This document shows, piece after piece, positions 1 through 64,000 of a stretch of 64,000 nucleotides of DNA (positions within the stretch are counted from its first letter, which is position 1; each line of letters opens with the position of its first letter). The position numbers and the translations under genes are program-made. The DNA comes from Candidatus Nealsonbacteria bacterium. Its GTDB lineage: Bacteria; Patescibacteriota; Minisyncoccia; Minisyncoccales; JANBVM01. The DNA is taken from contig CP061210.1 in the NCBI GenBank assembly GCA_026016225.1, forward strand, positions 258,000-321,999, written 5' to 3'. The notes beneath the pieces are model-generated. The model did no database searches, was not told the DNA's origin, and saw only the letters and a program-made list of their open reading frames with translations.

Positions 1-1
1 A

Positions 2-82
2 GAGAGTAAAGAAAGAGGTCATGAAATGTTAGAGAAAATAACTTCTAAAATGAAGAGGCTCTTCAAAAATTTTATTCCATAA
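2..82 (+). CDS. 3' end of an upstream gene, possibly ftsA (C-terminal amphipathic helix)
   Basis: Open frame from the window edge, ends ...ITSKMKRLFKNFIP*. The amphipathic tail and position just upstream of ftsZ fit FtsA. Only 26 codons are visible. Confidence 0.3.
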   Translation, partial: ESKERGHEMLEKITSKMKRLFKNFIP

Positions 83-104
83 AATAATAAAATAACAATT
101 CAAA

Positions 105-1031
105 ATGATAAGTTCAACAAAAATTAAAGTAGTAGGAGTTGGAGGTTCAGGCGGGAACGCTATTTTAAGAATGAGAAAATTTGGGATTAAAGGTGTAGAG
201 TTAATTGCTATAAACACAGATTATCAAGATTTAAGGAAGGTTAAAGCTGATGTAAAGTTAAAGATTGGAGGAGAAATAACCCATGGGTTAGGAACCGGGA
301 TGAATCCTGAAATTGGGGAAGCAGCCGCTAAACAAAGCAGAGGAGAAATTAAAGAAGTTTTAAAAGGGGCAGATATGGTTTTTATTACAGGAGGTTTAGG
401 TGGAGGCACGGGCAGCGGTGCTGCTCCTGTTGTAGCTAAAATAGCTAAGAATTTAGGAGCTTTAACCGTTGCTATAGTCACTTTACCTTTTTCTTTTGAA
501 GGCGCTTATAGAAAAAAAATTGCCGAGAATAGCAGAGATTTGTTAAAAAGAAAAGTAGATGCCTTATTGGTAATTAAAAACGATAGACTACTTGAAATAC
601 TCGATCCTAAAATGCCCATCCTTAATGCTTTTTGGGTTTGTGATGATATTTTAAGAGAGGCGGTAAAAGGAATTTCAGACTTAATTTTACTTCCGGGAAT
701 AGTAAATGTTGGTTTTGCTGATGTAAAATCCATTCTTGAAAATTCAGGGACAGTTCTTTTTGGAATAGGTAAGAGCAGGACAGAAAAAAGAGCAGAAGAA
801 GCAGTGAGATTTGCCCTTAGTTCTCCCTTACTAGACCTTACCCCAAAAGGAGCAAAAGGAGTTTTATTTAATGTTTCCGGTGAAGATATTGCCCTTTCTG
901 AGATTGAAGAAATTGGTAAGATTATTACGGAAGAAATTAATCCAAAAGCTAGAGTAATTTTTGGTGCCGTCCAGGATGAAAAACTAAATAAAGGAGAGAT
1001 AAAAGTTACTGTTATTATCACCGGATTTTAG
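105..1031 (+). CDS. ftsZ: Cell division GTPase FtsZ (core only, no C-terminal tail)
   Basis: Tubulin signature GGLGGGTGSGAAPVVAKIAK, N-terminal VVGVGGSGGNAI, ends at ...VTVIITGF*. Confidence 0.95.
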   Translation: MISSTKIKVVGVGGSGGNAILRMRKFGIKGVELIAINTDYQDLRKVKADVKLKIGGEITHGLGTGMNPEIGEAAAKQSRGEIKEVLKGADMVFITGGLGGGTGSGAAPVVAKIAKNLGALTVAIVTLPFSFEGAYRKKIAENSRDLLKRKVDALLVIKNDRLLEILDPKMPILNAFWVCDDILREAVKGISDLILLPGIVNVGFADVKSILENSGTVLFGIGKSRTEKRAEEAVRFALSSPLLDLTPKGAKGVLFNVSGEDIALSEIEEIGKIITEEINPKARVIFGAVQDEKLNKGEIKVTVIITGF

Positions 1032-1082
1032 TTTCTGCTGCCTTGTGGATAATTTCAATTTTCAACCGAATTTAATTGGGAT

Positions 1083-1111
1083 TTGACCCAATTTTTTTGT
1101 CGGAGTAAAAT
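1083..1111 (+). promoter_or_regulatory. Sigma-70-type promoter of nrdD (TTGACC-N17-TAAAAT), ATG 8 nt after the -10
   Basis: Hexamers read directly. No Shine-Dalgarno between the -10 and the ATG at 1120. Confidence 0.5.
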
Positions 1112-1119
1112 AAAATATT

Positions 1120-4100
1120 ATGTCCAGAAACAAAATTACAAAAGTTCGAAAAAGGGATAAAACAATTGTAGAGTTTGACCAGAATAAAATTTCAGACGCT
1201 ATTTTTAAAGCCCTAACTGCTACCGGTCAGGGCGATGGTAAAAAATCAAAAAGATTATCCAATAAGGTAGTTCAAATTTTAAACCGAAGATTTAAAGGAG
1301 AAGAACTTCCTCATGTAGAACAGATACAAGACATCATTGAGGAAGTTTTAATTTTAGAGGGATTAGTTGATACTGCCAAAGCATTTATCTTGTATAGGGA
1401 ACAGAGGAGAAGAATAAGAGAAACAATGGTGGTAAGCGAGGAAGCAGTAGAAAGAATAGACCAATATTTAGGAAAATTGGACTGGGAGGTTCAGGAGAAT
1501 GCCAATATGTCATTTTCCCTGCAGGGACTAAATCACTATGGCGTTTCTTATATTATTAAGAGATATTGGTTAAATAAAATTTATCCCAAAGAGATTAGGG
1601 AAGCTAATGAATCCGGAGATTTTCATATTCACAATTTAGATACTTTGGGCTGCTATACTTTTTTTGGTAGGGAAGTGGTTATCGCGAAGCTAAATAACCA
1701 AATTAAATTAGTTTCATTTAAGGACCTTTATGATGAGCTTGGGCAAACAGAAGTCCTTTTAAATGAAAAAGATGAAGCCCTTGCAAAATATCCTGAAAAT
1801 CTTTATGTTTTAGATAAAGATGGATGGACAAAAGTTAAAAGATTAGTCAGGAAAAAGAAAGAAAGAGAGATGCTCTTTATTAAATCAGAACAGGGGAGAA
1901 GTATTATTGTTACTGATAATCACCCCTTTATTATTAGAAGAAATGGAAAAGAAACGGAGATTGAATCTAAGGATGTTAAAGAAAAAGAAGATTTTGTTTT
2001 TTCAGCTCATATCCCTTCTTTGGTTTCAAAAGAGAATCTTTTCTCAAAAAGATATCTATTTTTGGCTGAAGAACTTTTGAAAAACAATTATCAAAAATTC
2101 TTTTTAGAAGGTTTTGAATGGCAAGATTTTCTAAAAAACTGGAGAGGTTCCTCGAAAGTTGAAGGAACATTGAGCACCTCGAATAGTGCCAATAGTTTAG
2201 ATAATAAATTAGAACTTACAGAAGATTTAGGATATTTGGTTGGAATTTTCATTACTGAGGGACATTATGATGCTTGGAGATTGGTGATTTCTAACGATGA
2301 TGAGGAAATAATTAAAAGAATTCGAGGAATATGTGCCAGTTTGGGTGTAAGGAGTTACATGAGAGAAAATGAAGAAAGAACAAAACAGATCGCTATTTCT
2401 TCCAGCACTTTAAAACTTGTTTTCGAAAAAATCTTCAAGATAAAAGCCCTTAGTAGAAATAAAAATCTTCCTCTAGATGTTTTAAACTATAATATTGATT
2501 TTATTAAAGGATTAATTGCTGGAATTATTGATGGAGACGGAACAGTAGATCCTAAAGACAAATCTCATGCCTCTTCTCAAATTTTAATTAGGGTTGTTTC
2601 TCGGACAATGCTTGAGCAGTTAGCAATCTTGCTTCAATTCCTTGGAATTATTGGTAGGAGTGGGGCGAGTACTGAAGATATCGGGAAGAAAAACATCTTT
2701 AAAGGAAAGGAAATTATTCAAAATTACCCTCTTTATAGGTTAAGCTTTTCAAAAAAATCAGGAGTTGATTTTCCTTCTTTTAAATATCAAAAAGCAAAGA
2801 CGGCCAAGAAGCATTGGCGAGCAGAAAAATATGATTGGAATAAGGTCTTAAATAATAAATTCACCACAATTGCAGATGATACAATTTTCGATATTACTAC
2901 TGAATCTTCTACCTTTTTAGCTAATGGTCTTTTAGTTCACAATTGTATGGGGTGGGATCTTTATGACCTTTTACTGAGAGGTTTTGGCGGAGTTTCAGGT
3001 AAAGTAGAATCAAGACCGCCAAAACATTTAAGACCGGCTTTAGGTCAAGCAGTAAATTTTTTGTACACGCTTCAAGGTGAGGTAGCAGGTGCTGTTGCCT
3101 TTTCTAATTTTGATACTCTTTTGGCTCCATTTATTCGTTATGATAACTTAAACTACAAGCAGGTAAAGCAATCCCTTCAAGAATTCCTATATAATATGGC
3201 TGTTCCCACCAGGGTAGGATTTCAATGTCCTTTTTCCAATATTACTTTGGATTTAAAACCTTCCTCTGCTTTTGCCAAGCAACCTGTAATTATTGGAGGC
3301 AAACCTCAAAAAGAAACCTATGGAGAATTTGAAGAAGAGATGAGAGTTTTTAATAAAGCCTTTTATGAAGTAATGCTTGAAGGAGATAAAAGCGGAAGAC
3401 CTTTTCATTTTCCCATTCCTACCATAAATATTACTAAAGATTTTCCTTGGGATGACCCAGTCTTTGATTCGGTTTTTGAAGCTTCAGCAAAGTATGGAAC
3501 TAATTATTTTGCAAACTATATTAATTCTGAAATGAAGCCGGAAGATGTTAGAAGCATGTGTTGTCGGCTTAGATTGAACTTAAAAGAGCTTCACAATCGA
3601 GGTGGCGGAGGATTGTTTGGCGCTGGGGCATTAACTGGTTCAATCGGCGTAGTAACGATTAATCTTTCCAGAATAGGTTATTTATCAAAAACAAAAAGGG
3701 AATTCTTTAAAAGATTAGGAAAACTAATGGATTTCGCAAAAGAAAGCTTAGAAATGAAAAGAAAGATTTTGGAGAATTTTATAGAAAAGGGTCTATATCC
3801 TTATTCAAAGTATTATTTGGGAAGCGTCAAGAAAATGAGAGATAACTATTATGGGAGTCACTTTTCAACCATAGGTTTAATTGGAATGAATGAAGCTCTT
3901 CTAAATTTCATTGGCGAGAATATTGCTTCAAGAAGAGGAAAAAGATTTGCTTTGGAAATAATGGATTTTATGAGGGAAAGATTGGTGAAATATCAAAAAG
4001 AAACTGACAATATTTATAACCTAGAACAAACTCCAGCTGAATCAACAGCTTACCGTCTGGCCTTGAAAGATAGAGAAAAATATCCAGATATAATTACGGC

Positions 4101-4557
4101 TGGAACAAAAAAAGTGCCTTATTACACTAATTCAAGCCAACTGCCTGTTAATTACACTACAGATGCTTTTGAGGCTTTGAAACTTCAAGACAAATTACAA
4201 TGTAAATATACAGGAGGTAGTGTTCTCCACCTGTTTTTAGGAGAACGTATCTCTGATATTCAAACTGTTAAAAATTTAATTAAGAAAGTTTTTGAGAAAT
4301 TCCATTTACCATATATTACCTTAACACCTACTTTTTCTATCTGTCCGGTCCATGGTTATTTATCTGGAGAACACTTTGAGTGTCCAAAATGCACAATTAA
4401 GCAGCCCTGTGAGGTTTACTCAAGGATAGTTGGATATCTTAGGCCCGTTTCACAATGGAATGAGGGCAAAGCACAAGAATTTAAAGAAAGAAAGGAATTC
4501 AAGATTAAGGAATTGGAGCCTAAGATTAAAACAAATAATCTAAAACTAAAAATTTAG
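1120..4557 (+). CDS. nrdD: Anaerobic (class III) ribonucleoside-triphosphate reductase NrdD, interrupted by an intein
   Basis: N-terminal ATP-cone; C-terminal Zn ribbon CPVHG..CPKC; glycyl-radical motif SRIVGYLRP; 431-aa insertion between HNLDTLG and CMGWDL. Confidence 0.95.
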   Translation: MSRNKITKVRKRDKTIVEFDQNKISDAIFKALTATGQGDGKKSKRLSNKVVQILNRRFKGEELPHVEQIQDIIEEVLILEGLVDTAKAFILYREQRRRIRETMVVSEEAVERIDQYLGKLDWEVQENANMSFSLQGLNHYGVSYIIKRYWLNKIYPKEIREANESGDFHIHNLDTLGCYTFFGREVVIAKLNNQIKLVSFKDLYDELGQTEVLLNEKDEALAKYPENLYVLDKDGWTKVKRLVRKKKEREMLFIKSEQGRSIIVTDNHPFIIRRNGKETEIESKDVKEKEDFVFSAHIPSLVSKENLFSKRYLFLAEELLKNNYQKFFLEGFEWQDFLKNWRGSSKVEGTLSTSNSANSLDNKLELTEDLGYLVGIFITEGHYDAWRLVISNDDEEIIKRIRGICASLGVRSYMRENEERTKQIAISSSTLKLVFEKIFKIKALSRNKNLPLDVLNYNIDFIKGLIAGIIDGDGTVDPKDKSHASSQILIRVVSRTMLEQLAILLQFLGIIGRSGASTEDIGKKNIFKGKEIIQNYPLYRLSFSKKSGVDFPSFKYQKAKTAKKHWRAEKYDWNKVLNNKFTTIADDTIFDITTESSTFLANGLLVHNCMGWDLYDLLLRGFGGVSGKVESRPPKHLRPALGQAVNFLYTLQGEVAGAVAFSNFDTLLAPFIRYDNLNYKQVKQSLQEFLYNMAVPTRVGFQCPFSNITLDLKPSSAFAKQPVIIGGKPQKETYGEFEEEMRVFNKAFYEVMLEGDKSGRPFHFPIPTINITKDFPWDDPVFDSVFEASAKYGTNYFANYINSEMKPEDVRSMCCRLRLNLKELHNRGGGGLFGAGALTGSIGVVTINLSRIGYLSKTKREFFKRLGKLMDFAKESLEMKRKILENFIEKGLYPYSKYYLGSVKKMRDNYYGSHFSTIGLIGMNEALLNFIGENIASRRGKRFALEIMDFMRERLVKYQKETDNIYNLEQTPAESTAYRLALKDREKYPDIITAGTKKVPYYTNSSQLPVNYTTDAFEALKLQDKLQCKYTGGSVLHLFLGERISDIQTVKNLIKKVFEKFHLPYITLTPTFSICPVHGYLSGEHFECPKCTIKQPCEVYSRIVGYLRPVSQWNEGKAQEFKERKEFKIKELEPKIKTNNLKLKI
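1651..2943 (+). mobile_element. Intein with LAGLIDADG homing-endonuclease domain inside NrdD
   Basis: Starts with Cys (CYTFFGREV) and ends VHN followed by the +1 Cys. Block B TDNHPF. Two LAGLIDADG motifs (LGYLVGIFITEGH, LIAGIIDGDGTV). 1293 nt, in frame. Confidence 0.9.
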
Positions 4558-4589
4558 GTTTCGAATTTAGTATTTAGTATTTAGGATTT

Positions 4590-5300
4590 ATGCAAATTGG
4601 TGGTCTCCAAAAATTGACTCTTATTGACTTTCCTGGCTGCTTAGCGGCCACTGTTTTTCTTACAGGATGTGATTTTCGATGTCCATTTTGTTATTCAGCA
4701 GAGCTTGTTTTACCTCAAAAAATCAAAAGTCAACCCAAGATTTTACAAAAAGAACTTTTTAATTTTTTAAAAGATAGAAAAGGACTATTAGAGGGAGTTG
4801 TAATTTGTGGGGGAGAACCGACTATAAACAGAAATTTAGCTCAATTTATAAAAAAAATTAAAGACTTAGGATACTTAGTAAAACTTGATACTAATGGTTC
4901 AAATCCGGTAATGTTAAAAACTTTAATTGGTAAAAAACTGATAGATTACGTAGCAATGGATGTTAAAGCTCCAAAGGAAAAATATAAAGAAGTTGTTGGA
5001 TTGTTGGGGTGTTGGACCGATAAAATATTAAGAAATATTGAAAAAAGCATTAATATTTTAAAAGAGTCAAAGATTGATTTTGAGTTCAGGACCACCGTGA
5101 TTCCCAATCTATTAAAAAAAGAAGATATTCTTAAAATCGCTCATTGGATAAAACCGGCTCCAAAATATTTTTTGCAAAACTTCAAACCGGAAAAAACAAT
5201 TGACCCAAAATTTGAAAAAATAAAACCATATCCTCAGGAATATCTTTTAGAAATTCAAAAAGCAATTTCTCCGTTTTTTGACATTTGCCAGATAAGATAA
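4590..5300 (+). CDS. nrdG: Anaerobic RNR activating radical-SAM protein NrdG
   Basis: CDFRCPFCY radical-SAM cluster motif; GGEPT; directly downstream of nrdD. Confidence 0.9.
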   Translation: MQIGGLQKLTLIDFPGCLAATVFLTGCDFRCPFCYSAELVLPQKIKSQPKILQKELFNFLKDRKGLLEGVVICGGEPTINRNLAQFIKKIKDLGYLVKLDTNGSNPVMLKTLIGKKLIDYVAMDVKAPKEKYKEVVGLLGCWTDKILRNIEKSINILKESKIDFEFRTTVIPNLLKKEDILKIAHWIKPAPKYFLQNFKPEKTIDPKFEKIKPYPQEYLLEIQKAISPFFDICQIR

Positions 5301-5309
5301 TTTCTTAAA

Positions 5310-6779
5310 ATGACAAAGTCTAAAATTCTTCTTTTTTTCTGTCTTTCCTTTATTGGAGGGATTTTTTTGAATTCGTTTATTTTTATTTCCCAGATTTACT
5401 TTCTGGGACTTTTGATTTTGGGACTTTTTTTGATTCCTTTTTTATTATTTTTTAAAAAAAAAGGACTGATGCTAATTGTTCTTTGCTTATTGTTTTTTAT
5501 TTTAGGAGCTTGGCGTCATCAAGCATTTAGCTTAAAAGCCAAGAATAATGAATTTAAAAATTATATTGAAAAAAAAGAAATTCTTACTTTAACAGGTATT
5601 ATTGATAGCCAGCCATCTTTGGGAGAAAAGACTACAAAACTAAGATTTCAGCCCCAAAACGTTACGGGTAAAGTTTTAATAACAAAATGGAGATACCCAA
5701 AATATAAATATGGAGACAAAGTAAAAATCACAGGAATATTAGAAGAGCCGCAGGTTTTTGAGACTTTTAATTACAAAGAATATTTAGCAAAAGATGGAAT
5801 CTATGCTGTGATGTATTTTCCAAAGATAGAATTGATTGGGGAAGATTTTGGTAATCCAGTAATGAAAACAATCTTTTCTTTGAAAGATAAACTAAAAGAA
5901 AGTGTGAATAAAACAATACCTTCACCTCAAGCTGGACTTTTGGAAGCCTTACTTTTTGGTGATGAAGAAAATATCCCAGAGCATTGGAAAGAAAAATTTA
6001 ATCTTACCGGCACCAGACATATTGCAGCTGTTTCAGGTATGAATATTACTATTATCTCTTCTTTGATTTTAGGATTTTTATTGTTCTTAGGACTTTGGCG
6101 GAATCAGGCATTTTATCTTTCAATAGTTTTAATTTTACTTTATGTTTTATCCATTGGAGCCCCAGCTTCAGCAATTAGAGCAGCTATTATGGGTATTCTT
6201 TTTCTAACAGCCCAGCATTTTGGCAGAGTTTCCAGCGGTCAAAGAATAATTGTTTTTTCAGCAGCTGTAATGTTGTTTTTCAATCCTTTGCTTTTAAAAT
6301 CAGATATTGGGTTCCAGTTATCATTTTTAGCAATATTGGGATTAATTTATTTGCAATCCGTATTTTTAGGTTTTTTTAAAAAAATTCCCAACTTTTTTCA
6401 GTTGAGATATTCTTTAGCTTCTACTTTTTCTGCCCAATTCTTTACCCTTCCTGTTTTAATTTATAATTTTGGTCAGATTCCATTAATAGGTCCCTTATCC
6501 AATATTTTTATTATTCCTCTTTTACCTTTAATTACTATTTTAGGATTTATCATTGCTTTTTTAGGAGGATTCTTTACTCTCCTAGCCAAAGCTATTTCTT
6601 TTTTAGTTTGGCCTCTTTTAACTTATATATTAAAGGTAGTTGAATTTTCTTCAAAGATTCCTTATGCTAGCTTAACTTTTAAAAATGTTTCTTTTATCTG
6701 GCTTTTGGTTTCCTATTTAATTTTAGGTTTTATAACTTGGCGATTACAAGAAAGAAGAAAATTGAAGTTTTTGCAATAG
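5310..6779 (+). CDS. comEC: ComEC/Rec2-family DNA internalisation channel (no beta-lactamase domain)
   Basis: Polytopic membrane protein with the competence-domain motif GTRHIAAVSGMNITI. Confidence 0.8.
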   Translation: MTKSKILLFFCLSFIGGIFLNSFIFISQIYFLGLLILGLFLIPFLLFFKKKGLMLIVLCLLFFILGAWRHQAFSLKAKNNEFKNYIEKKEILTLTGIIDSQPSLGEKTTKLRFQPQNVTGKVLITKWRYPKYKYGDKVKITGILEEPQVFETFNYKEYLAKDGIYAVMYFPKIELIGEDFGNPVMKTIFSLKDKLKESVNKTIPSPQAGLLEALLFGDEENIPEHWKEKFNLTGTRHIAAVSGMNITIISSLILGFLLFLGLWRNQAFYLSIVLILLYVLSIGAPASAIRAAIMGILFLTAQHFGRVSSGQRIIVFSAAVMLFFNPLLLKSDIGFQLSFLAILGLIYLQSVFLGFFKKIPNFFQLRYSLASTFSAQFFTLPVLIYNFGQIPLIGPLSNIFIIPLLPLITILGFIIAFLGGFFTLLAKAISFLVWPLLTYILKVVEFSSKIPYASLTFKNVSFIWLLVSYLILGFITWRLQERRKLKFLQ

Positions 6780-7251
6780 GTGTTTGACTTATTACCATTA
6801 TCCTTTAGCAACTGAATTGAAGCAAAAAAAAACAGAATTTGGACAAAAATAAAGAGCCTGAATTAAAAAAGGCTCCTAAACTTGTCATCAAGACTATTAT
6901 TAAGTTTTTAACGAGCTAAAGTATTAATTTAAAAAAATAAAAAAAAGATGTTATTAATTCTTTTTTATTGAGATATTATTCTCAATCCTTTCTTTTCCGT
7001 TTCTTCTTCCTTTCTTCTTCTTTTTCAGGTTGCCCCTTTCTAATTTCAAAAAAGTCTTTAATATATTTTTCTTTACGCCAATTTGACAACTTTTATCTTT
7101 CACCTTTTTAATTTAATAATATTCTTTGTATTATAAGACGGAGAATCTGTCAATACCATTACACATTCAAAGTGAATTTGAAAACCGTAAATTAATTTTT
7201 GAAAACTGACTAAATAAAAATTAAGTGATAAATTTATGGAATTTTGGTAAA

Positions 7252-8553
7252 ATGGTTTATATGAAGGAATCTATCGGTCAGAAAACATGGGTTATATCTG
7301 TTAATATGGGCTATGGTCATCAGAGAACAGCTTATCCCTTAAAGAAATTAGCTTTTAAAGGAAAAATTATCCATGCTAATAGTTATCAGGGAATTCCAAA
7401 AAGAGACAGGGTGCTTTGGGAACAATCAAGGAAATTCTATGAATTTATTTCAAATTTTAAAAGGGTTCCCTTAATTGGTGAGTTTTCTTTTTCTGTTTAT
7501 GACAGATTTCAAAAGATTCTTAGTTTTTATCCAAAAAGAGATTTATCTAAACCAAATTTTTCTTTAAAGAGATTTTATTCTCTATTTAAAAAGGGTTGGG
7601 GCAAAGACTTAATTGAGAAATTAAAGAAAGAATCTATACCTTTGATTTCTACCTTTTTTATCCCTGCTTTTATGGCAGAGTTTTTTAATTATCCAGGAGA
7701 AATTTTTTGCGTTGTCTGCGATGCAGATATTGCCAGACCCTGGGCGCCTCTGGAACCCTTTTCGAGCAAAATTAAATATTTTGCTCCTACAGAAAGAGTA
7801 GTAGAAAGATTAAAACTGTATGGTGTAAAAAAAGAAAACATTTTTCTGACAGGTTATCCTTTACCTTTAGAAAATATCGGTTCTGAAAATTTAGAGATAT
7901 TAAAACACGACTTAGCTGAACGCCTTTTGATTCTTGACCCTCAAAGAAAGTATTTCCAAAGATACCAGCCATTGATTAAGAGATATTTGGGTAAGCTACC
8001 AAAAAAGCCAGGTCGTCTCTTAACAATCATGTTTGCTATAGGAGGTGCAGGAGCTCAAAAAGAAATTGGATTTAAAATCCTAAAGAGCTTGCGAGAAAAA
8101 ATAAGAACTAAAAAAGTTAAAATAATTTTAGTAGCCGGAATTAGGAAATGGATAAAAAATTATTTTCTAAAACATATAAAAGATTTAGATTTAGAAGGTG
8201 TTTTTGGTGATAATATTGAGATAATTTTTAACAAAAACATAGAAGGCTATTTTAAAGACTTTAACTTAGCACTGAGAAAAACAGATATTTTATGGACAAA
8301 GCCAAGTGAATTGTCTTTTTATACTGCTTTAGGTTTACCGATTATTATCGCCCCTTCAATTGGTTCTCAAGAAGATTTTAATCGTGAATGGCTTTTAAGA
8401 TTAGGTTCTGCCATTTTAGAGCGAAATCCAAACTATACTGACGAATGGCTTTTTGATTTGTTAAAAAGTGGGTGGTTTGCAGAAGCTGCAATGCAAGGAT
8501 TTATTGAAGGAGAGAAAAGAGGAGTTTTTAATATTAAGAAAATAATTTCTTGA
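7252..8553 (+). CDS. GT-B glycosyltransferase, MGDG-synthase/UgtP-like (GT28-like)
   Basis: N-terminal NMGYGHQRTA and C-terminal TKPSELSFYTALGLPIIIAPSIGSQEDFN resemble diacylglycerol glycosyltransferases. ATG at 7252 preferred over the GTG at 7225. Confidence 0.55.
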   Translation: MVYMKESIGQKTWVISVNMGYGHQRTAYPLKKLAFKGKIIHANSYQGIPKRDRVLWEQSRKFYEFISNFKRVPLIGEFSFSVYDRFQKILSFYPKRDLSKPNFSLKRFYSLFKKGWGKDLIEKLKKESIPLISTFFIPAFMAEFFNYPGEIFCVVCDADIARPWAPLEPFSSKIKYFAPTERVVERLKLYGVKKENIFLTGYPLPLENIGSENLEILKHDLAERLLILDPQRKYFQRYQPLIKRYLGKLPKKPGRLLTIMFAIGGAGAQKEIGFKILKSLREKIRTKKVKIILVAGIRKWIKNYFLKHIKDLDLEGVFGDNIEIIFNKNIEGYFKDFNLALRKTDILWTKPSELSFYTALGLPIIIAPSIGSQEDFNREWLLRLGSAILERNPNYTDEWLFDLLKSGWFAEAAMQGFIEGEKRGVFNIKKIIS

Positions 8554-8570
8554 CATTAAACTGTTCAAAA

Positions 8571-9563
8571 ATGAAGCGCAAGACGATTTTATTTTACATA
8601 TTAATTGTTTTTTTAATCATTATTATTGGTTACTTTTTTATTGGCACAGCACCAAAAGCAAAAAATATTACCTTTGGAGTAAATTTTTCACAAAAACATG
8701 CTCAAGATTTGGGATTAGAATGGAAGGAAAATTACTTAGCTTTATTAGATAATTTAAAAGTCAGAGACATAAAACTGATTAGCCATTGGGATTTGATTGA
8801 AAGAGAAAAAGACAAATTTTATTTTGATGATTTGGATTGGCAGATTAAAGAAGCAGAAAAAAGGGATGCCAATATTATCTTGGTTATTGGTATGAAAACA
8901 GGCCGTTGGCCGGAATGCCATATTCCAGAATGGGCAAAAAAATTAAACAAAAAAGAACAGCAAGAAAGAATATTAAAATTAATTAAAGAAATTATTTTAA
9001 GATATCAAGACTCTACGGCTATTTGGGCTTGGCAGGTAGAAAACGAGCCTCTTTTTCCTTTTGGTGAATGTCCCTGGACAGATAGAGAATTTTTAGAAAG
9101 AGAAATAAGATTAGTAAAATCTATCAATTTTCAAAAAAAACTGCTAATTTTAACCGATAGTGGAGAAGGCTCTTTTTGGATTACATCTGCCAGGCTTGGA
9201 GATATAATGGGAATAACAATGTATAAGAAAGTCTGGGTTAGTCAATTAAAAATTTATGTCTATTACCCATTACCGCCTGTTTTTTATTGGAGGAAAGCTG
9301 TTTTAATTAAAAAAATATTCAATAAAAAGGTTATAGTAACAGAACTTCAGGCTGAACCCTGGGGACCAAAATTGCTTTATGATACCTCGCCAGAGGAGCA
9401 AGAAAAAACAATGAATTTAGATAGATTTAAATACAATATTAATTTTGCTAAAGAAACTGGTTTTGATAAGTTTTATCTCTGGGGCGCTGAATGGTGGTAT
9501 TGGTTAAAAGAAAAACAAGATAAACCTGAGATTTGGTTAGAGGCTAAAGGATTGTTCAAGTAA
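8571..9563 (+). CDS. Membrane-anchored clan GH-A (GH5-like) glycoside hydrolase
   Basis: N-terminal TM helix; WQVENEP (acid/base Glu) and VIVTELQAEPW (nucleophile Glu) motifs. Confidence 0.55.
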   Translation: MKRKTILFYILIVFLIIIIGYFFIGTAPKAKNITFGVNFSQKHAQDLGLEWKENYLALLDNLKVRDIKLISHWDLIEREKDKFYFDDLDWQIKEAEKRDANIILVIGMKTGRWPECHIPEWAKKLNKKEQQERILKLIKEIILRYQDSTAIWAWQVENEPLFPFGECPWTDREFLEREIRLVKSINFQKKLLILTDSGEGSFWITSARLGDIMGITMYKKVWVSQLKIYVYYPLPPVFYWRKAVLIKKIFNKKVIVTELQAEPWGPKLLYDTSPEEQEKTMNLDRFKYNINFAKETGFDKFYLWGAEWWYWLKEKQDKPEIWLEAKGLFK

Positions 9564-9565
9564 TT

Positions 9566-10138
9566 ATGCAAAAATTAGTTGAGAATATTATTAAAAAAAG
9601 GACAGAAAAAATAGTTGATTATTTTGAGAATTTCATTAATCAAGGAGAAAAAGTTTTAGATATTGGAGCAGGTGGCGGTTGGATTGCAAAAGAAATCAAA
9701 AAAAGAAAAAACGTTAATATTACTCTTTTAGATATAACTGATTTTAATCGGACCTCCTTAAAACTTGTTCTTTATGATGGGAAAAAAATACCCTTTCCAG
9801 ATAACAATTTCGATATTTCGCTTTTAATTTTTACCCTTCATCATTGTTCTGAGCCATTAAAGATTTTAGAAGAAGCAAAAAGAGTTACCAGACAGAAGCT
9901 ATTTGTTATTGAGGATATTCCTACCTCTTGGCTTAATAAGGTTTTTCTCTATATCTGGGATATTATTACTAATTTACCGAGTTTAGTGAAACCGCCCGGG
10001 GAAAATATTTTTTTTAATTTTAAGACAATTCCTGAGTGGCAGAAGATATTCAAAGATTTTCAATTAAAACTAATTTCTCAGAAGATGTTTCAATCAAATA
10101 AATTAATTCACCACGGATTATTTGTAGTTCGGAAATAA
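9566..10138 (+). CDS. Class I SAM-dependent methyltransferase
   Basis: VLDIGAGGGW motif I. Confidence 0.75.
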   Translation: MQKLVENIIKKRTEKIVDYFENFINQGEKVLDIGAGGGWIAKEIKKRKNVNITLLDITDFNRTSLKLVLYDGKKIPFPDNNFDISLLIFTLHHCSEPLKILEEAKRVTRQKLFVIEDIPTSWLNKVFLYIWDIITNLPSLVKPPGENIFFNFKTIPEWQKIFKDFQLKLISQKMFQSNKLIHHGLFVVRK

Positions 10139-10213
10139 TTAAATCTTTGTCCTTAATATTTTCAGATATAGTTCTCCTTTTATTTTTTTAGAAAAAATGA
10201 TTAAATTAAAAAT

Positions 10214-10921
10214 ATGCTCAGTGTCATTATTCCTACCTTAAATGAAGAAAGGTATCTTCCTCTTTTGCTGAAGAGAATTAAAGAGCAAAATTTTAAAGAT
10301 TACGAAATAATTGTTGCAGATGCAGACTCTGATGATAAAACAGTAAAGATAGCTGAAGAATTTGGCTGTAAAATTGTAAAAGGTGGTTCGCCAGCTAAAG
10401 GAAGGAATGAGGGAGCAAAGATTGCCAAAGGGGATTTGTTTTTGTTTATTGATGCAGACAATAAAATCTTATCTAATAATTTTTTAGAGAAACTTGTCAA
10501 AGAATTTGAAGGGAGAAATTTAGGAGTGGCTTCTTTTCCAATTTATCCCAATGGGGGCAAGTTTGATAAATTTATCTATTGGTTTTATAACTTATGGGTG
10601 AAGCTAACTCAATTTTTTTTAGCCCATGCTACCAGTGCTGTTTTAGTCAAAAGAGTAATTCACCAAAAAATTGGCGGCTTTGATGAAGAAATAAAAATGG
10701 GTGAAGACCATGAATATGCCAGAAGAGCAGGGAAATGTGGAAGATTCGGCTTTCTCGAAATAGAACCCATTTTAACCTCTTCTCGGAGATTGGAGAACGA
10801 AGGAAGAATAAAGATATATTTAAAATATGTTTTAGCCGGGATTTATATGATATTTTTTGGACCGATAAAATCAGATATTTTTAAATACCGGTTTGTCAAT
10901 TCATTAAAAAATAATAGATAA
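10214..10921 (+). CDS. Family 2 glycosyltransferase
   Basis: SVIIPTLNEE..., DADSDD and FIDADN motifs. Confidence 0.85.
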   Translation: MLSVIIPTLNEERYLPLLLKRIKEQNFKDYEIIVADADSDDKTVKIAEEFGCKIVKGGSPAKGRNEGAKIAKGDLFLFIDADNKILSNNFLEKLVKEFEGRNLGVASFPIYPNGGKFDKFIYWFYNLWVKLTQFFLAHATSAVLVKRVIHQKIGGFDEEIKMGEDHEYARRAGKCGRFGFLEIEPILTSSRRLENEGRIKIYLKYVLAGIYMIFFGPIKSDIFKYRFVNSLKNNR

Positions 10922-10931
10922 TAAATTTATT

Positions 10932-12155
10932 ATGGTTAACTATCAATTACCCAAATTTAAACTGCCAAAATTGAAAGCGCCAAAAATTAAATCTTCAGGG
11001 TTGAGAAAAACAAAACTCTCTCAGATTTTAATTTTAGTTATTTTAATTTCCTCTTTTTCTGGTTTTTTGGCGGGAATAGTCTCTGGCACCTATTTTTATC
11101 AAGAAATGGTAAATCTTTTGAATAAATTAAATACCGAAATTAATAATATCAAGATAGTTCCCCAAAATAATTATCTTCCCCAGGTTTCCCAAGAACAAAT
11201 AATAGTTGAGGTTGTTGAGAAAGTTTCTCCTGCCGTTGTCAGTATTATTATCACTAAAGACCAACCAGTGTTTGAAAAAAGACAGGTTGGGGGAGGAACA
11301 GGATTTATTATTTCTGAAGATGGAATGGTTTTAACCAATAAACATGTGGTTTTAGATGAAACAGCTGAATATACCGTTTTAACATTAGATAATAAAAAAT
11401 TTCCGGCTGAAGTTTTAGCAAGAGATCCTATTCAAGATATAGCAATATTGAGGATTGGACAGGAAGAATCTGCTCCAGAAGAAATAAAACCTTTTCCAAA
11501 AATAAACCTGGGAGATTCAGATGAAATAAAGATTGGTCAGACGGCAATTGCCATAGGTTATGTTTTAGGGAAATATCAAAATGCAGTTTCAGTTGGTGTT
11601 GTTTCTGGTTTAGGCAGAACAATTATAGCTTCAGGCGGAGGGTTTTATGAGACCCTTGAAGATATAATTCAGACAGATGCTGCTATTAACATGGGAAATT
11701 CAGGAGGTCCTCTCTTAAATTTAAAAGGCGAAGTAATAGGCATTAATACAGCCATTGATATCGAAGGGCAAAATATTGGCTTTGCTATTCCCATTAATAA
11801 AGCAAAGAGAGATATTGAACAGGTTAAAGCTTTAGGTAAAATCGTTTATCCCTTTTTAGGAGTAAGGTACATCTTAATTAATGAAGATGTTCAAAGAGAA
11901 AATAATCTTGGGGTTGATTACGGAGCCTGGGTAGTATCATATCAAGGTAAGCCTGCTATTTTTCCAGACTCAGCTGCAGAAAAGGCGGGTTTAAAAGAAA
12001 GAGATATAATTTTGGAGTTTAACGGAGAGAAAATTACTATGGAGAATAGTTTAGCAAAAATCATTATAAACTATAATCCGGGGGATAAAGTTTCTTTGAA
12101 AATCTTAAGAGACAATACAGAAAAGCTTATTAATGCGACTCTGGGAGAAATGTAA
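10932..12155 (+). CDS. HtrA/DegP-family serine protease with PDZ domain
   Basis: N-terminal TM helix; TNKHV, D and GNSGGPLLN catalytic motifs; C-terminal PDZ-like region. Confidence 0.9.
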   Translation: MVNYQLPKFKLPKLKAPKIKSSGLRKTKLSQILILVILISSFSGFLAGIVSGTYFYQEMVNLLNKLNTEINNIKIVPQNNYLPQVSQEQIIVEVVEKVSPAVVSIIITKDQPVFEKRQVGGGTGFIISEDGMVLTNKHVVLDETAEYTVLTLDNKKFPAEVLARDPIQDIAILRIGQEESAPEEIKPFPKINLGDSDEIKIGQTAIAIGYVLGKYQNAVSVGVVSGLGRTIIASGGGFYETLEDIIQTDAAINMGNSGGPLLNLKGEVIGINTAIDIEGQNIGFAIPINKAKRDIEQVKALGKIVYPFLGVRYILINEDVQRENNLGVDYGAWVVSYQGKPAIFPDSAAEKAGLKERDIILEFNGEKITMENSLAKIIINYNPGDKVSLKILRDNTEKLINATLGEM

Positions 12156-12213
12156 GCAACCCGTTTTCTTATTAGTTTGGACAAATAAAGGTAATTTTGT
12201 TTGTTTTTTAAAC

Positions 12214-12241
12214 TTGATTTTTTAAATTTTTAGGGTAAAAT
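12214..12241 (+). promoter_or_regulatory. clpB promoter TTGATT-N16-TAAAAT, ATG 8 nt after the -10
   Basis: Read directly. Confidence 0.45.
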
Positions 12242-12249
12242 TAAATACG

Positions 12250-14961
12250 ATGAACGGAGGTCAATTTACTCATAAAGCTCAAGAAGCAATAATTACTGCC
12301 CAGGAATTAAGCAGAAAAAGGGATCAGCAGCAAATAGATGCCTTACATTTACTTTATGCTTTGTTAAATCAAGAGGAAAGCATTGTTTTAAGTTTGCTCG
12401 ATAGAATAGGTGTAAATGTCGATAGCTTAAAAAGAAAAACAGAATTAACCTTAGACAAAATTACAACCATTATTACTCCTCATACCTTTGGGCAGTTTTA
12501 TTTAACGCAAGATATGGCAAAGATTTTAGATAAGGCAAAGAAAGAATCTATAAGGATGGGAGATGACTATATTTCAGTTGAACATTTATTTTTAGCCCTT
12601 TTATCTACCGACACAAAAGCAAAAGGAATTTTAGATAAAGCTACTTTTTTAAAACCAGAGAGCAAAAGTAGCTCACTTGAGTTTGGAAAATTAGATTATG
12701 ATGCTGTCTTGAAAGAATTAGCTAAAATCAGGGGTGGACAGAGAATTACCGACCCAAAACCTGAGACAAAATATCAGGTAATTGAAAAATATGCCAGGAA
12801 TTTAACGTCCTTAGCCAAAAAGGGAAAATTAGATCCTGTTATTGGCAGGGAGAATGAAATAAAAAGACTGATGCAAATTCTTTCTCGGAGAACAAAAAAC
12901 AATCCTGTTTTGATTGGGGAAGCTGGAGTGGGTAAAACAGCTATTGTTGAAGGTTTGGCTCAAAGGATTGTTTCGGGACAGGTTCCGGAAAGCTTAAAAG
13001 ACAAAGAAATAATAGCTTTGGATTTAGGAGCTTTGGTCGCAGGAACAAGATACAGGGGAGAATTTGAAGATAGGGTAAAAGCTCTCTTGAGAGAAATTAA
13101 TAGGGCAAAGGGTAGATATTTGTTATTTATTGATGAACTTCATACCTTGGTGGGGGCTGGAGCTGCTGAAGGTGCAATTGATGCTTCAAATTTATTAAAG
13201 CCTGCTTTATCAAGAGGAGAGTTAAAAGCGATAGGAGCTACCACTTTAAGAGAATATCAAAAATACATCGAAAGAGACCAGGCTTTAGAAAGAAGATTCC
13301 AGCCAATTTATGTTGCAGAACCTTCCATTGAAGATACTATTGAAATTTTAAGAGGCATTAAAGAAAAATATGAATTGCATCACGGAGTAAAAATAGGAGA
13401 TTCTGTTTTAGTCACCTGCGCTCAGTTAGCAGCAAGGTATATCACTGATAGATTTTTACCCGACAAAGCTGTTGATTTAATGGATGAATCAATGAGTGCT
13501 TTAAGGTTGGAAATTGAATCAGAACCTCCTGAATTAGAGAATTTAAGAAAAGAAATCAAAAAATTAAAAATTGAAAAAGAGGGAATTAAAAAAGAAAAAG
13601 GAGTTGAAAGAAGATTAAAAGTAATTTCAAGACAACTTTCTGATTTAAAAGAAAAAGAAAAGGTAATTCAAACTAAATGGCAGACAGAAAAAGAGTTAAT
13701 CGCGAAAATAAAAAATCTAAAAAAAGATATTGAACGGGCTCGATTTGAAGCTGAAAAAGGTATTGCCGGAGCTGATTTGCAGAAAGTAGCTGAAATAAAA
13801 TATGAAAAAATCCCAAATCTTCTGAAAGAATTGAAAACATTTGAAAGAAAATTAGCCAGAGCTCAGAAAAAACATTCTATTTTAAAAGAAGAAGTTTCTG
13901 AAGAAGATGTAGCAGGAGTAGTTTCTCGCTGGACAGGTATTCCTGTTACAAGATTATTAGAAGAAGAAATTAAGAAGCTGGAAAAGATGGAAAGCATTAT
14001 TGCCAAAAGAATAATAGGCCAAAGAGAAGCTATTGCAGCCATCTCCAATGCTGTTCGTAGGGCAAGAGCAGGCATTTCTGAGGAGAACAGACCGATGGGC
14101 TCTTTTATGTTTTTAGGACCAACCGGTGTAGGAAAAACCGAGACCGCCAAGGCACTGGCTAAATTCTTATTCAATGATGAGAATGCTATGATTCGTCTTG
14201 ATATGTCAGAGTATATGGAAAAACATACTGTTTCCAAGATGATTGGTTCTCCTCCAGGTTATGTAGGTTACGATGAGGGAGGCCAATTAACCGAAAAGAT
14301 ACGGAGAAGGCCATATAGCGTGGTTTTATTAGACGAGATTGAAAAAGCCAATTCAGAAGTCTTTAATATTTTACTTCAGATTTTAGAAGATGGTAGATTA
14401 ACCGATGCCAAAGGCAGGGTAGCTTCTTTTAAAAATACAATTTTGATTATGACTTCAAATGTTGGTTCAGAGATTATTGCAAGAGAAGCTTCTTTAGGTT
14501 TTGTCGGTGGTGATAAAGAAAAGAGTCAAAGAGAAAATTTAAGAGAGAAGCTATTAACAGCTTTAAAAGAAAGTTTCAGACCAGAATTTCTAAACAGAGT
14601 AGATGAAATTATTATTTTTGACTATTTAACAAGAGCTGAAATTAAACAAATTACCGATTTAGAACTTCAGAAAGTTGCTGAAAGATTGATGGAAAAAAAG
14701 ATTACAATTAAGGTTACAGAAAAAGTGAAGGACCTTATTGCAGAAAAAGGTTTTGACTCTAACCTCGGAGCCAGACCTTTAAAACGGGTAATACAAAAAA
14801 AACTACTGGACCCTCTTTCTCTTGAGATTGTTTCCGGGGAAGTAAAAGAAGGAGACAGGATTATGATTGACCTAAAAGACAAAAAAATAATTTTTGAAAA
14901 TTTGAGAAGTTTAGCTAAAACCAAAAGAGTTAAAAAACAAAAAGTAGCTGTTTCGAGCTAA
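12250..14961 (+). CDS. clpB: ClpB disaggregase (AAA+ with two NBDs and a coiled-coil M domain)
   Basis: Two Walker A motifs ([16 protein letters not shown]), Clp N domain, long middle coiled coil. Confidence 0.95.
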
Positions 14962-14974
14962 TCTTAAATATGAA

Positions 14975-15655
14975 ATGAAAAAAACTATTTTTAAGATTTT
15001 AGCGATTTTTTTAATAGGTATTGGTGGCGGAATTTTTGCTAACCATGTCCTGTGGCCCTATTTTGCAGAAAGACCCGTTTATATAACTGAAAAAAAAGAA
15101 ATAACTATTCAAGAAAATACTGCTTTAAAAAATGCTATTGAAAAAGTAGAAAGGACGGTCGTTGGAATTGAAACAAAGACAAAAGAAGAAATCCTGTACG
15201 GTTCAGGTTTAATTTTGACCTCAGATGGTTTAGTGGTAACCCTGGCAGAATTAGTTCCCAAAGGTGCTAATGTTAGTCTTTTTCTTGATGGAAAATCAAT
15301 CCCTTTTCAAATTTTGAAGAGAGATTTAAATAATAATTTAGCTTTAATAAAGGTTGAGAAAGATAATTTACCGACAGTGGGTTTTGCCGCATTTGAGAAA
15401 ATAAAATTAGGAGAAAGAGTTTTTTTAGTTGGTGCAACTTTTGAGGAGACAGAAGTTAAAAAAGAAACTAATGAAGGAATTGTAAAATACTTTGACAAAG
15501 ATTCCATTCGAACAAATATCTTTGAGAAAGCTTCTTTATCAGGTAGTCCTCTCTTTAATATAGAGGGTGAGGTTCTGGGATTGAATACGGTTGATTCTTT
15601 GGGAAGGGTCATTGCTATTCCCGTTACCGAAATAAGAACCTTCGCGGGATTTTAA
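14975..15655 (+). CDS. Membrane-anchored trypsin-like (S1C-like) serine protease
   Basis: N-terminal TM helix; SLSGSPLFN serine motif. Confidence 0.65.
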   Translation: MKKTIFKILAIFLIGIGGGIFANHVLWPYFAERPVYITEKKEITIQENTALKNAIEKVERTVVGIETKTKEEILYGSGLILTSDGLVVTLAELVPKGANVSLFLDGKSIPFQILKRDLNNNLALIKVEKDNLPTVGFAAFEKIKLGERVFLVGATFEETEVKKETNEGIVKYFDKDSIRTNIFEKASLSGSPLFNIEGEVLGLNTVDSLGRVIAIPVTEIRTFAGF

Positions 15656-15688
15656 CCGCGAAGAACCTTGCTTTCGCTTCGCTCAAGT
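15634..15688 (+). repeat. Composite element AAGAACC-hairpin-AGAACCTTG-N-TCGCTTCGCTC (left copy)
   Basis: Same architecture as 22873-22918. Contains the 11-mer TCGCTTCGCTC (15674-15684). Overlaps the stop codon of the protease gene. Confidence 0.7.
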
Positions 15689-15882
15689 AAAAACCTTTGC
15701 CGGTTTCTAAAGATTAAAATTATAGAATTATGAAATTAATTAATCACCAAAAAGGAAATCACTTTTTTCTAATCGATTTAATGTTTAGTTTAATCTTACT
15801 TGTAGTAATGTTTTATTTTGCAATCAGGTAGTTTCAAGCAAAAAGAATAATTAACACTTTCCTTTTTAATTTACAACAACAA

Positions 15883-15911
15883 TTAAGGACACACAGGATA
15901 GGTGAGCTTTT
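15883..15911 (-). pseudogene. Orphan copy of the last 8 codons plus stop of the LTD gene (KLTYPVCP*)
   Basis: 27/29 nt identical to 17118-17146. Both mismatches are synonymous third positions on the minus strand. No ORF upstream of it. Confidence 0.75.
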
Positions 15912-16075
15912 TTGGTTGTGGTGTCTTAGAAAGACCGTGGACAATGGTCGAATAATTATCTTAAATTTGAGTTAGAAGTGAAAATTTAAGGAATTGGACT
16001 TCTCTTCGGAGCAATATCAAAAAAGAATTTATATGTGAGTTTTTAACTAGTATGAACTAATATTCGCACTGACAC

Positions 16076-16103
16076 TTGACAAGATTCCCGATACCGGTAA
16101 AAT
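16076..16103 (+). promoter_or_regulatory. Promoter TTGACA-N16-TAAAAT, ATG 6 nt after the -10
   Basis: Read directly upstream of 16110. Confidence 0.55.
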
Positions 16104-16109
16104 TAAGGT

Positions 16110-16832
16110 ATGGCAGAAAATCTTCTAACTATAACTGAAACTTCCCAATTGACCGGTATTAACCCTGAAACTCTTAAAAAACGTTGCCAGAGTGGTTCAA
16201 TTCCTGGGGCAATTAAAAAGGGTAAAACTTGGTTGATACCTGAAAGCTCTTCGTTGGGCTTCAATAGACCAAAAGTAGGTGTTTATATTGATGGTCCAAA
16301 TCTATTACATGGAGGGCTAGAGACTGGATGGCTTATAGATTATAAAAAACTCAATAAGTTTATTAAAAAAGATTACAATCCCGTAGTTCTTTCTTATTAT
16401 GATTCTGTGGGTCATGAAAGAGATAAGAAAGGCTCATTCATAAAAAATAGCGATGGTAAATTTATACCCAGAAAAGGTCAATTAAAATTTCTAAATCTAT
16501 TAAAAGGACTAGGTTATAGGATAGTTTCTCCTTCTTTGAAATACATTTGTGGGGATATGCAAAGGCCCAAAAATACTACAGATAACCATATCAATTGGGA
16601 CGTGGCAAAAGAAAAAGAACTATGGGAACAGCTTTTTCTCTTTTCTGGAGATTCAGACTTTGAAAGGCTTGTTGATGAGGTTGTAGCATTAAATAAAACA
16701 GTTAAGATTTTCAGCTTCTCAAACCGCTTGTCTTACGAACTTAAAATTAAAGCATTTAATTCACCCCTTGTAGCGTTCACGGAACTAGAAAAACTTAAAG
16801 ATATATTAGCTCTTCCCCAGAAAAAAAAGTAG
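16110..16832 (+). CDS. Excisionase-type HTH fused to a NYN (LabA-like, PIN-fold) nuclease domain
   Basis: N-terminal LTITETSQLTGINPETLKKRCQSGSIPGAIKKGKTWLIPE (MerR/excisionase-like HTH). NYN motifs VGVYIDGPNL and FSGDSDFERLV. Confidence 0.8.
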   Translation: MAENLLTITETSQLTGINPETLKKRCQSGSIPGAIKKGKTWLIPESSSLGFNRPKVGVYIDGPNLLHGGLETGWLIDYKKLNKFIKKDYNPVVLSYYDSVGHERDKKGSFIKNSDGKFIPRKGQLKFLNLLKGLGYRIVSPSLKYICGDMQRPKNTTDNHINWDVAKEKELWEQLFLFSGDSDFERLVDEVVALNKTVKIFSFSNRLSYELKIKAFNSPLVAFTELEKLKDILALPQKKK

Positions 16833-16889
16833 AGGGGAGGGTCTTGACAAGCTCTCTTGGTTTGCTAAAGTAAAATATAAAGAACTTCA

Positions 16890-16912
16890 CCCGGCTTCGG
16901 CCGGGGTTTTTT
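16890..16912 (+). terminator. Intrinsic terminator (CCCGGC-UUCG-GCCGGG + T6)
   Basis: GC stem, UUCG loop and T-run read directly. Confidence 0.7.
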
Positions 16913-17069
16913 AAATAAACGTAAAATAGTGTCAACTGTATTTTTTCTAAGATTTTCTCTAATTTTTCTCCAATTAATAGTTTTGAATATGTCCAATAGG
17001 GGGGAGCTTTTTTCCACAGATTAAACTTGACATTTTTCTATAATAAGATAATATATAATTACTAACACT

Positions 17070-17102
17070 CCCGCCCCTAGCTTCGGCTAATGGCGGGTTT
17101 TT
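17070..17102 (+). terminator. Hairpin CCCGCC...GGCGGG + T-run, preceded by an orphan promoter (17027-17054). May also act on the convergent LTD gene.
   Basis: Stem and T-run read directly. TTGACA(17027)-N16-TAATAT(17049) lies upstream. Confidence 0.55.
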
Positions 17103-17117
17103 CGTTTTTATCCTCAC

Positions 17118-20100
17118 TTAAGGGCAAACAGGATAGGTGAGCTTTTCGTCCTCATCATTGAAAACGAAAACAGTCTTTTGGGCTTCAAATTGAGTAATTG
17201 TTTCATAAATTTTTTGACAATCAATGTTTCCTAAAAAAGAAACGGCGTAAATATTTTTTTCAATTAATGAATCTTTTATTGAAATATTAACATTTTCGCC
17301 GAGAGTAATAGCTCCAGCAGGCGGATGCTTTGTTCCTCCGTATCTAATAATTACATTTTCCAGAATAGAATCAGTAGTAGAAGAATGAAAGTAAAGATTA
17401 GCCCAATTCCCGGAAGCTGGTTGAGTGCCAGTACCGTCGTTATTTGTATCTCCTTCAACGTCATCTTTAAGAGAAGTAAAAATGATTGGTTGAGCAGGAG
17501 TTCCCCGAGCTAAAAGTTTCCCCCAAATGGTTATTCTTTTTTGATTTATTAGCTTTATTATAACCCCGGGTTCAAGAGTAAGAGTTCCTTCTCCTGAACC
17601 ATTATTATTAAAAATATAGGGTAGGTCGGCATACAAGGTTGTAGTAGAAATTTCTGTTCCAATTAAAACTCCATTATAGTTATTATTTTCCGCTGAATTT
17701 CCTCTGAAAAATGGATGGGCGGCATTAAAATAAATTGGTTTTTCATTGTTTCTGAAAATATTTTCTTCAATCTTTGAATTGGCTTCATTCGTTATATAAA
17801 TTCCATAATAATTTCCTGAGAAAGAGCAATTTTTTACCCCAAGAGTTCCTCCTTCAATAATGACAGCTTTCCCATATTTTTCATTAAGTACAGTATTAAA
17901 GTCAGAAAAAGAAACTTTATCGATAGTTGAAGAAGAGTTATTTAACCAAATTCCTATCGTGGCATTACTACTGTTTTCGAAGACAGAATCCTTAAAGCTA
18001 ATTGAATTTTCATAAACACTTATAATAATAGTTTCTGTACAATTGGAGTCCCAGCATCTTTTAGCTTTTTCAATTTTAAGGAATTCTAATTGAGAGACTT
18101 TTTGATTTTCTGGTGCATTGCTTTTAAACATAATTCCTGCCCAATTTTCATTGCTGTTTGAGGTGAAAATAATTTCTTTTCCCTCTTTGCCTACAGCTTT
18201 TAAACATCCTTCAACGAAAACCAATTTAGTAGGGGCAAATTTTAATATTACCTCAGGTTCAACATTTAAAATTTTATCTTCTGGAATATGTAATCGAGTA
18301 TTAATAATATAAGGACTGCCAAGATAAGTAAGAGTGATTTCTTCAAATTCGCTAAAAGGTAATATATTAGATGAAGAAATCTCAGTCTCAGACTTAGAAA
18401 CACTATTTTCTGCTTTTGGGGTACCATTGATTCTATTTCCTTTTGCGTCGAGTCCATTTCTGGTAATTAAATTATTACTGGCCCAATTAGTAGAGTCTAT
18501 CCCTGAAATATCTGCTTTGATTCTTTCCATTGAAATATAGGCGGGAGTGGTTGTGCCGGCAAACCAGCCTGAAGAACAATCAACAACATCAATTAGTTCA
18601 CCCTTAGCATTTCTTAATTCAATTTTTTCTCCTTTATTATTTAAAGCCCCGGTATATATTTGGTCAGCCGCTATATCAGGAAGAGTAGTATTATCATCAG
18701 TCCTTTCTAATAAGTAAAAGCCATTACCAGATATAGTGGTAGTGGTAGCTGTAGAGGTAGAAAAAATAATAGAATGAATAGTTGTTCCATGACTCCAGGA
18801 AAGAGTCCAATTATTTAAATCAATATCAGTAGAACTGGTATTATAAAGTTCAATCCACTCATCATTAGGAGAGGCTCCTGTTCCCATCCAGGCAATTTCA
18901 TTAATTAAAATTTTTAGTGGAGGTAAAGAAGGTGGGGGCGGAGGGGTTGGAGTTGTACCTCCGCCGCCTCCACCTTCGCCACCATAATATACATAATAGC
19001 CGCTGCTATTTTCCATTTTTGGTGTACCCCCGATATTGCTACTTGTTTGCCATTCTAAATTATGTTTTCGTTCCATCGTTTTTTTTGAAGAATTATCTCC
19101 AGCTTGCCAATTTGAGATAGCTAAAGCTTCATCTTGGAGATGACAATTTTCATCAAAAAGATATAATGCTTCATTTGTGTTACCAATGGCTCCAGTATAA
19201 ATTAAGTCAGCTGATAGTCCGGGTACAGAGTCGTCATTTGTTCTCTCTAAAAGCAAAAATCCACCTGGCTGAATGGTATGTTGATTATTGAAAATAATTT
19301 TTATCTTTTTATCTTTATCTAAAAGTTGCCATCCACTTAAATTAATTTCATTTCCGGAAATATTTTTTAACTCAATCCACTCATTATTCGCTGAATTAAC
19401 AGTTCCCATCCAGGCTATTTCGTTTATAATTACTTTATCTTTTACGGGAGAGCTACTGGGAATTTTTTGACACAATATTTGTTCGGTTTCTTGCTCTTGC
19501 TCGCCCTCTTTTTGTTCTGCTTTTTCTTGAGTAATTTCCTCTTGCTTCTCCTTTTCTGGTTCTTTAATTTCATTTTCTAATTTTTTAATTTTCTCTAAAA
19601 ATTTTTCAACAATGCTACTTAATTTTTCAATATCTTGTTTAATACTATTTTCTTTTTGAGAAAAGATATCAATTCTTTCAGAAATATCACCTAATAGTTT
19701 TTGTATTTTTTCTAAACTTAGGGTTGTTTTTTGTTCTGATTCTATTCTCTGTTCCTTCAATTCTTTTAAAGAATCAGTTTCTTTAATATATTCATCTAAA
19801 TTATCAGTATCTAATCTGGTTAGTTTTTCTGTTGTTTCTTCTAACTGGGCCGTTGTTCCTGAACGAAAACTAATTATAAAATGACTTAATTTTTGAGTTG
19901 CTAAATTAATTCTGGTAAATCCTTTTTTAATTGCACTTTGAGACTTCTTACCGACATCAGAAATAAAACTACCCACATTTTTTGCTCCTTCTAATAAATT
20001 CGCTAAAGACAGCTTTGTTTTATCAAACAAGGAAGGTCCAGCTTCTTTTTCAACTAATTCATATTTTTTAATTGCATAAACAAGATTCTCTCTGAGCTCT

Positions 20101-20891
20101 ACTTGAGCTTGTTGTTTGAATTCCTCACTAATTCCATGATTAGTAATATGAGGACCCCATTTGTCAAAAAGAGTAGCAAATTGAGATTCTATGTAGGACT
20201 CATTTTTTTCTTTTTTCTCATTAAAAAAGCGAAGAGTAAGTAATGGTTTAGCTGCCCAACCCATAACAATTTTTGCATCTTCCCAAGCTGTTTCGTGAGA
20301 TTCATTATTTCTTCTCATATCAAAATAAAACCATAAGCTATCATACAATTTTACTGTTCTTATATTTTCAAAGACAGTAAAGATATTAATAACTTTATTA
20401 GTAATTGAGAATGTATTTAAGGTAAGGGCTGCTGTTGGTCCCGTAATTGCCCCTGATATTACGCGTGGAATGTCGTAACCTATATTTGTGTAAAAATTAA
20501 TAAGATTTAAGCGTTCGTTTAAAACGCTGTTAAAGTAATTTCTTGCTTCTGTTTTGTATCTTTGAGAGACCACTAAATCTATTAATTCCATTTCATTTAA
20601 GGCGCTTAAAATAAGCAAGCCGTAGGTGACATTTGTCGATACTTCTCCAATGCCAATTGTTGTATTTAAAATGCTTTTTAGCTTATCTTCAGTAATGGTA
20701 AAATTCGTTAATGTTTTCATTAAATCTAAACCTGTTTTGATTTTTTCTACCTGCTTATCAGTAATTTTTATTCTTTTAGCAAAAACAAGACCTCCAAATA
20801 CAAAATTAGCGATTATTGATAGCGTAATCGCTAAAACAAAGCTTTTTTTTAGATAAGATTTAATTTCTTTAATATTGTTCTTTTTTACCAC
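17118..20891 (-). CDS. Giant membrane-anchored surface protein: helical/coiled-coil region, 2 lamin-tail domains, right-handed beta-helix
   Basis: N-terminal TM helix. INEIAWMGT...NEWIELKN (approx 19017-19433) and INEIAWMGTGASPNDEWIELYN (approx 18402-18917), separated by a G/P linker. The C-terminal half has N/S/G-rich PbH1-like repeats. Confidence 0.85.
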   Translation of the reverse strand: MVKKNNIKEIKSYLKKSFVLAITLSIIANFVFGGLVFAKRIKITDKQVEKIKTGLDLMKTLTNFTITEDKLKSILNTTIGIGEVSTNVTYGLLILSALNEMELIDLVVSQRYKTEARNYFNSVLNERLNLINFYTNIGYDIPRVISGAITGPTAALTLNTFSITNKVINIFTVFENIRTVKLYDSLWFYFDMRRNNESHETAWEDAKIVMGWAAKPLLTLRFFNEKKEKNESYIESQFATLFDKWGPHITNHGISEEFKQQAQVELRENLVYAIKKYELVEKEAGPSLFDKTKLSLANLLEGAKNVGSFISDVGKKSQSAIKKGFTRINLATQKLSHFIISFRSGTTAQLEETTEKLTRLDTDNLDEYIKETDSLKELKEQRIESEQKTTLSLEKIQKLLGDISERIDIFSQKENSIKQDIEKLSSIVEKFLEKIKKLENEIKEPEKEKQEEITQEKAEQKEGEQEQETEQILCQKIPSSSPVKDKVIINEIAWMGTVNSANNEWIELKNISGNEINLSGWQLLDKDKKIKIIFNNQHTIQPGGFLLLERTNDDSVPGLSADLIYTGAIGNTNEALYLFDENCHLQDEALAISNWQAGDNSSKKTMERKHNLEWQTSSNIGGTPKMENSSGYYVYYGGEGGGGGGTTPTPPPPPSLPPLKILINEIAWMGTGASPNDEWIELYNTSSTDIDLNNWTLSWSHGTTIHSIIFSTSTATTTTISGNGFYLLERTDDNTTLPDIAADQIYTGALNNKGEKIELRNAKGELIDVVDCSSGWFAGTTTPAYISMERIKADISGIDSTNWASNNLITRNGLDAKGNRINGTPKAENSVSKSETEISSSNILPFSEFEEITLTYLGSPYIINTRLHIPEDKILNVEPEVILKFAPTKLVFVEGCLKAVGKEGKEIIFTSNSNENWAGIMFKSNAPENQKVSQLEFLKIEKAKRCWDSNCTETIIISVYENSISFKDSVFENSSNATIGIWLNNSSSTIDKVSFSDFNTVLNEKYGKAVIIEGGTLGVKNCSFSGNYYGIYITNEANSKIEENIFRNNEKPIYFNAAHPFFRGNSAENNNYNGVLIGTEISTTTLYADLPYIFNNNGSGEGTLTLEPGVIIKLINQKRITIWGKLLARGTPAQPIIFTSLKDDVEGDTNNDGTGTQPASGNWANLYFHSSTTDSILENVIIRYGGTKHPPAGAITLGENVNISIKDSLIEKNIYAVSFLGNIDCQKIYETITQFEAQKTVFVFNDEDEKLTYPVCP

Positions 20892-21451
20892 TTTCCATTG
20901 TCAATAATATTTTCAATAAATTCTTCCGAACCACCTATTATTGCATAAATTACAGAATCTTTTTTGAAAAAATATGCAGACATACCAAGCAAAGGTACGT
21001 TCTCGTAACTTTTAATTACATCCAATTTTCCAACTTTGTCTTTACGGAAATCACCTATGAGACCAAAAGTCTCAAAGTTATTTTTTGTCCATATTTCTAA
21101 ATCTAAATTCTTTAAATTTTCTGTTTTAAATCTGTCGATAGCCATAATTCTAGACTCTCCCTTTTTTCCTTCAAAACCAATACTTGATGCTGTGTACCCT
21201 TTTTCTGTAGCTTCCGGCATGTATTTAATTTCTTCTATTCCTTCCCATTCCTTCGGTATTTCAAACTCATATCCATCTATTTTGTTCACCACTTTATAAT
21301 TACCGGTTAAGGTTTTTATTACTTTTATCCCCTCGGGTAAATTTTTATTTAAATCTTTTACATCCTTTTGGTTTTGCCAATAAAAAACCCCTCCAATAAT
21401 GAGGAGTAAAATAACAACAACCGGGATAATAAGTTTTTTAAACCTACCCAT
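20885..21451 (-). CDS. Small membrane-anchored hypothetical protein, overlaps the LTD gene start by 7 nt
   Basis: ORF with N-terminal TM helix (IIPVVVILLLIIGGVFYW). The overlap implies an operon. Confidence 0.55.
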   Translation of the reverse strand: MGRFKKLIIPVVVILLLIIGGVFYWQNQKDVKDLNKNLPEGIKVIKTLTGNYKVVNKIDGYEFEIPKEWEGIEEIKYMPEATEKGYTASSIGFEGKKGESRIMAIDRFKTENLKNLDLEIWTKNNFETFGLIGDFRKDKVGKLDVIKSYENVPLLGMSAYFFKKDSVIYAIIGGSEEFIENIIDNGKW

Positions 21452-21463
21452 ATTTTCTTAATT

Positions 21464-21539
21464 TTACAAACCTTAAACAAAAAAACAACTCTAAAGCTGT
21501 GGAAAACTCAATTCGTTACTGTATCATCTTCGACTATAT
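21464..21539. repeat. 76-bp direct repeat, copy 1 (promoter region of the LTD operon)
   Basis: Identical base-for-base to 23207-23282. Confidence 0.95.
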
Positions 21540-21605
21540 GTATATGCTTTAAGGGGAAAATTGGGGTCTTTTGAGAGCGTCCCGGAACGCCTCTTAGTCG
21601 GAACC

Positions 21606-21836
21606 TCAGATTCTTTTTAAAATCTCAAGGTATTTCTTAGAACTAATACCTAGAATTCTTAAGTTATTCCGAATAACAAAAACCGGTAGTTCTTTCTCTC
21701 GAGGAATAACTACCGGCCGTTTTAAGTCCTCCCTCCAATAAATTCGGTGGTCCCCCTTTGCTCTTTCAAAACGACAACCAATAAATAGAAGAAACTTTTC
21801 AAATTTTTTCCAATGAATGGGAGTCAAACGAGCCAT
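21606..21836 (-). CDS. hicA: HicA-family mRNA interferase toxin
   Basis: 76 aa; ...FERAKGDHRIYWRE...VVIPREKELPVFVIRNNLRILGIS matches the YcfA/HicA pattern. Confidence 0.85.
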   Translation of the reverse strand: MARLTPIHWKKFEKFLLFIGCRFERAKGDHRIYWREDLKRPVVIPREKELPVFVIRNNLRILGISSKKYLEILKRI

Positions 21837-21839
21837 ATG

Positions 21840-22127
21840 TTATCTAGCCGGGACCCGAACAGTTTGAGATTCTTGCGAAACGACTACTGGCGGAGTCCAT
21901 TTTCTTTGAACTTTTCTCCATCCCAAGTCTCGCAAAACATCGTCTAATGTGCCTTTTTTGATAAGCTCTTCAAAAAAAATATTAACGATTTCATTAAATC
22001 GTTCTCTTACTTTCTCAAAAGAATTAGCTGAAGTAGATAAATCTAGTGCTGGAGTATGGGCAACAAATTTTTTGCCTTCTCGAAGTATAGAAACTGGAAG
22101 GCTAATCTCTAACATAACCTTTCTCAT
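21840..22127 (-). CDS. hicB: HicB-like (UPF0150) antitoxin
   Basis: 95 aa; ...EGKKFVAHTPALDLSTSANSFEKVRERFNE...; sits 3 nt upstream of hicA. Confidence 0.75.
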   Translation of the reverse strand: MRKVMLEISLPVSILREGKKFVAHTPALDLSTSANSFEKVRERFNEIVNIFFEELIKKGTLDDVLRDLGWRKVQRKWTPPVVVSQESQTVRVPAR

Positions 22128-22135
22128 ACAATTTA

Positions 22136-22164
22136 ATATTATCGAAATAAGAAAATGGTGTCAA
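22136..22164 (-). promoter_or_regulatory. hicBA promoter TTGACA-N17-TAATAT, ATG 8 nt after the -10
   Basis: Read on the minus strand. Confidence 0.55.
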
Positions 22165-22180
22165 CTCTGATTTTCTCGTT

Positions 22181-22223
22181 CTACCAAAAAACCGTCCGAG
22201 AGGCGATTTTTTATGCCTCTCGG
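22181..22223 (-). terminator. Intrinsic terminator after the NYN gene (CCGAGAGGC/GCCTCTCGG + T6)
   Basis: 9-bp GC stem followed by a T-run on the minus strand. Confidence 0.65.
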
Positions 22224-22286
22224 TCCTTGAACCGAGTACAGGGTTGCTCCGCTGGCTGGACGCTATTAGAACCTGTTTGCTTGAAA

Positions 22287-22859
22287 TTATAATAAAGTCT
22301 TCTCTTTAAATTTTTCTATATCTTCTGGCAACAAAAGTCTTGATAGATTAGCGTATTTTTGTATTCCTAGAGACGGAGAGTGAGCAAAGCCGACATATTC
22401 AATCTTTTTACCTTTGTATTTTACATATCTTATGGCTGGAATTAAATCGGTATCAGAACTTACTAAAATAGCTGTATCATATAAATCATCAACAGCACCA
22501 ACAATTAAATCTACTGCGATTTTAACATCCGTACCTTTTTCTTTATAGGTTTTATCAATTGGCATTATTCTACCGCGTTTAATAATAAAACCATCATTTT
22601 TAAGATTTGAAAAGAATTTTTGCTGCCCTCTTACAAGGTTTTTACTCTTATCAGTTCCATCAAGATTTCTAAAAACTCCAGTATAATATCTTTTTGAAAC
22701 AAGTTTTCTTTTGTCACCAACTAAAAAATTTACGAACTTTTTAAAGTCAAATTTCGTTCCCCTTGGGAAAGCTATCTCTTTATCTTTTAGATAGCCATAA
22801 AAATTACTGCCATCTATATAAACAGCAACTTTTTCTTTTTTATTTTTAAAAATATCCAT
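22287..22859 (-). CDS. Stand-alone NYN (LabA-like, PIN-fold) nuclease domain protein
   Basis: VAVYIDGSNFYGYL and VSSDTDLIPAIRYV motifs. Confidence 0.85.
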   Translation of the reverse strand: MDIFKNKKEKVAVYIDGSNFYGYLKDKEIAFPRGTKFDFKKFVNFLVGDKRKLVSKRYYTGVFRNLDGTDKSKNLVRGQQKFFSNLKNDGFIIKRGRIMPIDKTYKEKGTDVKIAVDLIVGAVDDLYDTAILVSSDTDLIPAIRYVKYKGKKIEYVGFAHSPSLGIQKYANLSRLLLPEDIEKFKEKTLL

Positions 22860-22872
22860 ATGAGGCTATTAT

Positions 22873-22947
22873 AAGAACCATGCCTTCGGCAGAACCTTGA
22901 TTCTCGCTTCGCTCGAATTAAGAACCATACCTTCGGCAGAACCTTGA
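22873..22947. repeat. Two 28-nt direct repeats (27/28 identical) with a 19-nt spacer that holds TCGCTTCGCTC
   Basis: 22873-22900 and 22920-47. The first repeat plus the spacer is homologous to 15634-15688. Confidence 0.9.
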
Positions 22948-23006
22948 AATTAAACTTCTATTTACGCAAAAAATTAATGTAGTTTAATTATAAAACGATT
23001 TGAAAT

Positions 23007-23080
23007 AAAAAACTACCCTTGCCGAAGCAGGGGTAGTGTGCATAGTAGTTGTATTATAGTTCTTCTGTATTTGTTGTCAA
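23007..23080 (-). ncRNA. Candidate ~40-nt transcript: TTGACA-N16-TATAAT followed by a UUCG hairpin and T6
   Basis: -35 at 23075-80, -10 at 23053-58, hairpin 23013-36, T-run 23007-12 (minus strand). No ORF. Confidence 0.3.
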
Positions 23081-23206
23081 GCTTTTCTTGTGGAAAAAAT
23101 TAACTTTTCAAAGTCAGATTAACAACTAAGAGTTCGAATGTCTTGTTCGGGGTATTTGAATTTGAACACCGCTCGGGGGATAGGATTCGAACTGATATGA
23201 AATATC

Positions 23207-23282
23207 TTACAAACCTTAAACAAAAAAACAACTCTAAAGCTGTGGAAAACTCAATTCGTTACTGTATCATCTTCGACTATAT
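23207..23282. repeat. 76-bp direct repeat, copy 2
   Basis: Identical to 21464-21539. Confidence 0.95.
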
Positions 23283-23351
23283 TTAGAAGCTTTTTTTATT
23301 TTATGTTAGAATTAACAAATTAAAACAAAACTTTTGTTATTGAACAAAAGG

Positions 23352-24293
23352 ATGTATTTTTTAGTTATGGAGCAGTTTTTTAAAGATTTTTTTCAAGGAC
23401 ATAAAAAGAAAATAATTGGTTTTTCTTTTTTAAGAATTTTTGCTTTTGTGCAGGTGCTTTTCTGGCCTTATGCTTTTTCTAAGATTGTAAACATAATGAG
23501 TAGAAATCCGGAGGATTGGAGAAAAGCTCTTATCTGGGCTGGGGCTATGATTTTTAATAAGGTATTGGAAGATTTTATAAGACTAAAAGCAAAATTTGAA
23601 TTGGAAAAAATTGGGACAAGATTACAAATTTCCTTAGCTACTTTCTTCTCTGAAAAAACAGAAATTCGTGAGTACAAAAAAACAGGAGAATCAGTGCAGG
23701 CAATTAAAAAAGCTTCAGAAGACATTTCTTCTTTAATAGAGTTTTATAAAGACAACTTGTTAAAATTACCGGTAAACTTTATTATAATTCCATTTATACT
23801 TTATAAGGCAAGCATAGATTACTTAATTTTATTATTAATATATGGGATTTTATACCTGGGAATTGAGTATTTTGCAGTTAATCTTTATCGCAAAAAGTTA
23901 AAAAAATACTTTAAAGCATCTGAGATTTTTTGGGGGACCACTTATCGAAAAGTACCCGAAGTCTGGAGACGAAGGGAAGACGGTGGTATTTTCGCAAGAA
24001 GAGTTAATAAAGAAGGAAAAAACCTTTATCAGACAACAGTTTCTGCTGATAGTATGAATAGGTGGCGATGGTCTGCTTTGCAATCCCTGTCCAGTGCCAG
24101 CATAGGTGCAGTTATTTTATTCGTTATTTATAGAATAATAAACAATAGTGCTCCGGTTGGAGACTTGATTTTGGTAGCTGGTTATTTTAAAGAAACACAG
24201 ACTACTCTTAACATTATTACCACTGCTTTTAGCCAAATCATCTACGCAAGAATATCTTTAAAAAGACTTGACAAAGCAGTAAAGATTAGATAA
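23352..24293 (+). CDS. ABC-exporter-type transmembrane domain protein with no ATPase domain
   Basis: Six predicted helices typical of a type I exporter TMD. Ends ...ARISLKRLDKAVKIR*, where the NBD normally begins. Confidence 0.6.
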   Translation: MYFLVMEQFFKDFFQGHKKKIIGFSFLRIFAFVQVLFWPYAFSKIVNIMSRNPEDWRKALIWAGAMIFNKVLEDFIRLKAKFELEKIGTRLQISLATFFSEKTEIREYKKTGESVQAIKKASEDISSLIEFYKDNLLKLPVNFIIIPFILYKASIDYLILLLIYGILYLGIEYFAVNLYRKKLKKYFKASEIFWGTTYRKVPEVWRRREDGGIFARRVNKEGKNLYQTTVSADSMNRWRWSALQSLSSASIGAVILFVIYRIINNSAPVGDLILVAGYFKETQTTLNIITTAFSQIIYARISLKRLDKAVKIR

Positions 24294-24347
24294 ATAAAGA
24301 TTTTGACCTGTCTTTTTATTTTTGTTATAGTTTTTAAATCGCTTATT

Positions 24348-24983
24348 ATGGAAGAAAATAAAGAAAATAATTTTGGTAAAAATTATCTGGTTCAAATTAC
24401 AAATGAGCTTTATCGTTTAACTTTGCTTTTTCCCAAAAAAGAACCTTTAAGATATAAGATGAGGGAGTTATCTGATGATGTCCTGGCTAATTTTGTTTCT
24501 CTTCCTCAGGAAGATAATAATCCAACTAAGATTAAGATTGTAAAGGATTCAAAAAAAATGATTGAGGTCCTTGATAGTTTTTTTGATATTGTGAAAACTC
24601 AAGATTGGGTTAGAGCTTCTGATATATTGAACCTCCAGGAGGAATATAGTAAAATAGGGGAAGAATTGCTGAAATTTCAGGAAGAAGAGAAGATAAAAAA
24701 AGCCCGGAAACAAGAGGAGAAAATAGATGATGAAGTTAGAGAGATTTCTATTTTGAAAAAGGAAGAAGAAAAACCAATATCTGAACGACAGAAAAAGCTT
24801 TTAAAAGTTCTGGAGGAGAAAGGAAAAATGCAGGTTTGGGAAATAAAGGACATTTTTTCAGAAGTGAGTAAAAGAACGCTAAGGAGAGATTTTAGGAGTT
24901 TATTGAAAAATGGTTTGGTAGAAAGAATAGGAGAGAGAAACAATACTTTTTACCAGATTAAAGGTAGGACAGAATCAATATAG
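24348..24983 (+). CDS. Four-helix-bundle (23S rRNA IVS-like) N-domain fused to a DeoR-like winged HTH
   Basis: LFPKKEPLRYKMRELSDDVLANF; C-terminal SERQKKLLKVLEE...VSKRTLRRDFRSLLKNGLVERIG. Confidence 0.55.
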   Translation: MEENKENNFGKNYLVQITNELYRLTLLFPKKEPLRYKMRELSDDVLANFVSLPQEDNNPTKIKIVKDSKKMIEVLDSFFDIVKTQDWVRASDILNLQEEYSKIGEELLKFQEEEKIKKARKQEEKIDDEVREISILKKEEEKPISERQKKLLKVLEEKGKMQVWEIKDIFSEVSKRTLRRDFRSLLKNGLVERIGERNNTFYQIKGRTESI

Positions 24984-25039
24984 GTAGGACAGAGATAGGA
25001 CAAATTGGTTTTTCTTAGTTGTCCATATCTTATGTCCTA
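24965..25039. promoter_or_regulatory. Array of five TAGGACA/TGTCCTA heptamers between the HTH gene and the sigma gene
   Basis: Direct copies at 24965, 24985 and 24996. Inverted copies at 25020 (TGTCCAT) and 25033 (TGTCCTA). Confidence 0.5.
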
Positions 25040-25078
25040 TCATTATTAATTATTTTAAATCAAATTTTTTGACTTTTT

Positions 25079-25594
25079 ATGAGTAATCCACGAGAGAAAT
25101 TCAGTAAAATCTATGATAAGTATATAGATAAAATCTATAGGTTTGTCTTTTTAAAAGTAAGTTCTCAAGAAATAGCTGAAGATTTAACTTCCGAAGCTTT
25201 TTCAAAAACCTGGACAGTTTTTAAGAAAAAAAGTCAGGAAATTGAGAATATTCAGGCATTTTTATATAAAACTGCCAGAAATTTAGTTACTGACCATTAT
25301 AGACAGAAAGGCAGAATTCGTATTGTTTCTGCTGATAATCCCTTTATAATTGATCCGGGGCAGAACTTAGAAGAAGAATCCAAATTAAACTCAGATATTG
25401 AGAGTATTAAAAAAGACATATCTGATTTAAAAGATGACTATCAGAATGTCCTTATTTGGCATTACGTAGATGACCTATCTATTGATGAGATGTCTGCACT
25501 TTTAGGTAGGACAAACGGGGCTACTCGTGTTTTACTTCATAGAGCTTTAAAATCTTTAAAAAAAGCCTTAAAAACTAAGATAAGAGAGGTGTAA
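25079..25594 (+). CDS. ECF-type sigma-70 family sigma factor
   Basis: Region 2 (IYRFVFLKV...AEDLTSEAF) and region 4 (LSIDEMSALLGRTNGATRVLLHRA). Confidence 0.85.
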   Translation: MSNPREKFSKIYDKYIDKIYRFVFLKVSSQEIAEDLTSEAFSKTWTVFKKKSQEIENIQAFLYKTARNLVTDHYRQKGRIRIVSADNPFIIDPGQNLEEESKLNSDIESIKKDISDLKDDYQNVLIWHYVDDLSIDEMSALLGRTNGATRVLLHRALKSLKKALKTKIREV

Positions 25595-25626
25595 CAAAAT
25601 CTATCCTATTTCGTCATAATATAGAT

Positions 25627-25648
25627 AATCCTGAAACAGGATTTTTTT
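25627..25648 (+). terminator. Intrinsic terminator (AATCCTG-AAA-CAGGATT + T7)
   Basis: Read directly. Confidence 0.7.
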
Positions 25649-25702
25649 AAGGGTTTTGGATAACCAGTCGCTTCGCTCCTTGTAATTGTTTCGCAATTAA
25701 GT

Positions 25703-26386
25703 ATGACTGAGAACCAACTAATTAAAAAAATAAAAAGACTAAAAGCTATCAAGCCCAGAAGAAACTGGGTTTTATTGAATAAAAAGCAGATTTTGGGAGA
25801 AGAAAGAAGAATTGAAATATTTCCATTTTTTAGACCAGTTTATGCTGGTTTGTTTTGTTTATTGTTTTTAGCTGGTCTTTTTGAATTTTCCCAGAATGCG
25901 TTGCCTGGTGAATTTCTATACTATTTAAAAAAGATTACAGAAAGAAGCCAGCTCATCTTGTCTTCTGAGGAAGAAAGGCCCGGATTGAACTTAGAGTTGG
26001 TCAACAAGAGATTAGAGGAATTAAACCAGATTGCCCAGAATAATGAAGTGAGGAAATTAGCGCCAGCTTTAAAGGAATATCAGGCAAGCGTTTTTGAAGC
26101 AGTTAAAAGCTTGACAAAGATAACAGCTACTACCTCTGATTCGTTGGTAATAAAGGGGATAGCTGAAAAAACCCAAAAATTAGAAGAAAACAAGGAAATA
26201 TTAGGGACGTTATTGGAAATTGATGAAAAATTAAATCCTGTTAAAGTAGTGGCGGAATTGCTGATTAAAGACATGGAAAAAACCTTTTTAACTGAAGAAG
26301 ATGAGGAGATTTTAGAACAAGCAAAACAAGATTTTGAAAATGGAAATTATTCTGAGGCTCTGGAGAGGATTTTGTTAAATCAATAA
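25703..26386 (+). CDS. Single-pass membrane protein, probable anti-sigma partner (DUF5667-like)
   Basis: TM helix followed by LPGEFLYYLKKITE. Sits after the ECF sigma gene. Confidence 0.45.
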   Translation: MTENQLIKKIKRLKAIKPRRNWVLLNKKQILGEERRIEIFPFFRPVYAGLFCLLFLAGLFEFSQNALPGEFLYYLKKITERSQLILSSEEERPGLNLELVNKRLEELNQIAQNNEVRKLAPALKEYQASVFEAVKSLTKITATTSDSLVIKGIAEKTQKLEENKEILGTLLEIDEKLNPVKVVAELLIKDMEKTFLTEEDEEILEQAKQDFENGNYSEALERILLNQ

Positions 26387-26625
26387 ATATGGAGAGAATT
26401 GATACTTTTCCAACAGGTATTTTCTTTACAATTTGCTAAAATTTAAAATTAGAAAATTAAAAGTCGCACTCGTGGCTAATACGTAAGGTCGCGAGCAACC
26501 TTGGTTAGATAGAGCTCAATTATTTGAGCTTGTGATATTTCTACTATCTAATGTCTAACAGGGTAAATTGGTCGACGCGATGGAAATAAATAAAAAATTA
26601 ACAAACAAAAGACTTAAAGAAAAAA

Positions 26626-29600
26626 ATGAATTTAATAACAAAGAAAAAGATTATAGCGATTATTACTGTTTTGACTGTTTGGGGTTCGATTGCAACACCT
26701 GCTTTTGCTATAACAGTAGAAGAGCTTCAAACACAGATAGCTACTCTATTGGCCACAATAAATGCCTTACAGACTCAACTAGCTGCACTTCAGGGAACAG
26801 CCGTTACTGGTTGTACTATCACTTCCTTTGACCAAAACCTAAAACAAGGAATGTCAGGTGATGATGTAAAATGCTTGCAAATCGTCTTGAATTCATCTGC
26901 CGACACCCAATTAGCTGCAAGCGGTGTAGGTTCTCCTGGTAATGAAACCAGCTACTTTGGTCCTATAACCAAAGCTGCGGTAATTAAATTCCAGGAGAAA
27001 TATGCTTCTGAAATATTGACATCATGGGGTTTAACCGTTGGAACTGGTTTTGTTGGTTCAACCACTAGAGCAAAATTAAATACAATTCTCTCTTCTGGTG
27101 TAGTTCCTGGTCCCGTAATTCCCGCAGCAGGCCTTTCTGTTTCTTTAGCTACTGACACTCCAGCTTCTACCGGTGTTCCCTATGGTTCTTCAGTGGAATT
27201 TCTTAAGTTTACATTGGTTTCTGGTGAAGATGTAAACATTAATTCTATTGAGATAACTGCCGGGGGAATAGGCATCTATACTAATATAGATTCGGTGGCG
27301 ATTTTTGATGAGGACGGGATAAGGATTAGTTCTACCAAGAATATTAGTTCTGATGGAAGCGCTATCTTTAATTTTCCGACCCCGCTGGTTGTTGAGGCAG
27401 GAGTTCTCCAAATTTTAACGGTAAAGGCTACCGCAGCTTTCGCTGGAGCAGGCCATGTCTTTTATTTAGGGATTTCAGATAGTTCAGATATTCTCTCTAA
27501 TGCTTCGGCGGTTAATGGCACTTTCCCAATTAATGGTAATCCAATGAATGTTTTGAGTGCCACCGTTGGGACAGCTACAATAGCTGCGGCAACTGACTTG
27601 GAGCCAAGCGTTCCCTTTGGCGAAGATGATGTCCTGCTGGCTGATTTTGATATTGATGTTGGAGCAGCTGAAGATTTACTATTTTCAGCCATTAGATTCA
27701 GAAACGGTGGAACAAATGATGATTCTTTGGCCTCAAACTTGAGACTAATCTGCGATGGAGAGGAAATTGCCACCACCGAATTAGAGGATAGATATGCTGC
27801 CTTTAGTATCTCCAATATTTTGATTGAGAAAAGCGACACAGTTACTTGTGAGGTTAGGGGAGACATAGGCACCGGCTCAGCTGGAGACACCATTAAATTG
27901 TACATAAAAGACGAGACAGACGTTACGATGATTTGTAAGAATACTGGTTTTAGAGCCGCTGTTGATACCACAGATCTAGATACTACTGGTGAAGCCCAGA
28001 ATGTTACTTTAGCTGTCGGTGATTTCACCATTGATTTTGACAAGTCGTCAATCACTGGTACTCCAAATCAGGATGTCAGGCCCGATACTAAGAACGTAGT
28101 CATAGCCACCTTAAAAATGACCTCCAATGCTGAGAATGCAACCATTGAATCTATTACTACTGGTACCGGAGATGATAAGTTTGAAATTCAAGGTACAGGA
28201 ATAGCGTCATCAACTGATATTACGACTGGTAGTATAGAAATGAGGGATGTTGAGACCGGCGCTATTTACGACCTTGCCGAAACTTGGGTGAGCGGCACGA
28301 AAGGTTACTTGTCTATGACAGAAGAAATTAGTTTGGTAAAGGGTGTGACTAAAACCTTTGAGATTAGGTTAGACTTAACTTCTTCAATTGGTAATGGCGA
28401 CACTCTAAAAGTTGTTCTTGAGGATGGGGCGTTCACCATAACCGGTGATGTTTCTGGTGAATCAATTACCGACATTCTCCCAAATTCAATCACCTCTGGT
28501 ATATCAACTGTTGAGTTTTCTTCTCTCGATGTTACTACTGTAACATTGACCGATGTCTCAGTTGTCGGGGGAGCTGTAGATAAAATAATCTACCAGGCTT
28601 CATTAGAGGCTGGGGATTCTTCTCCGGTTACCCTAAAAACAGTTGCCATTTCCGAGGTTTCCGAAGATAGTAATGATAATGCAATCTTGTTTTCTGACAC
28701 TAATATCACTAAATTAGATCTCTATCTTGATGGGGATTTAATGAAAACAAGATCTAACAAGATTGCAGAAGCAGCCGCTGATTCCGGGATGGGTTCAATT
28801 GCCTTCTCTTCCTTAGATACCAACAATGTCATTTCAGCTGGTAAAGCAGCTATCTTAGTTTTGAAGGCTACTTTTGCTTCTTCCTTAAATGCATCTGGTA
28901 CTTTTGCTTTAGGTATCACTAATGATACTGCCGTAATCTCTAGAGATATTGATAACGAGCTTATTGATGCAAACATTACCAGTACATCTACAGAATCAAG
29001 AACGGTAACCCTAGCGACAGTAGGTGATTTGAAGGTTGAGTTAAAGATCACCGATGTAAAAGCCAATAAAGATATGTATATCGTTGCTGGTAGTTCTGGT
29101 CCAACTGGTAGATATCTTGGAGAATTAGTCTTCACTACTAAGGATGAACCTGTTAAAGTCACGACATTAAGATTAGATAATAAGAATGGTAATGCAACCA
29201 ATACCACCATTGCCTCTGTCTCCTTGGTTGAGGCAAATGGAACAGTTGTTGAAACCAAAGGAGTATTGTCAGACGGAGATGTTAATTTCACCAATCTTGA
29301 CTTAGAGTTTGCTGCCGATGAAGCCACTTCCTTGTTTGTTGTAGCTGATGTAAACGGTATTAATGTTGCCGGTGATCCTACCGCTACTGCGATAAGTGGT
29401 AAGACAATTCAGTATAATTTCCCAAGTACGCTAGGTGTGGTAGCTGAAGGTGTAAATTCTGGAAAAGACATTACCATGGCAGTAGATGTCGACGGTACCT
29501 TAGCTTTTGGTGAGTGGTCTACTTCTACTGTTGTAAGTAAAACAGGTACAGTGTTAGGTGCTGCTATCACTCACATTGAGAATGCCATGGCAAATGGTAC

Positions 29601-30042
29601 TTTAACTGGTGGTGCTGGTAAAATCATTGGCAAATATACTCTGACGATTGATAGCGGTGCCAATAGAGATACTGATGATAATACTGATACGAAAGCTGTT
29701 TTGGCTACAACAACAATAACGGTGACTACGGGTGGTGCTACTAGTACCAATATCCAGGCTTACATTGCAGGTGATTCATCTAACAAAACTACTGAAGTTG
29801 ATCTTTCCGAGGGTGTTGCTATTATTGATATGACCACATTAACTGGTGAGGCTAATGAAGTTGACGGCACGGTGACCATAGTTATCATTGCTACTGTTGA
29901 AACTGACGGTGAAGGTGATTACCTCCAGACTGAAATTGATGATTTGAGTACCGACCTTTACTACAGCGATGGCACAACTTCTAATGACGGTAATTGTCAG
30001 CTAACTATCAGTGAAGTATTTGGTGGTACTTTGTCTAACTAA
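26626..30042 (+). CDS. Large secreted surface/S-layer-like protein: signal peptide, coiled coil, PG-binding domain, then many beta-sandwich-like modules
   Basis: Signal peptide ...ATPAFA; heptad stretch; PG_binding_1-like LKQGMSGDDVKCLQ...GPITKAAVIKFQEKY; about 900 aa of T/S/G/D/V-rich repeated modules. Confidence 0.8.
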   Translation: MNLITKKKIIAIITVLTVWGSIATPAFAITVEELQTQIATLLATINALQTQLAALQGTAVTGCTITSFDQNLKQGMSGDDVKCLQIVLNSSADTQLAASGVGSPGNETSYFGPITKAAVIKFQEKYASEILTSWGLTVGTGFVGSTTRAKLNTILSSGVVPGPVIPAAGLSVSLATDTPASTGVPYGSSVEFLKFTLVSGEDVNINSIEITAGGIGIYTNIDSVAIFDEDGIRISSTKNISSDGSAIFNFPTPLVVEAGVLQILTVKATAAFAGAGHVFYLGISDSSDILSNASAVNGTFPINGNPMNVLSATVGTATIAAATDLEPSVPFGEDDVLLADFDIDVGAAEDLLFSAIRFRNGGTNDDSLASNLRLICDGEEIATTELEDRYAAFSISNILIEKSDTVTCEVRGDIGTGSAGDTIKLYIKDETDVTMICKNTGFRAAVDTTDLDTTGEAQNVTLAVGDFTIDFDKSSITGTPNQDVRPDTKNVVIATLKMTSNAENATIESITTGTGDDKFEIQGTGIASSTDITTGSIEMRDVETGAIYDLAETWVSGTKGYLSMTEEISLVKGVTKTFEIRLDLTSSIGNGDTLKVVLEDGAFTITGDVSGESITDILPNSITSGISTVEFSSLDVTTVTLTDVSVVGGAVDKIIYQASLEAGDSSPVTLKTVAISEVSEDSNDNAILFSDTNITKLDLYLDGDLMKTRSNKIAEAAADSGMGSIAFSSLDTNNVISAGKAAILVLKATFASSLNASGTFALGITNDTAVISRDIDNELIDANITSTSTESRTVTLATVGDLKVELKITDVKANKDMYIVAGSSGPTGRYLGELVFTTKDEPVKVTTLRLDNKNGNATNTTIASVSLVEANGTVVETKGVLSDGDVNFTNLDLEFAADEATSLFVVADVNGINVAGDPTATAISGKTIQYNFPSTLGVVAEGVNSGKDITMAVDVDGTLAFGEWSTSTVVSKTGTVLGAAITHIENAMANGTLTGGAGKIIGKYTLTIDSGANRDTDDNTDTKAVLATTTITVTTGGATSTNIQAYIAGDSSNKTTEVDLSEGVAIIDMTTLTGEANEVDGTVTIVIIATVETDGEGDYLQTEIDDLSTDLYYSDGTTSNDGNCQLTISEVFGGTLSN

Positions 30043-30115
30043 TTCTCTGAAACGGACCCTCACGTTTTGTGAGGTAGTAAAATCCTAAATGCCTTTCCTT
30101 GTGGGCACCAAAGGG

Positions 30116-30146
30116 CCTCGTTCTCCGGAACGGGGTCTTTTGTTTT
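30116..30146 (+). terminator. Intrinsic terminator after the surface protein gene
   Basis: CCTCGTT/AACGGGG stem followed by TCTTTTGTTTT. Confidence 0.55.
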
Positions 30147-30173
30147 GGAAAGAAATTTGATAAAATATTATTG

Positions 30174-31931
30174 ATGACAAAAAGTTTTAAGATAATTTTT
30201 CTTGGGATAATTTTTCTTTCTTTACCGGTTTTTGTTTCGGCTGTTTCTTTAGGGCAGAGAATCGATTTTTATGTTGATCCAACTTATGATTTATCTGAAA
30301 GAGAAGAAATCTCGGCTATTCTCCAGAGAATTAGCCCAAAAGCCTATTTTTATATTGACAATGATTGGTGGAAGTCATTAAATTATCAAGAAAAACAAAA
30401 GATTGAACAAGCTCTTTATTCTTTAGGCAACGAATTTTATTCCAAAATTTATCCAACTTTAACTTCTAATTTTGGCTCAGAATGGAAACCAGGAATTGAT
30501 AAAGAGAGCCGGATTACAATTTTAATTCATCCGATGAAAAAGACAGCGGGTGGATATTTTAATAATGGCGATGAATATCCCCGAGTCCAAAATCCCAAAT
30601 CAAATCAAAGAGAAATGATTTATTTAAATGCTGATTATATTACCAGTCCTTTAGCCAAAAGTTTTTTAGCTCATGAATTTACTCACTTGATTACTTTTAA
30701 CCAAAAAGAAAAAAAATATGGAGTAGAAGAGGAAATTTGGCTGAATGAAGCACGAGCTGAATATGCTCCAACTTTACTTAATTATGATTCAGAATATGAG
30801 GGAAGCAATCTTCAAAAAAGAGTTCAATCTTTTATTTCCAATCCTTCTGATTCTATCACTGAATGGCAGAACAAGCCCGCAGATTACGGAGCGCTAAATC
30901 TTTTTATTCAGTATTTAGTTGAGCAGTATGGAGTAGAAGTTTTAGTTGATTCTTTAAAATCAAAAACAGTGGGCATTAAGAGTTTAAATGAAGCTTTAGA
31001 GAAAAATGGTTTTGAAGAAGATTTTTCTCAGATTTTCACTGATTGGACTATTGCAGTTTTGGCTAATGACTGCTCTTTAGGAGAAAAATATTGTTATAAA
31101 AATGAAAGCTTAAAAAAATTAAGGGTTATTCCCTCAATTAATTTTTTGCCCCTCAAGGGCAACAGTGCTTTAGGAGTTAGTCAAACTACTAAAAATTGGA
31201 TGGGTAACTGGTTTAAATTTATTGGTGGCAAAGGGACTTTAAAGCTTGAGTTTATTGGTAATCCGGAAAATTTATTTAAAGTTCCTTATATTATTCAAGA
31301 TTTTTTAGGTAAATATTCTCTTGATTTTTTCCAACTTGATGAATATCAGAGAGGGGAAATCTTAGTTCCAGAATTTGGAGCAGAAGTTAGTTCTGTAACC
31401 ATTATTCCTTCAATTCAAAGTAAAATATCAGGATTTTTAACTCCTGAACTAGCTTTTCCATTTTTCTGGGAAGCTTCGACTATAACCGAAATAGAAAATG
31501 AAAATGGGAATTCGAATTCAGAATGTTTACAAAAACCAATTTCAGAAATGACCGGAGAGGAAATTTTAGCTAAAATTTCTGAAATTGAGAATTTACTTAA
31601 TCAACTCAAAGCTCAACTCGTCAAAATTAAAGAAATGGAAGAAAAGGAGCCAGTTTCTGTCACTTGTCAGAGGTTTGAACAGAATCTTTTTTATGGTTTA
31701 AGAAACGATGATAGGGTTTACTGCCTTCAGCAGTTTTTAAAATCTCAAGGTCTAGAAATTTATCCCGAGGGCTTAGTAACTGGAAATTTTCTTTCTTTGA
31801 CCAGAACTGCAGTTATTCGTTTTCAAGAAAAATATGCTGATGAAATTTTGGCTCCTTTGGGATTAGAAAGGGGAACAGGTTTTGTTGGTTTGATGACAAG
31901 AACCAAAATCAACCAGCTTTCAGCTCAATAA
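30174..31931 (+). CDS. Secreted HExxH zinc metallopeptidase with C-terminal coiled coil and PG-binding domain
   Basis: Signal peptide; LAHEFTHLITF ... NEARAEY; C-terminal LFYGLRNDDRVYCLQ...AVIRFQEKY. ATG at 30174 preferred over the GTG at 30099. Confidence 0.65.
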   Translation: MTKSFKIIFLGIIFLSLPVFVSAVSLGQRIDFYVDPTYDLSEREEISAILQRISPKAYFYIDNDWWKSLNYQEKQKIEQALYSLGNEFYSKIYPTLTSNFGSEWKPGIDKESRITILIHPMKKTAGGYFNNGDEYPRVQNPKSNQREMIYLNADYITSPLAKSFLAHEFTHLITFNQKEKKYGVEEEIWLNEARAEYAPTLLNYDSEYEGSNLQKRVQSFISNPSDSITEWQNKPADYGALNLFIQYLVEQYGVEVLVDSLKSKTVGIKSLNEALEKNGFEEDFSQIFTDWTIAVLANDCSLGEKYCYKNESLKKLRVIPSINFLPLKGNSALGVSQTTKNWMGNWFKFIGGKGTLKLEFIGNPENLFKVPYIIQDFLGKYSLDFFQLDEYQRGEILVPEFGAEVSSVTIIPSIQSKISGFLTPELAFPFFWEASTITEIENENGNSNSECLQKPISEMTGEEILAKISEIENLLNQLKAQLVKIKEMEEKEPVSVTCQRFEQNLFYGLRNDDRVYCLQQFLKSQGLEIYPEGLVTGNFLSLTRTAVIRFQEKYADEILAPLGLERGTGFVGLMTRTKINQLSAQ

Positions 31932-33087
31932 GAACCTTTTTCACGCTTAAAATTATCTTTTTGATATTCTTTTTTGAGTACCAGGTTTGAAGAGGAAAAT
32001 TAATTATTCTTTTAGCTACCTCAACCGTATTTGGAAATTTGTCTAAATTTAGATTGTATTCTTCTTGGACTTCTGGATTGAGAACTATAGGGGTGTGCCA
32101 GATTCGAGTACAAAAGACCCTTTTCTTTTTTAATTCCCTTACCAGTTTATCTCTTTTATCCCCAAGCTCTTTAGGAGTTAAAGCTGATAAATAACAAAAA
32201 ACATTATTTTCAGATTCTTGGACCTGGAAGCCTAATTTTTTAAGCTCTTTTTGGAAAAACAAACCGAGTTCTTTTCTTTTTTTTAAGGTAAGGTCATAGT
32301 CTGTTGAATATTGAGAAAAAAAGTTCAAGGAAACAGGATTTAAGGAAGCGGGTTTTGGTATTTTTTCTCCCTTAATAAATTTAGGGGCAATTTTTTGACC
32401 AAAGGTTTTAAAGAGAAAAGCAAAAAAAGAAAAACAGTTCAAAAAGGAAATAAAATCCCTGAAACTGAAATTTGTTTTTGGCAGGTTGATTTCCCAACTC
32501 CGAGGGCAAACCAACAAACCTCCCCTGAACATAGGGAATTGTTTATAGAGGCTAAAAAAAGAAACATCTCCTAAATTGCCTACAAAAGTGTTAGTTTGTA
32601 GTGAGTCTGTCGAACCATAGGTGGCTCCAAAGGAATGAGCACAGTCCTCAATTAATAACAGGTTCTTGATTTGCTCTATTCTTTCTTTTTTAATGGGCAG
32701 CCCATAGGTGTGGGAAACAAGAATTGCTTTTGCTTTAGTCTTAATTTTTTGTAAATCTTCTCCTATTTTGATGTGAAAAGTGTCTAATTCAATATCTAAA
32801 AAAATGGGTTCTATATTATATTCTTTCAAAATCGGATAGAAAATATCACAAATATAGGCTGGCAAAACAATCTTGGAATCTCTTAAATTCAATTTTTCAA
32901 TAGCGATTTTAAAAGCAGACCTTGCCATGTCGGTAAACACCAGTTGCTTTCCGGGGAAATTAAAAGAGAACTCTTTTTTGATAAGAGTTAAGTCAGGCGC
33001 TTTAATGAAGTTTCCAAGAAACGACTTCAGGGCCTGCTTTGTTAATTTAATTTGAGGATGGACAAAATACATTTGATTATTATACAC
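31909..33087 (-). CDS. DegT/DnrJ/EryC1-family sugar aminotransferase
   Basis: Fold-type I pattern, conserved Lys region FFSLYKQFP, cluster context. Confidence 0.75.
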   Translation of the reverse strand: MYNNQMYFVHPQIKLTKQALKSFLGNFIKAPDLTLIKKEFSFNFPGKQLVFTDMARSAFKIAIEKLNLRDSKIVLPAYICDIFYPILKEYNIEPIFLDIELDTFHIKIGEDLQKIKTKAKAILVSHTYGLPIKKERIEQIKNLLLIEDCAHSFGATYGSTDSLQTNTFVGNLGDVSFFSLYKQFPMFRGGLLVCPRSWEINLPKTNFSFRDFISFLNCFSFFAFLFKTFGQKIAPKFIKGEKIPKPASLNPVSLNFFSQYSTDYDLTLKKRKELGLFFQKELKKLGFQVQESENNVFCYLSALTPKELGDKRDKLVRELKKKRVFCTRIWHTPIVLNPEVQEEYNLNLDKFPNTVEVAKRIINFPLQTWYSKKNIKKIILSVKKVLIELKAG

Positions 33088-33107
33088 TTTTAATTTATCA
33101 TAATTTT

Positions 33108-34037
33108 ATGAAATCAAAAAGAATTTTAGTCACTGGAGGGGCTGGTTTTATCGGCTCTCATTTGGTAGATGAATTGATTCAAAGAAGCTATGAAGTGGTT
33201 GTGATTGATAATTTATCTACGGGCAAAAAGAAAAACCTGAATAAGAAAGCAAAGTTTTTCAAGTTCAATATCTGCAATCCCAAGCTTTCGCAAATCTTTA
33301 AAAAAGAAAAGATAGGCGTGGTTTTCCATTATGCAGCTCAGATTGACGTGCGAAAGTCGGTAGAAGACCCAGTAGGCGACGCTAATCTCAATATTTTAGG
33401 AACGTTAAACATTTTGGAGAACTGTAAGAAATATAAGGTTAAAAAAATTATTTTAGCTTCCACAGGCGGAGCTATCTATGGAGACGCCAAAATTATTCCT
33501 ACGCCGGAAGATTATCCTGAATGGCCTCTCTCTCCTTACGGAATTGAAAAATTAGCTCTTGAGAAATATTTAAACTATTATCAAAAAGTATTTAATTTGC
33601 CTTTTGTTGCTTTAAGGTTGGCCAATGTCTATGGCCCCCGGCAGAACTCAAAGGGAGAAGCGGGGGTAGTTGCTATTTTTTGCGATAAGATGCTGGGGAA
33701 AAAGAAAGCGGTCATAAACGGTAGCGGAAGACAAACCCGCGATTTCGTTTTCGTTGATGATGTGATTGAAGCTAATATATTAGCTTTGAAAAAAAATAAG
33801 ACCGGTATTTTCAATATTGGGACGGCAAAAGAGACAAACATAAACACTATCTTTAGAAAGCTCAAGAAATTGACGGGTTCGGTATGTAAAGAAATTCACG
33901 GTCCGGCTCAGCCTGGCGAGCAGAAAAGAAGCTGTTTGGATTATTCTAAAGCTAAAAAAGAGCTTGGCTGGAAACCAAGATATAATTTAGATAAAGGGTT
34001 AAAATTAACTGTAGACTGGTTTAAAGTTAATTTCTAA
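33108..34037 (+). CDS. NAD-dependent sugar epimerase (GalE-like)
   Basis: TGGAGFIGSH; YxxxK (SPYGIEK). Confidence 0.9.
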   Translation: MKSKRILVTGGAGFIGSHLVDELIQRSYEVVVIDNLSTGKKKNLNKKAKFFKFNICNPKLSQIFKKEKIGVVFHYAAQIDVRKSVEDPVGDANLNILGTLNILENCKKYKVKKIILASTGGAIYGDAKIIPTPEDYPEWPLSPYGIEKLALEKYLNYYQKVFNLPFVALRLANVYGPRQNSKGEAGVVAIFCDKMLGKKKAVINGSGRQTRDFVFVDDVIEANILALKKNKTGIFNIGTAKETNINTIFRKLKKLTGSVCKEIHGPAQPGEQKRSCLDYSKAKKELGWKPRYNLDKGLKLTVDWFKVNF

Positions 34038-34039
34038 AA

Positions 34040-35503
34040 ATGATTGGCAAATCTATTAATATTAAATCACTACTATTTGACAATAAGGGTTTAAAGCAGA
34101 CAATCTTTAAAAATACCTTTTGGCTGGCATTAGCTGAGGCCATAACAAACTTTTCCAAGCTCTTTTTAATAGTTTATGTTGCTCGAATTTTTGGAGCAAC
34201 TGAGTACGGAAAATTTACCTTTGCTTTATCTTTTGTTTCTTTGTTTGCTATTTTTTCTGATTTTGGTCTAGGATCTTTAACTATTCGTGAATTTTCCAAA
34301 GAGAAAAAAGATACAAAAGAATTTTCATCAATTCTTTCTTTGAAGTTAGTTTTAAGCTTGATTGCATTAATTGTAATTTTGTTTAGCTCTTTTTTTGTTA
34401 CCAAAGATGTTGAAATCCAAAAGGTAATTTGGATTTTAGCAGTTTATATTTTAAGCAATAGTTTTCTGGGTATTACCTATGCTTTCTTCCGGGCTCGTCA
34501 GCAAATGGAATATGAGGCTTTTGTTAAGATATTACAAGCTGTTGCGGTAACAGGAATAGGGTTCTTTATTATTTTTAAGATTCCATCTGTAGAAAATTTA
34601 AGCTTCGGTTATTTATTTGCCAGTTTGATTGCTTTAATCTTTACAATCTTTTTATTTTATTCAAAGATTTATCCTTTAAAATTAAATTTTGATAAAGCAA
34701 CTTGGCGAAAATTTTTAACTATGTCTTGGCCATTAGGGCTGTCTGCTATATTAAGCATGGTTTATGTTAATATAGACTCAATTATGATGGGAAATTTTAA
34801 TCAAATTACTCAGGTTGGCTGGTATAATGCTGCCTATAAAATTGTAGGAATTACTCTGATTCCAGCTAATTTTATTTCCGGAAGCTTTTTCCCTTATTTA
34901 AGCAAATCTTTCGAGCAGTCTAAAGAGAAGTTTAAAAAAGCTTTTGATTACTATCTGGAAATAATAATATTTCTTTCTGTTCCAATAGTAATAGGTGGTA
35001 TAGTTTTAGCTCCTAAAATCATAGACCTTGTTTACGACCCCAGCTATTTCCCCTCTATTTTTGCCTTTAAACTTTTAATAGCCATAACATTTTTAAGCTT
35101 TTTGTCCGGTCCCTTTAATCAAACTCTATTTATCTTGAACAAACAAAAGAAGCTCCTTTTAATTATTTTTTTATCAGCCACGACAAATGTTATTTTAAAT
35201 CTTATTTTAATTCCTAAATATTCTTTATATGGAGCCGCCATTGCAAGGGTATCAACATTTCTTTTAATCTTAATTTTAACCATTTGGTTTGCCTTAAAAA
35301 TTAGCTCAGTGAAACTTATTAGTTCGAAAATGTGGTTTAATTTTATTGGTGCCTTGGCTTCCTCCTCTTTAATGTATTTTGTTATTTCTTTTCCCAATAT
35401 ATATAAATTACACGTTGCTTTTTCTATATTAATTGGAGCCGGTGTTTACTTAATCTGCTTTTTTGTATATAAAAGATTAGCAGATAGAGTTCTTACGTAT
35501 TAA
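34040..35503 (+). CDS. Wzx-type polysaccharide flippase (MOP superfamily)
   Basis: 487-aa protein, about 12-14 TM helices, cluster context. Confidence 0.8.
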   Translation: MIGKSINIKSLLFDNKGLKQTIFKNTFWLALAEAITNFSKLFLIVYVARIFGATEYGKFTFALSFVSLFAIFSDFGLGSLTIREFSKEKKDTKEFSSILSLKLVLSLIALIVILFSSFFVTKDVEIQKVIWILAVYILSNSFLGITYAFFRARQQMEYEAFVKILQAVAVTGIGFFIIFKIPSVENLSFGYLFASLIALIFTIFLFYSKIYPLKLNFDKATWRKFLTMSWPLGLSAILSMVYVNIDSIMMGNFNQITQVGWYNAAYKIVGITLIPANFISGSFFPYLSKSFEQSKEKFKKAFDYYLEIIIFLSVPIVIGGIVLAPKIIDLVYDPSYFPSIFAFKLLIAITFLSFLSGPFNQTLFILNKQKKLLLIIFLSATTNVILNLILIPKYSLYGAAIARVSTFLLILILTIWFALKISSVKLISSKMWFNFIGALASSSLMYFVISFPNIYKLHVAFSILIGAGVYLICFFVYKRLADRVLTY

Positions 35504-35528
35504 AAATTCATTAGAAATTAAGGAATTT

Positions 35529-36290
35529 ATGTCCTCAAAAAATAAATTTAGTTCAGTTGGTATATTGGGTTATGGCGAAGCGGGCCGAGCCATAGCTAAA
35601 TTCTATAAGAATCCTAAGATCAAAGACTTGAATAGAGATGACGGATTAGAGGGGGTGGAGATATTACATATCTGCATTCCTTACAGCAATAATTTTATAA
35701 AAATAGCAAGGAAAGAAATTAAAAAAATAGAACCCAAATTAACTATTATCCATTCTACGGTTGCGCCGTTTACTACAAAAAAGATTATTCAAGGGTTGCC
35801 AAAAGAAATAGGGAAGATGGTTGTTCATAGTCCAATAAGGGGGATTCATTCCCATCTTTATAAAGGGATTAAAACCTTTGTAAAATATATCGGCGCTGAT
35901 TACAAGAAAGCAGGGCAATTAGCTAAAAAACATTTAGGAGGTTTGGGGATAAAAACAAAACTATTTCAGTCTTCAGTGATTACCGAAATGGGAAAGCTTC
36001 TTAGTACATCTTATTATGGCCTATGTATTGCTTGGCACGGAGAGATGAAAAGATTTTGTGATAAAGCCGGAGTAGATTTTGAAGAGGCAGTTACAGACTT
36101 TAACAAAACTTATAACGAGGGATATAAAAAATTGAGAAGGTCTAATGTTCTTCGTCCCGTGCTTTATCCTCCCCAAAAAGGTATTAATGGTCATTGCATT
36201 ATTCCTAATGCCGAGATTCTTAAAAAATATTATAAAAGTAAGGTATTTGATTTAATTTTAGGATATAAACCTAAAAAATCTAAAAAGTGA
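35529..36290 (+). CDS. Rossmann-fold NAD(P)-binding protein, function unknown
   Basis: GILGYGEAGRAIA dinucleotide-binding motif. Confidence 0.4.
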   Translation: MSSKNKFSSVGILGYGEAGRAIAKFYKNPKIKDLNRDDGLEGVEILHICIPYSNNFIKIARKEIKKIEPKLTIIHSTVAPFTTKKIIQGLPKEIGKMVVHSPIRGIHSHLYKGIKTFVKYIGADYKKAGQLAKKHLGGLGIKTKLFQSSVITEMGKLLSTSYYGLCIAWHGEMKRFCDKAGVDFEEAVTDFNKTYNEGYKKLRRSNVLRPVLYPPQKGINGHCIIPNAEILKKYYKSKVFDLILGYKPKKSKK

Positions 36291-36368
36291 ACCAATTAAA
36301 CAACTTTTATTTTCCAAAAATTGGGATTAAAAATGAGAAAGATAAACATTAAAGATATAAATTAGAGC

Positions 36369-37370
36369 ATGTATAAGAAAAAAAAGAATAAAATAAATAA
36401 GTTTATAGTTATAACTACTATCAATCCGGCGACTAAGGCAATTAAAAAATTCGCTTCTTTTAAAGATTGGAAACTAGTATTAGTAGGAGATAAAAAAAGC
36501 AAGGCTATCAAGTCGGAGGATAACACCTACTTTCTTTCCATAGAAGATCAAAAGAATTTTGATTTCAATATTGTAAACTTCTCTCCATATAATCATTACA
36601 GTCGTAAAAATATTGGCTATCTCTATGCTATGAAAAATGGGGCTGATATCATTTATGAGACCGATGATGACAATTTTCCTACTTCATCTTGGAGTTTTCC
36701 AGATTTTCACTCCAGCAATATTTTAATGACTGACGGTAAATATTTTAATATATATAGATATTTTACATCTAAATTTGTTTGGCCAAGAGGATTCCCGCTA
36801 GACGAAATTAGGAAATCTAGTAATTTTTTAATTGATAACACAAGATCCTGTGATGTGGGAGTATGGTCTGGAATGGCCAATAATGATCCTGATGTGGATG
36901 CAATATTTAGATTACTATTTAACAAAGAAATTAAGTTTCGGAAAAAGGATTCGGTGGCCTTAGATAAACATATATATTCTCCATTTAATTCACAAAACAC
37001 TCTTTGGAATAAGAATAGCTTTGCGTGGATGTATCTTCCAGTTACTGTAAATCCTCGTTTTACTGATATTTTGCGTGGCTATATAGCTCAAAGATTATTT
37101 TGGCACCATAATTTACGATTAGGATTTATTGGTCCCACGGTATATCAAGAGAGAAATAGCCACAATTTGATGAAGGATTTTTCAGATGAGCTGGAGTGTT
37201 ATTCAAATATTAAAGAAATAGTATCAATTCTTGAATCAACTAAGTTGGGAAATAATATCTATTCTAATATTAGAAAGATTTATAAAAATCTAGCGAAGAA
37301 AAAATACGTTAGAAATAAAGAATTAGAAACCTTAGGGGCTTGGTTGAAAGATATTAAAAATCTTTTTTAG
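36369..37370 (+). CDS. Hypothetical protein, possible glycosyltransferase (DDD motif)
   Basis: ORF in the glycan cluster; ETDDDNFP. Confidence 0.3.
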   Translation: MYKKKKNKINKFIVITTINPATKAIKKFASFKDWKLVLVGDKKSKAIKSEDNTYFLSIEDQKNFDFNIVNFSPYNHYSRKNIGYLYAMKNGADIIYETDDDNFPTSSWSFPDFHSSNILMTDGKYFNIYRYFTSKFVWPRGFPLDEIRKSSNFLIDNTRSCDVGVWSGMANNDPDVDAIFRLLFNKEIKFRKKDSVALDKHIYSPFNSQNTLWNKNSFAWMYLPVTVNPRFTDILRGYIAQRLFWHHNLRLGFIGPTVYQERNSHNLMKDFSDELECYSNIKEIVSILESTKLGNNIYSNIRKIYKNLAKKKYVRNKELETLGAWLKDIKNLF

Positions 37371-38411
37371 ATGGAGATAAAACATTCAATAGTTACTTGG
37401 GATTCTACTTATAGAAACTTTTTTCATTTAATAGATGGGTTAATAGCTCAGAATTATTCAAGGGAAAACTTCGAGCTTATTTATGTTGAGCAACGGACTC
37501 GAAAAATAGCAGATGCATATAATCATAACCTAGGGTTGAAATCTTTATGGGATAGATACCAAGAGGTAAAGAGTAAAATTAATATTAAAATTATTTATTT
37601 AGGGTTGCCATTCAAAATCCCATATCATAATGGACGTTGTAACAATGCTGGCTTAAATGTTACAAAAGGAGAGATAATCTCGATTATGGATGGAGATCAA
37701 TTATTACCGCCAGATTTTTTAAGAAAGTTAACTGCATACCATTTAAATCATCCAAAAGCAGTAATAAACCTTGATCGTAGATGTGCTATGTATCCAGTAG
37801 GAGTAAATTCTTACAAGGAATGGAGAAAAGGAAGCAAAGACTTTAAAAAGTGTTTAGATGCCTGTATTTCTAAATATAGTCCAGTGCCTGAAATTGCACG
37901 TAATAAACCACCTATGATTTCTTCTCGAAATAAATTTTGGAAACTAATAGAAGGATGTGATCCTCACTTAATTTGGAGTACGGTTTCATCAAGATTTGGT
38001 ATAGATGTTACTAGAAGATTAGAGATAGCTAGCGGAACGAGGGCTATTGCTCTCGCAGATTGTTTCTCAGTACATCCTTGGCACCCCATAGGAGCAGGAG
38101 TATTACGTTCTACCGATGAGGATTCAAAAAAGTTATTTGCTCTTCAAGATAAATTAATTAAGTGGTCTCTTAAACATAAGGATCCAAGGTATAGTAGCAG
38201 AACTAATTATATTAATAATTTTTGTGAAAGCAATAAATTATTAATAAATAAAATTGTATATTCTTCAGAAAGACGAGGAGAGTCAATGAAATTTAAAATT
38301 AAAAACAACAATCTTTTAATTGATAAAATAAAATGCAGATGTGGTCAATTACTAAGAAAGTATTTTTATAAAATTATTGAAGCTCAGAAAGTATCTAGCG
38401 AAAAGTTTTGA
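37371..38411 (+). CDS. GT-A (family 2-like) glycosyltransferase
   Basis: SIVTWDS..., MDGDQ motif; abuts the previous stop codon. Confidence 0.45.
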   Translation: MEIKHSIVTWDSTYRNFFHLIDGLIAQNYSRENFELIYVEQRTRKIADAYNHNLGLKSLWDRYQEVKSKINIKIIYLGLPFKIPYHNGRCNNAGLNVTKGEIISIMDGDQLLPPDFLRKLTAYHLNHPKAVINLDRRCAMYPVGVNSYKEWRKGSKDFKKCLDACISKYSPVPEIARNKPPMISSRNKFWKLIEGCDPHLIWSTVSSRFGIDVTRRLEIASGTRAIALADCFSVHPWHPIGAGVLRSTDEDSKKLFALQDKLIKWSLKHKDPRYSSRTNYINNFCESNKLLINKIVYSSERRGESMKFKIKNNNLLIDKIKCRCGQLLRKYFYKIIEAQKVSSEKF

Positions 38412-38470
38412 GCTAATGAAAAAGTTAAGTTTATAAATATTATTGATTAGAATTTAAAAGCAGTATAGAA

Positions 38471-39389
38471 ATGTTTAACAAAAAGCTACAAGGTGAGATT
38501 TTAAAAAGAATTCCAAGAAGTTCTTTTTTAAGAAAAGTTATAAAGAAAATATTTCAAGTTAAAAACTTATTGTATTCCTTAAAGATTAAGTGTATCATTT
38601 TTCTTTTTAAAGTTAGAAACTTTATTCTTTCTCAAAAGCCGATTGAAATAGAAATAGATGATATTTCTTTTAAGGTAATTCCTAAAGGAGCAGGAGCTTT
38701 AGATTACTGGAGTGGCTTAAGGTTTGAGAAAGACGAACTTAACTTTGTGTTCGATCAGATTCAGCCTAAAATGACCTTCTTAGATTTAGGAGCTAATATA
38801 GGCTTTTTTTCTTTGGCAGTAGCTTCAAAATGTAAAGATATATAGTTTTGAGCCCTACAAAGAAACTTTTCAAATTCTTCAAGAAAATATCCGTCTTAAT
38901 AATTTAAATAATATAGTTCCTTGCTGTATTGCTTTAGGTAATTATGTTGGAAAAGCAAGAGTTAAAGTAAACTTGGCTTGGAAAGATGGCTTGAATACAA
39001 TAGGAAAGCCTAGTCACCCTGACTGTGAAATAGTAAAGGAAGAAGAGGTATCGATTACTACTTTGGATAATTTTATTAAAGATAACGGTATTACAAAAGT
39101 AGATTTAATAAAAATAGATATTGAGGGAGCAGAGCTTTTAGCTTTGCAAGGGGCAAGAAAATTACTTGAAAATAAAAATGCTCCTCTTATTATTTACGAA
39201 AGTCAATACGCGACCACAAAAGGCTTTGGTTATCATCCTATTAAAATTATCAATTATTTAAAAAGGTTAGGATATTTTTTGTTTGAACTAAAAGAGAAAG
39301 ATGGAAAAGTTGTTCCCTTTGCCTCAAATGGTGAGGTCTATACAATAATTATTGCTACAAAATCAAAATCTTTTTTAAAACGACATTAA
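38471..39389 (+). pseudogene. FkbM-family methyltransferase split by a +1 frameshift near 38838-38845
   Basis: FLDLGANIGFFS... ends at TAG 38843. The family continuation YSFEPYKETFQILQENIRLNN reads in the +1 frame and joins the ORF ending at 39389. Confidence 0.7.
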
Positions 39390-39436
39390 GATTAAAGAAA
39401 ATAGTTAATGAAAAGACATATTGATTTAGAAAACTT

Positions 39437-40300
39437 ATGTTAACCATATTTGCTATTCCAAAGCCATTTGAAAAGGAATTTAATATTATCCAAAGAAACG
39501 CTATTAAGAGCTGGATTTTATTGGAGCCAAGGCCCGAGATTATTTTATTTGGTGACGAAAAAGGAACAGCAGACATAGCTAAAGAATTTAATGTTAAACA
39601 TTTTCCTAAAATTGCAAGAAATGAGTTTGGTACACCCATAGTTAGTGATATTTTTAAAAAAGCCCAAAAGATAGCAAGAAATAACATTTTAGTCTATGTA
39701 AACGCTGATATAATCTTAATGAAGGATTTTATTAGAGCTGTTGAGAAAATTAAGGATGAAGAAAAGTTTTTAATGGTCGGTCAGAGATGGGATGTTGATA
39801 TTAAGGAAAAAATAAATTTTAAGAATTTAAATTGGTAAACCGATCTTCAGAAAAAAGTATCGCAAGATGGCAAACTTCATGCTAAGATAGGTATAGACTA
39901 TTTTGTTTTTCCTAAGAGTATATTTAAAGATGTTTTTCCGTTTGCGATTGGAAGGGGGATATATGATAATTGGTTACTATACCGAGCATGGTTATCAAGG
40001 GCACTAATTATAGATGCCACCCAAGTTATAATAGCTATTCACCAGAATCATTCTTATGGAAACAAAACCGAGAAAGATGTTCGAAAGTGGGAAGAGAGAA
40101 AAAGAAACTTAAAGTTATCAGGAGGATATAGTCATTGTTTTACTATAAAAGACGCTAGCCATTTTTTGACACCCAAAGGATTAAAATTAGCTCCGGAAAT
40201 GAGCTTAATGAGAAAGCTAGAAATTGTGCCATATCTCGGATTTTTTATCCGACAATGTAAAAAACTACTTAAGTTGTTTAAATGTGGTATCAAAAAATAA
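39437..40300 (+). pseudogene. Uncharacterised GT-A-like protein interrupted by one in-frame TAA (39836-39838)
   Basis: The same frame stays open for a further 153 codons after the stop (…GIDYFVFPKS…IHQNHSYG…) and ends at 40300. Confidence 0.6.
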
Positions 40301-40328
40301 GAGATTAATTAAATCCATAAATTGAAAA

Positions 40329-41435
40329 ATGAAAAAAAAGATTAAACTTCTTCTTCTTGTCGGGGCTCGCCCAAATTTTATAAAGGCTGCTCCGTTAATT
40401 AGAGAGGTAAAAAAACATCGGCAGATAGAGTTAGTGATGGTACACAGTGGGCAACATTATGATTTTGAAATGTCAAAGATTTTTTTTGACGAACTTAAAA
40501 TCTCAAAACCAAATTATAATTTAAAAGTGGGTTCAGGAAGTCATGCCTATCAAACAGCAGAAACAATGAAAAGGTTGGAGCCAATTTTATTAAAAGAAAA
40601 ACCAAATCTAGTAATTGTTGTCGGTGATGTTAATTCTACTTTGGCAGCTGCTTTAACGGCTACTAAAACCAATATTCCAGTTACTCACATTGAAGCAGGT
40701 CTCCGATCTTTTGATATGGCTATGCCAGAAGAAGTAAATAGGCGTCTCACAGATCATATGTCAAGCTTTTTGTTTGTGACCGAACCAAGTGGAATTAAAA
40801 ATTTAGTAAAAGAAGGGATTTCAAAAAATAAAATTTTTTTTGTTGGTAACATTATGATAGATACATTACTTGATATGAAAAGTAAGGCACAAAAAATAAA
40901 AATCTTAGAAGCACTGAAATTAAAGAAAAAGGCTTATGGAGTTTTAACTCTTCATCGTCCAGAAAATGTTGCTGACGAAAAAGTTTTTAAAGACTTGCTT
41001 GCTGTAATCGAAGAAATTCAAAGAAAAATAAAAATCATTTGGCCAATTCATCCAAGGGTGAAGAGGCACCTCAAAGAATTTAATTTTTTAAAAAAGATAA
41101 AGAAAATGAAAAACTTATTATTAATTAAACCTTTAGGATATCTTGAGATGCTTACTTTAAACAAAGAAGCTAAATTTGTTCTGACTGATAGTGGGGGAAT
41201 CCAGGAAGAGACAACAGTATTAAATATTCCCTGTCTGACCTTAAGAAAAAATACAGAAAGACCTGTCACGGTCCAAAAAGGGACTAATGTTATTGTGGGG
41301 AATGATAGAAATAAAATTATTAAAGAATTATCGATAATTTTAAAAGGAAAATATAAAAAAAGAAAAGTAATAAAGTTTTGGGATGGACACACCGCAGAAA
41401 GAATTGTTAAGATTTTGATTTCAAAATTATCTTAA
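40329..41435 (+). CDS. wecB: UDP-N-acetylglucosamine 2-epimerase (non-hydrolysing)
   Basis: LLVGARPNFIKAAPL, HSGQHYD, HIEAGLRS, TDSGGIQEE. Confidence 0.92.
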   Translation: MKKKIKLLLLVGARPNFIKAAPLIREVKKHRQIELVMVHSGQHYDFEMSKIFFDELKISKPNYNLKVGSGSHAYQTAETMKRLEPILLKEKPNLVIVVGDVNSTLAAALTATKTNIPVTHIEAGLRSFDMAMPEEVNRRLTDHMSSFLFVTEPSGIKNLVKEGISKNKIFFVGNIMIDTLLDMKSKAQKIKILEALKLKKKAYGVLTLHRPENVADEKVFKDLLAVIEEIQRKIKIIWPIHPRVKRHLKEFNFLKKIKKMKNLLLIKPLGYLEMLTLNKEAKFVLTDSGGIQEETTVLNIPCLTLRKNTERPVTVQKGTNVIVGNDRNKIIKELSIILKGKYKKRKVIKFWDGHTAERIVKILISKLS

Positions 41436-41452
41436 TGTTAAAGATATAAGTT

Positions 41453-42637
41453 ATGAAAATATTACATATAGTAAACTATTTTCAACCAAAATTGGGCTAC
41501 CAAGAAACATTTTTAGCTAAAAAACATAGGGATTTTGGGCACGAAGTTCACGTAATTACATCTAATCGTTATTTTCCATTTCCAAATTACGACAACCTTA
41601 TTAAGCCAGTTCTTGGTAGTAGATATTTAAAAGCTGGTAATTTTGTGGAGGAAAATATAGTCACTTATCGACTAGAAGTTTTATTTGAAATAAAAAAAAG
41701 AGTTTGGCTAATTGGTCTTGAGAAAAAAATAAGGGAACTGAAGCCAGATATTATTTTTCTCCACGGGGTTTCTAATATCAATGCTATAAGGGTTGGATTT
41801 TTAAAAAAGAGAAATTCTAAACAATTCAAGTTAATTTATGATGACCACATGCTTTATGTGGTTAGTAAACACAAGTTAAGAAAACTATTTTACCTTATTT
41901 TCAAGCTGTTTTTTTCTAAATTATTAATTCAATCAGCAGATGGATTTATCGCTTGCAATAATGGGACAAAAAAGTTTATGAATGACTGTTATGGTATACC
42001 GCTTGATTTAATAGTGACAATACCACTGGGTGCAGACAAGGATTTATTTAGATTTAACGAGAAATCCAGGGATCTGATTAGAAATAAACTGGGAGTCGAA
42101 AAACAGTCAGTTATTTTTATTTATGCCGGCAAGATTACTCCTAAAAAGGGCCCAGACTTACTTGTTAAGGCCGGGCTGGAGTTAACTAGGAAATACAAGA
42201 ATTTTAAAATCCTTCTCTTGGGCGATAGTTCTTCAGAGTATATTAAATTTTTGAAGAAATTAATAAGAGAAAAGAAAGGCGAAGAATTTTTTATTTGGTT
42301 ACCAACTATTTATAATAAAGAGCTTCCTAAGTATTATTCTTCTGCAGATATTGGCGTATGGCCTCGAGAATCTTCTTTGACTATGCTTGAAGCCCAAGCC
42401 TGTAATTTACCTATTATTGTAAGCGATTCAGTGATAGCCGGAGCTAGCGATAGAATCCTTAACAATAATGGTCTAACGTTTAAAGATGGTGACTACTTAG
42501 ATTTAGCAAAAAAAATGGAATCATTAATTTTAGATAAAGAATTACGAATAAAAATGGGAAAACGGGGCAGAAAACTAGTTGAAGAAAAATTTAATTGGGG
42601 TATAATAGCCAAGCAATTTATTGATTTAGCTTCTTAA
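41453..42637 (+). CDS. Family 4 (GT-B) glycosyltransferase
   Basis: C-terminal E..E motif region (WPRESSLTMLEAQACNLPII). Confidence 0.85.
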   Translation: MKILHIVNYFQPKLGYQETFLAKKHRDFGHEVHVITSNRYFPFPNYDNLIKPVLGSRYLKAGNFVEENIVTYRLEVLFEIKKRVWLIGLEKKIRELKPDIIFLHGVSNINAIRVGFLKKRNSKQFKLIYDDHMLYVVSKHKLRKLFYLIFKLFFSKLLIQSADGFIACNNGTKKFMNDCYGIPLDLIVTIPLGADKDLFRFNEKSRDLIRNKLGVEKQSVIFIYAGKITPKKGPDLLVKAGLELTRKYKNFKILLLGDSSSEYIKFLKKLIREKKGEEFFIWLPTIYNKELPKYYSSADIGVWPRESSLTMLEAQACNLPIIVSDSVIAGASDRILNNNGLTFKDGDYLDLAKKMESLILDKELRIKMGKRGRKLVEEKFNWGIIAKQFIDLAS

Positions 42638-42652
42638 TTTTAGTTAAACAAT

Positions 42653-43372
42653 ATGGACCATAAAGAACTTTATGAGAGACAATACGGTGAAAAAAAACTA
42701 ATAAGTGTTTCCTCTTTTTCTTTTTTGAGAAAAATCTTTGAGAAGCTTGATTTTGATCGAGAGGATTTAACTTTGAGTTTATTAAAAAATACTAGAGGGA
42801 AATTGCTTGATGTCGGTTGTGGAAGTGGCTCTTTGATATTCAAAGCCAGAGATAAATTTGACGAGCTTTATGGAATAGATATTTCTTCAAGCCGTATTAA
42901 AAAGGCTCAGGAAATATCTAAGCAGAAATTTTTTGGAGATGCGAATTTACGTTTCTTCGTCCGCGATATTGGTAAGGGACTAACTTTTGCCGACAAAAGC
43001 TTTGATGTGGTTACTTGTGTTGCGGTCCTAGAGCATCTTTTCGACCCTTATTTTGTTGTAGGTGAGATTAATAGAGTCTTAAAACCCGGTGGAATTTTTA
43101 TTGTTGAGGTCCCCAATATAGCTTATTTAAAATACAGAGTTCAATTGCTTTTTGGAAGGTTGCCAGTAACTTCCTCTCCCCTTAATTGGAAAGAGATGGG
43201 ATGGGATGGTGGTCACTTACATTATTTTACCGAAAAGACTCTTTGTAAATTATTAGAAGAGTCTGGTTTTAAAATTTTAAAAGTATCAGGTTGTGGCCTG
43301 TTTGCTAATTTTCGAAATTTTTGGCCATCTCTTTTGACAGGAGATTTAATTATTAAAGCTCAAAAAATTTGA
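42653..43372 (+). CDS. Class I SAM-dependent methyltransferase
   Basis: LLDVGCGSGS; LKPGGIFIV. Confidence 0.8.
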   Translation: MDHKELYERQYGEKKLISVSSFSFLRKIFEKLDFDREDLTLSLLKNTRGKLLDVGCGSGSLIFKARDKFDELYGIDISSSRIKKAQEISKQKFFGDANLRFFVRDIGKGLTFADKSFDVVTCVAVLEHLFDPYFVVGEINRVLKPGGIFIVEVPNIAYLKYRVQLLFGRLPVTSSPLNWKEMGWDGGHLHYFTEKTLCKLLEESGFKILKVSGCGLFANFRNFWPSLLTGDLIIKAQKI

Positions 43373-43482
43373 TGAAAAAAGTCATTTTGATCACTAATAT
43401 TATTTCTTCTTTTCGTACGCCCCTTTATAATTATGTTGCCAAGGAGGGGAGGTTTGATTTCAAGGTAATGGCTTTATTTTAA
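43372..43482 (+). pseudogene. 36-codon N-terminal remnant of a GT-B glycosyltransferase
   Basis: MKKVILITNIISSFRTPLYNYVAKEGRFDFKV resembles the GT4 N-terminal (I-T-N..x-Y/F-R-x-P-L) pattern, then hits a stop. Confidence 0.4.
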
Positions 43483-43503
43483 AATATTTAAACAAATATA
43501 AAT

Positions 43504-44184
43504 ATGTTTAGAAGAGATTTAAAATATGAAAAAAATTTTTGGGGAAAAAAGTTTATTCCAATTAAAAATAAAAGCTTACAGCGAAGGCAGAAATTTATCC
43601 AAGCTTGGATAGAGAGATTTTGGAATATTCCTAAAAATGCAAGAATATTAGAAATAGGGGGAGCAGGGAAACCGCTTATTAATTTTTTTCAGGGTGGAGA
43701 AAAATATGTCCTTGATCCTTTAATAGATTTTTATGAGAAAAAGTTTCCCGAATTTTATACTGATTCTGATTTATGTAAGCTAAAAACCGAAGCAGAAAAT
43801 ATGCATTTTAAAAACAATACTTTTGACCTTATTATTATGCTAAATGTTTTGGATCATACAGAAAGTCCCCAGAAAGTAATAAAAGAGTGTTACCGTGTGC
43901 TTAAAAAAGAAGGAGTAATAATTTTATCAGTAGACACCTTTAATCTTTTTTGGAAAATTTTTCGTAGATTTCTACCATTTTTTGGTTTTAAGCATTATCG
44001 TTTACATCCTCAGGTATTGAGAATAAGGGATGTTAAACAAATATTACAGAAAAATGATTTTCGAATACTTAACCTTTTTATAACAGAAAAAATAAAAACA
44101 AATCCTCTTTTTTCACTTAAAGAAAAACTAAAGTTTTACCTAGAATATAATCTTTATTGTACGTATGTATTAGCCAAAAAATGA
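43504..44184 (+). CDS. Class I SAM-dependent methyltransferase
   Basis: ILEIGGAGKP; LKKEGVIILSV. Confidence 0.75.
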   Translation: MFRRDLKYEKNFWGKKFIPIKNKSLQRRQKFIQAWIERFWNIPKNARILEIGGAGKPLINFFQGGEKYVLDPLIDFYEKKFPEFYTDSDLCKLKTEAENMHFKNNTFDLIIMLNVLDHTESPQKVIKECYRVLKKEGVIILSVDTFNLFWKIFRRFLPFFGFKHYRLHPQVLRIRDVKQILQKNDFRILNLFITEKIKTNPLFSLKEKLKFYLEYNLYCTYVLAKK

Positions 44185-44360
44185 AAAAAGTTATTGATTC
44201 AAACAATGTTTTAGAAATAATAGAACAAATAAAATTTTGTAAGGAAAATTTAGACCAGATTAAAATGAGTCGAGTAAAAATAGGTGATTGGGTAAGAAAA
44301 AATTTAAGTATAGCAAAAAGCGGAGATGATTATACCTCGGCCATAAAGTCTTTAATATGA
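44181..44360 (+). pseudogene. 59-codon ORF resembling only the C-terminal end of a GT-B glycosyltransferase
   Basis: ATGA overlap with the upstream stop. ...ENLDQIKMSRVKIGDWVRKNLSIAKSGDDY... resembles a GT4 C-terminal helix. Confidence 0.3.
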
Positions 44361-44370
44361 GAATAGTAAT

Positions 44371-45597
44371 ATGGTAAAGAAGATTTTAACGATAAATACA
44401 GTATTTTCTCAGGGGGGAGCAGCAAAGATAGCTAGAACATTACATGACGTTTTAAATAAGACGCCAGGGTTTTCTAGTCGTTTTGCTTATGGAAGGGGAA
44501 AAAAGATAAAAAGCAAAGAAGTTTTTAGTTTTGGTGTACGATCCGAAGCTTATCTACGTGCTTTTTTGACTCGACTGATGGGTCTTCAGGGGTGCGGAAG
44601 CTGGTTTTCAACTAAACGGCTAGAAGGTTTTATTTTAAAAGAAAAATTTGACCTGATTCATCTTCATAATTTACATGGCTATTATTTAGATTTAAGCTTC
44701 GTCAGGTTTTTGAATAAATTAAATATTCCTATTGTTTGGACTTTGCATGATGCTTGGCCTATAACCGGAAGATGCTCCTATTTCTTGGATTGTAACCGTT
44801 GGAAGACAGGTTGTGGAAGCTGCCCTTCTTTGTCTATGTATCCAAAAACCTATCTTGATTCTTCGGCCTTGATGTGGAAAAAAAAGAAAGAATGTTTTAC
44901 TAAAGGGTGGAGCCCAGTTGTTGTTTGTCCATCTTGGTGGTTAGCAGATAGAGTAAAAGAGTCTTATTTAAACAAATATAGGGTGGAGGTTATTCCAAAC
45001 GGTGTTGACACAGGAATTTTTAAACCAAAAGACAGAGTTAAAATTCAGGAGAGATTAAAGATATCACCCTCAAAAAAGATTATTCTTTTTGTGGCAGCTG
45101 ACTTAAGGGAGGAAAGAAAGGGAACAGAATATTTTTTTGAAGCACTGAAATATGTTAAAACTAAAGATTGTCTTGTGTTGACCGTGGGAAAGAAAATAAA
45201 TCTTAATCAAAAGACAAAAGAGAATATAGAGATTAAACAATTAGGGTATATGTCTGATAATAATTTAATTTCTGATATTTATAATACGTCTGACATTTTT
45301 TGTACCACTTCTTTGCAAGATAATTTTCCTACAACTATTTTAGAGGCTATGGCCTGCGGGATACCTATAATTGGTTTCAAGACAGGAGGGATTCCAGAAC
45401 AGGTTTCCGAAGATTGCGGGATTTTAATTGAATCAAGGAACGTTGAGGAATTAGCTGAAGGAATTGACGAGCTCCTAAGTAATAATGAGAAGCGGAATAA
45501 GTTCAGTTTAAATTGTAGAAGGCGAGTTCTAGAAAATTATTCAATTGAAAAGTTCAAAGAGCAATATATTAATTTATACAAAAACCTTTTGAAATAA
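44371..45597 (+). CDS. Family 4 glycosyltransferase with a Cys-rich insert
   Basis: CSYFLDCNRWKTGCGSCPS; C-terminal FPTTILEAMACGIPIIG. Confidence 0.85.
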   Translation: MVKKILTINTVFSQGGAAKIARTLHDVLNKTPGFSSRFAYGRGKKIKSKEVFSFGVRSEAYLRAFLTRLMGLQGCGSWFSTKRLEGFILKEKFDLIHLHNLHGYYLDLSFVRFLNKLNIPIVWTLHDAWPITGRCSYFLDCNRWKTGCGSCPSLSMYPKTYLDSSALMWKKKKECFTKGWSPVVVCPSWWLADRVKESYLNKYRVEVIPNGVDTGIFKPKDRVKIQERLKISPSKKIILFVAADLREERKGTEYFFEALKYVKTKDCLVLTVGKKINLNQKTKENIEIKQLGYMSDNNLISDIYNTSDIFCTTSLQDNFPTTILEAMACGIPIIGFKTGGIPEQVSEDCGILIESRNVEELAEGIDELLSNNEKRNKFSLNCRRRVLENYSIEKFKEQYINLYKNLLK

Positions 45598-45604
45598 ATT
45601 TTTT

Positions 45605-46366
45605 ATGACAAATTTCCCATTGATTTCAATAATTACGGTAGTCTTGAACGGAAAAAAAACCATTGAAAAAACATTAAAGAGTGTTTTAGAGCAGGGCTAC
45701 GAGAACATAGAGTATATTATTATCGACGGTGGCTCAACAGACGGAACCTTAGATATCATTAATAGATATAAAGACAAAATCAAAAAGATTGTTTCCGAAC
45801 CCGATAAGGGAATTTATGATGCTATGAATAAGGGAATAGCAATGGCTTCGGGTGATATTATCGGAATTTTAAATGGAGACGACTTATATGCTGACGGGAA
45901 TGTAATTAAAAAGGTGGTTGAAAAGATGGAAGAGGATAAAGCAGATGTTTGCTGGGGAGATTTGATTTATGTAAATGCAAATAATTCAGATAAAATAGTC
46001 AGATATTGGAAGTCTTCAGAATACAAAGAAGGGAAGTTTCAAAAAGGATGGATGCCTCCACATTCAACGTTTTTTGTTAAAAAACAGATTTATAAAAAAT
46101 ACGGTGTTTTTAATTTAGATTTTCCCATTTCAGCTGATTATGAATTAATGTTGAGGTTTTTAGAAAAGTATAAATTAAAATCTTGTTATATGTCTCAGGT
46201 TTTGGTAAAAATGAGGATAGGAGGTCAAAGTAATAAAAACCTTCTTAATATTGTTAAGGGAAATGTCGAATGTTATAAGGCTTATAAAATAAATGGGTTG
46301 AAGATAAGTTTTTTAAGAATTTTCTTAAAACCTTTATCTAAAATCTCTCAATATTTTAAAAAATGA
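45605..46366 (+). CDS. Family 2 glycosyltransferase
   Basis: ISIITVVLNG...IIIDGGSTDGT...GDD. Confidence 0.9.
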   Translation: MTNFPLISIITVVLNGKKTIEKTLKSVLEQGYENIEYIIIDGGSTDGTLDIINRYKDKIKKIVSEPDKGIYDAMNKGIAMASGDIIGILNGDDLYADGNVIKKVVEKMEEDKADVCWGDLIYVNANNSDKIVRYWKSSEYKEGKFQKGWMPPHSTFFVKKQIYKKYGVFNLDFPISADYELMLRFLEKYKLKSCYMSQVLVKMRIGGQSNKNLLNIVKGNVECYKAYKINGLKISFLRIFLKPLSKISQYFKK

Positions 46367-47331
46367 ACAATAAAGAAAAAATCTTAGTCACAGGAGCAGG
46401 TGGATTTATTGGCCACCATTTAGTCAGATTTTTACAAAAGAAAGGTTACTGGGTAAGAGGTGTAGATATTAAATACCCAGAATTTTCTCCAAAAAATGAA
46501 GCTGATGAATTCTTGCTTTTAGATTTAAGAAACTTCCAAAATTGCCTAAAAGCAACTGAGGGAATAGACAAGGTTTATACCTTAGCTGCTAATATGGGAG
46601 GAATAGGATTTATCACTTTTCATAGAGCTGATGTAATGAGAGATAATGTTTTGATTAATATTAATATGGCAGAAGCTTCAAAAAGAAATAATATAAAACG
46701 ATTGTTTTATTCTTCTTCTGCATGTATTTATCCTATAGCTAAACAGAAAGATCCTTCGATAACTGCCTTAAAAGAGTCAGATGCTTATCCTGGCGATCCT
46801 GATAATGAATATGGTTGGGAAAAGCTATTTTCCGAAAGAGTTTATCAAAATTATCATCAAGATTATGGTTTAGATGTTAGGATTACAAGATATCATAATA
46901 TTTATGGTGAAGAGGGAACTTATGAAGGAGGAAGAGAAAAAGCTCCAGCAGCTTTATGCAGGAAAATAGCCTTAGCTAAAGATGGAGATAAAATTGATAT
47001 TTGGGGAGACGGTAAACAGACTCGTTCTTTTTGCTATATCGATGATTGTTTAGAGGGAACTTATGCTTTGATGGAGTCTGATTATAGAGAGCCTTTGAAT
47101 ATTGGTTCTGATAGATTAGTAACGATTAATGGATTAGTAGACATAATCTCTAATATTGCAGGAAAGCGTTTAGAAAAAGTTCATCAATTAGATAAACCCC
47201 AAGGAGTAAGAGGAAGAAATGCTGATTTAACATTAGTTAAAGAAACGCTTAATTGGAAGCCCATAGTTTCTTTAGAGGAAGGGCTAAAAAAGACTTATCA
47301 ATGGATACAAGAAGAATTAAGAAAAACATAA
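46363..47331 (+). CDS. GDP-mannose 3,5-epimerase-like SDR
   Basis: Collinear with my recollection of plant GME over most of its length: VTGAGGFIG, LAANMGGIGFI, SSACIYP, LKESDA.P..P.N.YG.EKL, HNIYG..GT..GGREKAPAA.CRK. Confidence 0.8.
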   Translation: MNNKEKILVTGAGGFIGHHLVRFLQKKGYWVRGVDIKYPEFSPKNEADEFLLLDLRNFQNCLKATEGIDKVYTLAANMGGIGFITFHRADVMRDNVLININMAEASKRNNIKRLFYSSSACIYPIAKQKDPSITALKESDAYPGDPDNEYGWEKLFSERVYQNYHQDYGLDVRITRYHNIYGEEGTYEGGREKAPAALCRKIALAKDGDKIDIWGDGKQTRSFCYIDDCLEGTYALMESDYREPLNIGSDRLVTINGLVDIISNIAGKRLEKVHQLDKPQGVRGRNADLTLVKETLNWKPIVSLEEGLKKTYQWIQEELRKT

Positions 47332-47342
47332 AATAAATCTTT

Positions 47343-48416
47343 ATGAAGGCTTTAATTTTAGCTGGAGGAAAGGGATCAAGATTGTGGCCTCTTTCTAGAG
47401 AATATAAGCCAAAACAGTTCCAAAAACTGATTTCTCAGAAAACAATGTTTCAAGAAACGTTTGAAAGGATTTTACCTTTGTTTTCGATTAATGATATTTA
47501 TGTGTCTACAAATAAACACTATTTGAAAGAAATAAAACTAGAAATACCTAAACTTCTTTCTAGGAACATTATTTCAGAGCCTGCAAGTAGAGAAAGGGTA
47601 GCGGCTTTCTTGCTTTTTTTTGCACATCTAAAACAAAAAGATTTTTCAGAACCCGTGGTAATTTTACCTTCTGATCATTTAATAAAAGATGAAAAAAAGT
47701 TTCAAGAAGCGTTATTAGTTGGAGAAAGTTTTATAAAAGAGAATCCAGATTATATATTGCTTTTAGGGGAAAAACCCAACTTTCCTGATACTGGGCTTGG
47801 GTATATAAAACAAGGTAAGCTTTTAACTAAATATAATAAATTTAAAATTTATAAAGTTCCTTTTTTCAAAGAGAAGCCAAACCTAAAGAGAGCAAGAAGC
47901 TTTTTAAAAACGGAAAAGTATTTATGGAATGCAGGGATATTTATTTTTACTCCGGCTTTAATTGAAAACTTAATAAAAAAGTTTGTACCAGATAATTATC
48001 AAAGGTATGAGAAAATAAAAAAAGCTATAAGAAAATCTGGTTTTAAGAAAGTGCTGGAAAAAGAATATTTAGCAATGGATAATGTATCTTTTGATTATTC
48101 AATAGTTGAAAACTATAAAAAGAATGCTGTTTTACCTATATCTATGGGTTGGTCAGATATCGGTAGTTGGTCGGTTTTAAAAGATTGTTTGTCTTTGCCG
48201 AACAAGAATTTTGTAAAAGGAAATTATATTGAGGTTGGTTCTGAAAATATTATGGTTTATGGAAGATCTGATAAACTAGTAACAACAGTAGGGGTTAAAG
48301 ATTTAATAATTGCAGTTACCGATGATATTATTTTAGTTTGCAACAAGAAAGACTCTCAAAGGGTTAAAGAGCTGGTAAAGAAATTAAAAAAGAACAAAAA
48401 ACTTAATTATCTTTAG
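47343..48416 (+). CDS. Mannose-1-phosphate guanylyltransferase
   Basis: MKALILAGGKGSRLWPLSREYKPKQF. Confidence 0.85.
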   Translation: MKALILAGGKGSRLWPLSREYKPKQFQKLISQKTMFQETFERILPLFSINDIYVSTNKHYLKEIKLEIPKLLSRNIISEPASRERVAAFLLFFAHLKQKDFSEPVVILPSDHLIKDEKKFQEALLVGESFIKENPDYILLLGEKPNFPDTGLGYIKQGKLLTKYNKFKIYKVPFFKEKPNLKRARSFLKTEKYLWNAGIFIFTPALIENLIKKFVPDNYQRYEKIKKAIRKSGFKKVLEKEYLAMDNVSFDYSIVENYKKNAVLPISMGWSDIGSWSVLKDCLSLPNKNFVKGNYIEVGSENIMVYGRSDKLVTTVGVKDLIIAVTDDIILVCNKKDSQRVKELVKKLKKNKKLNYL

Positions 48417-49729
48417 TCTTCTTTTGGAAAGAATAATTGAAAAGTTTTTAACAGAACTCCTATATCAAGCAGGAGATTTCTATTTTTTAAATAATATAAG
48501 TCATACTCGAATTTTTCTTTACTGTCCATAACAGACCTTCCATACCTGAATTTAATTTGAGCCCACCCGGTAAAGCCGGGTTTTATAATATGTCTTAAAT
48601 GGTAATAGGGGATTTCTTCCCCTAATTTTTTGACAAACTCAGGTCTCTCCGGTCTGGGACCTACTAAAGAAATATCTCCCTTTATTATGTTGAGCATTTG
48701 AGGAATCTCGTCAAAGTGTACTCTTCTTAAAAATTTACCAACTTTGGTTCTTCTTTTATCTTCTTTTTTTGCCCAAACAGCTTCTTCTTTTTCTGCTCCT
48801 ACCTTCATTGACCTAAATTTAATTAATAAAAAATTTTTTCTATCCTTTCCAACCCTTTCTTGTCTATAAAAAACAGGTCCTCTATCTTCCAATTTAATAG
48901 ATAGAGCAATTAATGGCCAAAAAGGTAAAGTTAAGATTAGTAAAAGACTGGACAGAACTACATCAAACAAGCTTTTTATTTTATCATAAAAATCCCTTCC
49001 TCCTTCCTTTAAATTTTCTAAAAACCAGGCGTGAGAAATCATTGAAACCGGAATTTTTTCATAAATCATTTCATAAGCACTTGCAAAATCTAAAAAATTT
49101 ACGCGGGCGGGCAAACAGAGATAAAGAGCTTTAAGAACTTTTGGGTCAGACTCATATTCTTCGGTAAATATGACGGTATTAATGTTTTCTTTTTGGATTT
49201 GAGAAAGAAGGTCTTTTTTAAAATCAATTGGAACTATTCTATAACCTAAATAGGGTCTTTCTGATATTCCTTTTTTTAAATCCTCAACCTGAGGTCCTTT
49301 ACCAACTATTGCCGTTTTGTTTAAAAAATGAACAGAGAATAAAGAGTAAAAAAAATTGCGCCAGAGTACTAATAAAATACCAAAAATTAAACTATTTAAT
49401 ATTAAATTAGTTTTGGGAGTGATTCCGAAAAAAGGAATAGTATAGAAAAAAAGCATTCCCAAAATTAAACCACTTAAAATTGCTCCAAAAATGTGGCTGT
49501 AAAAAGAGATTTTGCTTTTAATTAGAGGAAGATCATAAAGCCCGGAGATATAAAAAATTATGAGCCAAAAAAAATAAACTATTGAAAAAGGAAGCAAATG
49601 TAAAATAAAGACTTGAGAATTGAATTCTTCAAAAAATCCTAAAAATAACGTTATTAAAAGCGAAACATAGAGCAAAAAAATATCTCCTAAGAAAAGAAGA
49701 AATTTTTTGAAACTTAGCGTATTTAACAT
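48413..49729 (-). CDS. Polyprenyl-phosphate sugar phosphotransferase (WbaP-like initiating enzyme)
   Basis: N-terminal TM helices; C-terminal bacterial sugar transferase motifs (PQMLNIIKGDISLVGPRPERP). Confidence 0.9.
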   Translation of the reverse strand: MLNTLSFKKFLLFLGDIFLLYVSLLITLFLGFFEEFNSQVFILHLLPFSIVYFFWLIIFYISGLYDLPLIKSKISFYSHIFGAILSGLILGMLFFYTIPFFGITPKTNLILNSLIFGILLVLWRNFFYSLFSVHFLNKTAIVGKGPQVEDLKKGISERPYLGYRIVPIDFKKDLLSQIQKENINTVIFTEEYESDPKVLKALYLCLPARVNFLDFASAYEMIYEKIPVSMISHAWFLENLKEGGRDFYDKIKSLFDVVLSSLLLILTLPFWPLIALSIKLEDRGPVFYRQERVGKDRKNFLLIKFRSMKVGAEKEEAVWAKKEDKRRTKVGKFLRRVHFDEIPQMLNIIKGDISLVGPRPERPEFVKKLGEEIPYYHLRHIIKPGFTGWAQIKFRYGRSVMDSKEKFEYDLYYLKNRNLLLDIGVLLKTFQLFFPKED

Positions 49730-49853
49730 AGATTAACTTAGAGATGATAATGCAATTATTAAGTTTAAAAGAAAAATGATTAAAAATCAACCCAAGTAGA
49801 GAAATTTTGACTGATAATGATTTATTGCTTAAAATAAAAAGATAAATAATAAA

Positions 49854-52082
49854 ATGGGTAAAGAAAACAGAAAAAGTGAAAATCGAGGTTTAGAGAATTT
49901 TTGCCTTTCAATAATCAGATGGGGGACATATTTAATTTTATTCACTCCCTTAGTTATAAGCAGGAGTTCTTTTTTTCCCTTTGTTACCCCAAAGACCATT
50001 TATTTTAGGATTTTGGCTGAAATTATTTTTGCGGCTTTCTTAATTCTGGCTATATATTTTCCTCGCTATCGTCCAAAAATTAATATTCTGTCTATTTCAA
50101 TCTTTATCTTTGTCGGAGTATTGATTCTGACGTCTTTTTTGGGAATTAACTTTGAAAGAAGTTTTTGGAGCACTTTTGAAAGAATGACGGGTCTCTTTAC
50201 CTTTTTTCATCTTTTAGTTTTTTTCATTATTTTGACCAGCTGTTTCAAAAAAAGAGAAGATTGGGAAAAGATTCTTTCTGTTTCCATATTAGTTGGTATT
50301 TTGCTTTGTTTCTATGTTTTGCTTCCAGGAGAAATAGAAGTCTCTACCAGGGGAGGAGGGACAATTGGAAATACTTCTTTTATGGCAGCTTACTTACTGT
50401 TTGACATTTTTTTTGCCTTGATTTTGTTTTTGGAAAAAAAGACTTCTGGCTGGAGAATTTTCTCAGGATTATCTTTATTTTTGTTAATTTCAGTACTGCT
50501 CACTTCTACAGCCAGGGGTGCGATTATCTCTTTTTTGGGAGGGATGGTTCTATTTTTGTTGGGTTATTTAATTTTTTCAGGGAAAAAAAACCTGAAAAAG
50601 ATGGGGGTATTTCTAGTTTTGTTTTTAATAGTTTTAGGAATAATTCTTGCAATTTATCAACCTACTTTTATTAAAAATACAATTGAGATAACTTTACAAA
50701 AGATGAAACCCAGATTTGTTGTTTGGGAAAAGGCCTGGAAAGGATTTTTACAAAAGCCGATATTTGGCTGGGGTCCTGAAAACTTCAATGTGGTTTTTAC
50801 AAAATTTTTTAATCCCTGTATGTTTCTGTCAGAATGCGGAGGAGAGATTTGGTTTGACAGAGCACACAATATTGTTTTAGATAGCCTGGTTACCACCGGG
50901 GTAGTTGGTCTTTTAAGTTATTTGTTAATTTTTGCTGTTTCAATCTTTGGTCTTTTAAGAGTTTATCTTAAAGAAAAGAGGAATATTTTTTCTTTTTTGG
51001 GAATGGCGGTTTTGTTGATTGTTTATTTTTTTCAAAACCTGTTAGTTTTTGATATGATATCAAGCTACACCGTCTTTTTTTTGAGCCTGGGATTTGTCAC
51101 TTTTTTGATAACAGAGAAAGAAGATTTATTTTTTCAACCAGCTGAAGAATCATCCAATTCCCCTTTAGGGGTACTTGAAGAGGGTTTTGGCAGATATCTC
51201 ATTTCTGGTGTGATTGGGGTTCTAACTGTTTTTTTACTTTACTTTGGAAATATTCAACCTGCCAATAGCGCCGTAAACACAGTTCACATGATTGTTTCTT
51301 CTGTTAACCTGGAAAAGAGATTGGATTTTTACAAAAAAGCCCTAAATACCTTAATGGAAAAATACGAAATAAGGGAGCAGTTTGCCCAAAGGGTTTATGA
51401 AGCTGGTTTTGATTCAAAAGAAAACAGGCAGGTTTTGGAATCTGCCTTTCTTATGGCTGAAGAGCAGATGCAAGAGAGCATTAGAAAAAACCCCCTGGAT
51501 TTCCGCCCTCATCTTTTTTTTGGCAAGCTTTATTTTAGCGATTATTATTTTAGTCATAACAAAGAAAAGTTGATTTTAGCTGAAAAAATTCTTGAGAAAG
51601 CCATAGAATTAAGCCCAACAAATCAGCAGGGCTACTGGTATTTAGGTGAAGTTAAGAGAGCAGAAGACGAAGAAGAGGCAGCTTTAGATTTATTTGAAAA
51701 AGCAATTGATTTAGAACCAAGACTGGGTGTATCTTATTGGTATTTGGCTATGACCCATAAGATGACAGGTCAGTATGAAGAAGCCTTACAAAAGGTAAAA
51801 GATGCAGAAAAAGCAGGTTATAATTGGAAAAAGAACGTGAACAATCTAAGACAGGCAGCTGAAATTTATCAGGTTTTAAGAGATGATTTGAGCTTGTTAT
51901 ATCTTTACCAAGAGGCAATAGAAATTCATCCTGAAAATGCCGAGGTCTGGGCAGGTTTAGCCAACAGTTATGCCAACCTGGGCCAATTTGAAAAAGCAAA
52001 ACAAGCAGCTCAGAAAGTAATAGAGATTAATCCAGATTTAGCTCCCGAGGTTGAGCAGTTTTTAAAAGAATTACCCCAATAA
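49854..52082 (+). CDS. O-antigen ligase/polymerase-like membrane domain fused to C-terminal TPR repeats
   Basis: About 12 TM helices with a Wzy_C-like loop (AHNIVLD); TPR-like repeats in the last ~250 aa. Confidence 0.75.
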   Translation: MGKENRKSENRGLENFCLSIIRWGTYLILFTPLVISRSSFFPFVTPKTIYFRILAEIIFAAFLILAIYFPRYRPKINILSISIFIFVGVLILTSFLGINFERSFWSTFERMTGLFTFFHLLVFFIILTSCFKKREDWEKILSVSILVGILLCFYVLLPGEIEVSTRGGGTIGNTSFMAAYLLFDIFFALILFLEKKTSGWRIFSGLSLFLLISVLLTSTARGAIISFLGGMVLFLLGYLIFSGKKNLKKMGVFLVLFLIVLGIILAIYQPTFIKNTIEITLQKMKPRFVVWEKAWKGFLQKPIFGWGPENFNVVFTKFFNPCMFLSECGGEIWFDRAHNIVLDSLVTTGVVGLLSYLLIFAVSIFGLLRVYLKEKRNIFSFLGMAVLLIVYFFQNLLVFDMISSYTVFFLSLGFVTFLITEKEDLFFQPAEESSNSPLGVLEEGFGRYLISGVIGVLTVFLLYFGNIQPANSAVNTVHMIVSSVNLEKRLDFYKKALNTLMEKYEIREQFAQRVYEAGFDSKENRQVLESAFLMAEEQMQESIRKNPLDFRPHLFFGKLYFSDYYFSHNKEKLILAEKILEKAIELSPTNQQGYWYLGEVKRAEDEEEAALDLFEKAIDLEPRLGVSYWYLAMTHKMTGQYEEALQKVKDAEKAGYNWKKNVNNLRQAAEIYQVLRDDLSLLYLYQEAIEIHPENAEVWAGLANSYANLGQFEKAKQAAQKVIEINPDLAPEVEQFLKELPQ

Positions 52083-52091
52083 TACTAGATT

Positions 52092-52154
52092 AGAGGAACT
52101 GGTTTTGTAGGTTCAATGAAAAGAGCTAAAATTAATCAACTTTTACTTCAGTAA
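52092..52154 (+). pseudogene. Orphan 3' remnant of a PG-binding-module gene (RGTGFVGSMKRAKINQLLLQ*)
   Basis: Matches the C-terminal ends ERGTGFVGLMTRTKINQLSAQ* (31931) and GTGFVGSTTRAKLNTIL (about 27040). Preceded by an in-frame TAG with no upstream body. Confidence 0.6.
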
Positions 52155-52167
52155 TTCTTCTACGGGG

Positions 52168-52273
52168 TTGACAGAATATTTTAAATTTGCTAATATTTAA
52201 AATGTGAGTGTTCCTTCGGGACTCTTTCTAAGTCGACAATAGACCCCACTCGAGCGGGGCCTATTGTTTTTTT
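52168..52273 (+). ncRNA. Candidate ~70-nt sRNA or murB leader: TTGACA-N17-TAATAT, UUCG hairpin, strong terminator
   Basis: -35 at 52168-73, -10 at 52191-96, terminator ACAATAG.CCCC/GGGG..CTATTGT + T7 at 52236-52273. No ORF. Confidence 0.35.
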
Positions 52274-52368
52274 GACTCGCTTTTAGAGAATGTTAAAATA
52301 AAATTGGGCCGGGAGCAGCACTCACAAAAGACTTAGTATAAGGGTAAACTCTCCCGGTCCTTTAAAGA

Positions 52369-53295
52369 ATGAAAACTAAAACTAAAGAACTAAAAAATAT
52401 TCTTCCTGAAATACAATTTAATGTACCGCTTAAAGGTCACACCAGTTTTAGGATTGGAGGTCCGGCTAAATATTTTTTTGAAGCTAAAACAAAAAAAGAT
52501 TTAATTTTAGCGCTAAAAACAAGCAAAAAATTAAAATTATCTTTTTATATTTTAGGTGGCGGAAGCAAGCTCTTGGTTTCCGATAAAGGATTTAGGGGTT
52601 TTATAATAAAAGTTCAAAATTCAAAGTTTAAAGTTCAAAATTGCACTATTTTTGCAGAAGCTGGTTTATCATTAGAAAAATTAACTAAAATTGCAGCAAA
52701 AAAAAGTTTGACAGGGCTTGAGTGGTCAGCCGGAATTCCCGGAACAGTAGGAGGAGCTGTACGGGGAAATGCCGGTGCCTGGGAAAAATCAATGGGAGAT
52801 ATTATTAAGGAAGTTGAAGTTTTTGACGTTGAAAAACAAAAAATAATAAATTTGAATAACAAAAAATGTAAATTCAGTTATCGGAACAGTATTTTTAAAA
52901 AAAATCCAAACTTGGTTATTTTGTCTTGCCAAATTAAGCTTAGAAAAGGAAATAGAAAAAAAAGCGAGGAAGAAATGAAAAGCTATTTAGATTATCGTAG
53001 AGAACATCATCCCTTAGAATTCCCAACAGCTGGAAGTATTTTTGAAAACATTCCTTATGATAAAAAATCAAAAAGGAAAAAACCTGAAGCTATTCCTTCA
53101 GGTCGTATAATTGAAGATTGCGGTTTAGCTGGAAAAAAAATTGGAAATGTAAGAATTTCAAAAAAACATTCAAACTTTATTATTAATTTAGGGAACGGAA
53201 AAGCAAAAGATGTTAAAAAATTAATAAAGTTGGTAAAATTAAAAGTAAAAAAGAAATTTGGAATCAGTTTAAAGGAAGAACTTCAATATCTTTGA
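52369..53295 (+). CDS. murB: UDP-N-acetylenolpyruvoylglucosamine reductase MurB
   Basis: HTSFRIGGPA, GGGSKLLVSD, GIPGTVGGAVRGNAGA, C-terminal NFIIN. Confidence 0.9.
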   Translation: MKTKTKELKNILPEIQFNVPLKGHTSFRIGGPAKYFFEAKTKKDLILALKTSKKLKLSFYILGGGSKLLVSDKGFRGFIIKVQNSKFKVQNCTIFAEAGLSLEKLTKIAAKKSLTGLEWSAGIPGTVGGAVRGNAGAWEKSMGDIIKEVEVFDVEKQKIINLNNKKCKFSYRNSIFKKNPNLVILSCQIKLRKGNRKKSEEEMKSYLDYRREHHPLEFPTAGSIFENIPYDKKSKRKKPEAIPSGRIIEDCGLAGKKIGNVRISKKHSNFIINLGNGKAKDVKKLIKLVKLKVKKKFGISLKEELQYL

Positions 53296-53599
53296 TTAAT
53301 TTCGATAAATTTTTTTTTGCACAGTTGACATTAATTTTTCATAATGAGAAAATTAAATAAAGAAATAATTTTTATGGCGATAGCGGTCGACTATTTGCCC
53401 AAATATTTTTAAAATATTAAATCATGGTAAAAAGAAAAAAGAAAAAGGCAAAAAAGAAAAAGGCAAAAAAAAGAAAAGCAAAAAAGAAAAAGACAAAGAA
53501 AAGAAAGAAGAGAAAGAAGAGATAAATGCCTTCCCCGCCTTAGTTTAAATATTTGCAAAAATTTTTAAAAATGTTATACTATAGAGGCGGGGTTTTATT

Positions 53600-54046
53600 A
53601 TGAAGATAAACATTGAAACCAAAAACATAACACTGAATCGGGCTATAGAAGATTTTATTAAAGAAAAAATAAATTCCCTTGAAAAATTTATAAAAGTGTT
53701 ATATAACGGAAAATATAAAAGTCCTTCCTCTGGTAAGGCAAAACCAGCACTTGTAGCATGGGTAGAGATTGGAAAAGAAACACTGCATCATAAGAGAGGA
53801 CCATTTTTTCGAGCCGAATGCCAAATAAGATTTTCAGGAAAGAGTATAAGAGCAGAAGCTATTTCAAAAGATTTAAGATTAGCAATTACGGAAGTAAAAG
53901 ATGAACTGCAGATAGGACTTAAAAAGCAAAAAGAAAAAATGATTTCAAAGGAAAAAAGAAAAAGTAGAGTTCTTAAAAAAAGAATGAAAATATCTCCCCA
54001 GGCAAGATTTGATCAGAAGGGGAGAACATTAGAAGAAGGTATTTAA
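53600..54046 (+). CDS. hpf: Ribosome hibernation/RaiA-HPF family protein with a K-rich tail
   Basis: MKINIETKNITLNRAIEDFIKEKINSLEKF is a typical S30AE N-terminus. Confidence 0.8.
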   Translation: MKINIETKNITLNRAIEDFIKEKINSLEKFIKVLYNGKYKSPSSGKAKPALVAWVEIGKETLHHKRGPFFRAECQIRFSGKSIRAEAISKDLRLAITEVKDELQIGLKKQKEKMISKEKRKSRVLKKRMKISPQARFDQKGRTLEEGI

Positions 54047-54080
54047 CCCTCAATCGCTTTTTTGTTTCACTCTTTGTTTT

Positions 54081-54110
54081 TCTCAACAAAAATTGTTGAG
54101 ACAGTTTTTC
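54081..54110 (+). terminator. Hairpin TCTCAACA/TGTTGAGA followed by a T-run (hpf terminator or attenuator)
   Basis: Read directly. Confidence 0.5.
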
Positions 54111-54137
54111 AGCATTTCCTATTAGAAAATGCTGAAA
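54107..54137 (+). promoter_or_regulatory. Perfect 11-bp stem that sequesters the first ATG of the AdoMetDC ORF
   Basis: TTTCAGCATTT (54107-17) pairs with AAATGCTGAAA (54127-37), 9-nt loop. ATG at 54129. Confidence 0.5.
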
Positions 54138-54560
54138 GATAAAGCGGTTGATAGAAAAATGATTAAAAAAACAAAGAGATCCATACAATGGGTCAATCAA
54201 TGGGTCAATGGAAAAAAACAAAAATATGCCGGTATTCACATAGTTGCCGAATTTTGGGGAAGCAAAATCATAGAAGACTCAAAAGAAATTGAGAAGATTT
54301 TAATTACAGCTGCTGAAAAAGGGGGAAATACTCCTTTAGAAGTAACCACTCATAAATTTTTACCCCAGGGTATAACCGGGGTTGTTTTATTAGCTGAAAG
54401 CCATATTGCTCTTCATGCTTGGCCCGAATATAATTATTTAGCAATAGATATTTTTACCTGCGGGGAGAAGGCTTTTCCAGATAAATCACTAAACTATTTA
54501 AGAAAAAAATTTAATCCCAAAAAAGTTGAAATAAAAAAAATAAAAAGAGGAACAATATGA
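54129..54560 (+). CDS. speH: Pyruvoyl-dependent S-adenosylmethionine decarboxylase proenzyme (SpeH/SpeD class 1)
   Basis: HIVAEFWG...VVLLAESHIALHAWPE..AIDIFTCG. The true start is uncertain because of an unusual ~30-aa N-terminal extension. Confidence 0.85.
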   Translation: MLKDKAVDRKMIKKTKRSIQWVNQWVNGKKQKYAGIHIVAEFWGSKIIEDSKEIEKILITAAEKGGNTPLEVTTHKFLPQGITGVVLLAESHIALHAWPEYNYLAIDIFTCGEKAFPDKSLNYLRKKFNPKKVEIKKIKRGTI

Positions 54561-54919
54561 AAGAAAATCAATCGAAAATTTATGGACAGGAATTGATTAT
54601 GGACCTTTATGACTGTGACCCAAAGATTTTAAGGTCAAAGAAGAAAATCTTAGAATATTCAAATAGGATTTGTAAACTGATTAAAGTTAAAAAATACGGC
54701 AGAGCAATCATCAAAAGATTTGGAACAGGTTCTATAGCTGGCTTTTCTTTGGTTCAGTTAATAGAAACCAGTTTAGTCTCTGGTCATTTTTCCGAACTGT
54801 GGGATAGGGCGTTTATCAATATTTTTTCTTGTAAGTTATTTAACGATAAAAAAACTAAGGACTTTACTAAAAAATTCTTTAAAGCAAAAAAAATTAAAAG
54901 TAGAACAATTATTCGTTGA
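54557..54919 (+). CDS. Divergent AdoMetDC-fold paralog (ES to TS at the processing site)
   Basis: YGQELIMDLYDCD...LVQLIETSLVSGHFSE...FINIFSC aligns with the SpeH fold. ATGA overlap with speH. Confidence 0.65.
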   Translation: MKENQSKIYGQELIMDLYDCDPKILRSKKKILEYSNRICKLIKVKKYGRAIIKRFGTGSIAGFSLVQLIETSLVSGHFSELWDRAFINIFSCKLFNDKKTKDFTKKFFKAKKIKSRTIIR

Positions 54920-54923
54920 AGAC

Positions 54924-55781
54924 ATGAAAAAATGGTTTTTTGAAAAAGGGCTTCCCAATATCGTTCAAGATTCTAAAATTGGTTGGAAACTGAAAAAAAG
55001 AATTTATTCTGGAAAAAGTAAATATCAGAAAATTGAAATTTTAGATACCTTCGCTTTAGGAAGGATTTTTGTTTTAGATGGTATTGTTCAATTGTCAGAA
55101 AAATATGAATTTATTTATCATGAAATGATTTCCCATCTGCCTTTATTTTATCACCCAAATCCTGAAAGAATTTTAATTATAGGAGGAGGAGATGGTGGCG
55201 TTCTGCGTGAAGTTTTAAAACATTCTTTAAAAGAAATTTTTTGGGTGGAGTTGGATTCAGAAGTAGTGGAAATCTCAAAAAAACATCTTTCATTTTTAGG
55301 TATAAAGAATTCTTTGAAACAAAAGAAAGTAAAACTATTTTTTGGAGATGGAGTGAGTTTTGTTAAAAAATTCAAAGACTTTTTTGATGTAATAATTGTT
55401 GACTCTACAGATCCGGCAGGTCCTTCTCTTCCTTTATTTCAAAAAAGATTTTATCAGAATAGCTTTTTGGCTTTAAAAAAAGAAGGAATTCTTATTACCC
55501 AAAGTGGAAATTTTTTAGACCAACTTTCAGAAATCAAGACCGTGATTAAAAATCTAACCCCTTCTTTTCCTTATGTAAAAGTGCATAGAATATTTACTCC
55601 TGATTATCAGGGTTCGGATTTTAGTTTCACTTTAGCTTCTAAAAAGATAAACCTGGAAGGTTTTAATATTAAAAAGATAGAAAAGAGATATAAAAAAATT
55701 AAGGGTTTAAAATATTACTCTCCTAAAATACATTTAGCTTCAGGAATTCTACCTAAATTTTATAAAGAAAAACTGGAATGA
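54924..55781 (+). CDS. speE: Spermidine synthase-type aminopropyltransferase
   Basis: IIGGGDGGVLREVLKH, VDSTDPAGP. Confidence 0.9.
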   Translation: MKKWFFEKGLPNIVQDSKIGWKLKKRIYSGKSKYQKIEILDTFALGRIFVLDGIVQLSEKYEFIYHEMISHLPLFYHPNPERILIIGGGDGGVLREVLKHSLKEIFWVELDSEVVEISKKHLSFLGIKNSLKQKKVKLFFGDGVSFVKKFKDFFDVIIVDSTDPAGPSLPLFQKRFYQNSFLALKKEGILITQSGNFLDQLSEIKTVIKNLTPSFPYVKVHRIFTPDYQGSDFSFTLASKKINLEGFNIKKIEKRYKKIKGLKYYSPKIHLASGILPKFYKEKLE

Positions 55782-55782
55782 T

Positions 55783-56907
55783 ATGGAAAAATTTTTGAGA
55801 AAGCTTTACAAAAAATTTTTAATTTTTGACCAAAATTATTATTTTCGGGATGTTAAAACCTGGTTTGGGGTAGGGGAACTTAAATTAACTAAAAAAATTC
55901 TTAAAAAATTTTATGAAAATTATCAAAAAGTTTCCTTTTTGGAATTTTTAAGTGATGTTAAAGACATAATTTATTCTAAAAATGTTTTTGACTTCATTAT
56001 TAAAAATGCAGAGGATGATTGGGACCTTTGGTGTTATTTGAAATTTTTAGAGAAAGAAAAGATAGTTAAGGTTAAAAAAAATGGTAAAGTTTCAGTTTTT
56101 AAAAAAGATATCTTTAAGATAATACCTCGGCCCCAAAGCGAAAAGGAAATAAAAAGAAAAATTGAAAGAAAATTAAAAACAAAGATTAAAGAAAAAAAAC
56201 CGGTCACCTCTTTATTTAAAAAATTTCAATTCTTTAAGATAAAAGCTGAATGGGACCAGATGCCAATTTCTCAATCCTCAGCCATTTTCCTTGTTAAAAA
56301 AATATTAGAGAGACTACCCTTAAAAGGTAAGTTTTTATTTGTTGGAGACGATGATTTTATTTCAATACTTTTAAGTTTAGCTGAGCCTAAAATAGAATCT
56401 CTTGTTATTGATGCAGACAAAGAGCTGCTTTCCTGTATTGATGAGCTTTCTTTAAAATTTAATTTGAAAATTGAAACCAAGAAGTTTGACGTAAGGAAAC
56501 AAGAACTTTTAGGAGAAAAGTTTATTGGGTTTTTAACAAATCCTATTTATACTGAAGCTGGAGTAAAAGCCTTTGTGAAATTTGGAAAAAACCAATTAAA
56601 TAAAGATGGTGGAATAGGATTTTTGGAGTTAGGGGGTGGAGATATTGGAAATAGATTTTTGTTTTTGCAAGATTTCTTTACTAAAAATAACTTGATTATA
56701 GAAGAGTTGATTGTGAATAAAATTTATTATCCTTACGTTATGCTTCACAAAGAAGACAAGGAAATCACAAAAAGACTTTCTTTAATGATTGATAAAAAAA
56801 TTATTAAAAAATCTCCTAAGTTAGGAGCTGCTTTGTATATTTTTGAGTATCTGCCCTTCAAGCCAAAAAGAGTGAAGTTTAAAAAACCAATATATGCATA
56901 TATTTAA
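55783..56907 (+). CDS. DUF43-type aminopropyltransferase, BpsA-like (branched-chain polyamine synthase candidate)
   Basis: FVGDDDFISILLSL, LVIDADKELL, FDVRK..., TNPIYTEAG resemble the DUF43/BpsA family. Polyamine operon context. Confidence 0.6.
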   Translation: MEKFLRKLYKKFLIFDQNYYFRDVKTWFGVGELKLTKKILKKFYENYQKVSFLEFLSDVKDIIYSKNVFDFIIKNAEDDWDLWCYLKFLEKEKIVKVKKNGKVSVFKKDIFKIIPRPQSEKEIKRKIERKLKTKIKEKKPVTSLFKKFQFFKIKAEWDQMPISQSSAIFLVKKILERLPLKGKFLFVGDDDFISILLSLAEPKIESLVIDADKELLSCIDELSLKFNLKIETKKFDVRKQELLGEKFIGFLTNPIYTEAGVKAFVKFGKNQLNKDGGIGFLELGGGDIGNRFLFLQDFFTKNNLIIEELIVNKIYYPYVMLHKEDKEITKRLSLMIDKKIIKKSPKLGAALYIFEYLPFKPKRVKFKKPIYAYI

Positions 56908-56919
56908 AACGATAAGAGT

Positions 56920-59388
56920 GTGGCAATTTTAAATAAAATTTTTGGAAATGCTAATGAGAAATATTTAAAGAAACTGCAGCCTTTGGTTGATAAAATAAAT
57001 GGCCTCGAAAAAGAATTCGAGGGTTTTTCTAATGAGAAGTTAAAAGAAAAGACAAAAGAATTTAAAGAGAGACTGAGAAAAGGAGAAGCCTTAGATGATT
57101 TATTACCTGAAGCCTTCGCTTTAGTAAGAGAAGCTTCAAAAAGAACTTTAAATCAGAGACATTATGACTGCCAATTAATTGGAGGAATTGTTTTGCATCA
57201 AGGAAAAATTGCTGAAATGAAAACAGGGGAGGGAAAGACATTAGCTGCTACTTTGCCATTGTATTTAAATACCTTAGAAGAAAAGGGATGTCATTTGGTT
57301 ACCGTTAACGATTATTTAGCCAGAAGAGATACTGTTTGGATGGGTCAGATTTATCATGCTTTGGGATTAACTGTTGGTTGTCTAAATCATCAGCAATCTT
57401 TTTTGTATGACCCTGATTACAAAAAACCTGCCGAAGATAAAGAGAAAACAAGAGATGAGCTGGGCGGTTTTTATGTTGTTGAGGATTTCTTAAGACCCTG
57501 TCAAAGAAAAGAAGCTTATTTGGCTGACATCACTTATGGCACAAATAATGAGTTTGGTTTTGATTATTTAAGAGATAATATGGTTTATGAACTGAACCAG
57601 ATGGTTCAGAGAGAGTTTCATTATGCCATTATTGATGAAGTTGATTCAATTTTAATTGATGAAGCAAGAACTCCTTTAATTATTTCAGCTCCTGATATTG
57701 AAAGTTCAAAGTGGTATTTAGAATTTGCCAGAACTATTCCAAAACTTGATAAAGATAAAGATTACAAAATTGATGAAAAAATAAGAGTAGTTACCCTGAC
57801 AGAAGAGGGAATTAATAAAATTGAAAAGATATTAGGATTGAAAAATATTTATCAAGAAAAAGGAGTAAAATATTTGCATTATTTAGAACAGGCTTTAAGA
57901 GCTGAAGCTCTTTTTAGAAAAGACAGAGATTATGTGGTTAAAGATGGAAAAGTTATTATTATTGATGAATTTACCGGCAGATTGATGCCCGGTCGCCGAT
58001 GGTCAGGAGGTTTGCATCAGGCAATTGAGGCAAAAGAGAAAGTAAACGTAAATCCAGAGTCTCTTACTTTAGCTTCCATTACTTTCCAGAACTTATTTAG
58101 AACGTATAAAAAGTTGGCCGGTATGACGGGAACTGCCATTACTTCAGCTGAAGAGTTTGATAAGGTTTATAAATTGGGTGTAGTAATTGTTCCCACCAAC
58201 AAACCATTAATAAGAAAAAAATTACCGGACAGGATATACAAGACAAAGACCGGAAAATTAAAAGCATTAATTGAAGAAATAAAAAAAAGATACTTAAAAG
58301 GCCAGCCGGCTTTAGTGGGAACGAGGTCTGTTGAGAAAAACGAATATTTATCAAAGTTATTGGAAAGAGAGGGGATTCCTCATCAGGTCTTAAATGCAAA
58401 AAACCATCAAAAAGAGGGAGAGATTATTGCCCAGGCCGGAAAATTAAAAACTGTGACAATAGCTACCAATATGGCAGGTAGGGGAGTTGATATAATTTTA
58501 GGAGGCAATCCTCAAAATCCGGAAGAGGCAGAGAATATCAAAAAACTGGGAGGCCTCCATGTTATTGGAACTGAAAGACATGACGCAAGAAGGATTGATA
58601 ATCAGCTTCGGGGAAGGTCAGGGAGACAGGGCGACCCTGGTTCCAGCCAGTTTTTTCTCTCTTTAGAAGATGACTTAATCAGAGTCTTTGGAGGAGAGAA
58701 AATAAAATCTGTAGCTGAAATGTTAAAACTTCCAGAAGACCAACCGATTGAAGCAGGTTTGGTTTCTAAAGCAATTGAAGAGGCACAGTCAAGGATTGAA
58801 GGAATAAATTTTGATATAAGAAAACATGTTTTAGAATATGACGATGTGATGAATAAACACAGAGAGGTTGTTTATAAAAAAAGGAAAGAGACTTTAGAGA
58901 AAGCCCAAGAAGGAGAATTAGACCCTTTGATTTTAGAAATGTTTAACAAAACAGGATATTCCAGGAAAGATTATGAGAAAAAAAAGAAAGAAATTGGAGA
59001 AAAAAATATAAATCTGGTTGAAAAAATTATCTCTTTGAGAATTTTAGATATGTCTTGGATAAACCATTTAGAAAATATGAAGTATTTGAGAGATTCTGTA
59101 AGATTAAGGGCATATGGTAGAAAAGACCCTTTGCTTGAGTATAAAAAGGAGGGTTATAAGATGTTTAAAAAATTATTGTCAGGAATAGAAACAGCTATTG
59201 TCAATACTTTAATGAAAGCAAGTCTTTCTCCTGTTCAAGGTCAAAAGGTTAATACTCAAGCCAGACATAATGTTGAAGCCGGAAAGAAGAAACCTGGAAG
59301 AAATGACCCCTGTCCCTGTGGAAAGGTTAATCCTGAAACTGGCAAACCAATAAAATATAAAAAATGCTGTTATCCTAAATATGGATAA
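56920..59388 (+). CDS. secA: Preprotein translocase ATPase SecA (GTG start)
   Basis: MKTGEGKTL Walker A, DEVDSILIDEARTPLIIS, TNMAGRGVDI, C-terminal Zn finger CPCG...KKCC. Confidence 0.97.
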   Translation: MAILNKIFGNANEKYLKKLQPLVDKINGLEKEFEGFSNEKLKEKTKEFKERLRKGEALDDLLPEAFALVREASKRTLNQRHYDCQLIGGIVLHQGKIAEMKTGEGKTLAATLPLYLNTLEEKGCHLVTVNDYLARRDTVWMGQIYHALGLTVGCLNHQQSFLYDPDYKKPAEDKEKTRDELGGFYVVEDFLRPCQRKEAYLADITYGTNNEFGFDYLRDNMVYELNQMVQREFHYAIIDEVDSILIDEARTPLIISAPDIESSKWYLEFARTIPKLDKDKDYKIDEKIRVVTLTEEGINKIEKILGLKNIYQEKGVKYLHYLEQALRAEALFRKDRDYVVKDGKVIIIDEFTGRLMPGRRWSGGLHQAIEAKEKVNVNPESLTLASITFQNLFRTYKKLAGMTGTAITSAEEFDKVYKLGVVIVPTNKPLIRKKLPDRIYKTKTGKLKALIEEIKKRYLKGQPALVGTRSVEKNEYLSKLLEREGIPHQVLNAKNHQKEGEIIAQAGKLKTVTIATNMAGRGVDIILGGNPQNPEEAENIKKLGGLHVIGTERHDARRIDNQLRGRSGRQGDPGSSQFFLSLEDDLIRVFGGEKIKSVAEMLKLPEDQPIEAGLVSKAIEEAQSRIEGINFDIRKHVLEYDDVMNKHREVVYKKRKETLEKAQEGELDPLILEMFNKTGYSRKDYEKKKKEIGEKNINLVEKIISLRILDMSWINHLENMKYLRDSVRLRAYGRKDPLLEYKKEGYKMFKKLLSGIETAIVNTLMKASLSPVQGQKVNTQARHNVEAGKKKPGRNDPCPCGKVNPETGKPIKYKKCCYPKYG

Positions 59389-59954
59389 GTTAATTTAAGT
59401 AGCTTTTTTACTTTTCTGCTAAGCTTTGTAATATCCTTTCTGTTGCTTAACGTAAGTTTTTTATTTGTAACTAATGTGTGACAATTAGGGCAAAGCACTA
59501 TGAGGTTATCTATAGTATGAATCCCTCCTTGGTGTTTTGGCGTGATATGATGAGTTTCAACATGGATATTATATCCGCATAACTCGCAAGCATTGCCATA
59601 TTTTTTTATCGCTTGTTGCCTAATCCACGCTTTATGTTTTTTAACTTCGCCATATAAGTATTTTTTAATCCCTAATTTTCTTCGGCGGTACTTAACAGTC
59701 CACTGAGTAGCTCCTTGGAATCCCATTTTCTTTAATTCTTTTACAATTTCTTTATCAATCATTTTTTGACAACTTTTGCGAATGAAGTCGTCAACAAGTG
59801 AATGTGGTAATTTCTCCAGTGATTGATAAGCATCCTTTTTCAATTCTGGATACCCATGACGTTTAATTCTCGCTAGATGCATTAGGCAGTAAATTTCTTT
59901 AGTATTTTTATATCTGGTAAATTTCTTACATCCTCTTATTTTACACTTTGGCAT
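59370..59954 (-). CDS. Free-standing HNH endonuclease
   Basis: CELCGYNIHVETHHITPKHQGGIHTIDNLIVLCPNCH; N-terminal Cys/His-rich region. Confidence 0.85.
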   Translation of the reverse strand: MPKCKIRGCKKFTRYKNTKEIYCLMHLARIKRHGYPELKKDAYQSLEKLPHSLVDDFIRKSCQKMIDKEIVKELKKMGFQGATQWTVKYRRRKLGIKKYLYGEVKKHKAWIRQQAIKKYGNACELCGYNIHVETHHITPKHQGGIHTIDNLIVLCPNCHTLVTNKKLTLSNRKDITKLSRKVKKLLKLTYPYLG

Positions 59955-60055
59955 GTTATCTTATTATATAATTTTAAACTCAAAATAGCAACAAACCTTT
60001 TATTTATAGAAATACAAAAGGTGTTGTTAGCTAAAATATGGATAAAAAAATATTT

Positions 60056-60075
60056 AATATTCAATATTGAATATT
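60056..60075. repeat. Perfect 20-bp palindrome AATATTCAATATTGAATATT abutting the ATG at 60076
   Basis: Checked to be its own reverse complement. Confidence 0.9.
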
Positions 60076-60738
60076 ATGTTTTTCATTCCAATTACCATTT
60101 TCATTTTTATTCTTTTTATTTTATCTCTCCCTCTTTTGTTTGTCCTGGGTTATTTTCATATAGTGATGATTGGTTTTGAAAAACTGGGTATTTCGCCTGA
60201 AGCTACTTTATTTATTCTTTTTCTTATTTTGTTTGGTTCTTTAATTAATATTCCTTTGACAAAGAAAAAGATGATTTTGGTAAGAGAACCCCGTTTTTTC
60301 GGTCTTTTTAGTAGACCGAAAATAGAAGCTCATTATGTTGCCATTAATTTTGGGGGAGCTGTAATTCCCCTTTTACTTTCTTTTTATTTTTTACTGCAAG
60401 CTAAAGTTCAAGGATTTGAATTAAGACCTATCTTTATAGCTATTTTCCTGATGACCATTATCTCTAAAATTTTTGCTAAAGTTATTCCAGGAAAAGGAAT
60501 TGTTATGCCTACTTTTATCCCTCCTATTTTTTCAGCCCTTTTTGCTTTAATTTTAGTTCCTGAATTTGCAGCTCCTGTAGCTTTTATTTCCGGAGTGTTA
60601 GGAACTTTAATTGGAGCTGATATTCTAAACTTAAGGAAAATAAAAAGATATGGAGGATATATTTCTATTGGAGGAGCAGGAGTTTTTGATGGAATATTCT
60701 TGGTGGGAATTGTTTCTGCTTTAATATCTGGTTTTTAA
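60076..60738 (+). CDS. Polytopic membrane protein (DUF1614-like)
   Basis: Hydrophobic 220 aa with GGAVIPLLLS, GADILNL and GGAGVFDGIFLVG. Confidence 0.45.
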   Translation: MFFIPITIFIFILFILSLPLLFVLGYFHIVMIGFEKLGISPEATLFILFLILFGSLINIPLTKKKMILVREPRFFGLFSRPKIEAHYVAINFGGAVIPLLLSFYFLLQAKVQGFELRPIFIAIFLMTIISKIFAKVIPGKGIVMPTFIPPIFSALFALILVPEFAAPVAFISGVLGTLIGADILNLRKIKRYGGYISIGGAGVFDGIFLVGIVSALISGF

Positions 60739-60792
60739 ACGAAGGAGGAAACTTGACGAGATTTTTTAGAAATGGTTAAATAAAATAATAAT

Positions 60793-61767
60793 ATGGAAAA
60801 ATTTGATTATCAAAAAATCTGTATAGATTTAATCTCTGGTTTAAAGGAAAGGGAAAAAGAAATTATTTCCCGTCGTTTTGGTCTAAAGGGAAAAGAAAGA
60901 GAAACTTTAGAGTCAGTCGGTAAAAACTTTGGTATTTGCCGGGAGAGGGTTCGCCAAATACAAAAAGTTAGTTTTGGAAAAATAAAACCAAAAACAGAAA
61001 AGTATCAAAAAGTTTTTCGTTATTTTCTTAACCATCTTAAAAATTGGGGAGGCCTAAGAAAAGAAAATGTTTTATTAGAAGAGCTTGGTGGAAAAATAGA
61101 AAATAATGAGGTTTATTTTTTATTAACCCTGCAAGAACCTTTTCAAAGATTTAATAAGAACGACGACTTTTATTCTTTATGGACAATAGATGAAAACCTC
61201 TATCTTTTAGCTAAAAAAGCTATTAATTCTGTTTTTACCCAGCTCAAAAAAATAAACAAACCTTTGCTTTTGGAAAAGTTAAATAAATCTTCTTTAAAAG
61301 AAAAAGCTTTGCTCTCTTATCTTGAGGTATCCAAAAAGATTCAGAAAAATGAGGAAGATTTATACGGCCTTTCAGATTGGCCGGAAATCAATCCCCGGGG
61401 AATAAAGGACAAAGCTTATTTAGTTTTTAAAAAAGCCTGCAAACCTCTTCATTTTAGTGAAGTTTCTAATTTAGTTAAAGATAGCCACGTTCAAACCGTT
61501 CATAATGAATTGATAAAAGACGATAGATTTATTTTAGTGGGCAGGGGAATTTATGCTTTGGCTGAGTGGGGATACTATCCAGGTCAGGTAAAAGATGTAA
61601 TTGTAAAAATTTTACAGGAAGCTGAGGAATCTTTAACAAGAGAAGAGATTTTAGAAAAAGTTTTAAAACAAAGACTAATCAAGAAAAATACCATTTTATT
61701 AAACTTAAGCAATAAACAATATTTTTTAAAAGATTCAGAAGGTAGATATAAAATAAACGAAGCTTAA
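60793..61767 (+). CDS. Sigma-70 region-4-like HTH plus C-terminal HARE-HTH (RpoE-delta-like) domain protein
   Basis: EKEIISRRFGL...TLESVGKNFGICRERVRQIQ; LHFSEV...HNELIKDDRFILVGRGIYALAEWGY. Confidence 0.6.
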   Translation: MEKFDYQKICIDLISGLKEREKEIISRRFGLKGKERETLESVGKNFGICRERVRQIQKVSFGKIKPKTEKYQKVFRYFLNHLKNWGGLRKENVLLEELGGKIENNEVYFLLTLQEPFQRFNKNDDFYSLWTIDENLYLLAKKAINSVFTQLKKINKPLLLEKLNKSSLKEKALLSYLEVSKKIQKNEEDLYGLSDWPEINPRGIKDKAYLVFKKACKPLHFSEVSNLVKDSHVQTVHNELIKDDRFILVGRGIYALAEWGYYPGQVKDVIVKILQEAEESLTREEILEKVLKQRLIKKNTILLNLSNKQYFLKDSEGRYKINEA

Positions 61768-61768
61768 A

Positions 61769-63106
61769 ATGTTCTTTGAGTTTTTGAGTGTGTATAATAC
61801 GGTGATAGAGGGAGTAAAGGGAATATTTTTCGGACCCTTTTTGGAAATTATTAAAAATTGGTGGTGGTTGGTTTTACTTTTTATTTTGGTAAAGCCTTTT
61901 TTATTTTTCTGGCATTGGTGGAGATTTGAGATTTTTTTAAAAAATGTTTTTAAACCAATTTTACTGGAGATTAAGATTCCAAAGGAGATTTCCAAACCAA
62001 TAAGAGCAATGGAGGATGTAATGAACAGTCTTCATAGGGTTGTTTATCATCCTCCCAATTGGTGGGAGGAATGGGTTGAGGGTCAATTTCAAACCTCTAT
62101 CGGACTTGAGATTGTTTCAATTGAAGGGAAAATACGTTTTTTTATCAGGGTTCACGAAGGTTATTTAGACGGCGTAAAGGCTGCTATTTATTCTCAATAT
62201 CCCGATGTTGAAATTACTGAAGTTGATGATTACGCCAAGCTTATTCCTCAAGACATTCCTAATAAGGATTGGGACCTTTGGGGAAGCGACTATAAATTAA
62301 CGAAAGCGGATTGCTACCCAATCTTAACCTATAAGAGTTTTGAGAAGGAGCAGGAGCCGGTTGAAGAAAGAATAGTAGACCCCGTAGCCAGTCTCTTAGA
62401 AGCATTGTCCAGGATAGGACCGGGAGAACAATTTTGGATTCAAATGTCAGCCAAGCCGATGGATCAAGAGAAAGCAGAGGCATGGGTTGAGAAATCAAAG
62501 CTGATAAGAGATAAATTAGCCAAGAGACCTGTGAAAACAGGAGGGCATAAGCCAATGGTGCTTGAGGCAGCTGAGATATTAATTACTGGTAAAGTTCCAG
62601 GAGAGCCAAAAAAGCCAGAGATAGAAATGTTTATACCACCTGAAATGAGAATGACGCCCGGTGAAAGAGAAATAGTAGCTTCAATAGAAGAAAAGATGTC
62701 CAAAGCTTTTTTTTCGACCACGATTAGATTTATTTATCTTGGCAAGAGAGACGTGTTCGTTAAACCAAAACTCAGACTTGCTTTTACCTTTTTTGGTAGT
62801 TTTTATACCCAGAGCCTTAATGGTTTAGTACCCGACGCCAGGACATTAACCAAGATTAAAAAATCCTGGTTTTTACCTCTGAATCTTATCCGTCCCCGGA
62901 GAATGTATTTGAGACAAAGAAAGCTGTTCAGGAATTATGTTAGTAGATTGTCTCCTTTCTTTCCCAGGTCCGGAGGAGATTTTATGCTCAACATTGAAGA
63001 GTTAGCGTCTCTTTTCCATTTCCCATCCTGGCGGGTAGCACCGGTACCCGGGGTTTCCAGGATTGAAGCAAAGAAAAAACCACCGCCAGAATTACCCAAA
63101 GAATAA
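61769..63106 (+). CDS. Membrane-anchored hypothetical protein, partner of the downstream P-loop ATPase
   Basis: N-terminal TM helix (WWWLVLLFILVKPFLFFW) plus a soluble domain. Its stop is 3 nt before the next ATG. Confidence 0.5.
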   Translation: MFFEFLSVYNTVIEGVKGIFFGPFLEIIKNWWWLVLLFILVKPFLFFWHWWRFEIFLKNVFKPILLEIKIPKEISKPIRAMEDVMNSLHRVVYHPPNWWEEWVEGQFQTSIGLEIVSIEGKIRFFIRVHEGYLDGVKAAIYSQYPDVEITEVDDYAKLIPQDIPNKDWDLWGSDYKLTKADCYPILTYKSFEKEQEPVEERIVDPVASLLEALSRIGPGEQFWIQMSAKPMDQEKAEAWVEKSKLIRDKLAKRPVKTGGHKPMVLEAAEILITGKVPGEPKKPEIEMFIPPEMRMTPGEREIVASIEEKMSKAFFSTTIRFIYLGKRDVFVKPKLRLAFTFFGSFYTQSLNGLVPDARTLTKIKKSWFLPLNLIRPRRMYLRQRKLFRNYVSRLSPFFPRSGGDFMLNIEELASLFHFPSWRVAPVPGVSRIEAKKKPPPELPKE

Positions 63107-63109
63107 TCT

Positions 63110-64000
63110 ATGAAAAAAAAAGATATAATTTTTTTTGCTGAAACGACTTTCAGAAGACAGCGCAATAAAGTGGGGATAAAAACAGACGATAGATATCGGC
63201 ATATTTATGTTATTGGAAAAACCGGAATGGGAAAAACGGTGATGTTAGAAAACATGATGATTCAGGATATTCGAGCAGGGAGAGGGGTGGGTATTATTGA
63301 TCCCCATGGAGAAGCTGCAGAGGATATTTTAGATTTTATTCCCAAAAACAGAATTAATGATGTTGTCTACTTTAATCCAGCTGATTTAAATTATCCCATT
63401 GCGTTTAATGTGATGGAAAAAGTGGAGCCAGAATATAGACATCTGGTAGCTTCAGGTTTAATGGAGGTATTTAAGAAGATTTGGCCTGACGTTTGGTCAG
63501 CGAGAATGGAGTATATTTTAGGAAATTCTATCTTAGCTCTTTTAGAATATCCCAATTCAACTCTTTTAGGCGTTAATAGGATGTTGGCTGACCCGGATTT
63601 TCGAGGAAAAATAGTATCAAAAATTAGAGACCCTGTTGTAAAATCCTTCTGGGTAAATGAATTTGCCCGCTATACCCAAAGGTATGAAGTAGAGGCAACG
63701 GCTGCCATTCAAAACAAAATCGGTCAACTTATTTCAAACCCCTTAATTAGAAATATTATAGGTCAGGTAAAATCAAAGATTGATATGAGAAAATTAATGG
63801 ATAAAGGAAAGATTTTGATTGCTAACTTATCAAAGGGGAAAATAGGTGAAGATAACTCAAAACTGTTAGGCGCTCTTTTAGTAACCAAACTGCAATTAGC
63901 TGCAATGTCAAGGGTAGATGTGCCGGAAGAGAAAAGAAAAGAGTTTTTCTTATATGTTGATGAGTTTCAAAATTTTGCTACAGGAGCTTTTGTTAGTATT
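63110..64000 (+). CDS. VirD4/TraD-like (T4SS coupling-protein-type) P-loop ATPase, 5' partial at the window edge
   Basis: My own translation: HIYVIGKTGMGKTVML (Walker A) ... FFLYVDEFQNFA (Walker B-like). Open to position 64000. Confidence 0.7.
   Translation, partial: MKKKDIIFFAETTFRRQRNKVGIKTDDRYRHIYVIGKTGMGKTVMLENMMIQDIRAGRGVGIIDPHGEAAEDILDFIPKNRINDVVYFNPADLNYPIAFNVMEKVEPEYRHLVASGLMEVFKKIWPDVWSARMEYILGNSILALLEYPNSTLLGVNRMLADPDFRGKIVSKIRDPVVKSFWVNEFARYTQRYEVEATAAIQNKIGQLISNPLIRNIIGQVKSKIDMRKLMDKGKILIANLSKGKIGEDNSKLLGALLVTKLQLAAMSRVDVPEEKRKEFFLYVDEFQNFATGAFVSI

What the first reader, a model, noticed from the sequence alone, without database searches (positions are those of the whole stretch)
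15883..17146. 29-bp duplication of the LTD gene's last 8 codons plus stop flanks the HTH-NYN cassette
15883-15911 and 17118-17146 are 27/29 identical. On the minus strand both encode KLTYPVCP*. The two differences (GTG/GTT, TGT/TGC) are synonymous third positions. The left copy has no gene body because an in-frame stop lies 24 codons upstream. Synonymous-only divergence means the orphan copy came from a coding sequence under selection. That fits a displaced or element-borne 3' end, as in attL/attR pairs of elements that integrate into gene 3' ends. The segment between holds only the excisionase-HTH-NYN gene, two terminator hairpins and an orphan promoter.
Basis: seen in the sequence. Interest (0 to 1): 0.7.

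Follow-up and report, generated by a model that had tools for sequence, protein, structure and literature searches.

The report
Old insertion scar at LTD gene end
The 29-base repeat is real: it is a stranded second copy of the last 8 codons of a surface-protein (LTD) gene, and in three near-identical strains the same two copies bracket a slot holding completely different DNA, so it marks a known kind of feature (an insertion scar and gene-swapping hot spot), not the ends of the HTH-NYN gene cassette.

Summary
15883-15911 and 17118-17146 match at 27 of 29 bases, are unique in the window, and both read KLTYPVCP* on the minus strand. The left copy has no gene body.

The source is a Candidatus Nealsonbacteria genome (W). 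Two sister complete genomes, CP179891.1 (C1) and CP179892.1 (C2), are 98-99% identical in the flanks. Both carry both 29-mers at the same two positions, with different DNA in between:
- W holds the HTH-NYN module.
- C2 holds three small ORFs.
- C1 holds a 27.7-kb island that starts with a large serine recombinase.

So the pair predates the strain split and brackets a variable slot. I found no genome with an empty site.

The strain-specific DNA does not begin at the repeats. A left pad (15912 to about 15990) is shared by all three strains, and a right pad (16923-17117) is shared by W and C2. The HTH-NYN module spans about 15991-16922.

The "synonymous-only" argument is weak. C1's live LTD gene ends with exactly the left-copy codons, TGC is specific to W, and GTT is shared with C2. 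Two synonymous changes arise by chance with p of about 0.06.

The closest analogue is the e14 prophage in E. coli icd, which leaves the icdC pseudo-3' end. This is a new member of a known kind, of moderate interest.

A side finding: the HTH-NYN family always carries a conserved promoter-hairpin RNA unit.

The parts
15883..15911 (-). Left (orphan) copy of the LTD gene's last 8 codons plus stop. It has no gene body.
   Evidence: It is present at the same position in C1 (28/29) and C2 (25/29 plus a 4-base insertion).
15912..15990 (.). Left pad: DNA just inside the left copy, shared by all three strains. 15912-15936 is almost invariant. From 15937 divergence rises steeply towards the strain-specific cargo.
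16076..16103 (+). Promoter of the HTH-NYN gene (TTGACA-16-TAAAAT). The palindrome CCGATACCGG (16088-16097) lies between the hexamers and the ATG follows 6 bases after the -10. This is a probable autoregulatory operator.
   Evidence: The same arrangement occurs in L002 and L025.
16110..16832 (+). HTH_17 + NYN protein (240 aa), the only gene between the repeats. It is specific to strain W.
   Evidence: Pfam, family alignment with invariant Asp residues, model and PDB matches 2qip and 6fdl, 90% cluster with a single member.
16844..16913 (+). Promoter-like site (16844-16871) plus a conserved hairpin YTCACCC...GGGGT with a T-run (16886-16913). This is the 3' element of the NYN module, either a tiny RNA unit or a terminator.
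   Evidence: It is found once next to the NYN gene in 10 of the 12 closest family loci checked (not matched in L005 and L008) and nowhere else in the fetched loci. Three of 7 pairs show compensatory changes.
16923..17117 (+). Right pad, shared with strain C2. It holds the 'orphan' promoter-like site (17027-17054, broken by an indel in C2) and hairpin 2 with its T-run (17070-17110). The last ~10 bases are also similar in C1.
17118..17146 (-). Right (live) copy: the actual last 8 codons plus stop of the LTD gene.
17118..20891 (-). LTD (lamin tail domain) plus parallel beta-helix surface protein, 1257 aa. It is 98.6% identical to C1's, with patchy divergence, including a W-specific patch at 17124-17195.

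Best explanation
The two 29-mers are the scar of an old insertion into the very end of the LTD gene. Foreign DNA entered 8 codons before the stop codon. A second copy of those 8 codons plus the stop kept the LTD reading frame intact (right copy). The other copy was left stranded downstream without a gene (left copy). This is the same logic as prophage e14 in E. coli icd, which leaves the icdC pseudo-3' end. The event predates the split of three co-occurring strains. Since then the DNA between the copies has been a swap slot. It holds the HTH-NYN module in this genome, three small ORFs in C2, and a 27.7-kb island with a large serine recombinase in C1. The HTH-NYN module (about 15991-16922) is only the present tenant. 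It is a self-contained accessory unit made of an operator-promoter, a NYN nuclease and a small promoter-hairpin unit, and it encodes no recombinase. It most likely arrived by homologous recombination through the conserved flanks and pads after DNA uptake. The two base differences between the copies are ordinary synonymous polymorphisms of the live gene.

Shown: the repeat; its conservation across strains; the variable content; the true module limits; the nature of the proteins.

Inferred: that the duplication arose by integration of an element; how cargo is exchanged.
For: The repeat is unique and sharply bounded. Both copies are present at the same positions in W, C1 and C2, and the content between them is entirely different. 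The flanks are 98-99% identical. C1's island carries Resolvase+Recombinase+Zn_ribbon_recom and matches phrog_95 integrase at 1e-87. Homology break points lie inside the repeats. W-specific substitution patches sit on both sides of the cargo, at 15937-15990 and 17124-17195. That pattern is expected from import by homologous recombination rather than from a clean site-specific cut. A ComEC-type competence gene lies nearby. The same NYN module at 90% identity sits in another context in L020, and family members in other phyla sit singly among housekeeping genes. C-termini of LTD homologues commonly end in a Cys-x-Pro-like tail, so KLTYPVCP is a native LTD ending. The e14/icd/icdC precedent is described in PMC6379469 and PMC13626634.
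Against: No strain has a single 29-mer (an empty site), and no circular or attP form was found. No integrase lies between the repeats in this window. The recombinase island in C1 appears to have its own junction about 80 bases inside the left copy, at a tRNA-3'-half-like string overlapping the recombinase stop codon. The 29-mer is therefore probably not that enzyme's crossover site. Which copy is native and which was brought in cannot be decided. C1's 10 bases after the LTD stop resemble W's right flank (8/10), not W's left flank. Only three strains are available.
Confidence: 0.55

Rival explanations
1. The pair is a live attL/attR. The DNA between the 29-mers would be an integrase-less, cis-mobilisable element that a recombinase encoded elsewhere excises and re-inserts at the 29-mer core. 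That would explain why different cargo sits between the same repeats.
For: The same repeats bracket different cargo in three strains. The 25 bases just inside the left copy (15912-15936) are almost invariant, while the next 50 diverge steeply, as an arm-type site might. A weak inverted repeat links the left copy to 15915-15926 (z = -2.4). A large serine recombinase sits 89 bases from the left copy in C1.
Against: Strain-specific DNA starts about 80 bases inside the left copy and 195 bases (C2) or 10 bases (C1) inside the right copy, not at the repeats. There is no significant dyad symmetry in the reconstructed attP or attB. The C1 recombinase carries its own tRNA-like att fragment. No attP-like junction exists in IMG/VR. 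The left copy is decaying in C2.
Confidence: 0.15
2. This was a one-off, homology-facilitated illegitimate recombination. Imported DNA was anchored by homology in the LTD gene on one side and joined illegitimately 8 codons from the resident stop on the other side. No mobile element was involved.
For: A W-specific divergent patch in the last 80 bases of LTD abuts the cargo. There is no recombinase in the cassette. A competence gene is present.
Against: The duplication is shared by three strains with different cargo, so it is older than the present cargo and than W's patch. An accidental join that begins exactly at the stop codon and preserves the frame would be a coincidence.
Confidence: 0.15
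3. The left copy is the last remnant of a second, tandem LTD-family gene whose body was deleted or overwritten by later insertions.
For: Large surface-protein genes are often in tandem in these genomes. L021 has an LTD-like gene next to a NYN gene too.
Against: Similarity ends abruptly after 8 codons at near-perfect identity. There is no trace of LTD-like sequence in 15912-16100 on the minus strand. A paralogue would show graded protein-level similarity.
Confidence: 0.08
4. The repeat is a target-site duplication made when the 1.2-kb cassette transposed, with the NYN nuclease acting as the mobilising enzyme.
For: Direct repeats flank a single nuclease gene. In L021 a related NYN gene is flanked by 131-base inverted repeats and 47-base direct repeats.
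Against: 29 bases is far longer than known transposase duplications. The cassette has no terminal inverted repeats. The module limits do not coincide with the repeats. The same repeats flank unrelated cargo without NYN in C1 and C2. Other family loci have no flanking repeats. The fold is a LabA/MARF1-type RNase.
Confidence: 0.03

Closest known systems
Prophage e14 (and phage 21) integrated in the 3' end of E. coli icd, leaving the icdC pseudo-3' end (PMC6379469, PMC13626634; Hill et al. 1989 as cited there)
   Same: A live gene keeps its reading frame through a duplicated 3' end. A gene-less second copy sits at the far side of inserted DNA. The copies differ mainly by synonymous or conservative changes. 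The inserted DNA carries accessory or defence-type genes.
   Different: The duplication here is 29 bases, not about 163. No integrase lies between the copies in this window. No empty site or excision is documented. The DNA between the copies has been replaced several times among strains. The host is a Patescibacteria (CPR) bacterium.
Integration hot spots / genomic islets between conserved core genes, with cargo turnover by homologous recombination in the flanks (established concept; from my own knowledge)
   Same: The flanks are 98-99% identical, the cargo in three strains is wholly different, and divergence rises towards the cargo edges.
   Different: The slot is additionally bracketed by a duplicated gene end. 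[quoted passage not shown]
Cis-mobilisable elements (CIMEs): att-flanked, integrase-less remnants mobilised in trans (from my own knowledge)
   Same: Direct repeats flank a short segment without a recombinase. A related strain has a recombinase-bearing island between the same repeats.
   Different: The strain-specific DNA does not end at the repeats, and no trans-mobilisation or matching attP is shown.
LabA / MARF1-type NYN (PIN-like) ribonucleases
   Same: The cassette protein matches Pfam NYN, has invariant acidic residues, and its model superposes on 2qip and 6fdl.
   Different: It has an N-terminal HTH_17 domain, a palindromic operator in its own promoter, and a conserved downstream promoter-hairpin unit. 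Its function is untested.

Membership tests
Integrative element with att duplication at a gene 3' end (e14/icd type) | Direct repeats made of the target gene's 3' end, one in frame with the gene and one orphan | tested here: met
Integrative element with att duplication at a gene 3' end (e14/icd type) | A site-specific recombinase encoded between the repeats | tested here: not met
   In the window the only gene is HTH_17+NYN, which has a nuclease fold. A large serine recombinase lies between the same repeats only in sister strain C1.
Integrative element with att duplication at a gene 3' end (e14/icd type) | The repeats coincide with the limits of the strain-specific DNA | tested here: not met
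   The break points lie at about 15990 and at 16923 or 17108, inside the repeats.
Integrative element with att duplication at a gene 3' end (e14/icd type) | An empty site (single copy) or an excised/attP form exists in relatives | tested here: not met
   All three strains carry both copies. The fourth relative, L107, lacks the whole LTD block. There is no attP-like match in IMG/VR. Only a few genomes could be examined.
Integrative element with att duplication at a gene 3' end (e14/icd type) | The content between the repeats is polymorphic among close strains | tested here: met
   HTH-NYN in W, three ORFs in C2, a 27.7-kb island in C1
Transposon with target-site duplication | Short fixed-length duplication, terminal inverted repeats, and an element-encoded transposase | tested here: not met
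   The repeat is 29 bases, there are no terminal inverted repeats, and there is no transposase.
Large serine recombinase integrative element (island in C1) | Resolvase + Recombinase + Zn_ribbon_recom protein at one end of the inserted block | tested here: met
   This applies to C1 only: L104 11026-12522. It is not present in the window.
Large serine recombinase integrative element (island in C1) | The 29-mer is this recombinase's crossover site | tested here: inconclusive
   The junction maps about 80 bases inside the left copy, at a tRNA-3'-half-like string overlapping the recombinase stop. There is no dyad symmetry. Biochemistry would be needed.
NYN (PIN-like) nuclease | NYN domain match, conserved acidic active-site residues, and a PIN-like fold | tested here: met
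   PF01936 at 1e-12. D61, D158, D164, D181 and D183 are invariant. Foldseek matches 2qip at 2e-9 and the MARF1 NYN at 9e-4. Catalysis was not tested.
RNA-antitoxin toxin-antitoxin module (type III-like) | A toxic nuclease neutralised by an adjacent small RNA | not testable with these tools
   Only the conserved adjacency of a promoter-hairpin unit is shown.

The most novel reading that the evidence does not exclude
The duplicated LTD ends plus their conserved pads may form a reusable landing pad at which unrelated gene modules are exchanged among co-occurring strains of a tiny-genome CPR bacterium. [quoted passage not shown] The present tenant, HTH-NYN with its strictly associated promoter-hairpin RNA, may be an undescribed RNA-linked toxin-antitoxin or defence module conserved across Patescibacteria.
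Probability: 0.2. Interest if true: 0.6.

Novelty: new member of a known kind. Interest (0 to 1): 0.4.

Why it matters
The finding shows, base by base, how an accessory-gene slot works in a Candidatus Nealsonbacteria population. These organisms have minimal genomes and their mobile DNA is poorly charted. The same surface-protein operon is flanked on both sides by repeat-bracketed slots whose content differs between strains that are otherwise 98-99% identical. This gives concrete sites for studying gene flow, prophage or island integration, and defence-gene turnover in CPR bacteria. It also identifies a compact, widely conserved NYN-nuclease module with an apparent operator and a small RNA unit that could be tested as a new toxin-antitoxin or defence system. 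The repeat itself is an ordinary kind of feature.

Tried and rejected
1. Generic repeat or chance match. Rejected: the 29-mer occurs only twice in the window, with 0 expected. The 15-base core hits in IMG/VR are all chance, with no extended identity.

2. Assembly artefact. Rejected: an independent Logan contig and two complete sister genomes show the same arrangement.

3. tRNA or known RNA at the repeats. None was found.

4. Diversity-generating retroelement template/variable repeat. Not pursued: I did not look for an RT gene in the window, the repeat is only 29 bases, and its mismatches are not adenine-specific.

5. dif/Xer-like or recombinase-type dyad symmetry in the reconstructed attP or attB. 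It does not exceed shuffled sequences.

6. Short repeats or microhomology at the true cargo edges in W, C1 and C2. They do not exceed shuffled sequences. An eyeballed similarity did not hold up.

7. Flanking repeats as a general property of HTH-NYN genes. Absent in L002-L008 and L024-L027; only the window and L021 have them.

8. Foreign base composition of the cassette. There is none.

9. Close LTD orthologues from other species to read the native 3' end. The best hits are about 40% identical, so only the Cys-x-Pro-like tail could be compared.

10. The cassette's HTH domain as a relative of the island's 61-aa HTH_17 protein. There is no meaningful similarity.

11. Free phage forms of the C1 island. 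No close recombinase relatives exist in IMG/VR. Homologue contigs stop 17 bases after the recombinase gene.

12. A relic of the recombinase gene's 3' end inside W's cassette (15998-16042 against L104 11061-11100). The result is borderline only (z = 3.0), so I did not rely on it.

13. Literature on Nealsonbacteria prophages or NYN in Patescibacteria. Nothing relevant was found.
Full report
**1. The observation**

The window reads TTAAGGACACACAGGATAGGTGAGCTTTT at 15883-15911 and TTAAGGGCAAACAGGATAGGTGAGCTTTT at 17118-17146.
- A search allowing three mismatches finds only these two sites in 64 kb, and none in 100 shuffles.
- A self-BLAST of the window finds only one other intergenic repeat pair of this kind.
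- On the minus strand both copies read KLTYPVCP*. The right copy is the true end of a 1257-aa LTD / beta-helix protein (17118-20891).
- The left copy follows an in-frame stop 25 codons upstream and has no start codon.
- Identity stops sharply on both sides.
- A Logan contig from run DRR463595 is 100% identical across 15419-18657, so the arrangement is not an assembly artefact.

Between the copies lies one gene, HTH_17 + NYN (16110-16832). There are three promoter-like sites (16076, 16844, 17027) and two stable hairpins with T-runs.

**2. Where the window comes from and what relatives exist**

The cassette protein is 100% identical to a protein of a 661-kb Candidatus Nealsonbacteria contig; I call this genome W. 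No LTD orthologue from another species is closer than about 40% identity. However, many homologues end in a Cys-x-Pro-like tail, so KLTYPVCP is a native kind of LTD ending.

Exact-protein and cluster look-ups then found two complete sister genomes. These are CP179891.1 (C1, 694,748 bp) and CP179892.1 (C2, 653,831 bp). A fourth, more distant contig (L107) was also found.

**3.

To the left of the repeat, C1 and C2 match the window from 4975 through the left copy to about 15977-15991, at 99.3% and 98.0% identity. To the right, C1 matches from 17108 and C2 from 16923 onwards.

Both sister genomes carry both 29-mers at the same two places:

| Copy | Sequence feature | Match |
|---|---|---|
| C1 left | ...ACATAC... 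| 28/29 to W left |
| C1 right | identical to W's left copy | 29/29 to W left |
| C2 left | four substitutions plus a 4-base insertion next to it; one change non-synonymous | 25/29 to W left |
| C2 right | ...GGACAAAC... | 28/29 to both W copies |

What lies between the copies is completely different in each strain:
- **W:** the HTH-NYN gene.
- **C2:** three small ORFs of 70, 94 and 205 aa with no family match.
- **C1:** 30 genes over 27.7 kb (LTD is XOB46612, Trypsin_2 is XOB46643). The block begins 89 bases from the left copy with a large serine recombinase (Resolvase + Recombinase + Zn_ribbon_recom; phrog_95 integrase, 1e-87). It also holds a terminase-small-subunit-like protein, DNA methyltransferases, a reverse transcriptase and an AAA ATPase.

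L107 loses homology at 15837. It has neither the 29-mer nor an LTD gene within 10 kb.

Two conclusions follow. The duplication is older than the split of W, C1 and C2. And it brackets a slot whose content turns over. No genome with an empty slot was found.

**4. The repeats are not the edges of the HTH-NYN cassette**

A three-way alignment shows the following.
- 15912-15936, just inside the left copy, is almost invariant.
- From 15937 to about 15990 all three strains diverge steeply.
- After that there is no homology. I call this stretch the left pad.
- On the right, W and C2 share 16923-17117 (the right pad). It contains the "orphan" promoter-like site, which a 13-base indel breaks in C2, and hairpin 2.
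- C1 shares only about 10 bases next to the LTD stop (8/10).

Independently, a 1.6-kb contig from another sample (L020) carries a NYN gene 90% identical at the DNA level. It shares only 16275-16912 with the window and has different neighbours.

The tenant module is therefore about 15991-16922. Hairpin 1 belongs to it. Hairpin 2 and the orphan promoter belong to the slot.

**5. What the two differences mean**

Only 24.7% of single-base changes in these nine codons are synonymous. Two synonymous changes therefore have a chance probability of about 0.06, which is a weak signal.

The strain data give a simpler reading.
- TGC occurs only in W's live copy.
- GTT is shared by the live copies of W and C2.
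- The Val third position is C, T or A in the three orphan copies.
- W's live LTD carries a W-specific patch of six changes in 17124-17195, three of them non-synonymous.

So the differences are ordinary polymorphism of the live gene, within a mosaic gene. They are not evidence about the history of the orphan copy. The orphan copy shows no coding constraint in C2.

**6. What the tenant is**

The 240-aa protein belongs to a tight family of about 240 aa (43-63% identity) found in several Patescibacteria lineages.
- D61, D158, D164, D181 and D183 are invariant.
- An AlphaFold model (pLDDT 86) matches the LabA-like NYN protein 2qip (E = 2e-9) and the MARF1 NYN ribonuclease.
- It is a nuclease, not a recombinase.
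- PADLOC gives only weak NYN and "mad1" HTH matches.
- In other genomes the gene sits alone, often on the opposite strand, among housekeeping genes such as GreA, EF-P, a tRNA synthetase and NUDIX, with no flanking repeats.

Two conserved non-coding parts travel with the gene.
- **Upstream** (W, L002, L025): TTGACA-N-CCGATA(C/G)CGG-TAAAAT, with the ATG six bases after the -10. The palindrome inside the promoter is a probable operator for the HTH domain.
- **Downstream** (in 10 of the 12 closest family loci checked; L005 and L008 gave no match): a TTGACA / -10-like pair, 12-15 bases, then the hairpin YTCACCC-stem-loop-GGGGTCTTTGTTTT. A pattern for this hairpin hits once in each matching locus, right after the NYN gene, and nowhere else in the fetched loci. 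Its seven pairs are formed in 10 of 10 sequences, and three pairs show compensatory changes. Rfam has no match.

Whether this unit is a small RNA partner (for example an antitoxin) or an elaborate terminator is untested.

**7. How the duplication most likely arose and how the slot works**

A sharply bounded direct repeat around unrelated DNA points to an insertion, not a tandem duplication. A tandem duplication would have copied the gene body as well. The closest precedent is e14 in icd. There the inserted element supplies the gene's 3' end and the original end is stranded as icdC (PMC6379469, PMC13626634).

I therefore read the pair as the scar of an old integration into the last 8 codons of LTD that kept the protein intact.

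The present cargo changes do not occur at the repeats.
- Divergence rises gradually towards the cargo on the left.
- A W-specific patch reaches into LTD on the right.
- A ComEC-type competence gene is nearby.

Together these fit replacement by homologous recombination through the flanks and pads.

In C1 the island probably entered by its own recombinase. The recombinase stop codon overlaps a string that looks like the T-arm and acceptor 3' strand of a tRNA. The 72%-identical homologue P0093, seen on two contigs (L135, L136), has a cleaner version of it, and both contigs end 17 bases after the gene. This places that enzyme's attachment site at about window position 15990, not in the 29-mer.

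I cannot decide which 29-mer copy is the original. The 10 bases after C1's LTD stop resemble W's right flank. The left copy's outer flank is also conserved in all three strains.

**8. Rivals**

- **Live, trans-mobilised att pair.** Not excluded. The 25 bases inside the left copy are invariant, and there is a weak inverted repeat. The break points, the lack of dyad symmetry and the decay of C2's left copy argue against it.
- **One-off illegitimate join.** Hard to reconcile with a frame-preserving duplication that starts exactly at the stop codon and is shared by three strains.
- **Deleted tandem paralogue.** Would leave graded similarity, and none is seen.
- **Target-site duplication by the NYN protein.** Refuted by the strain comparison and the protein fold.

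**9. Verdict**

This is a new example, in a CPR bacterium, of a known kind of feature: a duplicated gene 3' end at an integration or exchange hot spot. The cassette gene is a passenger, not the agent.

Interest is moderate (0.4). It rests mainly on the clean three-strain picture of a swap slot and on the conserved NYN-plus-hairpin module.

Noticed in passing
window 21461-21550 and 23204-23293: [quoted passage not shown] It is a 90-base direct repeat with a 76-base perfect core. The left copy is the region just upstream of the 188-aa/LTD operon start. In W it brackets HicA (21606-21836), a 95-aa partner (21840-22127) and a second NYN gene (22287-22859; PADLOC HEC-09). In C1 it brackets four unrelated ORFs, and in C2 only the NYN gene. 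The two copies are more alike within a genome than between genomes, which suggests concerted evolution or re-duplication.
   Followed up: partly
window 16076-16103 and 16844-16913; L002, L003, L004, L006, L020-L025, L027: The HTH-NYN family carries a promoter with an internal CCGATA(C/G)CGG palindrome, seen in the full-length members. In 10 of the 12 closest loci checked it also carries a downstream promoter-like site plus the hairpin YTCACCC...GGGGTCTTTGTTT, with compensatory changes. This could be an undescribed nuclease plus small-RNA module. It has no Rfam match.
   Followed up: partly
L021 1505-1551/2672-2718 and 1575-1705/2470-2600: In a more distant relative, a NYN gene (63% identity, HTH deleted) also faces a huge LTD-like gene. 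It is enclosed by 131-base, 99%-complementary inverted repeats that contain about 17-base iterated motifs. Outside these are 47-base direct repeats (87% identical). This may be an invertible or mobile unit, or an assembly effect (the perfect arm is 128 bases, close to k = 127).
   Followed up: partly
L104 11000-11040 (CP179891.1); ends of L135 and L136: The 3' end of the large serine recombinase gene overlaps, on the opposite strand, a string like a tRNA T-arm plus acceptor 3' strand (GGTTCGAATCCTACCCGCGGAGC in the homologue). Homologue contigs stop 17 bases after the gene. This suggests the recombinase family targets tRNA genes. ARAGORN finds no full tRNA there.
   Followed up: partly
window 17008-17110 (+) and 23099-23015 (-): Two further mini-units have the same build: TTTTTTCCACA-N7-CTTGACA, a -10-like hexamer, about 20 bases, then a UUCG-loop hairpin and a T-run. 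The hairpin of the second unit also precedes the NYN gene of L020. Their function is unknown.
   Followed up: no
window 15634-15692, 22872-22900, 22919-22947: There are repeated intergenic elements of the form AAGAACC-hairpin-GAACCTTG(A)...TTCGCTTCGCTC. One overlaps the Trypsin_2 stop codon and two stand in tandem upstream of the second NYN gene.
   Followed up: no
window 22176-22285; L021 1449-1530 and 2655-2690; L102 (reversed) 11464-11523: A conserved element of about 100 bases (TCTACCAAAAAACCG-hairpin-...GCTCCNCTGG...GGACGNTNTTAGAACCTGTTT) lies just 3' of the second NYN gene. It recurs in L021, where it forms the direct repeats, and in C1's slot-B cargo. It has no Rfam match.
   Followed up: no
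L106 12418-12431 and L102 (reversed) ~1181-1194: The 14-mer CTGCAGAAGATGAG, with similar flanks over about 30 bases, occurs in C2's right pad and, inverted, near the right end of C1's island about 40 bases from the LTD stop. It may be a trace of an inversion or of a shared recombination site.
   Followed up: no
window 17118-20891: The LTD gene is a mosaic relative to C1 and C2. Long stretches have no differences (19700-21299). Tight patches are specific to one strain (17124-17195, 17553-17680, 18700-18899), and there is an indel pair around codons 706-734. This is consistent with frequent recombination in a surface protein.
   Followed up: partly
L105 (run DRR463594) and L001 (run DRR463595): The C1-type and W-type alleles of this locus come from adjacent sequencing runs of one project. 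The C1-type contig breaks 19 bases after the left copy. The strains with different cargo therefore probably co-occur in one system.
   Followed up: no

Follow-up and report, generated by a model that had tools for sequence, protein, structure and literature searches.

Pyruvoyl-dependent arginine decarboxylases (SpeDA) have arisen repeatedly from class 1b S-adenosylmethionine decarboxylases (AdoMetDC), and ornithine decarboxylases (SpeDC) a single time (Li et al., JBC 2023, PMC10407285). Described SpeDC proteins include those of Ca. Kaiserbacteria (OGG79367), Anaerolinea thermophila (BAJ63311) and Methanospirillum hungatei (WP_011448617), together with the C-terminal domains of the Ca. Omnitrophica OLB16 and D. 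phosphitoxidans fusions (PMC10407285). In that paper, a Gln, a Thr, a Phe and a Tyr in the central region are given as diagnostic of SpeDC, a conserved Pro marks bona fide AdoMetDC alone, and the Gln/Thr/Phe signature separates ornithine decarboxylases (ODC) from arginine decarboxylases (ADC). The same work identifies the Ser of the IETS motif in the D. phosphitoxidans fusion as S229 and reports that S229A abolishes ODC activity. None of about 15 characterised bacterial and archaeal members carrying the SpeDC signature was active on arginine, and characterised proteins with this signature did not complement E. coli speD (Li et al., PMC10407285). One enzyme inside the SpeDC clade, from pelagiphage HTVC201P, is characterised as an arginine decarboxylase (PMC10407285). 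From a second SpeD homologue in a genome without other ODC, ADC or agmatine enzymes, Li et al. predicted ODC activity, which they went on to confirm; clusters of speD, speDC and speE and many homologues from the candidate phyla radiation are published in the same work (PMC10407285).

We analysed two adjacent AdoMetDC-like genes, here called gene 1 and gene 2, in a Candidatus Nealsonbacteria genome. A first-pass annotation had described them as a translationally coupled pair, a canonical proenzyme followed by a divergent paralog with Thr at the self-processing site. Judged from its sequence, gene 2 is likely to be SpeDC, an AdoMetDC-derived pyruvoyl-dependent L-ornithine decarboxylase, lying beside speD.

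The polyamine gene cluster

The window, that is, the whole stretch of 64,000 nucleotides that was analysed, contains a tight plus-strand cluster in which hpf (53600-54046) is followed by gene 1, gene 2, speE, a BpsA-like gene and then secA. Gene 1 (speD; 54129-54560, + strand) encodes a class 1b AdoMetDC proenzyme of 143 amino acids. Gene 2 (54557-54919, + strand) encodes a speDC-type paralog of 120 amino acids, a predicted pyruvoyl-dependent L-ornithine decarboxylase proenzyme. After a gap of 4 nt from the stop of gene 2 comes the start of speE (54924-55781, + strand), whose product of 285 amino acids is a spermidine synthase or polyamine aminopropyltransferase. It scores 189 bits against PF01564 and passes two NCBIfam equivalogs, NF002010 (295 against a cut-off of 260) and TIGR00417 (271 against 249.55). 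The final gene of the cluster (55783-56907, + strand) encodes a BpsA-like aminopropyltransferase of 374 amino acids that matches PF01861 BpsA_C with 84 bits. This protein weakly matches the solved N4-bis(aminopropyl)spermidine synthases 5XNC and 6J27 (E ~1e-5) and retains the GDDD motif, and its family is rare in the class of the host, being present in 3 of the 301 genomes sampled. We take the cluster to be a speD-speDC-speE(-bpsA-like) polyamine operon.

Gene 1 is a bona fide class 1b AdoMetDC. It matches PF02675 AdoMet_dc with 124.5 bits (cut-off 25), passes the NCBIfam equivalog TIGR03330 for Bacillus-type AdoMetDC (130.3 bits against 75.65) and aligns to the Thermotoga maritima AdoMetDC with an E value of 6e-26. 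Its cleavage is predicted at Glu90|Ser91; His96, Trp-Pro-Glu at 98-100 and Cys111 are all present, the conserved Pro lies in the segment HAWPE, and the N terminus carries an extension of about 30 residues. The tree described below groups gene 1 with the N-terminal domains of SpeD-SpeDC fusions and canonical copies in the ES/WPE-type clade (support 97). The equivalog match, the HAWPE segment and the position in the tree thus bear out the earlier description of the first protein as canonical. Gene 2 also belongs to the AdoMet_dc family, with 60.2 bits against PF02675 and the same cut-off of 25; it fails TIGR03330, at 27.6 bits.

The two coupled AdoMetDC-like genes are real, since the four nucleotides ATGA at 54557-54560 are common to the end of gene 1 and the start of gene 2 and both proteins score above the PF02675 gathering cut-off. 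The segments quoted in the first-pass annotation, LLAESHIALHAWPE and LIETSLVSGHFSE, are both found as given. Translational coupling itself stands as far as the overlap is concerned, but it is not kept in the two nearest relatives, where the order is speDC-speD-speE and the gaps are ~70-120 nt. We therefore consider the ATGA coupling a local feature and not a trait of the family.

A leader with two hairpins lies between hpf and speD (54081-54137, + strand), as found by a terminator scan and RNA folding. The terminator scan placed a terminator-like hairpin at 54081-54101, 3' of hpf, together with a T run. The second hairpin, of 11 bp, forms by pairing of 54107-54117 with 54127-54137 and has the speD ATG inside it. 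The folding energy of the leader RNA is -25.7 kcal/mol (z = -3.87), a value equalled by none of 200 shuffles.

Processing site and signature of gene 2

The register of gene 2 was taken from three alignments, namely phmmer against T. maritima 1TLU/1VR7, BLASTP of gene 1 against gene 2, and MAFFT of 19 and of 76 sequences. All three place Ser72, His77 and Cys92 of gene 2 on S63 (pyruvoyl), H68 (processing) and C83 (catalytic) of the T. maritima enzyme, and in all of them LIETSLVSGH aligns gap-free to LLAESHIALH. The Ser-to-His spacing of 5 and the Ser-to-Cys spacing of 20 are the same in gene 1, gene 2 and T. maritima. The alignment of 76 sequences, in which columns average 31% identity, shows no variation at Ser72, His77 or Cys92. 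In the D. phosphitoxidans fusion the counterpart of Ser72 is S229. Thr71 matches the Glu that precedes the scissile bond (P1), and HFSEL stands in place of H-x-W-P-E, so that the conserved Pro is missing. On the DNA, the predicted self-cleavage site Thr71-Ser72 corresponds to the codons ACC AGT at 54767-54772 (+ strand), and the stretch from His77 (CAT, 54785-54787) to Cys92 (TGT, 54830-54832), which includes Phe78 and Phe86, occupies 54785-54832 (+ strand).

The first-pass annotation had aligned the Ser that becomes the pyruvoyl group with Thr and had seen the following His as shifted. Neither point holds, as phmmer, BLASTP and MAFFT all put Ser72 under Ser and His77 aligns with the processing His at the unchanged spacing of 5. 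The earlier alignment had slipped by one residue because Glu was aligned to Glu. Thr as the nucleophile was also considered and rejected, because the Ser-His and Ser-Cys distances on which all three alignments agree would then be lost. With the Ser, His and Cys of processing all in place, gene 2 is not a Thr-site variant and does not resemble a catalytically dead prozyme. As read from the sequence, the Thr next to the processing site is a SpeDC hallmark residue beside an intact Ser and not a substitution of that Ser. The general idea of a paralog with changed function beside AdoMetDC survives this correction.

The invariance of the processing Ser, His and Cys across the family also speaks against a reading in which gene 2 would serve gene 1 as a regulatory or structural partner, whether as a prozyme-like subunit or as one half of an obligate heterodimer. 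The ATGA overlap of the two genes and the existence of SpeD-SpeDC fusion proteins would suit such a partner, as would the dimeric state of class 1b enzymes, among which some fused C-terminal domains (V. vadensis) have decayed to inactive partners. Yet the nearest relatives do not share the coupling, the gene-2 type is found alone or unlinked to speD in other genomes, and in a characterised fusion either domain works with the other inactivated (PMC10407285). We regard a partner role as extremely unlikely. The prozyme-like dead paralog suggested earlier is not supported, as the three catalytic residues are retained and invariant and the gene-2 type occurs as a singleton in five genomes of the class.

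The motif Q67-x3-T71-S72-x4-H77-F78 of gene 2 is the published SpeDC signature. We deduced the positions of the diagnostic residues from the family consensus and from the OCR'd Fig. S5 of PMC10407285, and the assignments are limited to what these two sources display. Diagnostic residues 1-3 are present as Q67, T71 (before Ser) and F78 (after His). At the fourth position, where Tyr is diagnostic, gene 2 has Phe86 (AFINIFSC against AYIDIFSC in the family), a change that appears conservative at the sequence level. Residues 63-78 of gene 2 (FSLVQLIETSLVSGHF, 16 residues) are identical to the ODC domain of the characterised Ca. Omnitrophica OLB16 fusion as printed in the OCR'd supplementary alignment.

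An exhaustive HMMER search with gene 2 returned 980 cluster representatives at E <= 1e-3, and the best 150 of these 980 define a family core of Y-S-x-x-Q-L-I-E-T-S-x-I-x-G-H-F ... A-Y-I-D-I-F-S-C. Among 140 representatives, Thr occupies P1 in 130 and Phe follows the His in 114, while the fourth diagnostic position is Tyr in 100 and Phe in 23. The picture is different closer to gene 2: in the 119 closest homologues the fourth position is Phe in 79, and P1 is Ser in 83 and Thr in 33. The Phe at position 4 and the frequent Ser at P1 indicate that the Patescibacterial subfamily is a derived branch. A look-up of ten cluster representatives, chosen by length, found no characterised accession among them.

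Gene 2 has more than 470 close homologues, mainly from Patescibacteria. Close homologues carry the public name 'S-adenosylmethionine decarboxylase', and the reading of gene 2 proposed here would correct a likely database mislabel.

Fold, phylogeny and genome content

An AF2 model of gene 2 built on the 76-sequence alignment has a mean pLDDT of 94.9. Foldseek matched it to T. maritima AdoMetDC (1VR7/1TLU) with a TM score of 0.84 and an rmsd of 1.7 A, the next structural match being Aquifex AdoMetDC (TM 0.79). Strands 62-69 and 72-79 of the model meet in a turn, and Thr71-Ser72 is located there, as the cleavage site is in AdoMetDC. The earlier statement that the paralog keeps the fold-wide pattern agrees with the Pfam match and with the model.

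We built a maximum-likelihood tree of 128 domain sequences, in which gene 2 falls apart from gene 1 in a clade of 104 rows (SH-aLRT 98). This clade holds every sequence of the Q-x3-TS type, the C-terminal domains of SpeD-SpeDC fusions and the SpeE-fused domains, and it includes homologues from Methanospirillum, Methanoculleus and Methanocorpusculum. Methanospirillum is the genus of a characterised SpeDC (PMC10407285), and all three genera are related to organisms with a characterised SpeDC. Same-genus homologues served in the tree as proxies for characterised SpeDC, the proteins of M. hungatei, Anaerolinea thermophila and D. phosphitoxidans themselves being left out, as were the pelagiphage HTVC201P ADC and the characterised phage ODCs. 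The tree separates gene 2 from bona fide AdoMetDC and groups it with ODC-type domains. A scan of genome contigs for homologues gave chiefly Methanomassiliicoccales and Methanomicrobia, including Methanospirillum lacunae, whose homologue shares 39% identity with gene 2 (E 1e-28). A tblastn search of the phage collection with gene 2 gave no match; the same search with the phage-like representative P0145 gave two weak matches, both to unannotated records.

The host genome is a single contig of 661 kb and is 95.9% complete. It contains exactly two AdoMet_dc (PF02675) genes and one canonical speE. In this genome no match was found to PF02784, PF01276 or PF01862 (the PLP-dependent ODC/ADC types and the PdaD-type pyruvoyl ADC), nor to PF00491 (agmatinase/arginase) or PF04371 (agmatine deiminase). 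The genome thus fits the pattern by which Li et al. recognised SpeDC. No arginase, arginine deiminase or ornithine carbamoyltransferase was found in it either, and ornithine would therefore have to be taken up.

In the 301 sampled genomes of the class, Pfam bit scores are continuous and do not separate SpeD from SpeDC, so copies were classed by sequence. In all seven genomes with the gene-2 type and a second copy whose sequence was inspected, this second copy is canonical, with ESH...HTWPE (HTYPE in G208). In five further genomes the gene-2 type is the sole AdoMet_dc gene and SpeE was not found, and it therefore cannot act as an AdoMetDC there. When these five genomes were inspected for downstream enzymes, no deoxyhypusine-synthase-like gene was seen, and there was one clear match to the saccharopine-dehydrogenase family. 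The gene-2 domain also occurs in natural fusions with SpeD and, in either order, with SpeE, which ties it to the same pathway.

The five genomes bear on whether gene 2 might be simply another, divergent AdoMetDC or an enzyme that decarboxylates both AdoMet and ornithine. Such an enzyme would share the Pfam domain and the catalytic triad, as gene 2 does; one phage protein in the ODC clade is reported as a bona fide AdoMetDC, and the loci L086 and L087 have a 66%-identical homologue directly 5' of speE with no speD nearby. We nevertheless find this reading very improbable, given the TIGR03330 score below the cut-off, the absence of the Pro found without exception in bona fide AdoMetDC, the failure of characterised signature-bearing proteins to complement E. 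coli speD, and the presence of the gene-2 type in genomes where no SpeE was found.

The enzymes that are missing from the host bear on a different reading, in which gene 2 would be a pyruvoyl-dependent L-arginine decarboxylase of the SpeDA kind and SpeE could aminopropylate the agmatine that it made. AdoMetDC has turned into ADC several times, and the HTVC201P ADC falls within the SpeDC clade. The genome shows no visible ornithine route and needs arginine anyway for protein synthesis, and the subfamily of gene 2 departs from the signature at two positions, with Ser frequent at P1 and Phe in the place of Tyr. Gene 2 itself, however, has the Gln/Thr/Phe signature of ODC, and the roughly 15 characterised members that bear it are inactive on arginine. 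With neither PF00491 nor PF04371 found in this nearly complete, single-contig genome, agmatine or aminopropylagmatine would be a dead end. An arginine decarboxylase is thus quite unlikely.

We therefore return to L-ornithine decarboxylase as the probable function of gene 2. Homology and genomic context point to self-cleavage, to ornithine as the substrate and to a loss of AdoMetDC activity. In the proposed pathway, the gene 1 product would make decarboxylated AdoMet. The gene 2 proenzyme would cleave itself at Thr71|Ser72 to yield a beta chain of residues 1-71 and an alpha chain of 49 residues starting from Ser72, which would become the N-terminal pyruvoyl group of the alpha chain. His77 and Cys92 would take the roles in processing and catalysis that H68 and C83 have in the T. 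maritima enzyme. The pyruvoyl group would then form a Schiff base with the alpha-amino group of L-ornithine, and putrescine would be released. SpeE would convert putrescine to spermidine with the decarboxylated AdoMet supplied by gene 1, and the BpsA-like enzyme may add further aminopropyl groups to spermidine.

A further departure, which we think unlikely, would be that the Patescibacterial subfamily has shifted to another substrate (e.g. arginine) or that gene 2 works in a physical complex with SpeD and SpeE. A substrate shift comes into question because the genome shows no ornithine route. The SpeD-SpeDC, SpeDC-SpeE and SpeE-SpeDC fusions hint at a complex. Were such a complex to exist, putrescine would be channelled to spermidine and, via the BpsA-like enzyme, to longer or branched polyamines, in a host that is an ultra-small and probably non-thermophilic bacterium.

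Comparison with known systems

Gene 2 adds no new principle, as the family, its signature, the cluster type and the occurrence in the candidate phyla radiation were all published in 2023. If our reading is correct, a candidate phyla radiation genome of 661 kb would make spermidine from ornithine by three small genes and without a PLP-dependent decarboxylase. A pyruvoyl route in this host would agree with the case made by Li et al. for pyruvoyl enzymes as a means of sparing PLP (PMC10407285). What may still deserve closer study is the origin of the ornithine and the BpsA-like gene attached to the cluster.

Among structurally solved proteins, the class 1b AdoMetDC (SpeD/SpeH) of T. maritima, TM0655 (1TLU, 1VR7), shares with gene 2 the fold, the beta-turn site and the His/Cys spacing. 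It differs in having Glu at P1 where gene 2 has Thr and H-x-W-P-E where gene 2 has H-F-S-E-L, and the identity is ~23%. The crenarchaeal arginine decarboxylase was reportedly derived from AdoMetDC, in work attributed to Giles & Graham in 2008. As a precedent offered in the first-pass annotation it is the right kind of analogy, since in both cases an AdoMetDC duplication would have led to a basic amino acid as substrate with pyruvoyl chemistry kept, but gene 2 bears the signature of SpeDC and not that of an arginine decarboxylase. Unlike gene 2, SpeDA proteins have sequences close to that of AdoMetDC and do not show the Gln/Thr/Phe/Tyr signature. They co-occur with agmatinase or agmatine deiminase (SpeB or AguA/AguB), whereas the corresponding PF00491 and PF04371 were not found in the host genome.

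The trypanosomatid prozyme (PDB 5TVM) belongs to class 2; it has lost both its self-processing and its catalytic activity and serves as an activator only. Like gene 2, it is an AdoMetDC paralog encoded alongside an active enzyme. Gene 2, by contrast, still has all its catalytic residues, and proteins of the gene-2 type are found in other genomes that have no AdoMetDC.

SpeDC is the closest described system. Its members have Tyr at position 4 where gene 2 has Phe, and the subfamily nearest to gene 2 often has Ser at P1. Gene 2 overlaps speD and is followed by speE and a BpsA-like gene. In common with gene 2, SpeDC proteins are about 120 amino acids long and have the class 1b fold, the Ser/His/Cys triad and the motif Q-x3-T-S-x4-H-F, and they are encoded in speD/speDC/speE clusters of genomes without PLP-dependent ODC/ADC or agmatine-converting enzymes.

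Leader and N-terminal extension of gene 1

The interval separating hpf from the canonical speD (gene 1) is predicted to be structured. The terminator scan and RNA folding placed two consecutive hairpins at 54081-54137 on the plus strand, 3' of hpf. The first is terminator-like, with a 9-bp stem followed by a T run, and immediately after it lies a perfect 11-bp hairpin that includes the ATG start codon of gene 1. Folding of this leader gave a z-score of -3.87, and no clear promoter was found in the hpf-gene 1 interval. Within the N-terminal extension of about 30 residues that precedes the conserved AdoMetDC core of gene 1, a 12-nt tandem duplication (CAATGGGTCAAT x2, 54186-54209) encodes QWVNQWVN.

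The BpsA-like gene and related loci

The final gene of the cluster (55783-56907, plus strand) encodes a 374-aa BpsA-like aminopropyltransferase (PF01861, 84 bits). The protein retains the GDDD motif, and its matches to N4-bis(aminopropyl)spermidine synthases of solved structure are weak. In a 2026 review the aminopropyl carrier is an acidic cluster at the C-terminus (PMC12979288), whereas the C-terminus of the protein encoded in the window is basic. The BpsA-like family was found in only 3 of the 301 genomes sampled from the class. The genome to which the window belongs has another Spermine_synth-like match elsewhere, a weak one (contig C1, 70655-71077, 48 bits) that lies within a 511-aa open frame, which may encode a membrane-fused spermidine-synthase-like protein.

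The nearest related loci, L083 and L085, share the neighborhood of the window (murB and secA in both, hpf in L083) and carry the genes in the order speDC-speD-speE. The position of the BpsA-like gene is taken in L083 by a GNAT acetyltransferase and a small ORF. Two further loci, L086 and L087, possess a homolog of gene 2 (66% identity) directly followed by speE, and their neighbors include an intein-containing RtcB and DUF763; no speD was found on the 64-kb contig.

Other AdoMet_dc paralogs and SpeDC fusions

Genomes of this class also carry two more types of AdoMet_dc paralog. The first, with the motif I-I/V-D-F-S-H-x-S-I-H-T-F, has Phe at P1, the residue before the cleavage site, and lacks the WPE of canonical AdoMetDC. 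It occurs beside a canonical speD in two genomes of the same order and one of the same class (loci L105, L107 and L100 in genomes G047, G282 and G181, respectively). The other, Q-F-I-[MT]-T-S-N-x-T-I-H-T-L-D (L089, L103 and L101 in G001, G048 and G181), falls within the SpeDC clade of the tree.

Pfam confirmed that the SpeDC-type domain is naturally fused with spermidine synthase in both orders, SpeDC-SpeE (cluster representatives P0132 and P0269) and SpeE-SpeDC (P0161, P0177 and P0186), with G240, G079 and G132 as the genomes concerned. Li et al. 2023 (PMC10407285) described SpeD-SpeDC fusions; no mention of SpeE fusions of SpeDC was found in that paper. The SpeDC-SpeE order is reminiscent of human spermine synthase, whose N-terminal domain is AdoMetDC-like; that domain was also among the Foldseek matches to the gene 2 model.
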